Shown here: one piece after another, positions 1-37,062 of the stretch
Layout: the number at the start of each line of letters is the position of its first letter
Numbering within the stretch: the stretch's first letter is position 1
Sequence record: SRR31156797_933
Length of the DNA: 37,062 nucleotides
Strand: one strand, 5' to 3'
The notes under the pieces: generated by a model
The model's input: the letters and a program-made list of their open reading frames with translations, nothing else
Told to the model about the DNA's origin: nothing
The model's database searches: none
Made by a program: the position numbers and the translations under genes

Positions 1-83
1 ATCACCAATCACCAATCACTAATCACCAATAACCAATTACTAATCACCAATAACCAATTACTAATCACTATTAACTAATAACT
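1..83. repeat. Degenerate 7-bp tandem repeat array (AC[C/T]AAT[C/A/T]), 11 full units visible, truncated by window start
   Basis: Units from position 4: accaatc, accaatc, actaatc, accaata, accaatt, actaatc, accaata, accaatt, actaatc, actatta, actaata. Confidence 0.95.
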
Positions 84-121
84 TTTGTCTTTATTCTTTT
101 ATCTTCTTCTTACGATATAAC

Positions 122-129
122 TATCTTTG
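122..129 (+). promoter_or_regulatory. Bacteroidota primary-sigma -7 box (TATCTTTG)
   Basis: Exact TAnnTTTG match 18 nt upstream of ATG 148. Confidence 0.7.
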
Positions 130-147
130 TTGAAAATATTTATTTGA

Positions 148-912
148 ATGACACCCATTTCAGTAGTCGTTATTACGTTTAACGAAGAAAAAAATATAGA
201 TCGCTGTTTGGAATCAGTGAAAGATGTAGCAGATGACATAGTGGTACTTGATAGCTTTTCAAAAGATAAAACTCAGGAAATTTGCGAAAAACATGGTGCT
301 CGTTTTTTACAACATAAGTTTGACGGACATATTGAACAAAAAAACAGAGCCATTACACATGCAAAGTATCCTCATGTGCTGTCACTGGACGCAGATGAAG
401 CCTTAGACGATGTTTTGAAGAAGGAAATTTTAAAAGTGAAAGAGAATTTTACGGCTGATGGCTATTATTTTAATCGCCTTACCAATTATTGTGGTAAGTG
501 GATAAAGCATTGTGGATGGTACCCTGATCGAAAATTGCGTTTGTGGGATAGTCGAAAAGGAAAGTGGACAGGGGAAAACCCACATGATAGATATGAATTG
601 GAAGAAGGTTCAAAGCAAGTCTATTTAAAAGGGGATTTGTTGCACTATTCTTTCTATACTATTGAGCAACACATGGATACCATCAATAAATTCTCATCCA
701 TTGCTGCCAATATGCGTTTTAGCAAGGGCCAAAAGTTTTCATTATTGAAGTTATTGGTAAGTCCGGGGTGGAAATTTTTCAAATCCTTTTTTATACAGGG
801 TGGGTTTTTAGACGGTTTTTACGGATTTGTAATTTGTAAAAATTCAGCTCATTCAACATTTTTGAAACAAGTTAAATTATATCAGTTGTGGAGACAGGAA
901 AAGAAAAACTGA
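148..912 (+). CDS. Glycosyltransferase family 2 (LPS/LOS beta-1,4-glucosyltransferase, WaaE/KdtX-like)
   Basis: ISVVVITFNEEKNI, DSFSKDKT, LDADE (DxD) and GWYPD motifs; C-terminal GFLDG..G. Confidence 0.92.
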   Translation: MTPISVVVITFNEEKNIDRCLESVKDVADDIVVLDSFSKDKTQEICEKHGARFLQHKFDGHIEQKNRAITHAKYPHVLSLDADEALDDVLKKEILKVKENFTADGYYFNRLTNYCGKWIKHCGWYPDRKLRLWDSRKGKWTGENPHDRYELEEGSKQVYLKGDLLHYSFYTIEQHMDTINKFSSIAANMRFSKGQKFSLLKLLVSPGWKFFKSFFIQGGFLDGFYGFVICKNSAHSTFLKQVKLYQLWRQEKKN

Positions 913-1985
913 TTTGCTTTTTTAATTCTCACAAAGATTGGGGTGGAGGAGAAAAATGGCATTTTGAAATGGCTCAGCGTTTAAAAGGAGTTGGCTTAGA
1001 TGTTTTTATTTGTGCTCATCCGGATGGTAAACTTTTCAGAAAATGTCAAAGCGCAGGCTTAAAAGTTTATGGATTCAAAATCTCAAATCTTAGTTTTCTG
1101 AATCCTTTTTTGAAAAGGAAATTATATCGGTTTTTTAAAAATTACGCTCCGCAACATGTCATCTTGAATTTACCTTCAGATTTAAAGTCTGCAGGGCAAA
1201 TGGCTGCCAAAGCCGGAGTGCCTGATGTAGTTTACCGTCGAGGCAGTGCAATACCAGTTAAAGACTCAAAGCTGAATCGTCACCTTTTCAAAAATGTAGT
1301 GACACGTGTCATTGCCAATTCAGAAGAGACAAAGCGAACCATTGTGGCCAATAATCAGGACTTAATTGATAAAGATAAGATTTCAGTAATTTACAATGGT
1401 ATTGATATAGCAGAATTTGAAGATCAGGAGGTTGATTTTGTTCGGAGAGAAAATGAGGCTGTAGTTTTGGGGAATTTGGGAAGAATGGTTCATCAGAAAA
1501 ATCAGGTCTTCTTAATCGAGGTTATGAAGGACTTAATTGATCGGGGTCTCGATGTGCGTTTGCGAATTGGTGGGGAAGGAAGGTTGCGTGACGAATTAAA
1601 TGAGCTGGTAGAAAAACATGATCTGCAAAAGGTAGTTGAAATGCCAGGCTTCATATCTGATGTGAAATCATTTATGACCAATATTGATATTTTCCTCTTA
1701 TCATCTCATTGGGAAGGTTTTGGTTATGTGCTTGTTGAGGCTCAAATGTGTGAAAAACCTGTAGTAGCATTTAATTTGAGTAGTAATCCTGAAGTGGTCA
1801 AAGATCAATCTACTGGTATTTTAGTACCTGAAAATAATAAGGATGCTTTTGTGGAAGCGGTGGTGTCATTAATTCAAGACCAGCAAAAGCGCGAATTGAT
1901 GGGACGAAATGCTAAAACCCGGGCTAAGAAGTTGTTTGATATCAATAAGACCACACAAAACTTAATCGAATTTTTAAACCAATAA
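888..1985 (+). CDS. Glycosyltransferase family 4 (GT-B)
   Basis: WGGGE N-terminal motif, VIYNGID, SSHWEGFGYVLVEA (E-x7-E); GTG start overlapping upstream gene by 25 bp. Confidence 0.92.
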   Translation: METGKEKLICFFNSHKDWGGGEKWHFEMAQRLKGVGLDVFICAHPDGKLFRKCQSAGLKVYGFKISNLSFLNPFLKRKLYRFFKNYAPQHVILNLPSDLKSAGQMAAKAGVPDVVYRRGSAIPVKDSKLNRHLFKNVVTRVIANSEETKRTIVANNQDLIDKDKISVIYNGIDIAEFEDQEVDFVRRENEAVVLGNLGRMVHQKNQVFLIEVMKDLIDRGLDVRLRIGGEGRLRDELNELVEKHDLQKVVEMPGFISDVKSFMTNIDIFLLSSHWEGFGYVLVEAQMCEKPVVAFNLSSNPEVVKDQSTGILVPENNKDAFVEAVVSLIQDQQKRELMGRNAKTRAKKLFDINKTTQNLIEFLNQ

Positions 1986-2017
1986 AAAAAGCACCAATCC
2001 TCCTGATTGATGCTTTT
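1984..2017. terminator. Probable bidirectional intrinsic terminator between convergent genes
   Basis: AAAAGCA-C-CAATC / GATTG-A-TGCTTTT stem with A-tract before and T-tract after. Confidence 0.7.
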
Positions 2018-2037
2018 AGAAATTTTATTCTGATTGT

Positions 2038-3096
2038 CTATACGTAATCTTTTCTAATCATTAATCCTTTTTCTTCAAGCTCTTTAGTTGCAGCTCTAAG
2101 TATTGTTACTTTCTCTTTTAAAGGTAGGAATGCAGATTTAAATCCGTTTATGATTAAGTATTTCAATTCATCAGCGGTAAATCCGAATTTTTTTACTGCA
2201 ATTTCATACTCTTTAGTTAGCGTTGTATTGCTTATCAATCTGTTGTCAGTGTTAATTGTAACACGAAGCCCCATGTCGAAGAAGAATTTTAATGGATGCT
2301 TGTCAAAGTTAGGAACAGACTTGGTTTGTATGTTTGAAGTTGGACACATTTCCAATGGAATACGATGGTCGTTTACATAGTTTAGAAGATCGCCATCTTC
2401 AAATAATCGTACACCATGCCCAAGTCGGTTTGCATTATTGTAATGAATAGCCTGGTGAATTGATTCCGGTCCGTAGGCTTCACCTGCGTGTACTGTTGTG
2501 TTAATATTATTATTGATGATTAGGTAGAATGCCTCTTTGTGATCTTTAGCCGGGAAGTTGATTTCAGCGCCAGCTAAATCAAAACCGACAATTCCGCGAT
2601 TTTTATAGGCTACAGTGAGTTCTGCAAGTTTTAGCGTTACTTCCGGATCAGTGTGGCGCAAACCACAAATAATGATGCCAATTACAATATCAAAGTCTTT
2701 TTCGGCTTTCTTTTTACCATCGATAACAGCATCTAAAATTTCAGTAAGCTTAAGTCCTTTGTCCTGATGTAAGATTGGACTAAAACGAATTTCCAGGTAA
2801 CGCACATTTTCTTCAGCATTATCTTCAGCAAGCTCATATGTGGCTCTGCTTAATGCATCTTTCCATTGCAAAACTGAAGTCGTAACTGCAAAAGGTTTTA
2901 AATATTCTTCCAGACTTTTGCAACTTTCACCAACTTGAAGGTAGGCGGCCAATTTATCTTCACTACCAACGGGTAATTTAACTTTGTATTTTTGAGCTAG
3001 TTCCCAAATTGTCTTAGGTCTCATTGAGCCATCAAGGTGGCAATGCAGTTCAGCCTTTGGAAGGCTTTTTAAGAATTCGTAATTAAGTTTTGTCAT
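2038..3096 (-). CDS. add: Adenosine deaminase
   Basis: PKAELHCHLDGS, TVHAGEA, RLGHG, CPTSN and NTDN metal/catalytic motifs. Confidence 0.93.
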   Translation of the reverse strand: MTKLNYEFLKSLPKAELHCHLDGSMRPKTIWELAQKYKVKLPVGSEDKLAAYLQVGESCKSLEEYLKPFAVTTSVLQWKDALSRATYELAEDNAEENVRYLEIRFSPILHQDKGLKLTEILDAVIDGKKKAEKDFDIVIGIIICGLRHTDPEVTLKLAELTVAYKNRGIVGFDLAGAEINFPAKDHKEAFYLIINNNINTTVHAGEAYGPESIHQAIHYNNANRLGHGVRLFEDGDLLNYVNDHRIPLEMCPTSNIQTKSVPNFDKHPLKFFFDMGLRVTINTDNRLISNTTLTKEYEIAVKKFGFTADELKYLIINGFKSAFLPLKEKVTILRAATKELEEKGLMIRKDYV

Positions 3097-3098
3097 GC

Positions 3099-3812
3099 TT
3101 ATTTATTTTGTTTGAGGAGTGCAAAAACAGTTGGTTTTTTATGTAAGTCTATGTTTGTTTTTTTCCACTCACTTATTGTTTTTGTTTGAATATATTCTTC
3201 TGATGTTGTTATGTTTGATGCAATACATAAAAGAGTTCCCATATTACATGATTCAACCAATTGTTTTAGCATTTGATTATTTCTGTATGGGGTTTCCATG
3301 AAAATCTGTGTTTGGTTTAATTGACCTGAGAGTTTTTCGATTGTTTTGATTTGCTTGTCAAGTTCAGGTTGTTTTACTGGTAGGTAACCATGGAATGCAA
3401 ACGATTGTCCATTTAAACCAGAAGCAACCAATGCCAATACAAATGAAGATGGTCCCGTAAGGGGAATAACCTGAATGTTTTCTCTATGAGCCATAGCCAC
3501 TAATTGACTACCTGGATCGCCAATTCCGGGTAACCCAGCTTCAGATATTATCCCGGCATTTTTACCTTTTTTAACTATTTGAAGCATTTCTGAAAGTTCA
3601 GAGCTACTAGTTTTTTTATTCAATATCTTGAATGTGCTATTGTCAATATCGAATGTTTTATCAATTTTCCTTAAATATCGGCGTGTGGTTTTGATGTTTT
3701 CGGCAAAAAATGTATCCAACGAAACAATTCTTTGTTTCACTTCATTCGGAATCACCAGATCAACTGATGTATCTCCTAAAAGCATTGGAAGTAAAAATAT
3801 TTTGCCTGCCAT
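3099..3812 (-). CDS. SAM-dependent methyltransferase, tetrapyrrole methylase fold (RsmI-like paralog)
   Basis: SEAGLPGIGDPG, GPSS, FAFHGYLP and FMETPYRN motifs. Confidence 0.87.
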   Translation of the reverse strand: MAGKIFLLPMLLGDTSVDLVIPNEVKQRIVSLDTFFAENIKTTRRYLRKIDKTFDIDNSTFKILNKKTSSSELSEMLQIVKKGKNAGIISEAGLPGIGDPGSQLVAMAHRENIQVIPLTGPSSFVLALVASGLNGQSFAFHGYLPVKQPELDKQIKTIEKLSGQLNQTQIFMETPYRNNQMLKQLVESCNMGTLLCIASNITTSEEYIQTKTISEWKKTNIDLHKKPTVFALLKQNK

Positions 3813-3842
3813 TTTTTGAGTAATTTTTTTTGGGAAAATTGA

Positions 3843-3940
3843 GCAAAAGTAATGTTTTTAATTCATTCTCACAACTTTAATGGGATTTCAGCAAGTAAGC
3901 TCTTCTTGTTGGTGTTCGTATTATGATTTTGTACTTTTGC
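3843..3940. promoter_or_regulatory. Divergent pair of Bacteroidota -7 boxes (TACTTTTGC on each strand)
   Basis: gcaaaagta at 3843-3851 (minus strand) and tacttttgc at 3932-3940 (plus strand); the latter places the transporter start at 3962 rather than 3923. Confidence 0.7.
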
Positions 3941-3961
3941 ATTTCATTTGAATGCCTGGAC

Positions 3962-4867
3962 ATGATTAATTTATTTCTCAGAGTTTTTCGAAATAGGAAT
4001 ACTATATTGGTTTTGGCGGTAATACTGGGTTTGCTCATTGGTGACTATGCGGCCTATCTGGAAAAGTATACCATTTATGTGCTGGCTATGGTAATGCTGG
4101 TCTCAACAACAGGTATATCCCTAAAATCATTGGTGCCATTCAGAAATACGCTGAGTGCTTTTGGAGTAGGCATAGTGTTTAATTACTTCATTTTTTCAGG
4201 ATTGGCATTTCTTTTGGCCTGGTTGTTTTTTCCTGTAAATGCATATTTTATGGGAATTTTGGTTATTGCTTTTTCACCACCGGGAATTGCTGTTATCCCT
4301 TTTACACAAATTTTACATGGAAATTCAAATTATACCATATTAGCCACACTTGGTTCTTACTTGGCAGCAGTAGTTTTATTACCATTTGTTTTTGATCTTT
4401 TTCCCGGAGAATCATCTTTAAGTAGCATAGATATTTTATATTTCTTAATAAAAATTATCATCATCCCATTAGTGCTTTCCAGATTATTACTCATAAAGCC
4501 AGTTAGGCCTTTTATTGAGGAATACCGAGGCCGAATAACCGATTGGGGATTTGCAGTTATTGTTTTTGTAGCGGTTGGATTAAACCGAAGTGTTTTCTTT
4601 GAGTTTTCAGAAGTATTGCTAAAAAGTGTACTCATTCTTGTTTTGCTTACTTTTGTATTAGGATTTATATATGAGAGATTGAACAAGGTATTTAAATGGG
4701 TTGATGAGCAAACAGAAGTAAGTCAGAAATTGTTGTTGACTATAAAGAGCAGCGGATTTACAGCAACAACGTCAATGGCTTTATTTGGAAAGGAAGCTGC
4801 TGTGCCATCTGCTGTAATGGCCATTATGGTTTTAATATATTTAATATGCTTAAGCTTAAGAGGATAA
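3962..4867 (+). CDS. Bile acid:sodium symporter (BASS/Acr3-like) family membrane transporter
   Basis: About 9-10 hydrophobic segments, SPPG motif and IKSSG (family QNSG-like) motif; start moved to ATG 3962, downstream of the -7 box. Confidence 0.78.
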   Translation: MINLFLRVFRNRNTILVLAVILGLLIGDYAAYLEKYTIYVLAMVMLVSTTGISLKSLVPFRNTLSAFGVGIVFNYFIFSGLAFLLAWLFFPVNAYFMGILVIAFSPPGIAVIPFTQILHGNSNYTILATLGSYLAAVVLLPFVFDLFPGESSLSSIDILYFLIKIIIIPLVLSRLLLIKPVRPFIEEYRGRITDWGFAVIVFVAVGLNRSVFFEFSEVLLKSVLILVLLTFVLGFIYERLNKVFKWVDEQTEVSQKLLLTIKSSGFTATTSMALFGKEAAVPSAVMAIMVLIYLICLSLRG

Positions 4868-4871
4868 AGAT

Positions 4872-5633
4872 TTGAAAGTAACATTTTTAGGCACCGGAAC
4901 TTCACAGGGCATACCAGTTATTGCATGTCAATGTGATGTATGCAAATCAGCTGATCCACGCGATAAAAGATTAAGAACCGCTTTGATGGTAGAAGAAGGT
5001 AATGATCGTATTGTAATTGATACCGGTCCTGATTTCAGACAGCAAATGTTAACTTATGAAGTTAAAGAAATTTCAGCAGTGCTGATTACACATGAGCATA
5101 ACGATCATATTGCTGGTTTAGATGACTTGAGATCTTTTAACTTTGCAACTGGCAAATCAGTTCCTATTTGGGCCGAAAAACGGGTTTTGAATGTAATTAC
5201 ACAACAATTCCCATATGTGTTTGCTGAAAACAAATATCCCGGAGTGCCTGATTTACAGCTTCATGAGATTGCTGGCAATCCGTTTAAAATCGGATCATTT
5301 GAAATTGAGCCAATCAGGTTGATGCATCATAAATTGCCGGTATATGGTTTTCGTATAGGGAGAATGGCTTTTATTACTGATGTAAGTTATATCCCAGAGG
5401 AAGAGTATGAAAAGTTAAAAGGTTTAGATTTATTAATTATTGATGCCTTGAGAATTAAACCACATATATCTCACTTTAATTTAGAGCAAGCACTGGAGGT
5501 TATTGAAAGAATTAAACCAAAGCAATCATATTTTGTGCATATGAGTCATTATCTGGGTAAGCATACAGATATTGTAAAAATGGTGCCCGATAATGTTTGG
5601 CCAGCCTGGGATGGTATACAGTTAACAGTTTGA
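4872..5633 (+). CDS. MBL-fold metallo-hydrolase (PhnP/YycJ-like phosphodiesterase)
   Basis: LGTGTSQGIPVIACQCDVC, IDTGPDFRQQ, THEHNDH (HxHxDH), HMSH; TTG start. Confidence 0.92.
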   Translation: MKVTFLGTGTSQGIPVIACQCDVCKSADPRDKRLRTALMVEEGNDRIVIDTGPDFRQQMLTYEVKEISAVLITHEHNDHIAGLDDLRSFNFATGKSVPIWAEKRVLNVITQQFPYVFAENKYPGVPDLQLHEIAGNPFKIGSFEIEPIRLMHHKLPVYGFRIGRMAFITDVSYIPEEEYEKLKGLDLLIIDALRIKPHISHFNLEQALEVIERIKPKQSYFVHMSHYLGKHTDIVKMVPDNVWPAWDGIQLTV

Positions 5634-5636
5634 TTT

Positions 5637-6362
5637 ATGAAAGAAATTTCAGTAAAAGGTGTTCCTTTTTATCAATTTAGCAATATAAAGAGTCAAAATT
5701 GGATTACACAAAAACCCTTTGATATGCATAAAGAAAGAGGTTTAGTAAATCGAAGAAAACTAGTTGATATTTTGGAATTAGATAATGAAGTAATTTTTCC
5801 GGATCAAAAACATACAGATAACATTCAAGTTGTAACGGAATTAAATCCTTCTTATTCATTATCAGAATGTGATGCTTTAATTACTGCGAATAAGAATACT
5901 CAAATTGGTGTAGTTACAGCAGATTGTGTACCCATCTTACTTGAAGACCGTATGCAAAGTGTGATTGCTGCAGTGCATGCAGGTTGGAGAGGAACAGTGC
6001 AGAAAATTTTAGGTAACACTATTGAGAAAATGAAAACGGATTTTAATTGCAACCCTGAAAATATTTTTGTTGGAATTGGACCATCCATTTCTCCCTCAGT
6101 TTATGAAGTGGGAGAAGATGTATATAATGCATATTTTGATAAGGGTTTTGATAATGACTTGATATTCAAAAGGTCGGATAAAAAAGGTAAGTATTATCTT
6201 GATCTTTGGAAGGCAAATTTACTTCAGGTACTAGAAAAAGGAGTGCCTGAGAGTAATGTCGAAATAGCAAAAATGTGTACATTTACGCAAAATGAAAATT
6301 TGTATTCGGCTCGGCGAGATACAATAAATACAGGAAGATTGGCAGCCATAATAAAAATGTAA
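5637..6362 (+). CDS. pgeF: Peptidoglycan editing factor PgeF (YfiH/laccase-domain family)
   Basis: QKH, CDALIT, TADCVPILL, HAGWRG, IGPSI, YSARR..TGR motifs. Confidence 0.92.
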   Translation: MKEISVKGVPFYQFSNIKSQNWITQKPFDMHKERGLVNRRKLVDILELDNEVIFPDQKHTDNIQVVTELNPSYSLSECDALITANKNTQIGVVTADCVPILLEDRMQSVIAAVHAGWRGTVQKILGNTIEKMKTDFNCNPENIFVGIGPSISPSVYEVGEDVYNAYFDKGFDNDLIFKRSDKKGKYYLDLWKANLLQVLEKGVPESNVEIAKMCTFTQNENLYSARRDTINTGRLAAIIKM

Positions 6363-6371
6363 ATTTTTTTC

Positions 6372-6396
6372 CAACCTTTTTATTTTTTTGTGTCTT
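6372..6396 (+). promoter_or_regulatory. Putative ECF-sigma (auto)promoter CAACC-N12-TGTGTCTT
   Basis: AAC-N16-GTC geometry typical of ECF promoters, directly upstream of an ECF sigma gene; identical boxes and spacing recur at 10104-10128. Confidence 0.68.
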
Positions 6397-6438
6397 GTAA
6401 ATGAGTCGAAGTTATTGAAGACTGAAACTATTAGTGCT

Positions 6439-7458
6439 GTGAAGAAAAATTTGGATGAAATTTATTCAGCTTATGCTCCTGAATTGTTTAAAATATGTTT
6501 GAGATACAGCAATTCCAAAGCGGAAGCTGAAGATTTACTTCACGATAGTTTTATCAGGATTTACGAACGGTTGACTCAATATAAAGGTAAAGGTTCTTTT
6601 GAAGGTTGGTTGAAACGTATTGTGGTTAGTGTGGCACTAAACAAATTAAGAACGAACCGCTTTACACCGTCACATCACGAGTCTTTTGATGATATAAAGG
6701 AAGTTGATATTGAAAAGGAAAGTGATGATTTGCCCGAGGAGCGAGGATTAATTCTCGATGCTGGTATTGATCAGAATGATGTGATTGAATGTATGCAGGA
6801 ATTACCTGCAAAAGCTAAAGCCGTTTTTAACCTTTATGTTTTTGAAAAAATGAAGCATAAAGATATTGCCAAAGAATTAGAAATAACTACTAGTACATCA
6901 AAAACCCAATTGAAAAGAGCCAGAGTATTATTACATAAACAGCTATTGAAGCGAGCCAACATGAAAATGAAAAACATAAAAAAATTATCAATTTTGGCCA
7001 TCTTTTGGCCGGCAAGTAAATATTCCCATGTGGATGGAACGGTGAAATCGGCCTTGGATAAAGGCCAGGTCACGCCACCTGCAATGGATATGAATTCCAT
7101 TGTTTCATCAGCAAATAAATTAGAAAAACTTGCACTTGTTTCGAAATCTGGAGGATCAATTGTTAGTCAAGTTGCTACCCACATGAAGTCTAATGCAGTG
7201 GCGTATACGGTTGGCACAGTCGCTGTAGCAACTACTACAGCTATGATTACCTTTTTACCTTCTTCTATGAATGAAACAGAAAATATTGAACACATTACTC
7301 CACGATCAATTGAAAGTTTAATTCAACCTCAAGAAATATTAATAGAATCAATTCCTCAGGAAACTCCAAAAGTTATTCATTTTAATGATGTTAAAACTAA
7401 GCCGGATACCATTACTGTTTATGAAAGAATTCGGGTTGTAGATTCATTGAAAAAGTAG
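6439..7458 (+). CDS. ECF RNA polymerase sigma-70 factor with long C-terminal extension (anti-sigma-like segment plus putative transmembrane helix)
   Basis: Region 2 (CLRY..EAEDLLHDSF..GSFEGWLKRIVV) and region 4 (LP..AKAVFNLYVFE.MKHKDIAKEL..TSKTQLKRAR), then about 165 extra aa including AVAYTVGTVAVATTTAMITFLP. Start probably GTG 6439 or TTG 6415, since TTG 6388 overlaps the promoter motif. Confidence 0.88.
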   Translation: MKKNLDEIYSAYAPELFKICLRYSNSKAEAEDLLHDSFIRIYERLTQYKGKGSFEGWLKRIVVSVALNKLRTNRFTPSHHESFDDIKEVDIEKESDDLPEERGLILDAGIDQNDVIECMQELPAKAKAVFNLYVFEKMKHKDIAKELEITTSTSKTQLKRARVLLHKQLLKRANMKMKNIKKLSILAIFWPASKYSHVDGTVKSALDKGQVTPPAMDMNSIVSSANKLEKLALVSKSGGSIVSQVATHMKSNAVAYTVGTVAVATTTAMITFLPSSMNETENIEHITPRSIESLIQPQEILIESIPQETPKVIHFNDVKTKPDTITVYERIRVVDSLKK

Positions 7459-7587
7459 ATTTAATTTTCATTTTTACTTATTGTACTGACATGCAGTGCT
7501 AATCGATTGAGATTAGTGGATTTTTGTTATTTTTTTATAACAAAAAGAAAAAAAATATCTAAATTGAGGCCGCTAAAACTGCATGTG

Positions 7588-8631
7588 ATGTATTCAGGGA
7601 ACAGGCGAAGAATAGTATTCACAATTTCTTTGTTTTTGCTCTGTTTGTCGTTGATTGGTCAAAATATAAAAGAGGATAGCTCTGGGAAATACTTTCTGAA
7701 AGCTGATACTACTTATACAGATACGACAATAGGGGGAAAGAATGTTGTATTGCGTAATATAACAATTTACGACACTGTATATATTATACCTGAATCAACT
7801 TATCGTCCCCTTGAAATAGATACTTATCATAATCAATTTATTAATCCACTAATTGATACTAGTTTGTATGGTAGTCCGTTAAAAAACTTTTGGGACTTTG
7901 AAGTTGGTTTTGCTTATGGATTTGGAATTCCATTTCAACCCTTTATCGGATATCATGATGTTTTGAAGGATATAAAATCTATGCAGTCTTTTGAGGGATT
8001 TTTCCATGGTGCCAGATATTTTAATAATTGGTATTTGAAAAGTGGTTTAAATCTTTCGTATACTCAAGAAAAACAGAAGTTTTCCAAAACAACAGTGTCA
8101 GTTGATTCAACAAATTCCTACGTATTTACTTATGATTCCGTTATTATTGTTGTTGATTCACTTTTAGACCTGAATCAACTTCCCGATTCCGTTTATATTG
8201 TTGATATTGATACACTTGAGTATTATTTAATGCGCGATACTTTATACAAAAGTCAAAGAATCACAAAGAACTATGAGCCTGTTAATAAATACTTTCATAT
8301 AGGAGCCCCACTTTTATTTGGACATTTATTTAAATATAAAAAATTTGATTTTGCTCTTGAAGGAGGATTTTATTTTAATTTTTTAGTCAAAGTGAATGGA
8401 AAAAGTATAGATTATTTCAATGATATTCGTCAATTAAGAGAAAAATATTTCTATAGGTTTTCTACGGATTTAGCTCTAAGATTTCAGTTTCGGTATAAGC
8501 TAAAATCATTACGGTATGTAACCTTCACGCCACTAGTGCGTTATAATTTGATAGATGAATACAGCAGTGCAGACTTTGCGCGGAAGAAAAATTTAAGTTT
8601 GCGCTTTGCTATTGGTTATAATTTTTATTAA
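7588..8631 (+). CDS. Outer-membrane beta-barrel protein with signal peptide
   Basis: Signal peptide RRRIVFTISLFLLCLSLIG-Q from ATG 7588; alternating amphipathic strands (YFHIGAPLLFG, FALEGGFYFNFL); aromatic C-terminus LRFAIGYNFY. Confidence 0.72.
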   Translation: MYSGNRRRIVFTISLFLLCLSLIGQNIKEDSSGKYFLKADTTYTDTTIGGKNVVLRNITIYDTVYIIPESTYRPLEIDTYHNQFINPLIDTSLYGSPLKNFWDFEVGFAYGFGIPFQPFIGYHDVLKDIKSMQSFEGFFHGARYFNNWYLKSGLNLSYTQEKQKFSKTTVSVDSTNSYVFTYDSVIIVVDSLLDLNQLPDSVYIVDIDTLEYYLMRDTLYKSQRITKNYEPVNKYFHIGAPLLFGHLFKYKKFDFALEGGFYFNFLVKVNGKSIDYFNDIRQLREKYFYRFSTDLALRFQFRYKLKSLRYVTFTPLVRYNLIDEYSSADFARKKNLSLRFAIGYNFY

Positions 8632-8640
8632 CTTGTAACG

Positions 8641-10077
8641 ATGTTTATTAGGTTGATCATAACGCTTGTTTTGGGATTTTCATGTTTTGCCTCAATGGCT
8701 CAATATGAAGTAACAGGTACTGTCACCAATACACGTCAAGATAAAGAAATTATTCCTAATCATCCGGTTTACTTTTTTGTTGATTCAGTATTAATTGATA
8801 AGGTAAATACTAACCTACAGGGCTCATATAGTTATTTTTTTGAAGAAAACTTAAATGGCGCATTAATCATAAAAACTGTTGGGTTTTGTGACTCCTGGAT
8901 AATTTATACAGATACTTTAGGTAGGTCATCAAAAGACGTCACAATTATTAATTTTGAAATTTGTCATCAAGATACTTCCGCTTCATGTATCTCCTCTTTT
9001 GAATATGAACATGTCGATTCGGTAACACTCAATTTTAAACCTAATCATAATTTAGAGAATTTAATGGATTATGACTGGGATTTTGGAGATAATCAAAATG
9101 GTAGCAATGACTATAATCCTCAATACCAATATGCAGATCAAAATGTTTATGTAGTCCAATTAATTACTACTAACCCATTTGGATGTGTAGATACAAGTAT
9201 AAGTGAGGTCCTTGCCAGTGATAATACATTAGTTAGGGGCCAACTTTCAATTCCAAACAATTTTTTTGCAAATGCATTTATTCATTTAATAGGGATTGAG
9301 GACAATTTAATAAAAGAAACTGTGTATCCTAATGAGCAAGGATTCTATCAGATTTGGTGCGAACCTGATGATTATATTATTAAAATTGTTCCTGACCTAG
9401 ATATTGATGATTACTTTCCAAGGGTATTGTCAACATATTTAGGAGGGACAATTGATTGGCTTGAAGCCGAGGTAATTACAGATGAACATGAAATTAAAGA
9501 TGTGAATATTGAAGCACTTACTTCTGTTTTTATTCCAAATAGTTTTAATAAAATTTCTGTTAAGTTAGAGGCGGATTTTAACTTAAATCAATTACCAATA
9601 GGAGTTTATTTATTAGATGAAAATTTTGAACCTATTGATTTTGGAAAAGAAGTAGCTCAAGATCGTTTTGAGTTTGATGGTCTCCCCCGCGGTACATATT
9701 ATGTATTTCCCGAATGCCCTGGAAGAAATTCAAATCCTTATCAAGTTGTTTTTGAGTATACAGGTGAAGCACCTGTCTTTCTTGAGTTCATAGTGCAAGA
9801 TACAGAAATTAAACCTGTTGGGATTAATGATCTTGTAAGAAACGATGATCGGTTTAATCTTTATCCTATCCCAGTAAAAAACTTATTAAATATAAAAGCA
9901 GAATACCCTGTTTCTAAAATCCAGATTACTGATGCCAGTGGCAGATTATTTTCCTCACAGCAGTTCGGAATGGAAAAAAATTGTTCGCTATCAACACATA
10001 ACTGGCCCCAGGGAATTTATTTTGTGACAGTTTTTTTTGACGGGCAACCTCCTGGCTGTCAGAAGATTATAAAATAA
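8641..10077 (+). CDS. Secreted PKD/Ig-like domain protein with T9SS type A C-terminal sorting domain
   Basis: Signal peptide ending SMA-Q, YDWDFGD PKD motif, CTD LYPIPVKNLLNI..DASGR..QGIYFV..KIIK. Confidence 0.88.
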   Translation: MFIRLIITLVLGFSCFASMAQYEVTGTVTNTRQDKEIIPNHPVYFFVDSVLIDKVNTNLQGSYSYFFEENLNGALIIKTVGFCDSWIIYTDTLGRSSKDVTIINFEICHQDTSASCISSFEYEHVDSVTLNFKPNHNLENLMDYDWDFGDNQNGSNDYNPQYQYADQNVYVVQLITTNPFGCVDTSISEVLASDNTLVRGQLSIPNNFFANAFIHLIGIEDNLIKETVYPNEQGFYQIWCEPDDYIIKIVPDLDIDDYFPRVLSTYLGGTIDWLEAEVITDEHEIKDVNIEALTSVFIPNSFNKISVKLEADFNLNQLPIGVYLLDENFEPIDFGKEVAQDRFEFDGLPRGTYYVFPECPGRNSNPYQVVFEYTGEAPVFLEFIVQDTEIKPVGINDLVRNDDRFNLYPIPVKNLLNIKAEYPVSKIQITDASGRLFSSQQFGMEKNCSLSTHNWPQGIYFVTVFFDGQPPGCQKIIK

Positions 10078-10103
10078 TTTATAATTTCTTCATAATTTCT
10101 TTA

Positions 10104-10128
10104 CAACCATTTAAATTCTTTGTGTCTT
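10104..10128 (+). promoter_or_regulatory. Second copy of putative ECF promoter CAACC-N12-TGTGTCTT
   Basis: caacc 10104-10108, 12-nt spacer, tgtgtctt 10121-10128; identical boxes and spacing to 6372-6396. Confidence 0.65.
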
Positions 10129-10134
10129 ATAATT

Positions 10135-10418
10135 GAAAAGAAAATTGAGATTATTCACACCCGTTTGTATCTCATTTACTTTGAACGCTCCCTGCCTTAT
10201 CCCCAAAACAGGCTTTTTTATAAGGTAGGTTATTTTTTAAAAGGATCGGGTTTAGAGAGGTTTATTACAATTGTCTGCAAATACTTATACAAAGATTTCC
10301 CGATAGGCCATCAATTTTAGGGTTAACAGCTATGAGAATCCATTAGAATTGCACCCGATCCTGCTTCTTCCGCTCAATTTAGCAGGATTTCGGTCATTAA
10401 CCGGAATCCTTTTCTTTT
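10135..10418 (+). ncRNA. Candidate structured small RNA or attenuator leader (no family recognised)
   Basis: Bounded by ECF-type promoter and terminator; helices 10146-51/10169-74, 10191-200/10220-29, 10242-51/10353-62, 10358-65/10381-88, 10384-94/10400-10. Confidence 0.5.
10384..10418 (+). terminator. Intrinsic terminator upstream of the cyclase gene
   Basis: 11-bp stem AGGATTTCGGT/ACCGGAATCCT (one G-U), 5-nt loop, followed by TTTCTTTT. Confidence 0.75.
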
Positions 10419-10445
10419 GTAAAATATTTACTATATTTAGGCTTC

Positions 10446-11963
10446 ATGATTGCAAGTAAATCAATATCGATTGTGATACTTGGAAGCCCTTCTGGATTTA
10501 GTATTTCTGAATTAGAAGCAGCTTTGGATTACCATAAATTTATTCAATGTAACGATATTTCAAAATTGAAAAATGACTTTGACTTATTGTTGATTTTTGA
10601 AGATGTTGATTCTTTTTCCAGAAAATATATTCGAGGTAACGCCCAAATATGGGCTTTAGCAAGCTTGCAAAATAGATTCTGGGCTGACGATTTATTACCT
10701 GGCAATTGCGATATTTCATTTATTAAAGAAAAAATTCTCCATTTTGTAAACCGTAATATAAATGTATCAATGGCCAATAGAGCTTTGATGCAGTTGGCTA
10801 ATTCTATTAATAACTCTGTAGCAATTTGTGATTCAGAAGGCCTTTTAATATGGACAAATGCGGCATTTGAAGCTATTTACGGGTATACAAGAAAGGAATT
10901 TATAGAACTTTATGGAGAAAATATTTTTGAGTTCAGTAGGGAAGAGGGTATTAGCGAAAAAGTTCAGAGCATAAAATCAGACAAAGAACCTGTAAATTAT
11001 ATATCTGATATTATAACTAAAAAAGGCGAGAACAAATCACTTCAAACTACCTTGTCTCCTGTATTTGAACAAGGCAAATTGAAATGGATTGTAGCTATTG
11101 AAAGTGATATAACAGAAATAAGAAAATCAGGAGAATTAATTCAAGAAAAGAGTGATTCTTTGAAAGATCTTACGAAGGAATTGCAAGTTGTAAATCAGGA
11201 ATTACAGGCTCAGCGTGATCAGTTAAATGATAAGCATGAGGAGCTTACTAAGGAAAAGCAAAGAACTGATGAGTTGTTACATAATATTTTACCTGAAATT
11301 GTCGCTCATCAGTTAAAGAAAGGTAAAAAGAAACCTAAACGACATAAATCAGTAACAGTGATGTTTGCAGACTTTAAGGGTTTTACAAAAATATGCAAGC
11401 AACTTGATCCACCTGAGATTGTAAATACTTTAGATGAATTGTTTTCTGAATTTGATCGTATTGTGGAGAAGCACTTTATTGAGAAGATTAAAACTATTGG
11501 TGATGCTTATATGTGCGCAGGCGGAATGCCCATGAAAAATAATAGCCACCCTGTAAATATTGTAATGGCAGCGTTAGAGATTCAACAATTTCTTTTTGAG
11601 TATAATAAACCTCGAATGATTAATAAGGAAATTGTATGGGAATGTCGTATTGGAGTCCATTCAGGAGAAGTATTTGCAGGTGTAGTAGGAGAGAAAAAGT
11701 TTGCCTATGATATTTGGGGCGATACAGTAAATTTAGCTGCACGAATGGAAACTGCAGGAGCTGTTAATACAGTCAATATCTCAGATTCCACTTATGAATT
11801 GGTGAAAGAATATTTTGTGTGCATACCCAGGGGAGAAATCGAGGTTAAAAATATTGGTAAAGCCAATATGTATTTTGTTCAAGGATTAAAACCTGAATAT
11901 ACTGATGATCCAATAGGCGTAATACCAAACGAAAAATTCAATAATATTTTAAGAAGTCTATAA
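10446..11963 (+). CDS. Class III adenylate cyclase with degenerate receiver-like N-terminus, PAS domain and coiled coil
   Basis: VMFADFKGFT, KIKTIGDAYM, RIGVHSG, YDIWGDTVNLAARME; PAS signature IWTNAAFEAIYGYTRKE...ESDITE; heptad region before ELLHNILP. Confidence 0.93.
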   Translation: MIASKSISIVILGSPSGFSISELEAALDYHKFIQCNDISKLKNDFDLLLIFEDVDSFSRKYIRGNAQIWALASLQNRFWADDLLPGNCDISFIKEKILHFVNRNINVSMANRALMQLANSINNSVAICDSEGLLIWTNAAFEAIYGYTRKEFIELYGENIFEFSREEGISEKVQSIKSDKEPVNYISDIITKKGENKSLQTTLSPVFEQGKLKWIVAIESDITEIRKSGELIQEKSDSLKDLTKELQVVNQELQAQRDQLNDKHEELTKEKQRTDELLHNILPEIVAHQLKKGKKKPKRHKSVTVMFADFKGFTKICKQLDPPEIVNTLDELFSEFDRIVEKHFIEKIKTIGDAYMCAGGMPMKNNSHPVNIVMAALEIQQFLFEYNKPRMINKEIVWECRIGVHSGEVFAGVVGEKKFAYDIWGDTVNLAARMETAGAVNTVNISDSTYELVKEYFVCIPRGEIEVKNIGKANMYFVQGLKPEYTDDPIGVIPNEKFNNILRSL

Positions 11964-11997
11964 AAAAAAAGGAGACCAAACTGATCTCCTTTTTTTT
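11962..11997. terminator. Bidirectional intrinsic terminator
   Basis: A9-GGAGA ... TCTCC-T8 between convergent genes. Confidence 0.88.
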
Positions 11998-12008
11998 ACT
12001 TATATTAT

Positions 12009-12410
12009 TTAGAAGCATAACGATTGACGGCTAGCTTCTACCATTAATTGACGAATGTGTTTACTTAATACATTTTTTATTTCTTCAATGTCTGCTGCAC
12101 TCATTTTACCTGTTGTACAAAACGCGTTAATATACGCATCTTCAGCAGCTTCGCAACCATCAGGATATCCTTCTGTTGGATTATCAGCATCACACATAAA
12201 ATTTTCTCCATTAGGATTTACAATATAACAATCTTGTGATTCATCAGTTGGACAGCATATTGTAGGTATATCACATTGAGGATATAGTTCTTCAAACTCA
12301 TCAATGGATAGACATACATCTTCATCATCTTCCTCTTCTCCACATCCCCAGTTAAATACAACCAGTGATGCTAATAATACGATTGGTAGTAAAAAAATTC
12401 TTTTTTTCAT
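12009..12410 (-). CDS. Small acidic cysteine-rich lipoprotein, unknown function
   Basis: MKKR + hydrophobic stretch + WG-C lipobox, acidic GEEEDDED after the Cys, nine further Cys. Confidence 0.8.
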   Translation of the reverse strand: MKKRIFLLPIVLLASLVVFNWGCGEEEDDEDVCLSIDEFEELYPQCDIPTICCPTDESQDCYIVNPNGENFMCDADNPTEGYPDGCEAAEDAYINAFCTTGKMSAADIEEIKNVLSKHIRQLMVEASRQSLCF

Positions 12411-12415
12411 AATAG

Positions 12416-13090
12416 TTAGTTTTGGTTATTTAACGATAGTTGTTTTGTCAAAGTTAGATATTTATTTATTATTTTTTGGAAATCTTCAAATGATCTATAA
12501 CCCATATATACCTGATTTCCTATAACAAAAGTTGGCGTGCCTTTAAATTCCAATCTTTCAAATTCATTCATGTTTTCTAGTAAATAATCTCGAGCTTCAG
12601 TTCCATCAATGCACTCACCTACAAAAGGTTCCTGTTCAATAAATCCATCAACCATATCCTGAAATTCAGTTGTATACATCACCTTAAAGTTAGCCAAAAG
12701 TAACTTATGTAAATAGGTGAAATTACCGTATTTATTAATGCAAACACAAGTTCTGAGCGCACGCACTCTTTCAGGAACTTTTGTTTTTGCAGTTATACGG
12801 TAAATAACTTTTAAATGTTTGTGTTGGATATAGGTGCTATCTAGTTTGGGAAAAACTTCTTCAAAAAACTTTCTGCAATAATCACACTGATAGCTGGCAT
12901 ATACATACATGGATAAATCGGCTGAATCATTTCCAAAAATGATGTCCATATCACGTTCTGATAATAATTCTTTGGCTATTGATTGGCTTTTATCTTTTGG
13001 TTGATATTTTTGGATAATCTGATATACAAGTATCACCAATAATATTCCAGATATTATAAGAACAATGATATGTGTTTTATTCAATTTCAT
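12416..13090 (-). CDS. DsbA-family thioredoxin-fold protein, N-terminally anchored
   Basis: YASYQCDYC (CxxC), GTPTFVIG cis-Pro loop, N-terminal TM helix; 4-bp overlap with upstream gene. Confidence 0.87.
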   Translation of the reverse strand: MKLNKTHIIVLIISGILLVILVYQIIQKYQPKDKSQSIAKELLSERDMDIIFGNDSADLSMYVYASYQCDYCRKFFEEVFPKLDSTYIQHKHLKVIYRITAKTKVPERVRALRTCVCINKYGNFTYLHKLLLANFKVMYTTEFQDMVDGFIEQEPFVGECIDGTEARDYLLENMNEFERLEFKGTPTFVIGNQVYMGYRSFEDFQKIINKYLTLTKQLSLNNQN

Positions 13091-16000
13091 TTTACATCTT
13101 CTTGTTTTTTAGCTACATTTTCTTTTCTATCTAAATCAGTACTGAAGTTCACTAAACGCGGGTTGAAGATTAAGTTTAATCCTCTTTCTCTTAGCCTAAT
13201 GTTAGTTTTCATAATACGCTGGTAAGTGGATTTATCTGCCCCATATTTTGTTTCACCTTTAATATCTTTAGCAATAAGCTCTAGTCCTTTTCTTTCTCCA
13301 TTTGTGTTTTCAGATTCTTCAGTATCAAAGCCTTGTTCTTTTAATAGTTTTTTATTCTTGCTAAAGAAAACATCACGCAGGAATAGCTTTAAATGGTATT
13401 CATAATCTTCATCAAAGCTTTGCATGCCATAAGCTGATATATCTGTAGCATTGGTAATTATATCTGTTTTCGGGAAATATATTTCGTTTTTATAAATAAA
13501 TACCTGACTAATGAGGGTTTTGAATAACAGACTATCGAGGTCCTTAAGTCCCGGAATAGGTTTTTTAGAGAGCTCTTCAAGCGGCTCGTAATTATATATG
13601 GCGCCATTTTCCAGTTTGAAATTACCTTTTACAAGCATTTTTTCAAATACCACATCATAATCTTTGGTAAATACAAGCCTACCATCTACTTCGCTTGTTA
13701 AAAGACCAGTGATATTGTCACTTGTAAATTCATCCTGATCAAAGTTATTTCCTTCAACCAATAAGCGATGAATATCCATTCTATCAATTATATTTTTAAA
13801 TGAGATGATTATTTGAGTATCTTGTCTTGTATCATAAACCGCTGAAGTATTTATATGTCCATCAAAGGCATTTAGCTTAAATTGATCAGCTACATATAAA
13901 CTGTCATCAACTCTAAATTTGGTTGAAATATCTGTGAATTCCATTCCATCATAAATAGCTTTGTCCATGGCAAATGTTCCCCTGAAAATAATGGGAGGAA
14001 AGTAACTTTCTTCAGTGGCTGTATCCTGTATTTCTTCTTCAGGTGCAGCTATTGGATTATCTGCCTGAGGTCCAAACGCTGATGATTGGCTTTGAGCGTA
14101 TTGGTAGCTATTATTAAAATTACTCACAGATGCTGTATCTGTTGTATCGCCCATGATAATGGGTTCAAATTTGGCATAATCAAATTCACTGGCTTTTACA
14201 TATACATTGCCAATTAATGGTAGGTCTTTTTCTTGTTTGAAGTAAGCTTTGTAGAGGTTCCAAATCTCAGTGGAGTCCATCCACACATCAATACCAAGCA
14301 TTCTTGCATGCAAGTTGTCAACCCGAAGAGTATCATCAGCCATGGCAAAGTCCAAATTCAATTGATCAACTTTAGCTAATGTGTCATCAGGCATGGCAAA
14401 TTCAAAGTCACGCACTTTTAATCTAAGATCGGTTTGCTCAAATGCAATTGGGAATATCTGGGTATCAATGGAATCTAAATCTACAGTTCCATATGTTTTT
14501 AGTGCTAATTCTATTTTACCGGTGATGTGTTCCACATCTGATTTTGGGATATAAGATAGCCACTGATCTATATTTACAGCAAGGTTTGTAGCAATGTCAA
14601 ATGTTGGTTTTTCTAATCCTTGTAATTTCCCTTTCAGGTCAAATTTGGTTTCGCCCAGATCTAAAAACAATGAATCAATATCCATTCCCATGTTGTTCAT
14701 ATCCCGCACTTTACCAAGAATATTTGCCATAAAGGTGAAATTGTTTACATTCACATCAAATCCGGGAGCTTCTACTGTAAGGTCTTTTAATTCAATGCGT
14801 TTTGATGGTTTATAAGCAAATTTAGCATTGAAATTTTTGAACTCCATTACTGAGTCCAGGGCAGTTGATATATCAATGAATTCAATACCAATATTGGTTC
14901 TTGCCATAAAGTAATCGGCACTGTTCATACCAATATCTGATGGTAATTGGCCATGAGATGAGAAGTTAAATTTGATATTACCTTGTAAATATTTTATGTC
15001 TTCTTCGGGCAAAAAGTCTCTGAATTCATCCAATGTAATATTCGCTCTTGTACTTACATTATAAACAGGCTTTTCAAAGTTTGTCACTTTTGCAGCCATA
15101 TCAATACTACTATATGGTGTTCCAATGCTAATGCTGCTGAAGTGGGCACTCATTGTACTCATGTCGTTAGCGTTTGGAACTTTTACCGTTCCTTTAACCG
15201 ATAGATGTTTTAGCTCAGGATAGTCTCGTGTTTTTACTTTAAAATCTGAAAGTTCTATTTTAGTTTCAATTTGGGGTAATGAAATTGTGTCAAAATAGTA
15301 ACCATTTACATTGGTATGTATGTTGATGAATCCTTCAGCATTTTGCACGCCATATTCATCAAGCATTTCTTTTGGGGCATATTTGCTTAATTCTTTTATG
15401 TCAATATCTTCAAGATTTACTTGCATGTTTACAAATATAGAATCACCCAGAGTGGCATCACCATTAATAAAAAGTTTGGCACCGTCTGTTATAAAATCGA
15501 TGGCCTCAATTTTAACTTTGCCATCGTCATAATCGAGATCAAAAGCAAGTGATGTTTGATTCATTAAATGGGCATTGGTTGATTCGAATTTTACATTACT
15601 CAATTCAACTTTTCCTTTAAGCGCTCCTTTATAGTATTCGTTGAGTACACGCCCTTGAATATCCATTTCCGGGATGTGAACGTTAGCTGCTGCTCCCATT
15701 GTAGCATCGGCATATTTTATATTTACATCACGAATGGTAAGGTTTTGCAATATCATATCCAATACACTGGATGATGTGTCGGCAACAGTTGTATCTTCTT
15801 CTACAACCTCTGTTGTATCTGAAGCTGTAAGAAAATCGATATTTCCTTTACCCAAAGAATCTACAAGGTAATTAAAGGAGAATCCTTCGATTTCAACTTT
15901 ATGGATTTCTATTTTGTTGCTTAACAGTGGTTTAGTTTTTACAGATACATAAAGTTTTCTGAGATGCAGCAATGTGTCATTTTCAAAATGCTTGGAATCT

Positions 16001-16254
16001 TTTCTGGTGGTTCCAAAATTAACACCACTCATTTCAAATGTTGCGTATGGAAAATTTCTGAATAGCAGTAGCTCTATATTTTCAACCTGAACAGGAGCAT
16101 CAAACATAGTTTCAACTTCCTCAAGTGCAATACCAGTAATGGTATTCTCATTTTGGAAAGCAATACCAGCTAACACAAGTATTAAGAAAATGAGCGACAG
16201 CACTGTGAACAATAAAATTTTGAGCGTTTTTCCTATTATTTTTTTTGCTTTCAT
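13087..16254 (-). CDS. AsmA-family protein (N-terminal anchor, beta-rich, AsmA-like C-terminus)
   Basis: N-terminal TM, FRNFPY motif, long amphipathic beta-strand content, C-terminal GMQSFDEDYEYHLKL. Confidence 0.8.
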   Translation of the reverse strand: MKAKKIIGKTLKILLFTVLSLIFLILVLAGIAFQNENTITGIALEEVETMFDAPVQVENIELLLFRNFPYATFEMSGVNFGTTRKDSKHFENDTLLHLRKLYVSVKTKPLLSNKIEIHKVEIEGFSFNYLVDSLGKGNIDFLTASDTTEVVEEDTTVADTSSSVLDMILQNLTIRDVNIKYADATMGAAANVHIPEMDIQGRVLNEYYKGALKGKVELSNVKFESTNAHLMNQTSLAFDLDYDDGKVKIEAIDFITDGAKLFINGDATLGDSIFVNMQVNLEDIDIKELSKYAPKEMLDEYGVQNAEGFINIHTNVNGYYFDTISLPQIETKIELSDFKVKTRDYPELKHLSVKGTVKVPNANDMSTMSAHFSSISIGTPYSSIDMAAKVTNFEKPVYNVSTRANITLDEFRDFLPEEDIKYLQGNIKFNFSSHGQLPSDIGMNSADYFMARTNIGIEFIDISTALDSVMEFKNFNAKFAYKPSKRIELKDLTVEAPGFDVNVNNFTFMANILGKVRDMNNMGMDIDSLFLDLGETKFDLKGKLQGLEKPTFDIATNLAVNIDQWLSYIPKSDVEHITGKIELALKTYGTVDLDSIDTQIFPIAFEQTDLRLKVRDFEFAMPDDTLAKVDQLNLDFAMADDTLRVDNLHARMLGIDVWMDSTEIWNLYKAYFKQEKDLPLIGNVYVKASEFDYAKFEPIIMGDTTDTASVSNFNNSYQYAQSQSSAFGPQADNPIAAPEEEIQDTATEESYFPPIIFRGTFAMDKAIYDGMEFTDISTKFRVDDSLYVADQFKLNAFDGHINTSAVYDTRQDTQIIISFKNIIDRMDIHRLLVEGNNFDQDEFTSDNITGLLTSEVDGRLVFTKDYDVVFEKMLVKGNFKLENGAIYNYEPLEELSKKPIPGLKDLDSLLFKTLISQVFIYKNEIYFPKTDIITNATDISAYGMQSFDEDYEYHLKLFLRDVFFSKNKKLLKEQGFDTEESENTNGERKGLELIAKDIKGETKYGADKSTYQRIMKTNIRLRERGLNLIFNPRLVNFSTDLDRKENVAKKQEDVK

Positions 16255-16275
16255 TGCTATTTGAGTCTTTATGTC

Positions 16276-16797
16276 TTAATCGAAAATCTTTTTGATCCAT
16301 TTTTTCTTTTGGGAGCTCAGTGCTTCTTCAAGTCTTTTGCCTCTTAGATTTGTTGCAATTACTTTTCCTTCTCCATCCACAAGAAAACTTGCCGGAACTG
16401 CTCTTATTTTATAAAGTTTAGCAGCGGCATTTCTCCAACCTTTCAAATCACTTACATGATATGGCCATGGCAACTGGTCAGTTTGTATGGCATTTATCCA
16501 TCTTTCTTTATTTGAGTCCAGAGAAACACTGAATATTGTAAACCCTTTAGCATTTGTGAATTCTGCATTTTTGTACTCCTCATATGCAGCTACCAGATTT
16601 GGGTTTTCTCTACGGCAAGGGGCACACCATGATGCCCAAAAATCTACCAGTACTAATTGACCTCTTAAATCAGACAGTTTAATTTCTTCTCCTTGTGTAT
16701 TAGTTTGAACAATATCGGGTGCTACATCACCAACTTTAACACCTTGCGAAATACCTTGAATCGATAAAAATAAAAATACAATAACTAAAACTCTCAT
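16276..16797 (-). CDS. TlpA/ResA-family disulfide reductase
   Basis: GDVAPDI, LVDFWASWCAPCRRENP, SVSLD, YKIRAVPASFLVD; signal peptide. Confidence 0.93.
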   Translation of the reverse strand: MRVLVIVFLFLSIQGISQGVKVGDVAPDIVQTNTQGEEIKLSDLRGQLVLVDFWASWCAPCRRENPNLVAAYEEYKNAEFTNAKGFTIFSVSLDSNKERWINAIQTDQLPWPYHVSDLKGWRNAAAKLYKIRAVPASFLVDGEGKVIATNLRGKRLEEALSSQKKKWIKKIFD

Positions 16798-16948
16798 TAC
16801 TAATTATTTTATACTAAAAAAAATGCGCTCATGCACTCTTCTAAAATACATAAAATTAGCCAAAACCCAATTGATTTTGTTTAATGATTGGTTAATTTAT
16901 AAAAGCTATTGAAATGAATTGTTTTTTTTTTGAGCTAAGCAGATATAA

Positions 16949-18613
16949 TTAATGGTAATGAAAACTACTACCATGCAAGAATTCTCTAAGAATACTTGTT
17001 GGAGGTATTTCATCATCTGAAATTGGAGTGATGTATTTGAAGAATTTCAGCAATCTGTTGGCCTCAGCATATTCAGGTTGATCTGGATATACTTCCTGAA
17101 GTATGGGTTCTGCATATTTTTTTAATACGCCTAATTCAAAGATAAGTGCAGAATTAAACATGCTGTTAGCCTCTTCCTGGTATGGGAAAATGTTTCGAGC
17201 TTCTCCTCTGGTAACGCTTGGCCAGCGCTTGATGGTATCCGCTGCAGAATATCCACGATATTGGTGATCGCGTACAATTCTGCGTATTAGTCTATTATCA
17301 GTCGTGGGGATTCGATTATGACTATCTAAGCAAAGCGCAGTAAGTGCTGAGACATAGATTTTGTATTTATCGTTATTTGGGATACGTGGTGTTAGCTCAG
17401 GATTTAGTCCATGTATTCCTTCTACAATTAGAAATGAATTTTCATCAAGTTGCAAATAGTCTTCAGCGTAATAGCGTTTACCTTCAGTGAAGCTAAATCT
17501 CGGTAACTCTATTTTTTTACCTTCAAAAAGTTGTAATAATTGTTGGTTGAAAAACTCAATATCAAGTGCACGAATACTTTCAAAATCGTATTCTCCATCT
17601 GCATCTTTTGGTGTGTTTTCTCTATCAACAAAGTAATTATCTAATGAAATTGTAATAGGCTTGAAGCCTAAAACTCTTAGTTGAACTGCAAGTCTTTTTG
17701 AGAAAGTGGTTTTACCGGAAGATGATGGTCCGGAAATTAAAATTAACCTGGGTCTCTTTTCTTTACTATTTATGTCATCGGCAATTTGAGAAAGTTTTTT
17801 CTCTTGCAGAGCTTCATTGACTTTGATAATTTCAGCAACATCTCCATTTAAGGCTGCTTTGTTTAACGCTCCCAGGTCACTCATCCCTATAACCTGAAGC
17901 CAGTTTTTATATTCTTGAAAAATACCAAAAAGCTGGTCCTGTAAAACTATTTCGTTTATTTCATTGGGGTCCGATTGACGCGGTATTTGTAATAACATTC
18001 CATCGTAATATTTATTTAAAGCGAACACCTTTAGATAGCCGGTAGATGGAACAAGAAATCCATAAAAATACTCTGGAAATTCATCGAGGTAATAAATTGA
18101 AGTGTATAATTGTCTGCGTGTTTTGAGTAACCTGGCTTTGTCATCATAACCATTTTTTTCAAAAAGCTCTGCTGCTTCTGTTGTCAGTACTTCTGTTCGT
18201 TTAAATGGCAGATCAGCATCAATAATGAGTTGCATTTTTTCATAAATGGCTGAAACATCGTCAACTGTTAGCTTTTTACCCAAATTCTCAAACTCACAAT
18301 AGTAACCCTTTGAAATACTATGCTCAATTTTTAAACGTGCTTCGGGAAATAATTCTTTAGCAGCTTTAATCAATACGAACGAGATTGATCTAATGTACAT
18401 TCTTTTTCCTGCAGGATCAGTAATATCAATGAAGCGAACAGTTTTTGGTTTGTAGATAAGATAATTTAGTTCCTTCAGTTTATTATTGACAAATGCTCCC
18501 AGAATGGGTTTCTCAGGATGAGGAATTTGGTTTTGAGCAATTTCATGAAGGCTTGTGCCTTGTTTATATTCATTACGCTTACCTGTGTTTTCAACAATTA
18601 TTTCCAGTTTCAT
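16949..18613 (-). CDS. Nucleoside (uridine) kinase with ThrRS-like N-terminal domains
   Basis: GPSSSGKTT P-loop, SLDNYF, IVEGIHGLN, RRIVRD..RG; N-terminus resembles ThrRS TGS/editing region (EHSISKGYYCE). Confidence 0.87.
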   Translation of the reverse strand: MKLEIIVENTGKRNEYKQGTSLHEIAQNQIPHPEKPILGAFVNNKLKELNYLIYKPKTVRFIDITDPAGKRMYIRSISFVLIKAAKELFPEARLKIEHSISKGYYCEFENLGKKLTVDDVSAIYEKMQLIIDADLPFKRTEVLTTEAAELFEKNGYDDKARLLKTRRQLYTSIYYLDEFPEYFYGFLVPSTGYLKVFALNKYYDGMLLQIPRQSDPNEINEIVLQDQLFGIFQEYKNWLQVIGMSDLGALNKAALNGDVAEIIKVNEALQEKKLSQIADDINSKEKRPRLILISGPSSSGKTTFSKRLAVQLRVLGFKPITISLDNYFVDRENTPKDADGEYDFESIRALDIEFFNQQLLQLFEGKKIELPRFSFTEGKRYYAEDYLQLDENSFLIVEGIHGLNPELTPRIPNNDKYKIYVSALTALCLDSHNRIPTTDNRLIRRIVRDHQYRGYSAADTIKRWPSVTRGEARNIFPYQEEANSMFNSALIFELGVLKKYAEPILQEVYPDQPEYAEANRLLKFFKYITPISDDEIPPTSILREFLHGSSFHYH

Positions 18614-18663
18614 GTATTTGGGTTTAAAAAGGATTTAAGTTAGATAAAATTTTGCACTTGCAA

Positions 18664-21510
18664 TTATCTTTTTAGTTCTTCTTCCAAATATTTTGCAGTA
18701 TAGCTTTTTTTGTTTTTAGCTATTTCTTCCGGTGTGCCGGTTGCAATTATTTTTCCTCCACCTCGTCCGCCTTCAGGGCCTATATCAATAATATGGTCAG
18801 CATATTTTATCACATCCATGTTGTGTTCAATCACAATAACGGTATTTCCTTTGTTTACTAGTCTGTCGAGTACGTTTAAAAGGGCTTTAATGTCTTCAAA
18901 ATGAAGTCCGGTTGTAGGTTCGTCTAATATATAAAGTGTTTTCCCTGTATCTTTTTTGGCTAATTCGGCTGCCAGCTTTACGCGTTGTGATTCACCACCG
19001 CTTAATGTTGTAGAGGGTTGACCCAGGGTTACATATCCCAGCCCAACTTGTTGTAATGTTTTCAACTTTCGTTCTATCTTTGGGATATTTTTAAAGAATT
19101 CAACTCCCTGGTTTATAGTCATGTCAAGTACATCAGAAATGCTTTTTCCTTTATATCGCACTTCCAGCGTTTCACGATTGTATCTTCTGCCTTCACAATC
19201 TTTACATTTTACGTGAACATCAGGTAAGAAATTCATTTCAATAATTTCTACACCGGCACCTTTACATGTTTCACAACGCCCACCTTTAACATTAAATGAA
19301 AATCGTCCCGGCTTATATCCTCTAATTTGTGCTTCAGGTAATCGTGTGAATATTTTTCTAATTTCATCGAAAATACCTGTATAGGTAACAGGGTTGGAGC
19401 GAGGCGTTCTGCCCAGAGGACTTTGGTTTACTTCAATAACTTTGTCGATATTCTTAATACCTTCAATATTCTTATAGGATAATGGGTCTTTTACTGATCT
19501 GTAGAAATGACGATTTAATATGGGGTGCAGCGTTTCATTAATTAGTGTTGATTTGCCACTACCACTTACTCCGGTTACGCAAATGAATTTACCAAGAGGA
19601 ATCGTTACATCAACTTTTTTAAGGTTATTTCCTGTTGCACCTTTAAGTTCAATAGTGTTGCCATTTCCTTCACGACGTGTTTTTGGCACTTCGATTCTTT
19701 TCAGATTAGTAAGATAATCTGCCGTGAGACCTCCTGCCTGATTTACCATATCTAAGGTTCCAATACTCACAATATGTCCACCATGTCTTCCTGCTCCTGG
19801 ACCAATGTCTACAATATGGTCAGCTGATTCAATCATTTCCCGATCGTGTTCAACAACAATTACACTGTTTTGGGCATCTCTTAATTGTTTCAAGCTATTG
19901 ATCAACTTAACATTATCACGCTGATGCAATCCAATGCTTGGCTCATCAAGTATATACAGAACATTCACAAGCTGAGAGCCTATTTGTGTTGCCAACCTAA
20001 TGCGTTGGCTTTCTCCTCCGGAGAGTGTTTTTGCACTTCTGTTCAGTGCCAGATAATTTAAACCAACATCAAGTAAAAATCCGAGACGGCTTCTTATTTC
20101 TTTCAATATTTCTTTGGCTATTGATTGTTGCTTAGTTGATAAATGTTCTTCAATACCACTAAACCATTCATGCAATTGATCAATATCCATTGCACTTAGT
20201 TCAGCAATATTCTTGTCGTGGATTTTAAAATATTGTGTTTCTTTTTTTAGTCTACTACCATTACACTCTGGGCAAGTTGATTTTTTTAGGTATTTATCGT
20301 GACCTTTTTTTGATGTTTGCAGGTCATCAGTATCCAATTGTGCCAGGTAATTTACAACTCCGGTGTAAGTGAGCATATAAGATGAACTTCTTCCCAAAGG
20401 TGTATTTTCAATTTTTACATTTTCATTGGTCCCGTAAAGAACTTTATCGATCAATTCATCTGGTAAGTCAATCACTGGATCCTCAATAGAATGGTTGTAT
20501 TTTTTCGCCAGGGCTTCAATTTGCCAAAAAATCAGGCTGCTTTTATATTTCCCAAGAGGAGCAATTGCACCTTTTTTTATACTCAACGATTTGTCTGGTA
20601 TAAGCTTATCTACATCAAACTCACTAACTTCTCCAAGGCCTTTGCAAGTTGGACAAGCTCCTTGCGGTGAATTGAATGAGAATGTATGAGGAGCTGGTTC
20701 ATCGTATGAAATTCCATTTTCCGCATCCATTAAGTACTTAGAGAAAAACTGGGGTTCGTCAGCATCTTTTTCTATTGCCATCATTACACCTTTACCATGG
20801 TTGAGGGCTGTTTTTACAGATTCTTTTAGGCGCTTTTCGGGTGTGTCACCTGGTATAACTTTGTCAATTACTACTTCGATATGATGAATTTTATACCTAT
20901 CTAATTTCATCCCTGCTGTAAGCTCCTTTATTTTTCCATCAATGCGCGCGCTAAGGAATCCTTTGCGACGAATCTGTTCAAAAAGCTCTCTGTAATGTCC
21001 TTTACGACCTCTCACAACGGGTGATAATAGTAGTAGTTTTTTACCCTTAAATCTTTCAATAATTAAGTCAACTATTTGAGCTTCAGTATATCGGGTCATT
21101 TTCTTACCACTTACATGCGAATATGCATCAGATGCACGTGCAAAAAGCAATCGCATGAAGTCATAAATTTCAGTAATAGTACCTACAGTACTTCGCGGAT
21201 TTTTATTCGTAGTTTTTTGTTCAATACTAATAACCGGGCTAAGACCAGTTATTTTATCAACATCTGGTCTTTCTAAACCTCCTAGAAACTGTCTTGCATA
21301 GGCTGAAAAAGTCTCTACATAACGACGTTGACCTTCTGCATAAATTGTATCGAAGGCCAAAGACGATTTTCCACTTCCGCTTAATCCAGTGATAACGGTT
21401 AATTTGTTTCTTGGGATGGTTACATCAATGTTTTTTAGGTTATGAACCCTTGCCCCAAGTACTTCTATGTTTTCAGCGTAATCAGTATCTAGTGTCTTTT
21501 TTTTAGTCAT
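18664..21510 (-). CDS. uvrA: Excinuclease ABC subunit UvrA
   Basis: Two Walker A ([16 protein letters not shown]), LSGGESQR twice, zinc-finger CxxC pairs, LDEPTTGLH. Confidence 0.98.
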
Positions 21511-21512
21511 GT

Positions 21513-22457
21513 TTAGTAACTCAAATGATTGTATTGATGACGGAAATGTTTTTTAGGGATTTTAATTTGATATGTTTTACCTTTTTTATTGGTTAGATAA
21601 TTTTCTCTTAGCCATGGATTAAATTCTTTGAGCATTCTATAAGAAATACCATGTTCCTTAGCAAATAAAGCTAGATCTTCTATTGAGTGATTGACTTCCA
21701 CTGTGTATGTGTCAATTTCTTGATAAAGGTCGTTCTCAGATAAATTGAAATCAAAGTCATCAGGGTTTTCCATAATAATTTTCAATGCTATTAAGCGAAA
21801 AACATACCTTTCTGTTTCTTCCGGCAATAAAAGATCGTAATAGTTTGTGCAATGTTGACGCTCAATTTGTTTGCTAATGCTTGTTCGACCATAGTTATAA
21901 GCGGCGGCAGCCATAGCCCAACTTCCAAATTTCTCATAATTCCATTTCATGTATTTACTAGCAGCTCTTGTGGCTTTTTCAAGATTATATCTTTCGTCCA
22001 CTTCTTTATTCACTTCCAGATTAAAATCTCTGGCAGAGCCTTTCAAAAATTGCCAAAATCCTGCTGCTTTGCTTGGTGATACTACATTAGCTAAACCACT
22101 TTCAGCTACTGCAATATATTTTAAATCTTCAGGAACACCTTCTTCTTTAAGTATTTTCTCGATAACCGGAAAATAGCGATTGGCTTTTTTTATCAGAACA
22201 AAAGTGCTTGAATGCCAGAACTTATTGACTAATAATTCTCTATCGAGTCTTTCCCGCACATCATAATATTTGATAGGTACTTCTTCTCCGGCAAAATACA
22301 GATTTGAAGGTATTTTAGCTGGTTTAAATACATCTATCTTGATTTGATGTGTTTCTTTTTTTACTTTTTTTATTTTGGAGTCTCCGATAGAAACTTTCAA
22401 AAGCCATAATACACCTGCTAAAATTAACAGCGTGATTACTACTATTTTAATTCTCAT
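21513..22457 (-). CDS. Lytic transglycosylase (SLT domain, MltD-like)
   Basis: AVAESG catalytic Glu, AAGFWQF, AAAYNYG, LPEETERYV. Confidence 0.92.
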   Translation of the reverse strand: MRIKIVVITLLILAGVLWLLKVSIGDSKIKKVKKETHQIKIDVFKPAKIPSNLYFAGEEVPIKYYDVRERLDRELLVNKFWHSSTFVLIKKANRYFPVIEKILKEEGVPEDLKYIAVAESGLANVVSPSKAAGFWQFLKGSARDFNLEVNKEVDERYNLEKATRAASKYMKWNYEKFGSWAMAAAAYNYGRTSISKQIERQHCTNYYDLLLPEETERYVFRLIALKIIMENPDDFDFNLSENDLYQEIDTYTVEVNHSIEDLALFAKEHGISYRMLKEFNPWLRENYLTNKKGKTYQIKIPKKHFRHQYNHLSY

Positions 22458-22463
22458 TGAATG

Positions 22464-23528
22464 CTACTTATTGGGTTTTACAATTCTGGTTAACGAATAT
22501 AGACTGATAAATACAGCTATTGGATATAAAGAAAACATAAGAAGGGTTGTAATGTTTGGATTAGGATAATATCGAACTAATATCAGTGCCAAGATTCCTG
22601 AAATCAGTGATCCAATGATAAATACCATAGCTACTTTCCGGTCAGTGAGGCCTGCATAAGACAAATGGTGTGTTGTGTGATCTTTTCCACCTACAAAAGG
22701 CGATTTGCCTTGTAGCAGTCTGTTTATACTGACAGTTAAAGTGTCTGTTAATGGCATTGCAAATACTATTGCAACTGAAACTAGTTTGTAGAGTGCTGGA
22801 TTATCATACCCGGGAACATCCTGATTCCATAAGAATAGAATACTAAAAATAGCTAAAGCTGCACCCAGAAATTGTGACCCATTATCGCCCATATACATTT
22901 TTGATGGATTCCAATTGAAAATAAGGAAGCTGCCAAGTCCAGCATATATTGAACCAAGTATCATGATATGATACCAAATATTAGCCGGAGCTGCAAGTAT
23001 AGCAAAGGCCCCGATAATTATTGTGATTATTAATCCGGTAGATGTTGTAATGGCATCCATATTATCGAGCATATTAATAGAATTCATAATGCCAACCACC
23101 CAAAAGACCGTTAGTAGATAATTTAGCGTATTGTCATTGAAAATATTAATATGAATGCCAAAATATATTAAGATTAACGCTACACCAAGCTGCATTCCAA
23201 ATTTGAAAAGGGGAGAGGTATTTAGTATGTCATCAGCAAGTCCCATCAAGAAAGAAATGGTTACTGTTAGAATAATAGCAATGCTGGTTTCAGAGGCGAC
23301 AATGCTACTATCAAAAAATAAAATGTAGTTAATCAACCCAAAAATAAAAAGACTGAAAAATGTAATTCCTCCAAATATTGGTTTGGATTGCTGTTCCCAT
23401 CTAATTGCAGAAGTATTTGATTTATGTAAATTATACTTTTTTGAACGGCTAATCAGGTATTTATGGATTAAAAATCCAATGATAAAAGTGTACACAAAAT
23501 ATAAGATGATTAAAATAGTATTTTCCAT
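22464..23528 (-). CDS. wecA: MraY/WecA-family undecaprenyl-phosphate GlcNAc-1-phosphate transferase
   Basis: P..GG, GLADD, NSINMLDNMD, FNWNPSKMYMGDNGS, KDHTTHHL; multi-TM. Confidence 0.88.
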   Translation of the reverse strand: MENTILIILYFVYTFIIGFLIHKYLISRSKKYNLHKSNTSAIRWEQQSKPIFGGITFFSLFIFGLINYILFFDSSIVASETSIAIILTVTISFLMGLADDILNTSPLFKFGMQLGVALILIYFGIHINIFNDNTLNYLLTVFWVVGIMNSINMLDNMDAITTSTGLIITIIIGAFAILAAPANIWYHIMILGSIYAGLGSFLIFNWNPSKMYMGDNGSQFLGAALAIFSILFLWNQDVPGYDNPALYKLVSVAIVFAMPLTDTLTVSINRLLQGKSPFVGGKDHTTHHLSYAGLTDRKVAMVFIIGSLISGILALILVRYYPNPNITTLLMFSLYPIAVFISLYSLTRIVKPNK

Positions 23529-23545
23529 AACGCAATAAATCTCAT

Positions 23546-25951
23546 TTACTTCTTAAATATTTTTTTCTTGAATATTCTCCCATTTCCTTCATTCTCATCT
23601 GAATAGTATCCATATCCATAACCGTAACCATAACCATATCCGTATCCGTATCCATATCTTCTTTTGGCAAGATCAACAGCATTTAATACAATGGAGAGAT
23701 TCTCAAGTTTTTTATCGTCAATTAGTGAGTTGACATTTTCTAGGAAGTTGCGCTTAGATACTCCTGATTTTAATACATATATTGGGTAATTAGCTCTTTG
23801 CAGATTTACAAGGGCATCAGTTACAATTCCAATTGGTGGTGTATCAATAATAATTACGTCATAGATTTCTTCCAGCTCCTCAATGAGATCATCCATCTTT
23901 TTACTGAAAACTAGTTCTGCCGGGTTGGGAGGAACTGGTCCTGCAGTGATAAAGTCCAGATTGTCTTGTTCTGAATGATGTATACACTCTTTGTAACTAT
24001 GTTTTTCAATCAGAATAGTGCTCATTCCTTTGTCATTAGGGACATCAAAACCAAGATGCAATCTGGGTTTACGCAGATCCATATCTAAAATGATGGCTTT
24101 CTTTCCGGAAATAGCCTGGATTCCAGCCAAATTGATTGCCAGAAATGTTTTACCTTCTCCTGAAATAGTTGAAGTTACTGTAATTACATTTGTTCCGGCA
24201 CCGGGTGATAAAAATTGCAGGTTAGATCGAATATTTCTAAATGCCTCTGTAAACATAGAGTTAGGCTTTGCATTTACCAGCAATTGAGAAATAGGTACTT
24301 TCTTTTTGTAAGCTGGGATAACTCCAATAACAGGACTTTTAGTATAACTTTTTATCATGTTAATGGAGGTTATTTCATTGAAAAGCAGATATCTGGCGAA
24401 AATTAAAATGACATATAGCACAAAGCCTAATGCCACACTGCCTAGTAGAATTTGCTTTTTGTTTGGTGAAATAGATTGTAATTTATCATTTGCCTTTTCA
24501 AGAATCTCATTTTCAGTAACATAGCCCGCCTGGGAAATCATATATTCAGCTTTTTTCTGTATCAGTTGGTTATAAAATCCCTCATTGATTGCATGTAGTC
24601 TTTGTAGCCTTGCATATTCTAACTTATCAAAAGAATCTTCTTCAAATAATTTGTTTTCATATTCTTCTGTTTTCCTTTGATATTCTTCCTGTTTTTCTTT
24701 TAACCGGTTTAGGTTGTTATTTACAAAATCAACAATCAGTTTCTTTTGGTTATTGATCTGATTATCAATAATTTTTATACGCAAGTTGTTTTCGGTAACA
24801 TCATTGAGTAATTGATTTTTCTCATTGATGAGTTGTTGTAAATTTGAAAGAATATTAACCAGTACTTTTTCACTGCTAGTTCCGGCAAGGGTGGCAATGA
24901 GTTCGTAGACATTTAACTGTCCCTGACTTTCTAACTGTTTGTTAACATTTTCAAGGGTAAATATTTCAAAATCAAGCCTTGTGATTTGTTCTCCAAATTC
25001 TTCTATTTTGCTGGTGAATAGTGGAAAAGGTGATCTTTCAATTGTTTCACTTGGAATATTGTTTTCTTTTTTAAACTGTTGTAGTTTATTTTCAGTTTCG
25101 TCCAGGGTTTGATATACGCTTTTAAGTTGTCTTTCAATAAATTCAAGTATATTTTCTACACTTTCCCTCTTTTTTTCTACATCAAAAACCTGGAATTCAC
25201 TTGCAATGGTATTAACTACATCAGCTGCTTGCTGACTGTTGTTGCTTTTGTAGGTGATTTCTATTGAATTGGAACTACTGTTTTGAAGTCTGATGGTAAG
25301 TTTATCTTCGTGTTCTTTGTAAATTTGGTCAATATTAGAAATAATGAAATAGTAGCTATTTTGACTTTCTTGTTCATACATTGACCGAATAGAAGTATAA
25401 TTGTTGATATCAACCTGACATTTAAAATATTTTAGGTCAACCCATTCTTTTGTTAGGATCTTTTGAGCTATTTTTTCGCCTCTAATCTCAAATTCAATTT
25501 CTGCTTGTGATTCATCTATAAAGTTAATGTGTATTGGAATGCCATATATTGATGAATGATCAACTTCATAATTAACTGTGTATGGTGAGTTTTTATAAGT
25601 TTCAGTACTTAGAAAAGCACCTTCTACATAATATCTGATTTCAAAAGGTAATTTACTGAAGGTCCTTTTAAGAAATTCTTTCGATCTGATTAAAGCTATT
25701 GTTTTGCTTAATTTTTTATTGTCTTCATAAAGGTTTTCTAATTGAAAAACCTGTGTGTTTTTTTTATCTTCCTGAATTTGTAATACAGATTTTGCTTCAT
25801 ATACAGGTGAAGTATATCTTATTTTTAAAAATCCACCACCTACAGCAAAAATCATGATTACAATTCCAATCCAAAATGACCTTATGAAGATTCTTTTGAA
25901 CGTAATTAGATCAAATGTATCATTGATGATTGGTATTTTAGTTTTTTGCAT
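23546..25951 (-). CDS. wzc: Polysaccharide co-polymerase / tyrosine autokinase
   Basis: Two TMs flanking a coiled-coil domain, EAFRNIRSNL, SGEGKT, DMDLRKP, IIIDTPP, C-terminal Tyr cluster. Confidence 0.94.
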   Translation of the reverse strand: MQKTKIPIINDTFDLITFKRIFIRSFWIGIVIMIFAVGGGFLKIRYTSPVYEAKSVLQIQEDKKNTQVFQLENLYEDNKKLSKTIALIRSKEFLKRTFSKLPFEIRYYVEGAFLSTETYKNSPYTVNYEVDHSSIYGIPIHINFIDESQAEIEFEIRGEKIAQKILTKEWVDLKYFKCQVDINNYTSIRSMYEQESQNSYYFIISNIDQIYKEHEDKLTIRLQNSSSNSIEITYKSNNSQQAADVVNTIASEFQVFDVEKKRESVENILEFIERQLKSVYQTLDETENKLQQFKKENNIPSETIERSPFPLFTSKIEEFGEQITRLDFEIFTLENVNKQLESQGQLNVYELIATLAGTSSEKVLVNILSNLQQLINEKNQLLNDVTENNLRIKIIDNQINNQKKLIVDFVNNNLNRLKEKQEEYQRKTEEYENKLFEEDSFDKLEYARLQRLHAINEGFYNQLIQKKAEYMISQAGYVTENEILEKANDKLQSISPNKKQILLGSVALGFVLYVILIFARYLLFNEITSINMIKSYTKSPVIGVIPAYKKKVPISQLLVNAKPNSMFTEAFRNIRSNLQFLSPGAGTNVITVTSTISGEGKTFLAINLAGIQAISGKKAIILDMDLRKPRLHLGFDVPNDKGMSTILIEKHSYKECIHHSEQDNLDFITAGPVPPNPAELVFSKKMDDLIEELEEIYDVIIIDTPPIGIVTDALVNLQRANYPIYVLKSGVSKRNFLENVNSLIDDKKLENLSIVLNAVDLAKRRYGYGYGYGYGYGYGYGYYSDENEGNGRIFKKKIFKK
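23603..23656 (-). repeat. 6-bp coding repeat encoding (YG)8-YY tyrosine cluster of Wzc
   Basis: tat/tac-gga/ggt codon pairs x8 followed by tac tat on the minus strand. Confidence 0.9.
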
Positions 25952-25952
25952 T

Positions 25953-26711
25953 TTAGAATAAATTATAGATCAGCAAAGTCGTAGTTAGTAACGTGAGATA
26001 AGGTGTCATTTCTATTAATAGCCTTTTTGCATATCTAGGCCGCGTGTCTATATAAATTATATCATTTGCCTGGAGTTGTAAGTTTGTTCCTCTTAATTCC
26101 TCAAGCGATGCAACGTTATATTTAAAAACTTCCGGATTTTTTGATACATCTCCCCGAATAAGTTTTACTTTGTATGCTTTATCGCCATCAGGTATGCCGC
26201 CACTCATAGCTAAGGCTTCAATTAGCGTAAGCCTGTCTTCAGGAATATTTATAACAGAGCCTTTTTCACCACCACTCTTGAAAATGTATACTTTACGATT
26301 GATGATTCTTAAAAGTATAAATGGATTATTGTAGAACTCAGTGTATTTGCTTTCAAGTAATTTTTCTGCTTCACGGATTGTTAGATCACTAACTTTTATT
26401 CTTCCCAATACCGGTATTTTTACAAAGCCATCATATTCAACGAGATATTCGATTTCTTGTTTTAGATTTTGCGTATTGCCGGTTTTTTCTCCAATATTAA
26501 TCAGAATGTTACCATCATTTGTAGTAATGCTCAAACCAATGATATCATATGCCTGGATACGATATTCTTTTTCAACTTCTGGTTTGAATTCATTGTATTG
26601 AAAGTCTTTTTCGGTTTCAAACATTTTATTGGGTTGCAAAATAGAACACGATTGCAGCACAATTAAAAAGATAATTGAAATAGATAAAAATAGCTTTGAC
26701 TGAATTCTCAT
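25953..26711 (-). CDS. wza: Polysaccharide export outer-membrane lipoprotein
   Basis: LQSC lipobox, DGFVKIPVLG, LTLIEALAMSGG (SLBB), LQANDIIYI; start at 26711 or 26723. Confidence 0.9.
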   Translation of the reverse strand: MRIQSKLFLSISIIFLIVLQSCSILQPNKMFETEKDFQYNEFKPEVEKEYRIQAYDIIGLSITTNDGNILINIGEKTGNTQNLKQEIEYLVEYDGFVKIPVLGRIKVSDLTIREAEKLLESKYTEFYNNPFILLRIINRKVYIFKSGGEKGSVINIPEDRLTLIEALAMSGGIPDGDKAYKVKLIRGDVSKNPEVFKYNVASLEELRGTNLQLQANDIIYIDTRPRYAKRLLIEMTPYLTLLTTTLLIYNLF

Positions 26712-26733
26712 ATTTCCACACATTATTAACTCT

Positions 26734-26741
26734 CAAAGATA
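26734..26741 (-). promoter_or_regulatory. Bacteroidota -7 box (TATCTTTG) for the wza-wzc-wecA unit
   Basis: caaagata on plus strand just upstream of wza. Confidence 0.65.
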
Positions 26742-26848
26742 TATTATTTTGTGCAGTTAGTCTAATTCTAAGTCAATGCAGATGTAAATCTTAACCGAAA
26801 ATTCAGGTTTTTAATCAAAAAAAGTTAATACTGTTAAAAAAATAGAGA

Positions 26849-28051
26849 TCAGTGTGCTAATTCTTTTTTCAATAATTTTTCATAAAGTTTAGCCGTATCA
26901 TCAACCAAACGATTGTAGCTGAATTGTCCGTTGATGCTTTTCTTTGCTTCAATTGACATTTTACTTCTGAGCATATTGTCAGAAGTGAGTTTTTGAAGTC
27001 CTTTAGAAAATTCCAAAATGTTGTCTGAAGGAACTAATAACCCTGTTTTTTTATCTGTTACAACATCCTCTATGCCACCTACTTTGGTTGATACAACAGG
27101 CTTTCCTGCGGCTAATGCTTCTATTAAGCTTACCGGAGTTCCTTCATTGAATGATGTAAGTGCGGCCAGTTCAGAACCAGCATACACTTCATCAACATCT
27201 CGCAGCCATGAGGTGAATATAACATCAGCTTCCTGATCATTTTGATCAATAGTTCTTGTTTTTAATCCTAAATACTCGCAATGCTTGGTTAAGGCTTCTC
27301 TTAATTCACCATCACCCACTATGAGGGCTTTGATGTTTTTATTACATTTTTTCTTAAGTTTCGCGATACTTTCAATAAATAGTTTGTGGTTTTTAACTGG
27401 AACAAGTCGACCAACAATACTTATTACGAAATCGTCATCTTTTAAATTCCACTTATGCCTAAATTCAGCTCTTTTATCTGATAGATCTTCTCTAAAACGC
27501 GATAAGTCAAATCCTAAAGGAATAACTTCAAATTTACTTCTGGGTGCAATTTTAAATTCGTCAGCTAATTCTTTCTTTTGCGTATTACTAATGGCAATGA
27601 TTTTTGTGCTTTTGCTTGCCAGATATTGTTCAATTTTTTTAAATATTGAAGTTTTAGCACCACCAAAATAAGAATGGAATACATGTCCGTGAAATGTATG
27701 AACTATAACAGGAACTTTTTGCGAAATAGCTGCTAATCGTCCTAATGTGCCTGCTTTGGAGGCATGGGTATGAACTATGTCCGGATTAAATTCTTTTATA
27801 ATCTCCTTTATCTTTAAATATGCCTTTCGGTCATTTAGAGGGTTTAAAGATCTTTGCATTTCTGGTATAATGGTCGCTTTCACCCCAAGTTGATCGAGAA
27901 TAAAAGTTGAATTTGCTTCACTTTCTAAAGAAACGCCACCAATTAACTTGGTTTCAAATCCTTTCTCCTCCATATACTTGGTCAAGTAGGCTGCATTGTA
28001 GGTTGGTCCCCCTAAATTGAATCGATTAATAATTCGTAATACTTTAGGCAT
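26849..28051 (-). CDS. Glycosyltransferase family 4
   Basis: KVLRIINRFNLGGP, VHTHASKAG, HTFHGH, TSFNEGTPVSLIEA; start reset to ATG 28051 to avoid overlap with asnB. Confidence 0.93.
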   Translation of the reverse strand: MPKVLRIINRFNLGGPTYNAAYLTKYMEEKGFETKLIGGVSLESEANSTFILDQLGVKATIIPEMQRSLNPLNDRKAYLKIKEIIKEFNPDIVHTHASKAGTLGRLAAISQKVPVIVHTFHGHVFHSYFGGAKTSIFKKIEQYLASKSTKIIAISNTQKKELADEFKIAPRSKFEVIPLGFDLSRFREDLSDKRAEFRHKWNLKDDDFVISIVGRLVPVKNHKLFIESIAKLKKKCNKNIKALIVGDGELREALTKHCEYLGLKTRTIDQNDQEADVIFTSWLRDVDEVYAGSELAALTSFNEGTPVSLIEALAAGKPVVSTKVGGIEDVVTDKKTGLLVPSDNILEFSKGLQKLTSDNMLRSKMSIEAKKSINGQFSYNRLVDDTAKLYEKLLKKELAH

Positions 28052-28062
28052 AGTGTTGGTTT

Positions 28063-29937
28063 TTAGTTCATATATTTCTTCCACCATTGTTGAAATACAA
28101 TTAGTGCCCATATTCTGGCCGGGGTATCACCCGGACTGGAACTGGTCAATTGTTTTTTCAGTTTTTGAATTACTTCGTAATTAAAAATGTTTTGTTTCTC
28201 AATCATTTCTTCACTTAATAATTCATTGAAGATCATTTCATAAAGATCTGTTCTGAACCATTTTAGTAATGGAACTTCAAATCCTTTTTTAGGTCGGTTA
28301 TATAATTCTTCAGGTAGTTCTTTTTTAAATGTATCCTGTAATATTCGTTTTTGATGATGTTCATTAATTTTAAATGAATCAGGTAAAGTCATTACAAAAT
28401 CCACAATTTCATGATCCAGAAATGGAACCCTCACTTCAAGGCTATTGGCCATTGACATTAAATCAACCTTGGTTAGCATGTCATTGGGGAGTAGCATTTT
28501 TACATCCGCATTCAGAATGTGATGTAATTTATGTTTGTTGGGTATATCTAGATTTAAGTTTGTCCATGGCCTTTCATACTTATTTGGCCATTTGTCTTTT
28601 AATAATTCACATGTGTAAGCTTCAGATGAAATACTTGCCCAATGCCAATATCTGTCTATTCCTTTTCTTTTAATACCCTGGCTAAATCGGGCTGCTTGTC
28701 TTGCTTTATCTGCAATTGCACTTTGCCTGGATTGGGGTGCAAGATTTAAAATGGGTCCTGCAGTTTTTAGCAATGTATTTACAAGAGATTTGTTAAGTGC
28801 ACGTGTGTGTGCCATGTGTTTTCTGTAACCTCCAAATAGTTCATCGGCTCCATCACCGGACAATGCTACTGTTACATGTTTTCTGACTTCTTTACTAAGT
28901 ATAAATACAGGAAGAGCACTGGAATCAGCAAATGGTTGATCGATATAATCTAGTACATTTGGCAATGCTTCAAGCATATCTTTAGAATGTACGTCAATAA
29001 TGTGGTGTTTAATACCACTTTTCTTCACGACTGCTTTGGCGTATTGGGTTTCATCATAATAAGGCTCATCCGGAAATCCAATTGAAAAGCTTTCAATGCT
29101 TTTATTTAATGTTGATGTAAGTACTGCAATAATGCTTGAGTCAATTCCTCCGCTAAGAAAAGTACCAACAGGTACATCAGCAATTAAACGACGCTCTACA
29201 GACTTGAGCATTAGGGATTTGAGTTTCTGTTGAGCTTGATTATATCCTCCGTCAAAGGTAGGTGAATGGGGTGGTGAGTAATAACGATGGGATTTAATCT
29301 TACCGTTTATAATTTGTAATTGTGTTCCTGGCTCAACTTGTTTAATGTTTTCAAATATGGTGTCAGGTCCGGGGATGTAATTCAATTGAAAATAGCGATG
29401 TAATGATGGGGTATGTATCTTTTTTTGCACATCAAAAGCTAAAATTGCTTTTAATTCTGACGCGAATATTAATTTACTGTCATCTTCATAAAGAAAAAGA
29501 GGCTTTATCCCCATGCGGTCACGAGCAATAAATATGGTGTTTTCCTCTTTATCATGAATCGCAAATGCATAAAATCCGTTTAGGTAATTTGTAACCGAAG
29601 ATTTATATTTTTTATATAACTCAAGTAAAACTTCAGTATCTGAGTTTGTTTTGAATTCGATGCCTTCTTTTTCAAGTTTTCTTTTTTCAAGAATGAAATT
29701 GTAGATTTCTCCATTGAAAATAAGGACATATCTTCCAGTGTTATCAATAAAGGGTTGATTTGCACTTGAAGAAGTGTCAATAATAGACAAGCGAGCATGT
29801 CCGAGACCAACATTTTTCTGATGATAAAGGCTTGAGTAGTCTGGCCCTCTTTTAGCTAGGGCTTGTGTGGCTAGTTCAAGTTCAGTAAGTGGTTCGGATA
29901 CGTTGTCTTTTCTATAATATCCTACAATTCCGCACAT
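28063..29937 (-). CDS. asnB: Asparagine synthase (glutamine-hydrolysing) family amidotransferase
   Basis: MCGI N-terminal nucleophile, RGPD, FNGEIYN, LSGGIDSS, SGDGADELFGGY, RVPFLD. Confidence 0.95.
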   Translation of the reverse strand: MCGIVGYYRKDNVSEPLTELELATQALAKRGPDYSSLYHQKNVGLGHARLSIIDTSSSANQPFIDNTGRYVLIFNGEIYNFILEKRKLEKEGIEFKTNSDTEVLLELYKKYKSSVTNYLNGFYAFAIHDKEENTIFIARDRMGIKPLFLYEDDSKLIFASELKAILAFDVQKKIHTPSLHRYFQLNYIPGPDTIFENIKQVEPGTQLQIINGKIKSHRYYSPPHSPTFDGGYNQAQQKLKSLMLKSVERRLIADVPVGTFLSGGIDSSIIAVLTSTLNKSIESFSIGFPDEPYYDETQYAKAVVKKSGIKHHIIDVHSKDMLEALPNVLDYIDQPFADSSALPVFILSKEVRKHVTVALSGDGADELFGGYRKHMAHTRALNKSLVNTLLKTAGPILNLAPQSRQSAIADKARQAARFSQGIKRKGIDRYWHWASISSEAYTCELLKDKWPNKYERPWTNLNLDIPNKHKLHHILNADVKMLLPNDMLTKVDLMSMANSLEVRVPFLDHEIVDFVMTLPDSFKINEHHQKRILQDTFKKELPEELYNRPKKGFEVPLLKWFRTDLYEMIFNELLSEEMIEKQNIFNYEVIQKLKKQLTSSSPGDTPARIWALIVFQQWWKKYMN

Positions 29938-29943
29938 GTATAT

Positions 29944-31047
29944 TTAGACCATCTGGTTCATGTATTTCACAAATTCTTCGTGTGGCACAGATACACATAT
30001 TCTTGAGTGGTGCTCGTATTTTTTTGAATCAAGTGTGAAATACGACATTGAAACTGCACTTATATTTTTTTCGAGCAGTTCATCTTCTGTCTTATTTATA
30101 CTTGCAAAAATACCAAGAGGTTTGCTGTTTTTATAAAATTCGGTGGATAATAGACCGTTGTTAATCAAAAAGTCGATGTTTTTGGCAATATCTTGAGCTG
30201 TTTTTGTCTTAAAATCTTTAACAACTTGTTTTCCTTTTGAAGAAGTTAGTAATGCATAAATTAATTCCTGGGCAAATGCATTTACCCCATTTGTGGCGTA
30301 TAATAATCGCTGCTTAGCCTCTTTAATAAACTCCATGTCGTTTGCATGAAGGAATCCAATGCGCTGGCCGCTTAATCCGAATGATTTACTGAAGCTATCT
30401 ACAATAACTACATTGGAGAATTCCAATAGTTGCTTATGAAATTCATCTTTGTCGTCAGTAAAGATTCTGCGATAGGGGCTATCAACTAATACGTTTATAT
30501 TTTCTTGCTCTAATCTTCTAATTGCATTAAATATATCTTCGTCCGGGTGTTTTTCTCCTAATGGATTTCCCGGATCACAAATAACCACAAGTTGATTAGT
30601 GTATTTATGGGGATACTTTATTAATGAGCGAAAGTTGGGATATGTACAAACATTTATTTTACGAAGCTTTGCCAGTTGAACATATGAACCCCAAAAGAAA
30701 GGTGGTAAAGCGATTGTTTTGGTTGTTAAGTTTTGTAATGTAATGTCCAGTCCACTTATACCGCCGGGTGTAATAAGTAAATTCTCAGGGTTGGCTTTAC
30801 CAAAAAAATATTCATCAGATATAGCACTTCTAAGTTTTTCCTTTCCTGCGGTTCCAGGGTAAACCTGAAAATCAGTGGTGTTAAAGTCAAAATTTCTGGC
30901 AATTTCGTTCAGATCAATATTTACGACAGCGTTTACTCCTCTGTGCAGCATCAAAACAGGTTTTAACCCTTCAGATTGCATTTCTCCGGCTTTTTGCCCT
31001 ATTTGGAGAATTCTGGAAACTTCCGTGTTTGTCTTTGTTATTTGCAT
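29944..31047 (-). CDS. PLP-dependent aminotransferase class I/II
   Basis: PGNPLG, DSPY, DSFSKSFGLSGQRIG (PLP lysine), C-terminal RICVS. Confidence 0.87.
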   Translation of the reverse strand: MQITKTNTEVSRILQIGQKAGEMQSEGLKPVLMLHRGVNAVVNIDLNEIARNFDFNTTDFQVYPGTAGKEKLRSAISDEYFFGKANPENLLITPGGISGLDITLQNLTTKTIALPPFFWGSYVQLAKLRKINVCTYPNFRSLIKYPHKYTNQLVVICDPGNPLGEKHPDEDIFNAIRRLEQENINVLVDSPYRRIFTDDKDEFHKQLLEFSNVVIVDSFSKSFGLSGQRIGFLHANDMEFIKEAKQRLLYATNGVNAFAQELIYALLTSSKGKQVVKDFKTKTAQDIAKNIDFLINNGLLSTEFYKNSKPLGIFASINKTEDELLEKNISAVSMSYFTLDSKKYEHHSRICVSVPHEEFVKYMNQMV

Positions 31048-31088
31048 GGTATATTTTTAACACTTCGTTAAATTAAATGTTCTTCGGA

Positions 31089-32483
31089 TTATTGATCCTG
31101 ACTGAACATTGGATCCCAAGGTGGAAGTTTGATCGCTTTTTCTTCAAGTATTTTTGTTACGTTTTCAGGTAAATATTTTTTCAATACTATGACTCTAAAC
31201 ATATATTCATCAAACCATTCATCTGTAAAAGTTAAATAGCCATTATGTCCGCTTGAGCTACCCCAACTGTTTTCAAATTGCCATTTTACGGTTTTTCCTT
31301 CTTTGTCAACATCAACTGCAACCATTGCCATTCCATGGCTTGAGCCGCTTTCACGACTTAGAATTCGTTCTTTTTTGTCCATACCGAATGAGATGCCATA
31401 AACACTTTCAAAATCATAGTTTTCAATATCTAATAATCCTAAATCACTATTTAGTTGTTTGCCAACATCGCAAGAACCATACATGGCATCATTTCCTTTG
31501 ATTGATTCTACTGCGTATTTTTTTATATCCTCATTTGGAAGGTTAATATACGTCCAGTTGATACCCTCCATTACATTTCTATCATTTTCAATTTCATATA
31601 GTTTATAATACTCACGAGTTGGGTCGTTCATAAGCATGATATAATTCTCATAATTGATTTCTGGAAGTACTTCATTAGCAAAAGTAAGTGGTGTATACGT
31701 TTTTGATTCTTCAATTGATCCATCTTTTGAAACAAATCTATAATTAAATTCTGTTGGAGGTTGACCTAGATTTAACGCGAGCATTTTATATACTGTGCTC
31801 ATCATTTCAACCTTCTTTTTTTCCAGGTTTTTGTATTTTTCTCCTTTGGTATGCAGTTCTCTGAGCTCCAGCGCAAATTCACGTAGTTTGCGATTAAGCA
31901 TTCTTCGCATATAGCTGGTGCTTTCAGAGTTATGTGTTTCCGGCATAATACTAGATGGTACAAGTCCATATTTTGTTACAAGATTAGTGAATGAACTCCA
32001 TACACCACCATCTCCCACGGGTGAGCCCAATAACCAATGGTTTATGCGACTATCAACATCCTCTCCGGCATGTTTGATTATATTTTCAAGAAATAAATTG
32101 GCTTTTTCAAATTGATCCCAAAAGAACAAATGGTTTTGAGAAAAATGGAAATCCGAAAGGTTGTATTTATCAATTACTTTTGGCCTTATTACATTTAGGC
32201 TGGTGAATAACCAACATCTGCCCGAACTCTTTTGGTCAGAAATACCAGTTACGTCAACTTTATATTTGAAATGATGTTCAATGCCGCTTAAGTTATTGCG
32301 GTTAAGGGCAATTTTTTTAATGCTGTTGTTTGTTAATGCATTCATTCGCATAATGTTGGTTTTGTCCTCCATAAATTGCGAACGCATCTCTTTTATCATT
32401 TCTTCATTAATTGCGCCTTTCTGGGCATTTAATATTGTTGAGGCTATTATTAAGAAGATCGAAGTAATTAATATATTTTTCAT
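31089..32483 (-). CDS. pepC: Aminopeptidase C / bleomycin hydrolase (peptidase C1B) with signal peptide
   Basis: QKSSGRCWLF, SSHGM, ENSWG, PWDPMF; signal peptide from MKNILITSIF (ATG 32483). Confidence 0.92.
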   Translation of the reverse strand: MKNILITSIFLIIASTILNAQKGAINEEMIKEMRSQFMEDKTNIMRMNALTNNSIKKIALNRNNLSGIEHHFKYKVDVTGISDQKSSGRCWLFTSLNVIRPKVIDKYNLSDFHFSQNHLFFWDQFEKANLFLENIIKHAGEDVDSRINHWLLGSPVGDGGVWSSFTNLVTKYGLVPSSIMPETHNSESTSYMRRMLNRKLREFALELRELHTKGEKYKNLEKKKVEMMSTVYKMLALNLGQPPTEFNYRFVSKDGSIEESKTYTPLTFANEVLPEINYENYIMLMNDPTREYYKLYEIENDRNVMEGINWTYINLPNEDIKKYAVESIKGNDAMYGSCDVGKQLNSDLGLLDIENYDFESVYGISFGMDKKERILSRESGSSHGMAMVAVDVDKEGKTVKWQFENSWGSSSGHNGYLTFTDEWFDEYMFRVIVLKKYLPENVTKILEEKAIKLPPWDPMFSQDQ

Positions 32484-32523
32484 AATCAGATTGAATTGAT
32501 TGTACCGTGATTTGTTGAGCATT

Positions 32524-32621
32524 CAAAATTAGTTGTAAAAAGATGTAATTGCAACTAATATTTTTTAAAGTAATAAAAATGGACAATTTATTTTGTGCTC
32601 TCTCAGAAACATATAATTTCG
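32524..32621. promoter_or_regulatory. Divergent promoter region (TAATTTTG minus strand; TAATTTCG plus strand) with an inverted repeat
   Basis: caaaatta 32524-32531; taatttcg 32614-32621; attagttgtaa/ttgcaactaat at 32528-32559. Confidence 0.5.
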
Positions 32622-32675
32622 CCTTTGGTAATTTTTTACCTTAATAAATCAAAAGAATCATAAAATCAATAGTAA

Positions 32676-34013
32676 ATGAAACGCGTATTAATATTGGGTT
32701 CCGGAATGGTTGCAGCGCCAATCATTGAATACCTTTTAAACAAAAACTATTTCGTAGGAGTAGCCGGAATTGATACTAACAGATCAAAAGAACTTATTAA
32801 TAATCATCCGAACGGAAAAGCCATTTTATGGGATGCAGAGGATGTGGAAGGGCTTAGAGAACTTGCACAAGAGTATGATCTCCTCGTGAGTTTATTGCCA
32901 TATAAATTCCATGTAATGGTTGCTAAAGTTTGCCTTGAGTTTGGTAAACATATGGTAACAACTTCCTATGTGAAGCCGGAAATGCAGGATTTACATCAAA
33001 AAGCAAAAGAAAAAGGATTAATGCTTTTAAATGAGATAGGAGTTGATCCGGGTATTGACCATATGTCAGCCATGAAAATCATAGATGGTGTGCATCAAAA
33101 AGGAGGTAAAATTGAAGAGTTTTATTCAATAACCGGGGCATTACCTGATCCTAAAGTTGTTGATAATCCTTTAGGTTACAAATTTTCATGGAGCCCGAAA
33201 GGAGTTATTCTTGCAAGCAAGAATGATGCGCAATATTTGAAAGATGGAAAGGAAGTATTTGTTGAGCCTAAAAAACTATTTCAGGATATATTTGAATACG
33301 ATTTTCCTGAAGTAGGCATTTTGGACGTTTACCCAAACAGAAATTCAATTGATTACATAGATATTTATGGAATACCTGAAGTCCAAACTATTTTTAGGGG
33401 AACTTTCCGAATGAAAAATTGGTGTCATGCATTAGATGTGATAAAACAACTTAATTTATTGTCAGATGAGAAGGCTGATTTTTCAGATATGACTTACGTT
33501 GATTTTATACGTAAAACTGCCGGACTTGCAAATGGTGATGTTAAAAACGCAATTGCTGAAAAGTTAAATATTCCAATTAGTTCGCCGGCAATAGAATCTT
33601 TGGATTGGTTGGGTTTACTTGACAACAAACCAATGGGTAGAAAAGAGGATACTCCATTTGAAATCACTTCTGATATAATGATCGAAAAAATGTGGATGAA
33701 AGAAGGTGACCGTGATATGGTGGCTATGCAGCATGTATTTAAGGTTAAATGGGATAATGGAAATGAAGAGATTATAAAATCAAGATTATTGGATTATGGT
33801 GATCCTAATGGACATACATCAGTTGCTCGCACTGTAGCGTTACCGGCTGCGGTTGCTGTAGATCAAATTTTAAAAGGAAATATTCAGCTAAGCGGTGTTT
33901 ATAGACCAGTTGAAAAAGTAATTTATGATCCAGTGATGGATGCATTAGAAGAAATGAATATTAAAATGGTTGAAGAATTTGGTCTGCCATTAAGTGAAAA
34001 CATCGAAAAATAA
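32676..34013 (+). CDS. Saccharopine dehydrogenase (glutamate-forming, Lys9-like)
   Basis: LGSGMVA, SLLPY, TTSY, NEIGVDPGIDHMSA, NPLGYKFSWSP, YPNRNS, ARTVALP. Confidence 0.92.
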   Translation: MKRVLILGSGMVAAPIIEYLLNKNYFVGVAGIDTNRSKELINNHPNGKAILWDAEDVEGLRELAQEYDLLVSLLPYKFHVMVAKVCLEFGKHMVTTSYVKPEMQDLHQKAKEKGLMLLNEIGVDPGIDHMSAMKIIDGVHQKGGKIEEFYSITGALPDPKVVDNPLGYKFSWSPKGVILASKNDAQYLKDGKEVFVEPKKLFQDIFEYDFPEVGILDVYPNRNSIDYIDIYGIPEVQTIFRGTFRMKNWCHALDVIKQLNLLSDEKADFSDMTYVDFIRKTAGLANGDVKNAIAEKLNIPISSPAIESLDWLGLLDNKPMGRKEDTPFEITSDIMIEKMWMKEGDRDMVAMQHVFKVKWDNGNEEIIKSRLLDYGDPNGHTSVARTVALPAAVAVDQILKGNIQLSGVYRPVEKVIYDPVMDALEEMNIKMVEEFGLPLSENIEK

Positions 34014-34120
34014 ATTCGAAAAAATAAAAAACAGCTATTCTTAGAATTGTTAATTTGATTGAGTTTGAATAAACTTTTGATCAATGCTGCATATAAGAAT
34101 GGTATTTAAAAAAAATGTAA

Positions 34121-34128
34121 TATATTTG
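34121..34128 (+). promoter_or_regulatory. Bacteroidota -7 box (TATATTTG) for secDF
   Basis: Exact TAnnTTTG match 48 nt upstream of ATG 34177. Confidence 0.68.
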
Positions 34129-34176
34129 CCCGATTAATTGGCAAAAAAATCGAATTAATATTAAAAATCAAACGAA

Positions 34177-37062
34177 ATGCAGAATAAAGGAGTAATCAGG
34201 TTTATTGCTATTTCGCTGGCTTTAGTAGTTATTTATTATCTATTTTTTACATTTAAAGCTGCCAGTGTAAGGCAAGACGCCAACGAGTATGCAGAAGAGT
34301 ATGTGGAGAGTTTAAAAACAACTCAGCAAAATTTAAGTGAAGAAGAACTCAAAGAAGCACTCAAGGAGAAGAAGGATGCGTATTTAGATTCCATTTCCGG
34401 TGAGGTGGTTTATAATTTCATGTGGTTACGTGATTTTACATACCGTGAAGTTCAGGAGAGAGAGATCAACCTTGGTCTTGACCTTAAAGGTGGAATGAAC
34501 GTAATCTTAGAGATATCAGTCGCAGATGTAATGAAAGCTTTATCAGGTAACAGTAATGATCCTGATTTTATTGCAGCCCTTGAAAAAGCCAGAGAGTACC
34601 AAAAAGAGACGCAGGAAGATTTTGTAACGCTTTTCGGTCGCGCATATAGTGAGGTTGCTCCAGAAGGCAGACTTTCTACTATTTTCAGTACAAAAGATAT
34701 GCGTGAGAAGGTAAACTTCAATTCAACAAATGATGAAGTACTGGATGTAATTCGTCAGGAAACTGATGGAGCTATTTCAAATGCCTTTAACGTATTACGT
34801 AATCGTATTGACCGCTTTGGAGTTGCTCAACCTGTAATTCAACCTTTGGAAACTGATGGTCAGATTTTGATTGAACTTCCGGGTGTTAAAGATCCTGAGC
34901 GTGTGCGTAAGCTTCTAAAAGGAACTGCGAAGTTAGAATTCTGGGAAACTTTTGACAACAAAGCGATTTACCCATATTTATTCCGTGCGAATGAAAAATT
35001 AAGTAATTTATTGGCTATTGAGCACGAACAAAAAGATTCAATTGCCAAAACAGTTGCTGCTAAAGAGCCTGAAGCTGAAAAATCAATAGATGCTGAAGGA
35101 GAATCAGATGATCTTTTAGCTGCAGAAGATGAATTATTACTAGAGGATACAGCTCTAGTTGCTGAAGATACTGCTGCTGCTTTAACTGATGCTCAAATTA
35201 AAAAGCAATATCCTTTACTTTCAATATTGAGAGAAAGAAGATATCAAAATGGTGAACTAGCTCCAGGAGCTTCAGTTGGTTATTCGCATTTTTCAGATAC
35301 TGCTACGGTAAATAAATATCTGAATATGCCTGAAATCAAAGAGGTTTTTCCACGTTCAATGAGAGTTAAATTCCGTTGGGGAGTGAAACCTATTGATGAG
35401 GAAGGAAACATTTTTGAGCTTATTGCATTAAAAGTATCCAATATGGATGGAGAGCCTGCGCTTTCAGGTGATGTTGTAACAGATGCTCGTTCTGAATTCG
35501 GAAGTACAGGTAGTGCTGCGGAGGTTACAATGGCAATGAATAGCGAAGGTGCTAAGAAATGGGCTCGATTGACAAGAAACAATGTAGGTCGTCAGATTGC
35601 AATTGTACTTGACAACTATGTATACTCATTTCCAAATGTAAATCAAGAGATTACAGGAGGTCGTTCATCTATTACCGGTAACTTTACTGTAGCTGAGGCG
35701 AAAGACCTTGCAAACGTATTGAAATCTGGTAAATTACCAGCTCCAGCACATATTATTCAGGAAGAAATTGTTGGACCTTCATTGGGACAAGAATCAATTC
35801 AAAAAGGATTGTGGTCGTTTGTGATTGCTTTTCTTATGGTAATGGTATACATGATTCTTTATTACCGTCATGCTGGTTGGGTAGCTAACCTTGCTTTAGT
35901 AGTTAACTTGTTCTTCATTACAGGTATCTTGGCTTCACTTGGAGCTGCTTTAACTTTGCCAGGTATTGCCGGTATTGTACTTACAATTGGTATGTCAGTT
36001 GATGCGAACGTGCTGATTTACGAACGTATTAAAGAAGAGATGAATTCCGGTAAGGGACTCAGAGTTGCGCTGTCTGATGGTTATAAGAATGCCTATTCAG
36101 CCATTATTGATGCCAACTTAACAACCTTATTAACCGCGATTATTCTAGGATACTTTGGTAAAGGGCCTATTTATGGTTTCGCCATTACATTAGGAATTGG
36201 TATTATCACTTCATTGTTCTCAGCGATTTTTATTACTCGTTTGATTTATGAAGGGTTCCTAGGTAAGAAAAAGAATATTGCTTTTGCAACCAAGCTTACT
36301 CAGAATGCATTCCAGAATACTAAAATTAAGTTTATCGAAAAGCGTAAGATTGCTTATGTAATTTCTGCAATTATTATTGTAATTGGTTTGGCATCATTAT
36401 TTACAAGAGGCTTAAACCTTGGTGTAGATTTTACTGGAGGTCATACCTATATTGTGCGCTTCGATAAAGATGTATCTGTAAATGAGGTTAAGAATTCCTT
36501 AGGTGATGTTTATGGTGAAATGCCTGAAGTAAAAACATTTGGTGGTAATAACCAGATTAAAGTTACTACAAAGTATCTAATTGATGATAATTACGAATTA
36601 ACAGATGCTGACAGACAAGAATTCTATAATATAACAGGAGCTCCAACCGGACAAGAAGTTGATGTTGACGATTTAGTTGAAGCTAAATTGTTTATGGGAC
36701 TTAAAACATACCTTGGAGATATTGACTATAAAACTTTTGTGTCTGACCAGGATAAGAATATCGGTCGTATGAGTTCTCAGAAAGTGGGACCAACAATTGC
36801 TGATGATATTAAAACATCTGCTATTTATGCAATTGTATTCTCTCTTATTATTATTTTCCTTTACATATTGATTCGTTTCTCAAACTGGCAGTTTGGTTTG
36901 GGTGCGGTTGCAGCATTGCTTCACGATGTATTATTTATATTGGGAATTTATTCACTCTTCTATACAATCATGCCATTCTCAATGGAGATTGATCAATCGT
37001 TTATCGCAGCGATCCTAACAGTGGTTGGTTACTCAATTAACGATACCGTGGTTGTATTTGAC
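34177..37062 (+). CDS. secDF: Protein translocase subunit SecDF (fused), truncated by window end; absent from ORF track
   Basis: Manual translation: MQNKGVIRF.., NLGLDLKGGM, RNRIDRFGV, LKSGKLPAP, LTLPGIAGIVLTIGMSVDANVLIYERIKEE, GVDFTGG, GYSINDTVVVFD at the window end in the same frame. Confidence 0.97.
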   Translation, partial: MQNKGVIRFIAISLALVVIYYLFFTFKAASVRQDANEYAEEYVESLKTTQQNLSEEELKEALKEKKDAYLDSISGEVVYNFMWLRDFTYREVQEREINLGLDLKGGMNVILEISVADVMKALSGNSNDPDFIAALEKAREYQKETQEDFVTLFGRAYSEVAPEGRLSTIFSTKDMREKVNFNSTNDEVLDVIRQETDGAISNAFNVLRNRIDRFGVAQPVIQPLETDGQILIELPGVKDPERVRKLLKGTAKLEFWETFDNKAIYPYLFRANEKLSNLLAIEHEQKDSIAKTVAAKEPEAEKSIDAEGESDDLLAAEDELLLEDTALVAEDTAAALTDAQIKKQYPLLSILRERRYQNGELAPGASVGYSHFSDTATVNKYLNMPEIKEVFPRSMRVKFRWGVKPIDEEGNIFELIALKVSNMDGEPALSGDVVTDARSEFGSTGSAAEVTMAMNSEGAKKWARLTRNNVGRQIAIVLDNYVYSFPNVNQEITGGRSSITGNFTVAEAKDLANVLKSGKLPAPAHIIQEEIVGPSLGQESIQKGLWSFVIAFLMVMVYMILYYRHAGWVANLALVVNLFFITGILASLGAALTLPGIAGIVLTIGMSVDANVLIYERIKEEMNSGKGLRVALSDGYKNAYSAIIDANLTTLLTAIILGYFGKGPIYGFAITLGIGIITSLFSAIFITRLIYEGFLGKKKNIAFATKLTQNAFQNTKIKFIEKRKIAYVISAIIIVIGLASLFTRGLNLGVDFTGGHTYIVRFDKDVSVNEVKNSLGDVYGEMPEVKTFGGNNQIKVTTKYLIDDNYELTDADRQEFYNITGAPTGQEVDVDDLVEAKLFMGLKTYLGDIDYKTFVSDQDKNIGRMSSQKVGPTIADDIKTSAIYAIVFSLIIIFLYILIRFSNWQFGLGAVAALLHDVLFILGIYSLFYTIMPFSMEIDQSFIAAILTVVGYSINDTVVVFD

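What the first reader, a model, noticed from the sequence alone, without database searches (positions are those of the whole stretch)
10242..10418. Riboswitch/attenuator-like mutually exclusive helices upstream of adenylate cyclase
Seen: a perfect 10-bp long-range helix AGGATCGGGT (10242-51) / ACCCGATCCT (10353-62) enclosing about 100 nt; an alternative 8-bp helix ATCCTGCT (10358-65) / AGCAGGAT (10381-88) that overlaps both it and the terminator stem (10384-94/10400-10 + U tract), which ends 27 nt before the cyclase ATG. Established: this anti-antiterminator / antiterminator / terminator logic is that of transcriptional OFF switches. I recognise no known aptamer in the enclosed region, so it may be a new cis-regulatory RNA. 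Alternative: an independent sRNA, since TATATTTAG at 10432-10440 could be the cyclase's own -7 box.
Basis: partly seen in the sequence, partly recalled or inferred. Interest (0 to 1): 0.78.

Follow-up and report, generated by a model that had tools for sequence, protein, structure and literature searches.

The report
Conserved structured RNA upstream of cyclase
A roughly 230-base folded non-coding RNA that ends in a strong terminator sits just before an adenylate cyclase gene in a Salinivirgaceae bacterium; it looks real and matches no described family, but the proposed on/off switch helix is not kept in its only known relative.

Summary
A syntenic homologue of the whole intergenic region exists in one other genome (L001, uncultured Bacteroidales). 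Comparing the two shows a real plus-strand structured RNA of about 230 nt. It has a 5' hairpin P0 (10191-10229), the long-range helix P1, an inner hairpin P3 and the intrinsic terminator. Of 52 window base pairs, 6 show compensatory double changes, 6 one-sided compatible changes, 3 paired deletions and 3 are broken. Rfam 15 has no match. The alternative "antiterminator" helix, which is what makes this a switch, is not conserved: -10.0 kcal/mol in the window against -1.0 or worse in L001. P1 is very stable (-17.4 and -21.7 kcal/mol) and stays formed at every nascent length modelled. A -7-like promoter box lies 6-7 nt before the cyclase ATG in both genomes. A more distant relative without the RNA has a perfect box near its ATG. 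My best reading is a constitutively terminated, stand-alone small RNA of a new family, with the cyclase read from its own promoter. A riboswitch or attenuator remains a serious rival. Only two sequences were available, so neither reading is settled.

The parts
10104..10143 (+). Conserved block 1 (CAACCATTT ... TGTGTCTT ... TGAAAAG). It lies upstream of the inferred transcription start and its role is unknown (regulator site, or part of a longer transcript).
   Evidence: Conserved columns in pairwise alignment A2 with L001; no function tested.
10159..10183 (+). Conserved block 2: ACCCGTTTGT (10159-10168) plus the -7-like box TTACTTTG (10176-10183). This is the candidate promoter of the RNA, with an inferred start near 10188.
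   Evidence: 5 of 6 consensus positions of TAnnTTTG. The aligned box in L001 is TGACTTTG at 9503-9510. In both genomes the inferred +1 lies 3 nt before hairpin P0, using the 4-5 nt box-to-start spacing from passages of PMC6847099. Inference only; there are no TSS data.
10191..10229 (+). Hairpin P0: a 10-bp stem (10191-10200 / 10220-10229) and a 19-nt loop containing the conserved CAAAACAGGCU (10204-10214).
   Evidence: Predicted independently in the window and in L001 (9518-9526 / 9545-9553). There are 3 compensatory double changes, 1 one-sided change and 1 paired deletion in the stem, while the loop core is identical.
10242..10362 (+). P1-closed multi-helix domain. P1 is 10242-10251 / 10353-10362. 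A tentative P2 is 10259-10266 / 10302-10309. Hairpin P3 comprises P3a (10312-10319 / 10344-10351) and P3b (10320-10324 / 10337-10341), with an invariant 12-nt loop at 10325-10336. Invariant unpaired stretches are 10268-10280 and 10293-10314.
   Evidence: MFE folds. P1 has 1 compensatory and 1 wobble change, with the terminal pair lost. P3b has 1 compensatory and 2 one-sided changes. P3a has a paired deletion. In P2, 2 of 8 pairs are broken in L001. Across 10293-10338 the two genomes differ by only 1 deletion and 1 substitution.
10363..10383 (+). Linker between P1 and the terminator, containing the conserved, predicted single-stranded UUCUUCCGC (10365-10373).
   Evidence: Alignments A4 and curated; unpaired or only weakly paired in the MFE.
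10358..10388 (+). It is seen as a stable helix in the window only.
   Evidence: -10.0 kcal/mol as an isolated hairpin in the window. The L001 equivalent is -0.2 to -1.0 kcal/mol, or +2.2 in the homologous register. In nascent transcripts an expected 2.1 pairs form in the window against 0.017 in L001.
10384..10418 (+). Intrinsic terminator: 11-bp stem, 5-nt loop, then TTTCTTTT.
   Evidence: Pattern scan. It is -14.5 kcal/mol. L001 has the equivalent at 9705-9732 followed by TTTTTTATTG, with 1 compensatory change (U-A to C-G) and 1 paired deletion. The best Rfam sub-threshold hit here is only terminator-like: ctRNA_p42d, 25.5 bits against a gathering score of 50.
10432..10439 (+). -7-like box TATATTTA, the candidate promoter of the cyclase itself. 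The inferred start near 10444 would give a (near-)leaderless mRNA.
   Evidence: 5 of 6 consensus positions. L001 has TATCTTTA ending 7 nt before its ATG. L002 has a perfect TATATTTG ending 14 nt before its ATG. Inference only.
10446..11963 (+). Downstream gene: PAS domain, coiled-coil and class III cyclase domain, 505 aa. It is read as an adenylate cyclase.
   Evidence: Pfam Guanylate_cyc 7.8e-54 and PAS_9 3.6e-11. The best solved relatives are adenylate cyclases 9, 8 and 5 (E 2e-57). K349 and D422 align with IEKIKTIG / YDIWGDTVN of the AC9 second catalytic domain. That this Lys/Asp pair specifies ATP is recalled knowledge.

Best explanation
The spacer encodes a plus-strand, highly structured non-coding RNA of about 230 nt, from roughly 10188 to 10418, which matches no family in Rfam 15. 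It consists of a 5' hairpin (P0) with a conserved loop, a domain closed by the 10-bp helix P1 containing hairpin P3 and long invariant unpaired stretches, a conserved single-stranded linker (UUCUUCCGC), and a strong intrinsic terminator. I think it most likely is a stand-alone, constitutively terminated small RNA. It would be transcribed from the conserved -7-like box at 10176-10183. The cyclase would be transcribed separately, as a (near-)leaderless mRNA, from the -7-like box at 10432-10439 that overlaps the end of the RNA gene. Shown here: the homology, the structure, the strand, the terminator, and the absence of an Rfam match. Inferred: both promoters, the transcript ends, and independence from the cyclase. 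The mode of action is also inferred. It would be either base-pairing through the conserved exposed segments (the P0 loop CAAAACAGGCU, the P3 loop AACAGCUAUGAG, which share AACAG, and the linker) or protein binding.
For: (1) Homology. The 368-nt spacer aligns to the syntenic 370-nt spacer of L001 at 70.7% identity over 348 columns (blastn E 2e-29; nhmmer 2.7e-27). Of the five window stretches that hit L001 at E <= 1e-10, it is the only one not lying mainly in ORFs. The neighbouring genes at 7507-10077 gave no DNA-level hit.
(2) Structure. Independent MFE folds of the two sequences give the same P0, P1, P3b and terminator. In a structure-aware alignment, the 52 window pairs split into 34 unchanged, 6 one-sided compatible, 6 compensatory, 3 paired deletions and 3 broken. 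With 21 changed paired sites a random-substitution null expects 12.5 broken pairs; 3 were observed, and 0 of 5000 trials did as well. RNAalifold on the unedited MAFFT alignment also recovers P0, P1 and P3b, with 4 pairs changed on both sides, and has a column-shuffle z of -2.65 (2 of 300).
(3) Strand. z is -3.68 on plus against -1.70 on minus; G-U pairs exist only on plus.
(4) Not coding. The two sequences differ by indels of 8, 6, 5, 3, 2 and 1 nt within the element.
(5) Constitutive termination. P1 is -17.4 kcal/mol in the window and -21.7 in L001. It is in the MFE at all six nascent lengths modelled in each genome. The alternative helix is essentially absent in L001.
(6) Separate promoters. 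Conserved -7-like boxes place a start 3 nt before P0 in both genomes, and 2-3 nt before the cyclase ATG in both (with spacing). L002, which lacks the RNA (77-nt spacer; no CM hit), has a perfect TATATTTG giving a leader of about 10 nt. Perfect TAnnTTTG boxes precede 6 of 26 window ORFs, two of them within 10 nt of the ATG.
Against: Only two sequences exist, and they are syntenic, so association with the cyclase cannot be separated from shared ancestry.
Both proposed -7 boxes miss one of six positions that passages of PMC6847099 call nearly invariant: A-11 for the RNA box and G-5 for the cyclase box. No -33 TTTG sits at the expected spacing for the RNA box in either genome, nor for the cyclase box in the window; L001 has ATTG 20 nt upstream of its cyclase box.
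A terminator only 27-32 nt before a same-strand start codon is the classic position of a cis-acting leader.
The amount of invariant unpaired sequence (22, 17, 13, 11 and 9 nt runs) is more typical of an aptamer or a tertiary fold than of a base-pairing sRNA.
In the window itself the alternative helix is appreciable: -10 kcal/mol and about 2 of 8 pairs expected in the nascent ensemble.
L001 kept the RNA-to-ATG juxtaposition even though its cyclase lost about 95 N-terminal codons.
No trans target could be identified. A duplex scan against start regions of neighbouring genes gave no target shared by the two genomes.
Confidence: 0.45

Rival explanations
1. It is a cis-acting leader (riboswitch, or protein- or RNA-dependent attenuator) of the cyclase mRNA. 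Transcription starts near 10188. The P1-closed domain senses a ligand or factor, and the terminator at 10384-10418 decides whether polymerase reaches the cyclase gene.
For: The terminator ends 27 nt (window) and about 32 nt (L001) before the same-strand ATG. The junction and loop nucleotides are very highly conserved while the stems covary, as in aptamers. The window has an 8-bp helix that is mutually exclusive with both P1 and the terminator. Neither candidate cyclase -7 box is canonical. An internal invariant CCCGAU (10299-10304) could pair with the P1 5' strand (10245-10250) before the distal strand is made, which offers a kinetic route to switching (sequence; inference).
Against: The antiterminator is not conserved: at best -1.0 kcal/mol in L001, and forcing it costs +13.4 kcal/mol. 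P1 is a perfect 10 bp, and 17 bp with one bulge in L001. It dominates every nascent-length fold, unlike the marginal P1 helices of known OFF switches (recalled). No Rfam aptamer matches. A conserved -7-like box is correctly placed for an independent cyclase start. The covariance model built from the two sequences found no further copy in 80 loci around related cyclase genes, including L002 and three other Salinivirgaceae loci (L015, L034, L037).
Confidence: 0.3
2. It is the long structured 3' UTR of the upstream operon (ECF-type sigma factor, unknown protein, PKD/T9SS-sorted protein ending at 10077). It might be processed into a 3'-UTR-derived small RNA, with 10384-10418 serving as that operon's terminator.
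For: No other terminator-like site lies between the stop codon at 10077 and 10384, and the same holds in L001 over 9300-9900. The spacer is conserved right from about 10089, including blocks 1 and 2 upstream of the inferred start.
Against: Conservation upstream of P0 is patchy, and I could not trace a helix there that is kept in L001 (fold of the window read against the alignment; the L001 upstream spacer was not folded). Block 2 ends in a -7-like box placed 3 nt before P0 in both genomes, which fits an internal start. The pattern scan would not see Rho-dependent or non-canonical terminators.
Confidence: 0.1
3. It is not a functional RNA. The conservation would reflect DNA-level sites (regulator binding sites, promoter architecture) or chance, and the helices would be incidental.
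For: A perfect 10-bp inverted repeat occurs in 12% of shuffles of this AT-rich spacer. The invariant stretches contain short palindromes (CAATTG, GGCC, GTTAAC) of the kind proteins bind. Only two sequences are available.
Against: Six compensatory double substitutions and three paired deletions fall in four helices. Only 3 broken pairs were seen where 12.5 are expected (0 of 5000 trials did as well). The fold signal is strand-specific. The terminator hairpin and T-run are conserved.
Confidence: 0.05

Closest known systems
Transcription-terminating OFF riboswitches with a P1-closed multi-helix junction (for example purine or SAM-I type architecture; recalled, not tested by name)
   Same: A long-range P1 encloses a conserved multi-helix domain and is followed by an intrinsic terminator a few tens of nt before a same-strand gene. 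Stems covary while junctions and loops are invariant.
   Different: There is no match to any Rfam aptamer. P1 is far more stable, at -17 to -22 kcal/mol. The antiterminator is not conserved. No ligand is known. Only two syntenic instances exist.
Intergenic small RNAs of Bacteroidota with a TAnnTTTG-type promoter and an intrinsic terminator
   Same: An intergenic, plus-strand transcript with a -7-like box, a 5' hairpin, conserved exposed loops and a strong terminator; narrow phylogenetic range.
   Different: It is larger and more elaborately folded (about 230 nt, with a P1-closed domain), with much more invariant unpaired sequence. It abuts the next gene's start codon. No targets are known, and the promoter box is non-canonical.
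Rfam RF00489 ctRNA_p42d (best sub-threshold Rfam hit)
   Same: A hairpin followed by a UUUUCUUUUG tail at 10381-10420.
   Different: 25.5 bits against a gathering score of 50. The match covers only the terminator hairpin and is generic terminator likeness, not family membership.

Membership tests
Any curated Rfam 15 family | Covariance-model score at or above the family's gathering threshold | tested here: not met
   0 matches in the whole window at gathering thresholds. A permissive scan of 10050-10480 gave 5 sub-threshold matches, the best being ctRNA_p42d at 25.5 bits against 50. For L001 9400-9790 there were 2 matches, both at E >= 0.76.
Terminator-type OFF riboswitch | Conserved structured sensor domain with covarying helices | tested here: met
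   P0, P1, P3 and the terminator are shared by the window and L001, with 6 compensatory changes. This rests on only 2 sequences.
Terminator-type OFF riboswitch | Intrinsic terminator between the sensor and the regulated ORF, on the same strand | tested here: met
   the terminator ends 27 nt and about 32 nt before the ATG.
Terminator-type OFF riboswitch | Conserved antiterminator pairing that is mutually exclusive with P1 and the terminator | tested here: not met
   -10.0 kcal/mol in the window. In L001 it is -0.2 to -1.0 kcal/mol, or +2.2 in the homologous register. An expected 0.017 pairs form in the L001 nascent ensemble.
Terminator-type OFF riboswitch | The regulated mRNA starts upstream of the sensor (the element is a 5' leader) | not testable with these tools
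   No transcript data. -7-like boxes exist both upstream of the RNA and directly before the ATG.
Terminator-type OFF riboswitch | Specific ligand binding | not testable with these tools
   Needs in-line probing or ITC.
Terminator-type OFF riboswitch | Recurrent association with functionally related genes in independent genomic contexts | tested here: inconclusive
   Only 2 instances, both syntenic. Model R1 found no copy in the other 79 cyclase-family loci.
Stand-alone bacterial sRNA gene | Own promoter | tested here: inconclusive
   TTACTTTG (window) and TGACTTTG (L001) match 5 of 6 consensus positions and sit 3 nt before P0 in both genomes. No -33 element and no TSS data.
Stand-alone bacterial sRNA gene | Own Rho-independent terminator | tested here: met
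Stand-alone bacterial sRNA gene | The downstream gene is transcribed independently | tested here: inconclusive
   TATATTTA (window) and TATCTTTA (L001) end 6-7 nt before the ATG. L002 has a perfect TATATTTG ending 14 nt before its ATG. There is no experimental support.
Stand-alone bacterial sRNA gene | Trans targets or a protein partner | tested here: inconclusive
   The duplex scan against start regions of neighbouring genes gave no target shared by the window and L001. No whole genome was available.

The most novel reading that the evidence does not exclude
The P1-closed domain is the aptamer of a new riboswitch class that controls an adenylate cyclase gene, for instance by sensing a cyclic or other nucleotide as feedback. 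No natural cAMP-sensing riboswitch turned up in the one phrase search I ran (0 papers with 'cAMP riboswitch').
Probability: 0.12. Interest if true: 0.85.

Novelty: new member of a known kind. Interest (0 to 1): 0.45.

Why it matters
Regulatory RNAs in Bacteroidota outside the gut Bacteroides are poorly charted, and this phylum lacks Shine-Dalgarno-based control. A new, elaborately folded RNA family next to a second-messenger cyclase is therefore a useful entry point. If it is an sRNA, its several invariant exposed segments predict defined targets or a protein partner. If it is a leader, it would be the first RNA sensor tied to cAMP synthesis. A cultured relative carries an ortholog of the cyclase (Salinivirga cyanobacteriivorans, 58% identity). 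The question becomes testable at the bench if that genome also carries the RNA, which I could not check.

Tried and rejected
1. Rfam at gathering and at permissive thresholds, on the window and on L001, gave nothing beyond terminator likeness.
It returned mostly paralogues. Only L001 (73% identity) and L002 (49%) look orthologous. The Salinivirga cyanobacteriivorans locus and any locus with near-identical protein identity (as the window's own genome would give) were not among the 80.
3. Covariance model R1, built from the two sequences, was searched over the window and the 80 loci (1.26 Mb). It gave no further copy; the next best hit was 21.6 bits, E 0.089, and was a generic hairpin.
4. Coding potential was rejected. 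The 66-codon TTG ORF at 10120-10320 has no Pfam match, and non-triplet indels separate the two genomes.
5. Minus-strand RNA was rejected (and G-U pairs exist only on plus).
6. A sigma-70-type promoter scan is not informative for this phylum.
7. I looked for a canonical -33 TTTG at 15-24 nt from each -7-like box. None was found for the RNA box in either genome, nor for the cyclase box in the window. L001 has ATTG at 20 nt from its cyclase box.
8. A duplex search of conserved loops against start regions of neighbouring genes gave top hits that differ between the two genomes. The best window hit (-17.2 kcal/mol, gene 969-1985) relies on G-U pairs and has no counterpart in the L001 locus.
9. Other alternative pairings were read by eye from the sequence: the linker UUCCG with the terminator 3' arm CGGAA (also drawn by RNAalifold), and the internal GAUUUC with GGAAUC. 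By that reading they are conserved but only 5-7 bp and long-range, so too weak to compete with an 11-bp local hairpin. Their energies were not computed.
10. Literature searches: 'cAMP riboswitch' found 0 papers. 'riboswitch candidate' + 'adenylate cyclase' + 'Bacteroidetes' found 1 review, listing only, not read. 'Salinivirga' + 'riboswitch' found 0. The search was badly framed (any 2 of 4 terms), and none of the 10 rows listed held 'Salinivirga'.

Full report
**Observation.**
- P1 is AGGATCGGGT 10242-10251 paired with ACCCGATCCT 10353-10362.
- The alternative helix is ATCCTGCT 10358-10365 paired with AGCAGGAT 10381-10388.
- The terminator is 10384-10394 / 10400-10410 followed by TTTCTTTT 10411-10418.
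- Twenty-seven nt separate the T-run from the ATG at 10446, and TATATTTAG is at 10432-10440.
- The pattern scan finds this as the only terminator-like site in 9900-10700.

By length alone the 10-bp perfect helix is not surprising in this AT-rich spacer: 12.35% of 2000 dinucleotide shuffles reach 10 bp or more. The fold as a whole is unusually stable and strand-specific. For 10186-10420 on the plus strand the MFE is -63.1 kcal/mol, z = -3.68, and 0 of 200 shuffles fold as well. On the minus strand z = -1.70, with 12 of 200 as good.

**Context.**
- The downstream ORF 10446-11963 (505 aa) has a PAS domain and a class III cyclase domain (Pfam).
- Its best solved relatives are adenylate cyclases 9, 8 and 5 (E 2e-57). 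K349 and D422 align with IEKIKTIG and YDIWGDTVN of the AC9 second catalytic domain. By recalled knowledge that Lys/Asp pair specifies ATP.
- The upstream ORF 8641-10077 carries a PKD domain and a T9SS sorting tail. It follows an unknown ORF (7507-8631) and a sigma-70 family protein.
- Named protein relatives are Salinivirgaceae and other Bacteroidales. The nearest are five metagenomic proteins at 79-83% identity, and Salinivirga cyanobacteriivorans at 58%.
- Perfect TAnnTTTG boxes precede 6 of 26 ORFs in the window, which fits a Bacteroidota-type promoter.

**Known families.** Rfam 15 gives no match at gathering thresholds anywhere in the window. A permissive scan of 10050-10480 returns only sub-threshold hits. 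The best is ctRNA_p42d at 25.5 bits against a gathering score of 50, and it covers just the terminator hairpin. The homologous L001 region also gives nothing.

**Relatives.**
Two look orthologous: L001 (73% identity over residues 106-505) and L002 (49%).
- The window's 368-nt spacer aligns to the syntenic 370-nt spacer of L001 at 70.7% identity over 348 columns (blastn E 2e-29; nhmmer E 2.7e-27).
- That is as conserved as the coding DNA, and more conserved than the two neighbouring genes at 7507-10077, which gave no DNA-level hit.
- Across 10293-10338 the two genomes differ by one deletion and one substitution. Other identical runs are 10268-10280, 10204-10214 and 10365-10373.
- A covariance model built from the pair (R1) found no further copy in the window or the 80 loci (1.26 Mb). 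The next best hit was 21.6 bits at E 0.089.
- L002 has only a 77-nt spacer before its cyclase and no element.

**Structure.** Folding each sequence on its own gives the same helices:

| Helix | Window | L001 |
|---|---|---|
| P0 | 10191-10200 / 10220-10229 | 9518-9526 / 9545-9553 |
| P1 | 10242-10251 / 10353-10362 | 9558-9567 / 9675-9684, extended by 9568-9574 / 9667-9673 |
| P3b | 10320-10324 / 10337-10341 | 9640-9644 / 9657-9661 |
| Terminator | 10384-10394 / 10400-10410 | 9705-9715 / 9722-9732 |

I built a structure-aware alignment by coordinates. The 52 window pairs split as follows:
- 34 unchanged.
- 6 changed on one side but still paired.
- 6 compensatory double changes: three in P0 and one each in P1, P3b and the terminator.
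- 3 paired deletions: one each in P0, P3a and the terminator.
- 3 broken: the terminal pair of P1 and two at the base of a tentative P2.

With 21 changed paired sites, a random-substitution null expects 12.5 broken pairs. Three were observed, and 0 of 5000 trials did as well. That alignment was fitted to the structure, so it leans towards it. The unedited MAFFT alignment still recovers P0, P1 and P3b, with 4 pairs changed on both sides and a column-shuffle z of -2.65 (2 of 300). Indels of 8, 6, 5, 3, 2 and 1 nt argue against coding. I conclude that a plus-strand structured RNA spanning at least 10191-10418 is real.

**The switch.**
- In the window that hairpin is -10.0 kcal/mol in isolation. 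The terminator is -14.5 and the P1 duplex -17.4.
- Forcing the alternative helix costs +4.6 kcal/mol on the full-length RNA and +4.8 on the nascent transcript.
- P1 is in the MFE at all six nascent lengths modelled.
- About 2 of the 8 alternative pairs are expected in the nascent ensemble.
- In L001 the homologous positions give +2.2 kcal/mol, and the best local alternative is -0.2 to -1.0 kcal/mol.
- Forcing it in L001 costs +13.4 kcal/mol, and the ensemble expectation is 0.017 pairs. P1 there is -21.7 kcal/mol.
- By eye, other conserved alternative pairings with the terminator 3' arm are only 5-7 bp and long-range. One of them, UUCCG with CGGAA, was also drawn by RNAalifold. I did not compute their energies.

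So P1 and the terminator are conserved, but the antiterminator that would make them a switch is not. Thermodynamic models predict constitutive termination in both genomes.

**Promoters (inferred; there are no transcript data).** No perfect TAnnTTTG lies in either spacer. Two boxes matching 5 of 6 consensus positions are conserved in place.
- TTACTTTG at 10176-10183 aligns with TGACTTTG at 9503-9510 in L001.
- TATATTTA at 10432-10439 aligns with TATCTTTA at 9763-9770 in L001.

Passages of PMC6847099 (passages only) put the -7 element at -12 to -5 with 4-5 nt to the start. They describe the -33 element as weak, and report that 87% of Flavobacterium johnsoniae leaders exceed 10 nt.

With that spacing the first box starts the RNA 3 nt before P0 in both genomes. 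The second box starts the cyclase mRNA 2-3 nt before its ATG in both genomes. L002, which lacks the RNA, has a perfect TATATTTG at 9892-9899 with its ATG at 9914. This cyclase lineage therefore plausibly uses a promoter hard against its start codon. Two other window genes have perfect boxes ending 10 nt or less from their ATG.

**Interpretation.** The most likely reading (about 0.45) is a stand-alone, constitutively terminated small RNA of a new family. The cyclase would be read from its own promoter, which overlaps the end of the RNA gene. The conserved exposed segments are candidate interaction sites:
- the P0 loop CAAAACAGGCU;
- the P3 loop AACAGCUAUGAG, which shares AACAG with the P0 loop;
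- the linker UUCUUCCGC.

A duplex scan against neighbouring start regions found no target shared by both genomes.

The main rival (about 0.3) is a cis-acting leader.
- The terminator-to-ATG distance fits that reading.
- So do the aptamer-like amount of invariant unpaired sequence and the non-canonical promoter boxes.
- L001 kept the juxtaposition even after its cyclase lost about 95 N-terminal codons (410 against 505 aa).

A third reading (about 0.1) is a structured 3' UTR of the upstream operon, which has no other terminator-like site. A non-RNA explanation is unlikely (about 0.05), given the compensatory changes.

**Limits.**
- There are only two sequences, and they are syntenic.
- The closest relatives (P0001-P0005) and the S. 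cyanobacteriivorans locus therefore stayed unchecked.
- Literature searches found no described cAMP riboswitch or Salinivirga riboswitch. One review matched broader terms but was not read. These searches cover only the held open-access library.

**Verdict.** The switch logic is not supported by the one available comparison.

Noticed in passing
L001 9778-11010 vs window 10446-11963: The L001 cyclase is 410 aa and lacks the first ~95 residues of the window's 505-aa protein; the match starts at residue 106. The RNA, its terminator and the TAnnTTTA-ATG junction are nevertheless retained. More distant 505-aa orthologues keep the N-terminal region, so L001 probably lost it.
   Followed up: partly
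L002 9837-9913: The 49%-identical cyclase relative has only a 77-nt upstream spacer, no copy of the RNA, and a perfect -7 box TATATTTG (9892-9899) ending 14 nt before its ATG.
   Followed up: yes
window 10242-10251, 10299-10304, 10353-10362, 10384-10394, 10400-10410: The arms of P1 and of the terminator resemble each other: AGGAUCGGGU and AGGAUUUCGGU, ACCCGAUCCU and ACCGGAAUCCU. An invariant internal CCCGAU repeats the core of the P1 3' strand. In L001 all four arms changed in parallel (GG to GA or G; CC to UC or C). The meaning is unknown; it might allow kinetic alternative pairings.
   Followed up: partly
window 10104-10143 and 10159-10168: Conserved blocks lie upstream of the inferred RNA start: CAACCATTT...TGTGTCTT...TGAAAAG, and ACCCGTTTGT. 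I recognised no promoter or regulator consensus in them. They could be a regulator site or part of a longer transcript.
   Followed up: no
window 6388-10077: The upstream same-strand gene set is a sigma-70 region 2/4 protein with a long C-terminal extension, an ORF with no Pfam match, and a PKD/T9SS-tail protein. No terminator-like site follows it before the RNA's own terminator.
   Followed up: partly
window 10446-11963 (residues 349, 422): The Lys/Asp pair aligned with the adenylate cyclase 9 C2 domain suggests ATP specificity. One source nevertheless names the Salinivirga orthologue a guanylate cyclase.
   Followed up: partly
window 25953-26723 (-) and 31089-32522 (-): Perfect TAnnTTTG boxes end 10 nt and 1 nt before the first in-frame ATG of these ORFs. 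This suggests very short or absent leaders, or mis-set starts, at other genes of this genome.
   Followed up: no
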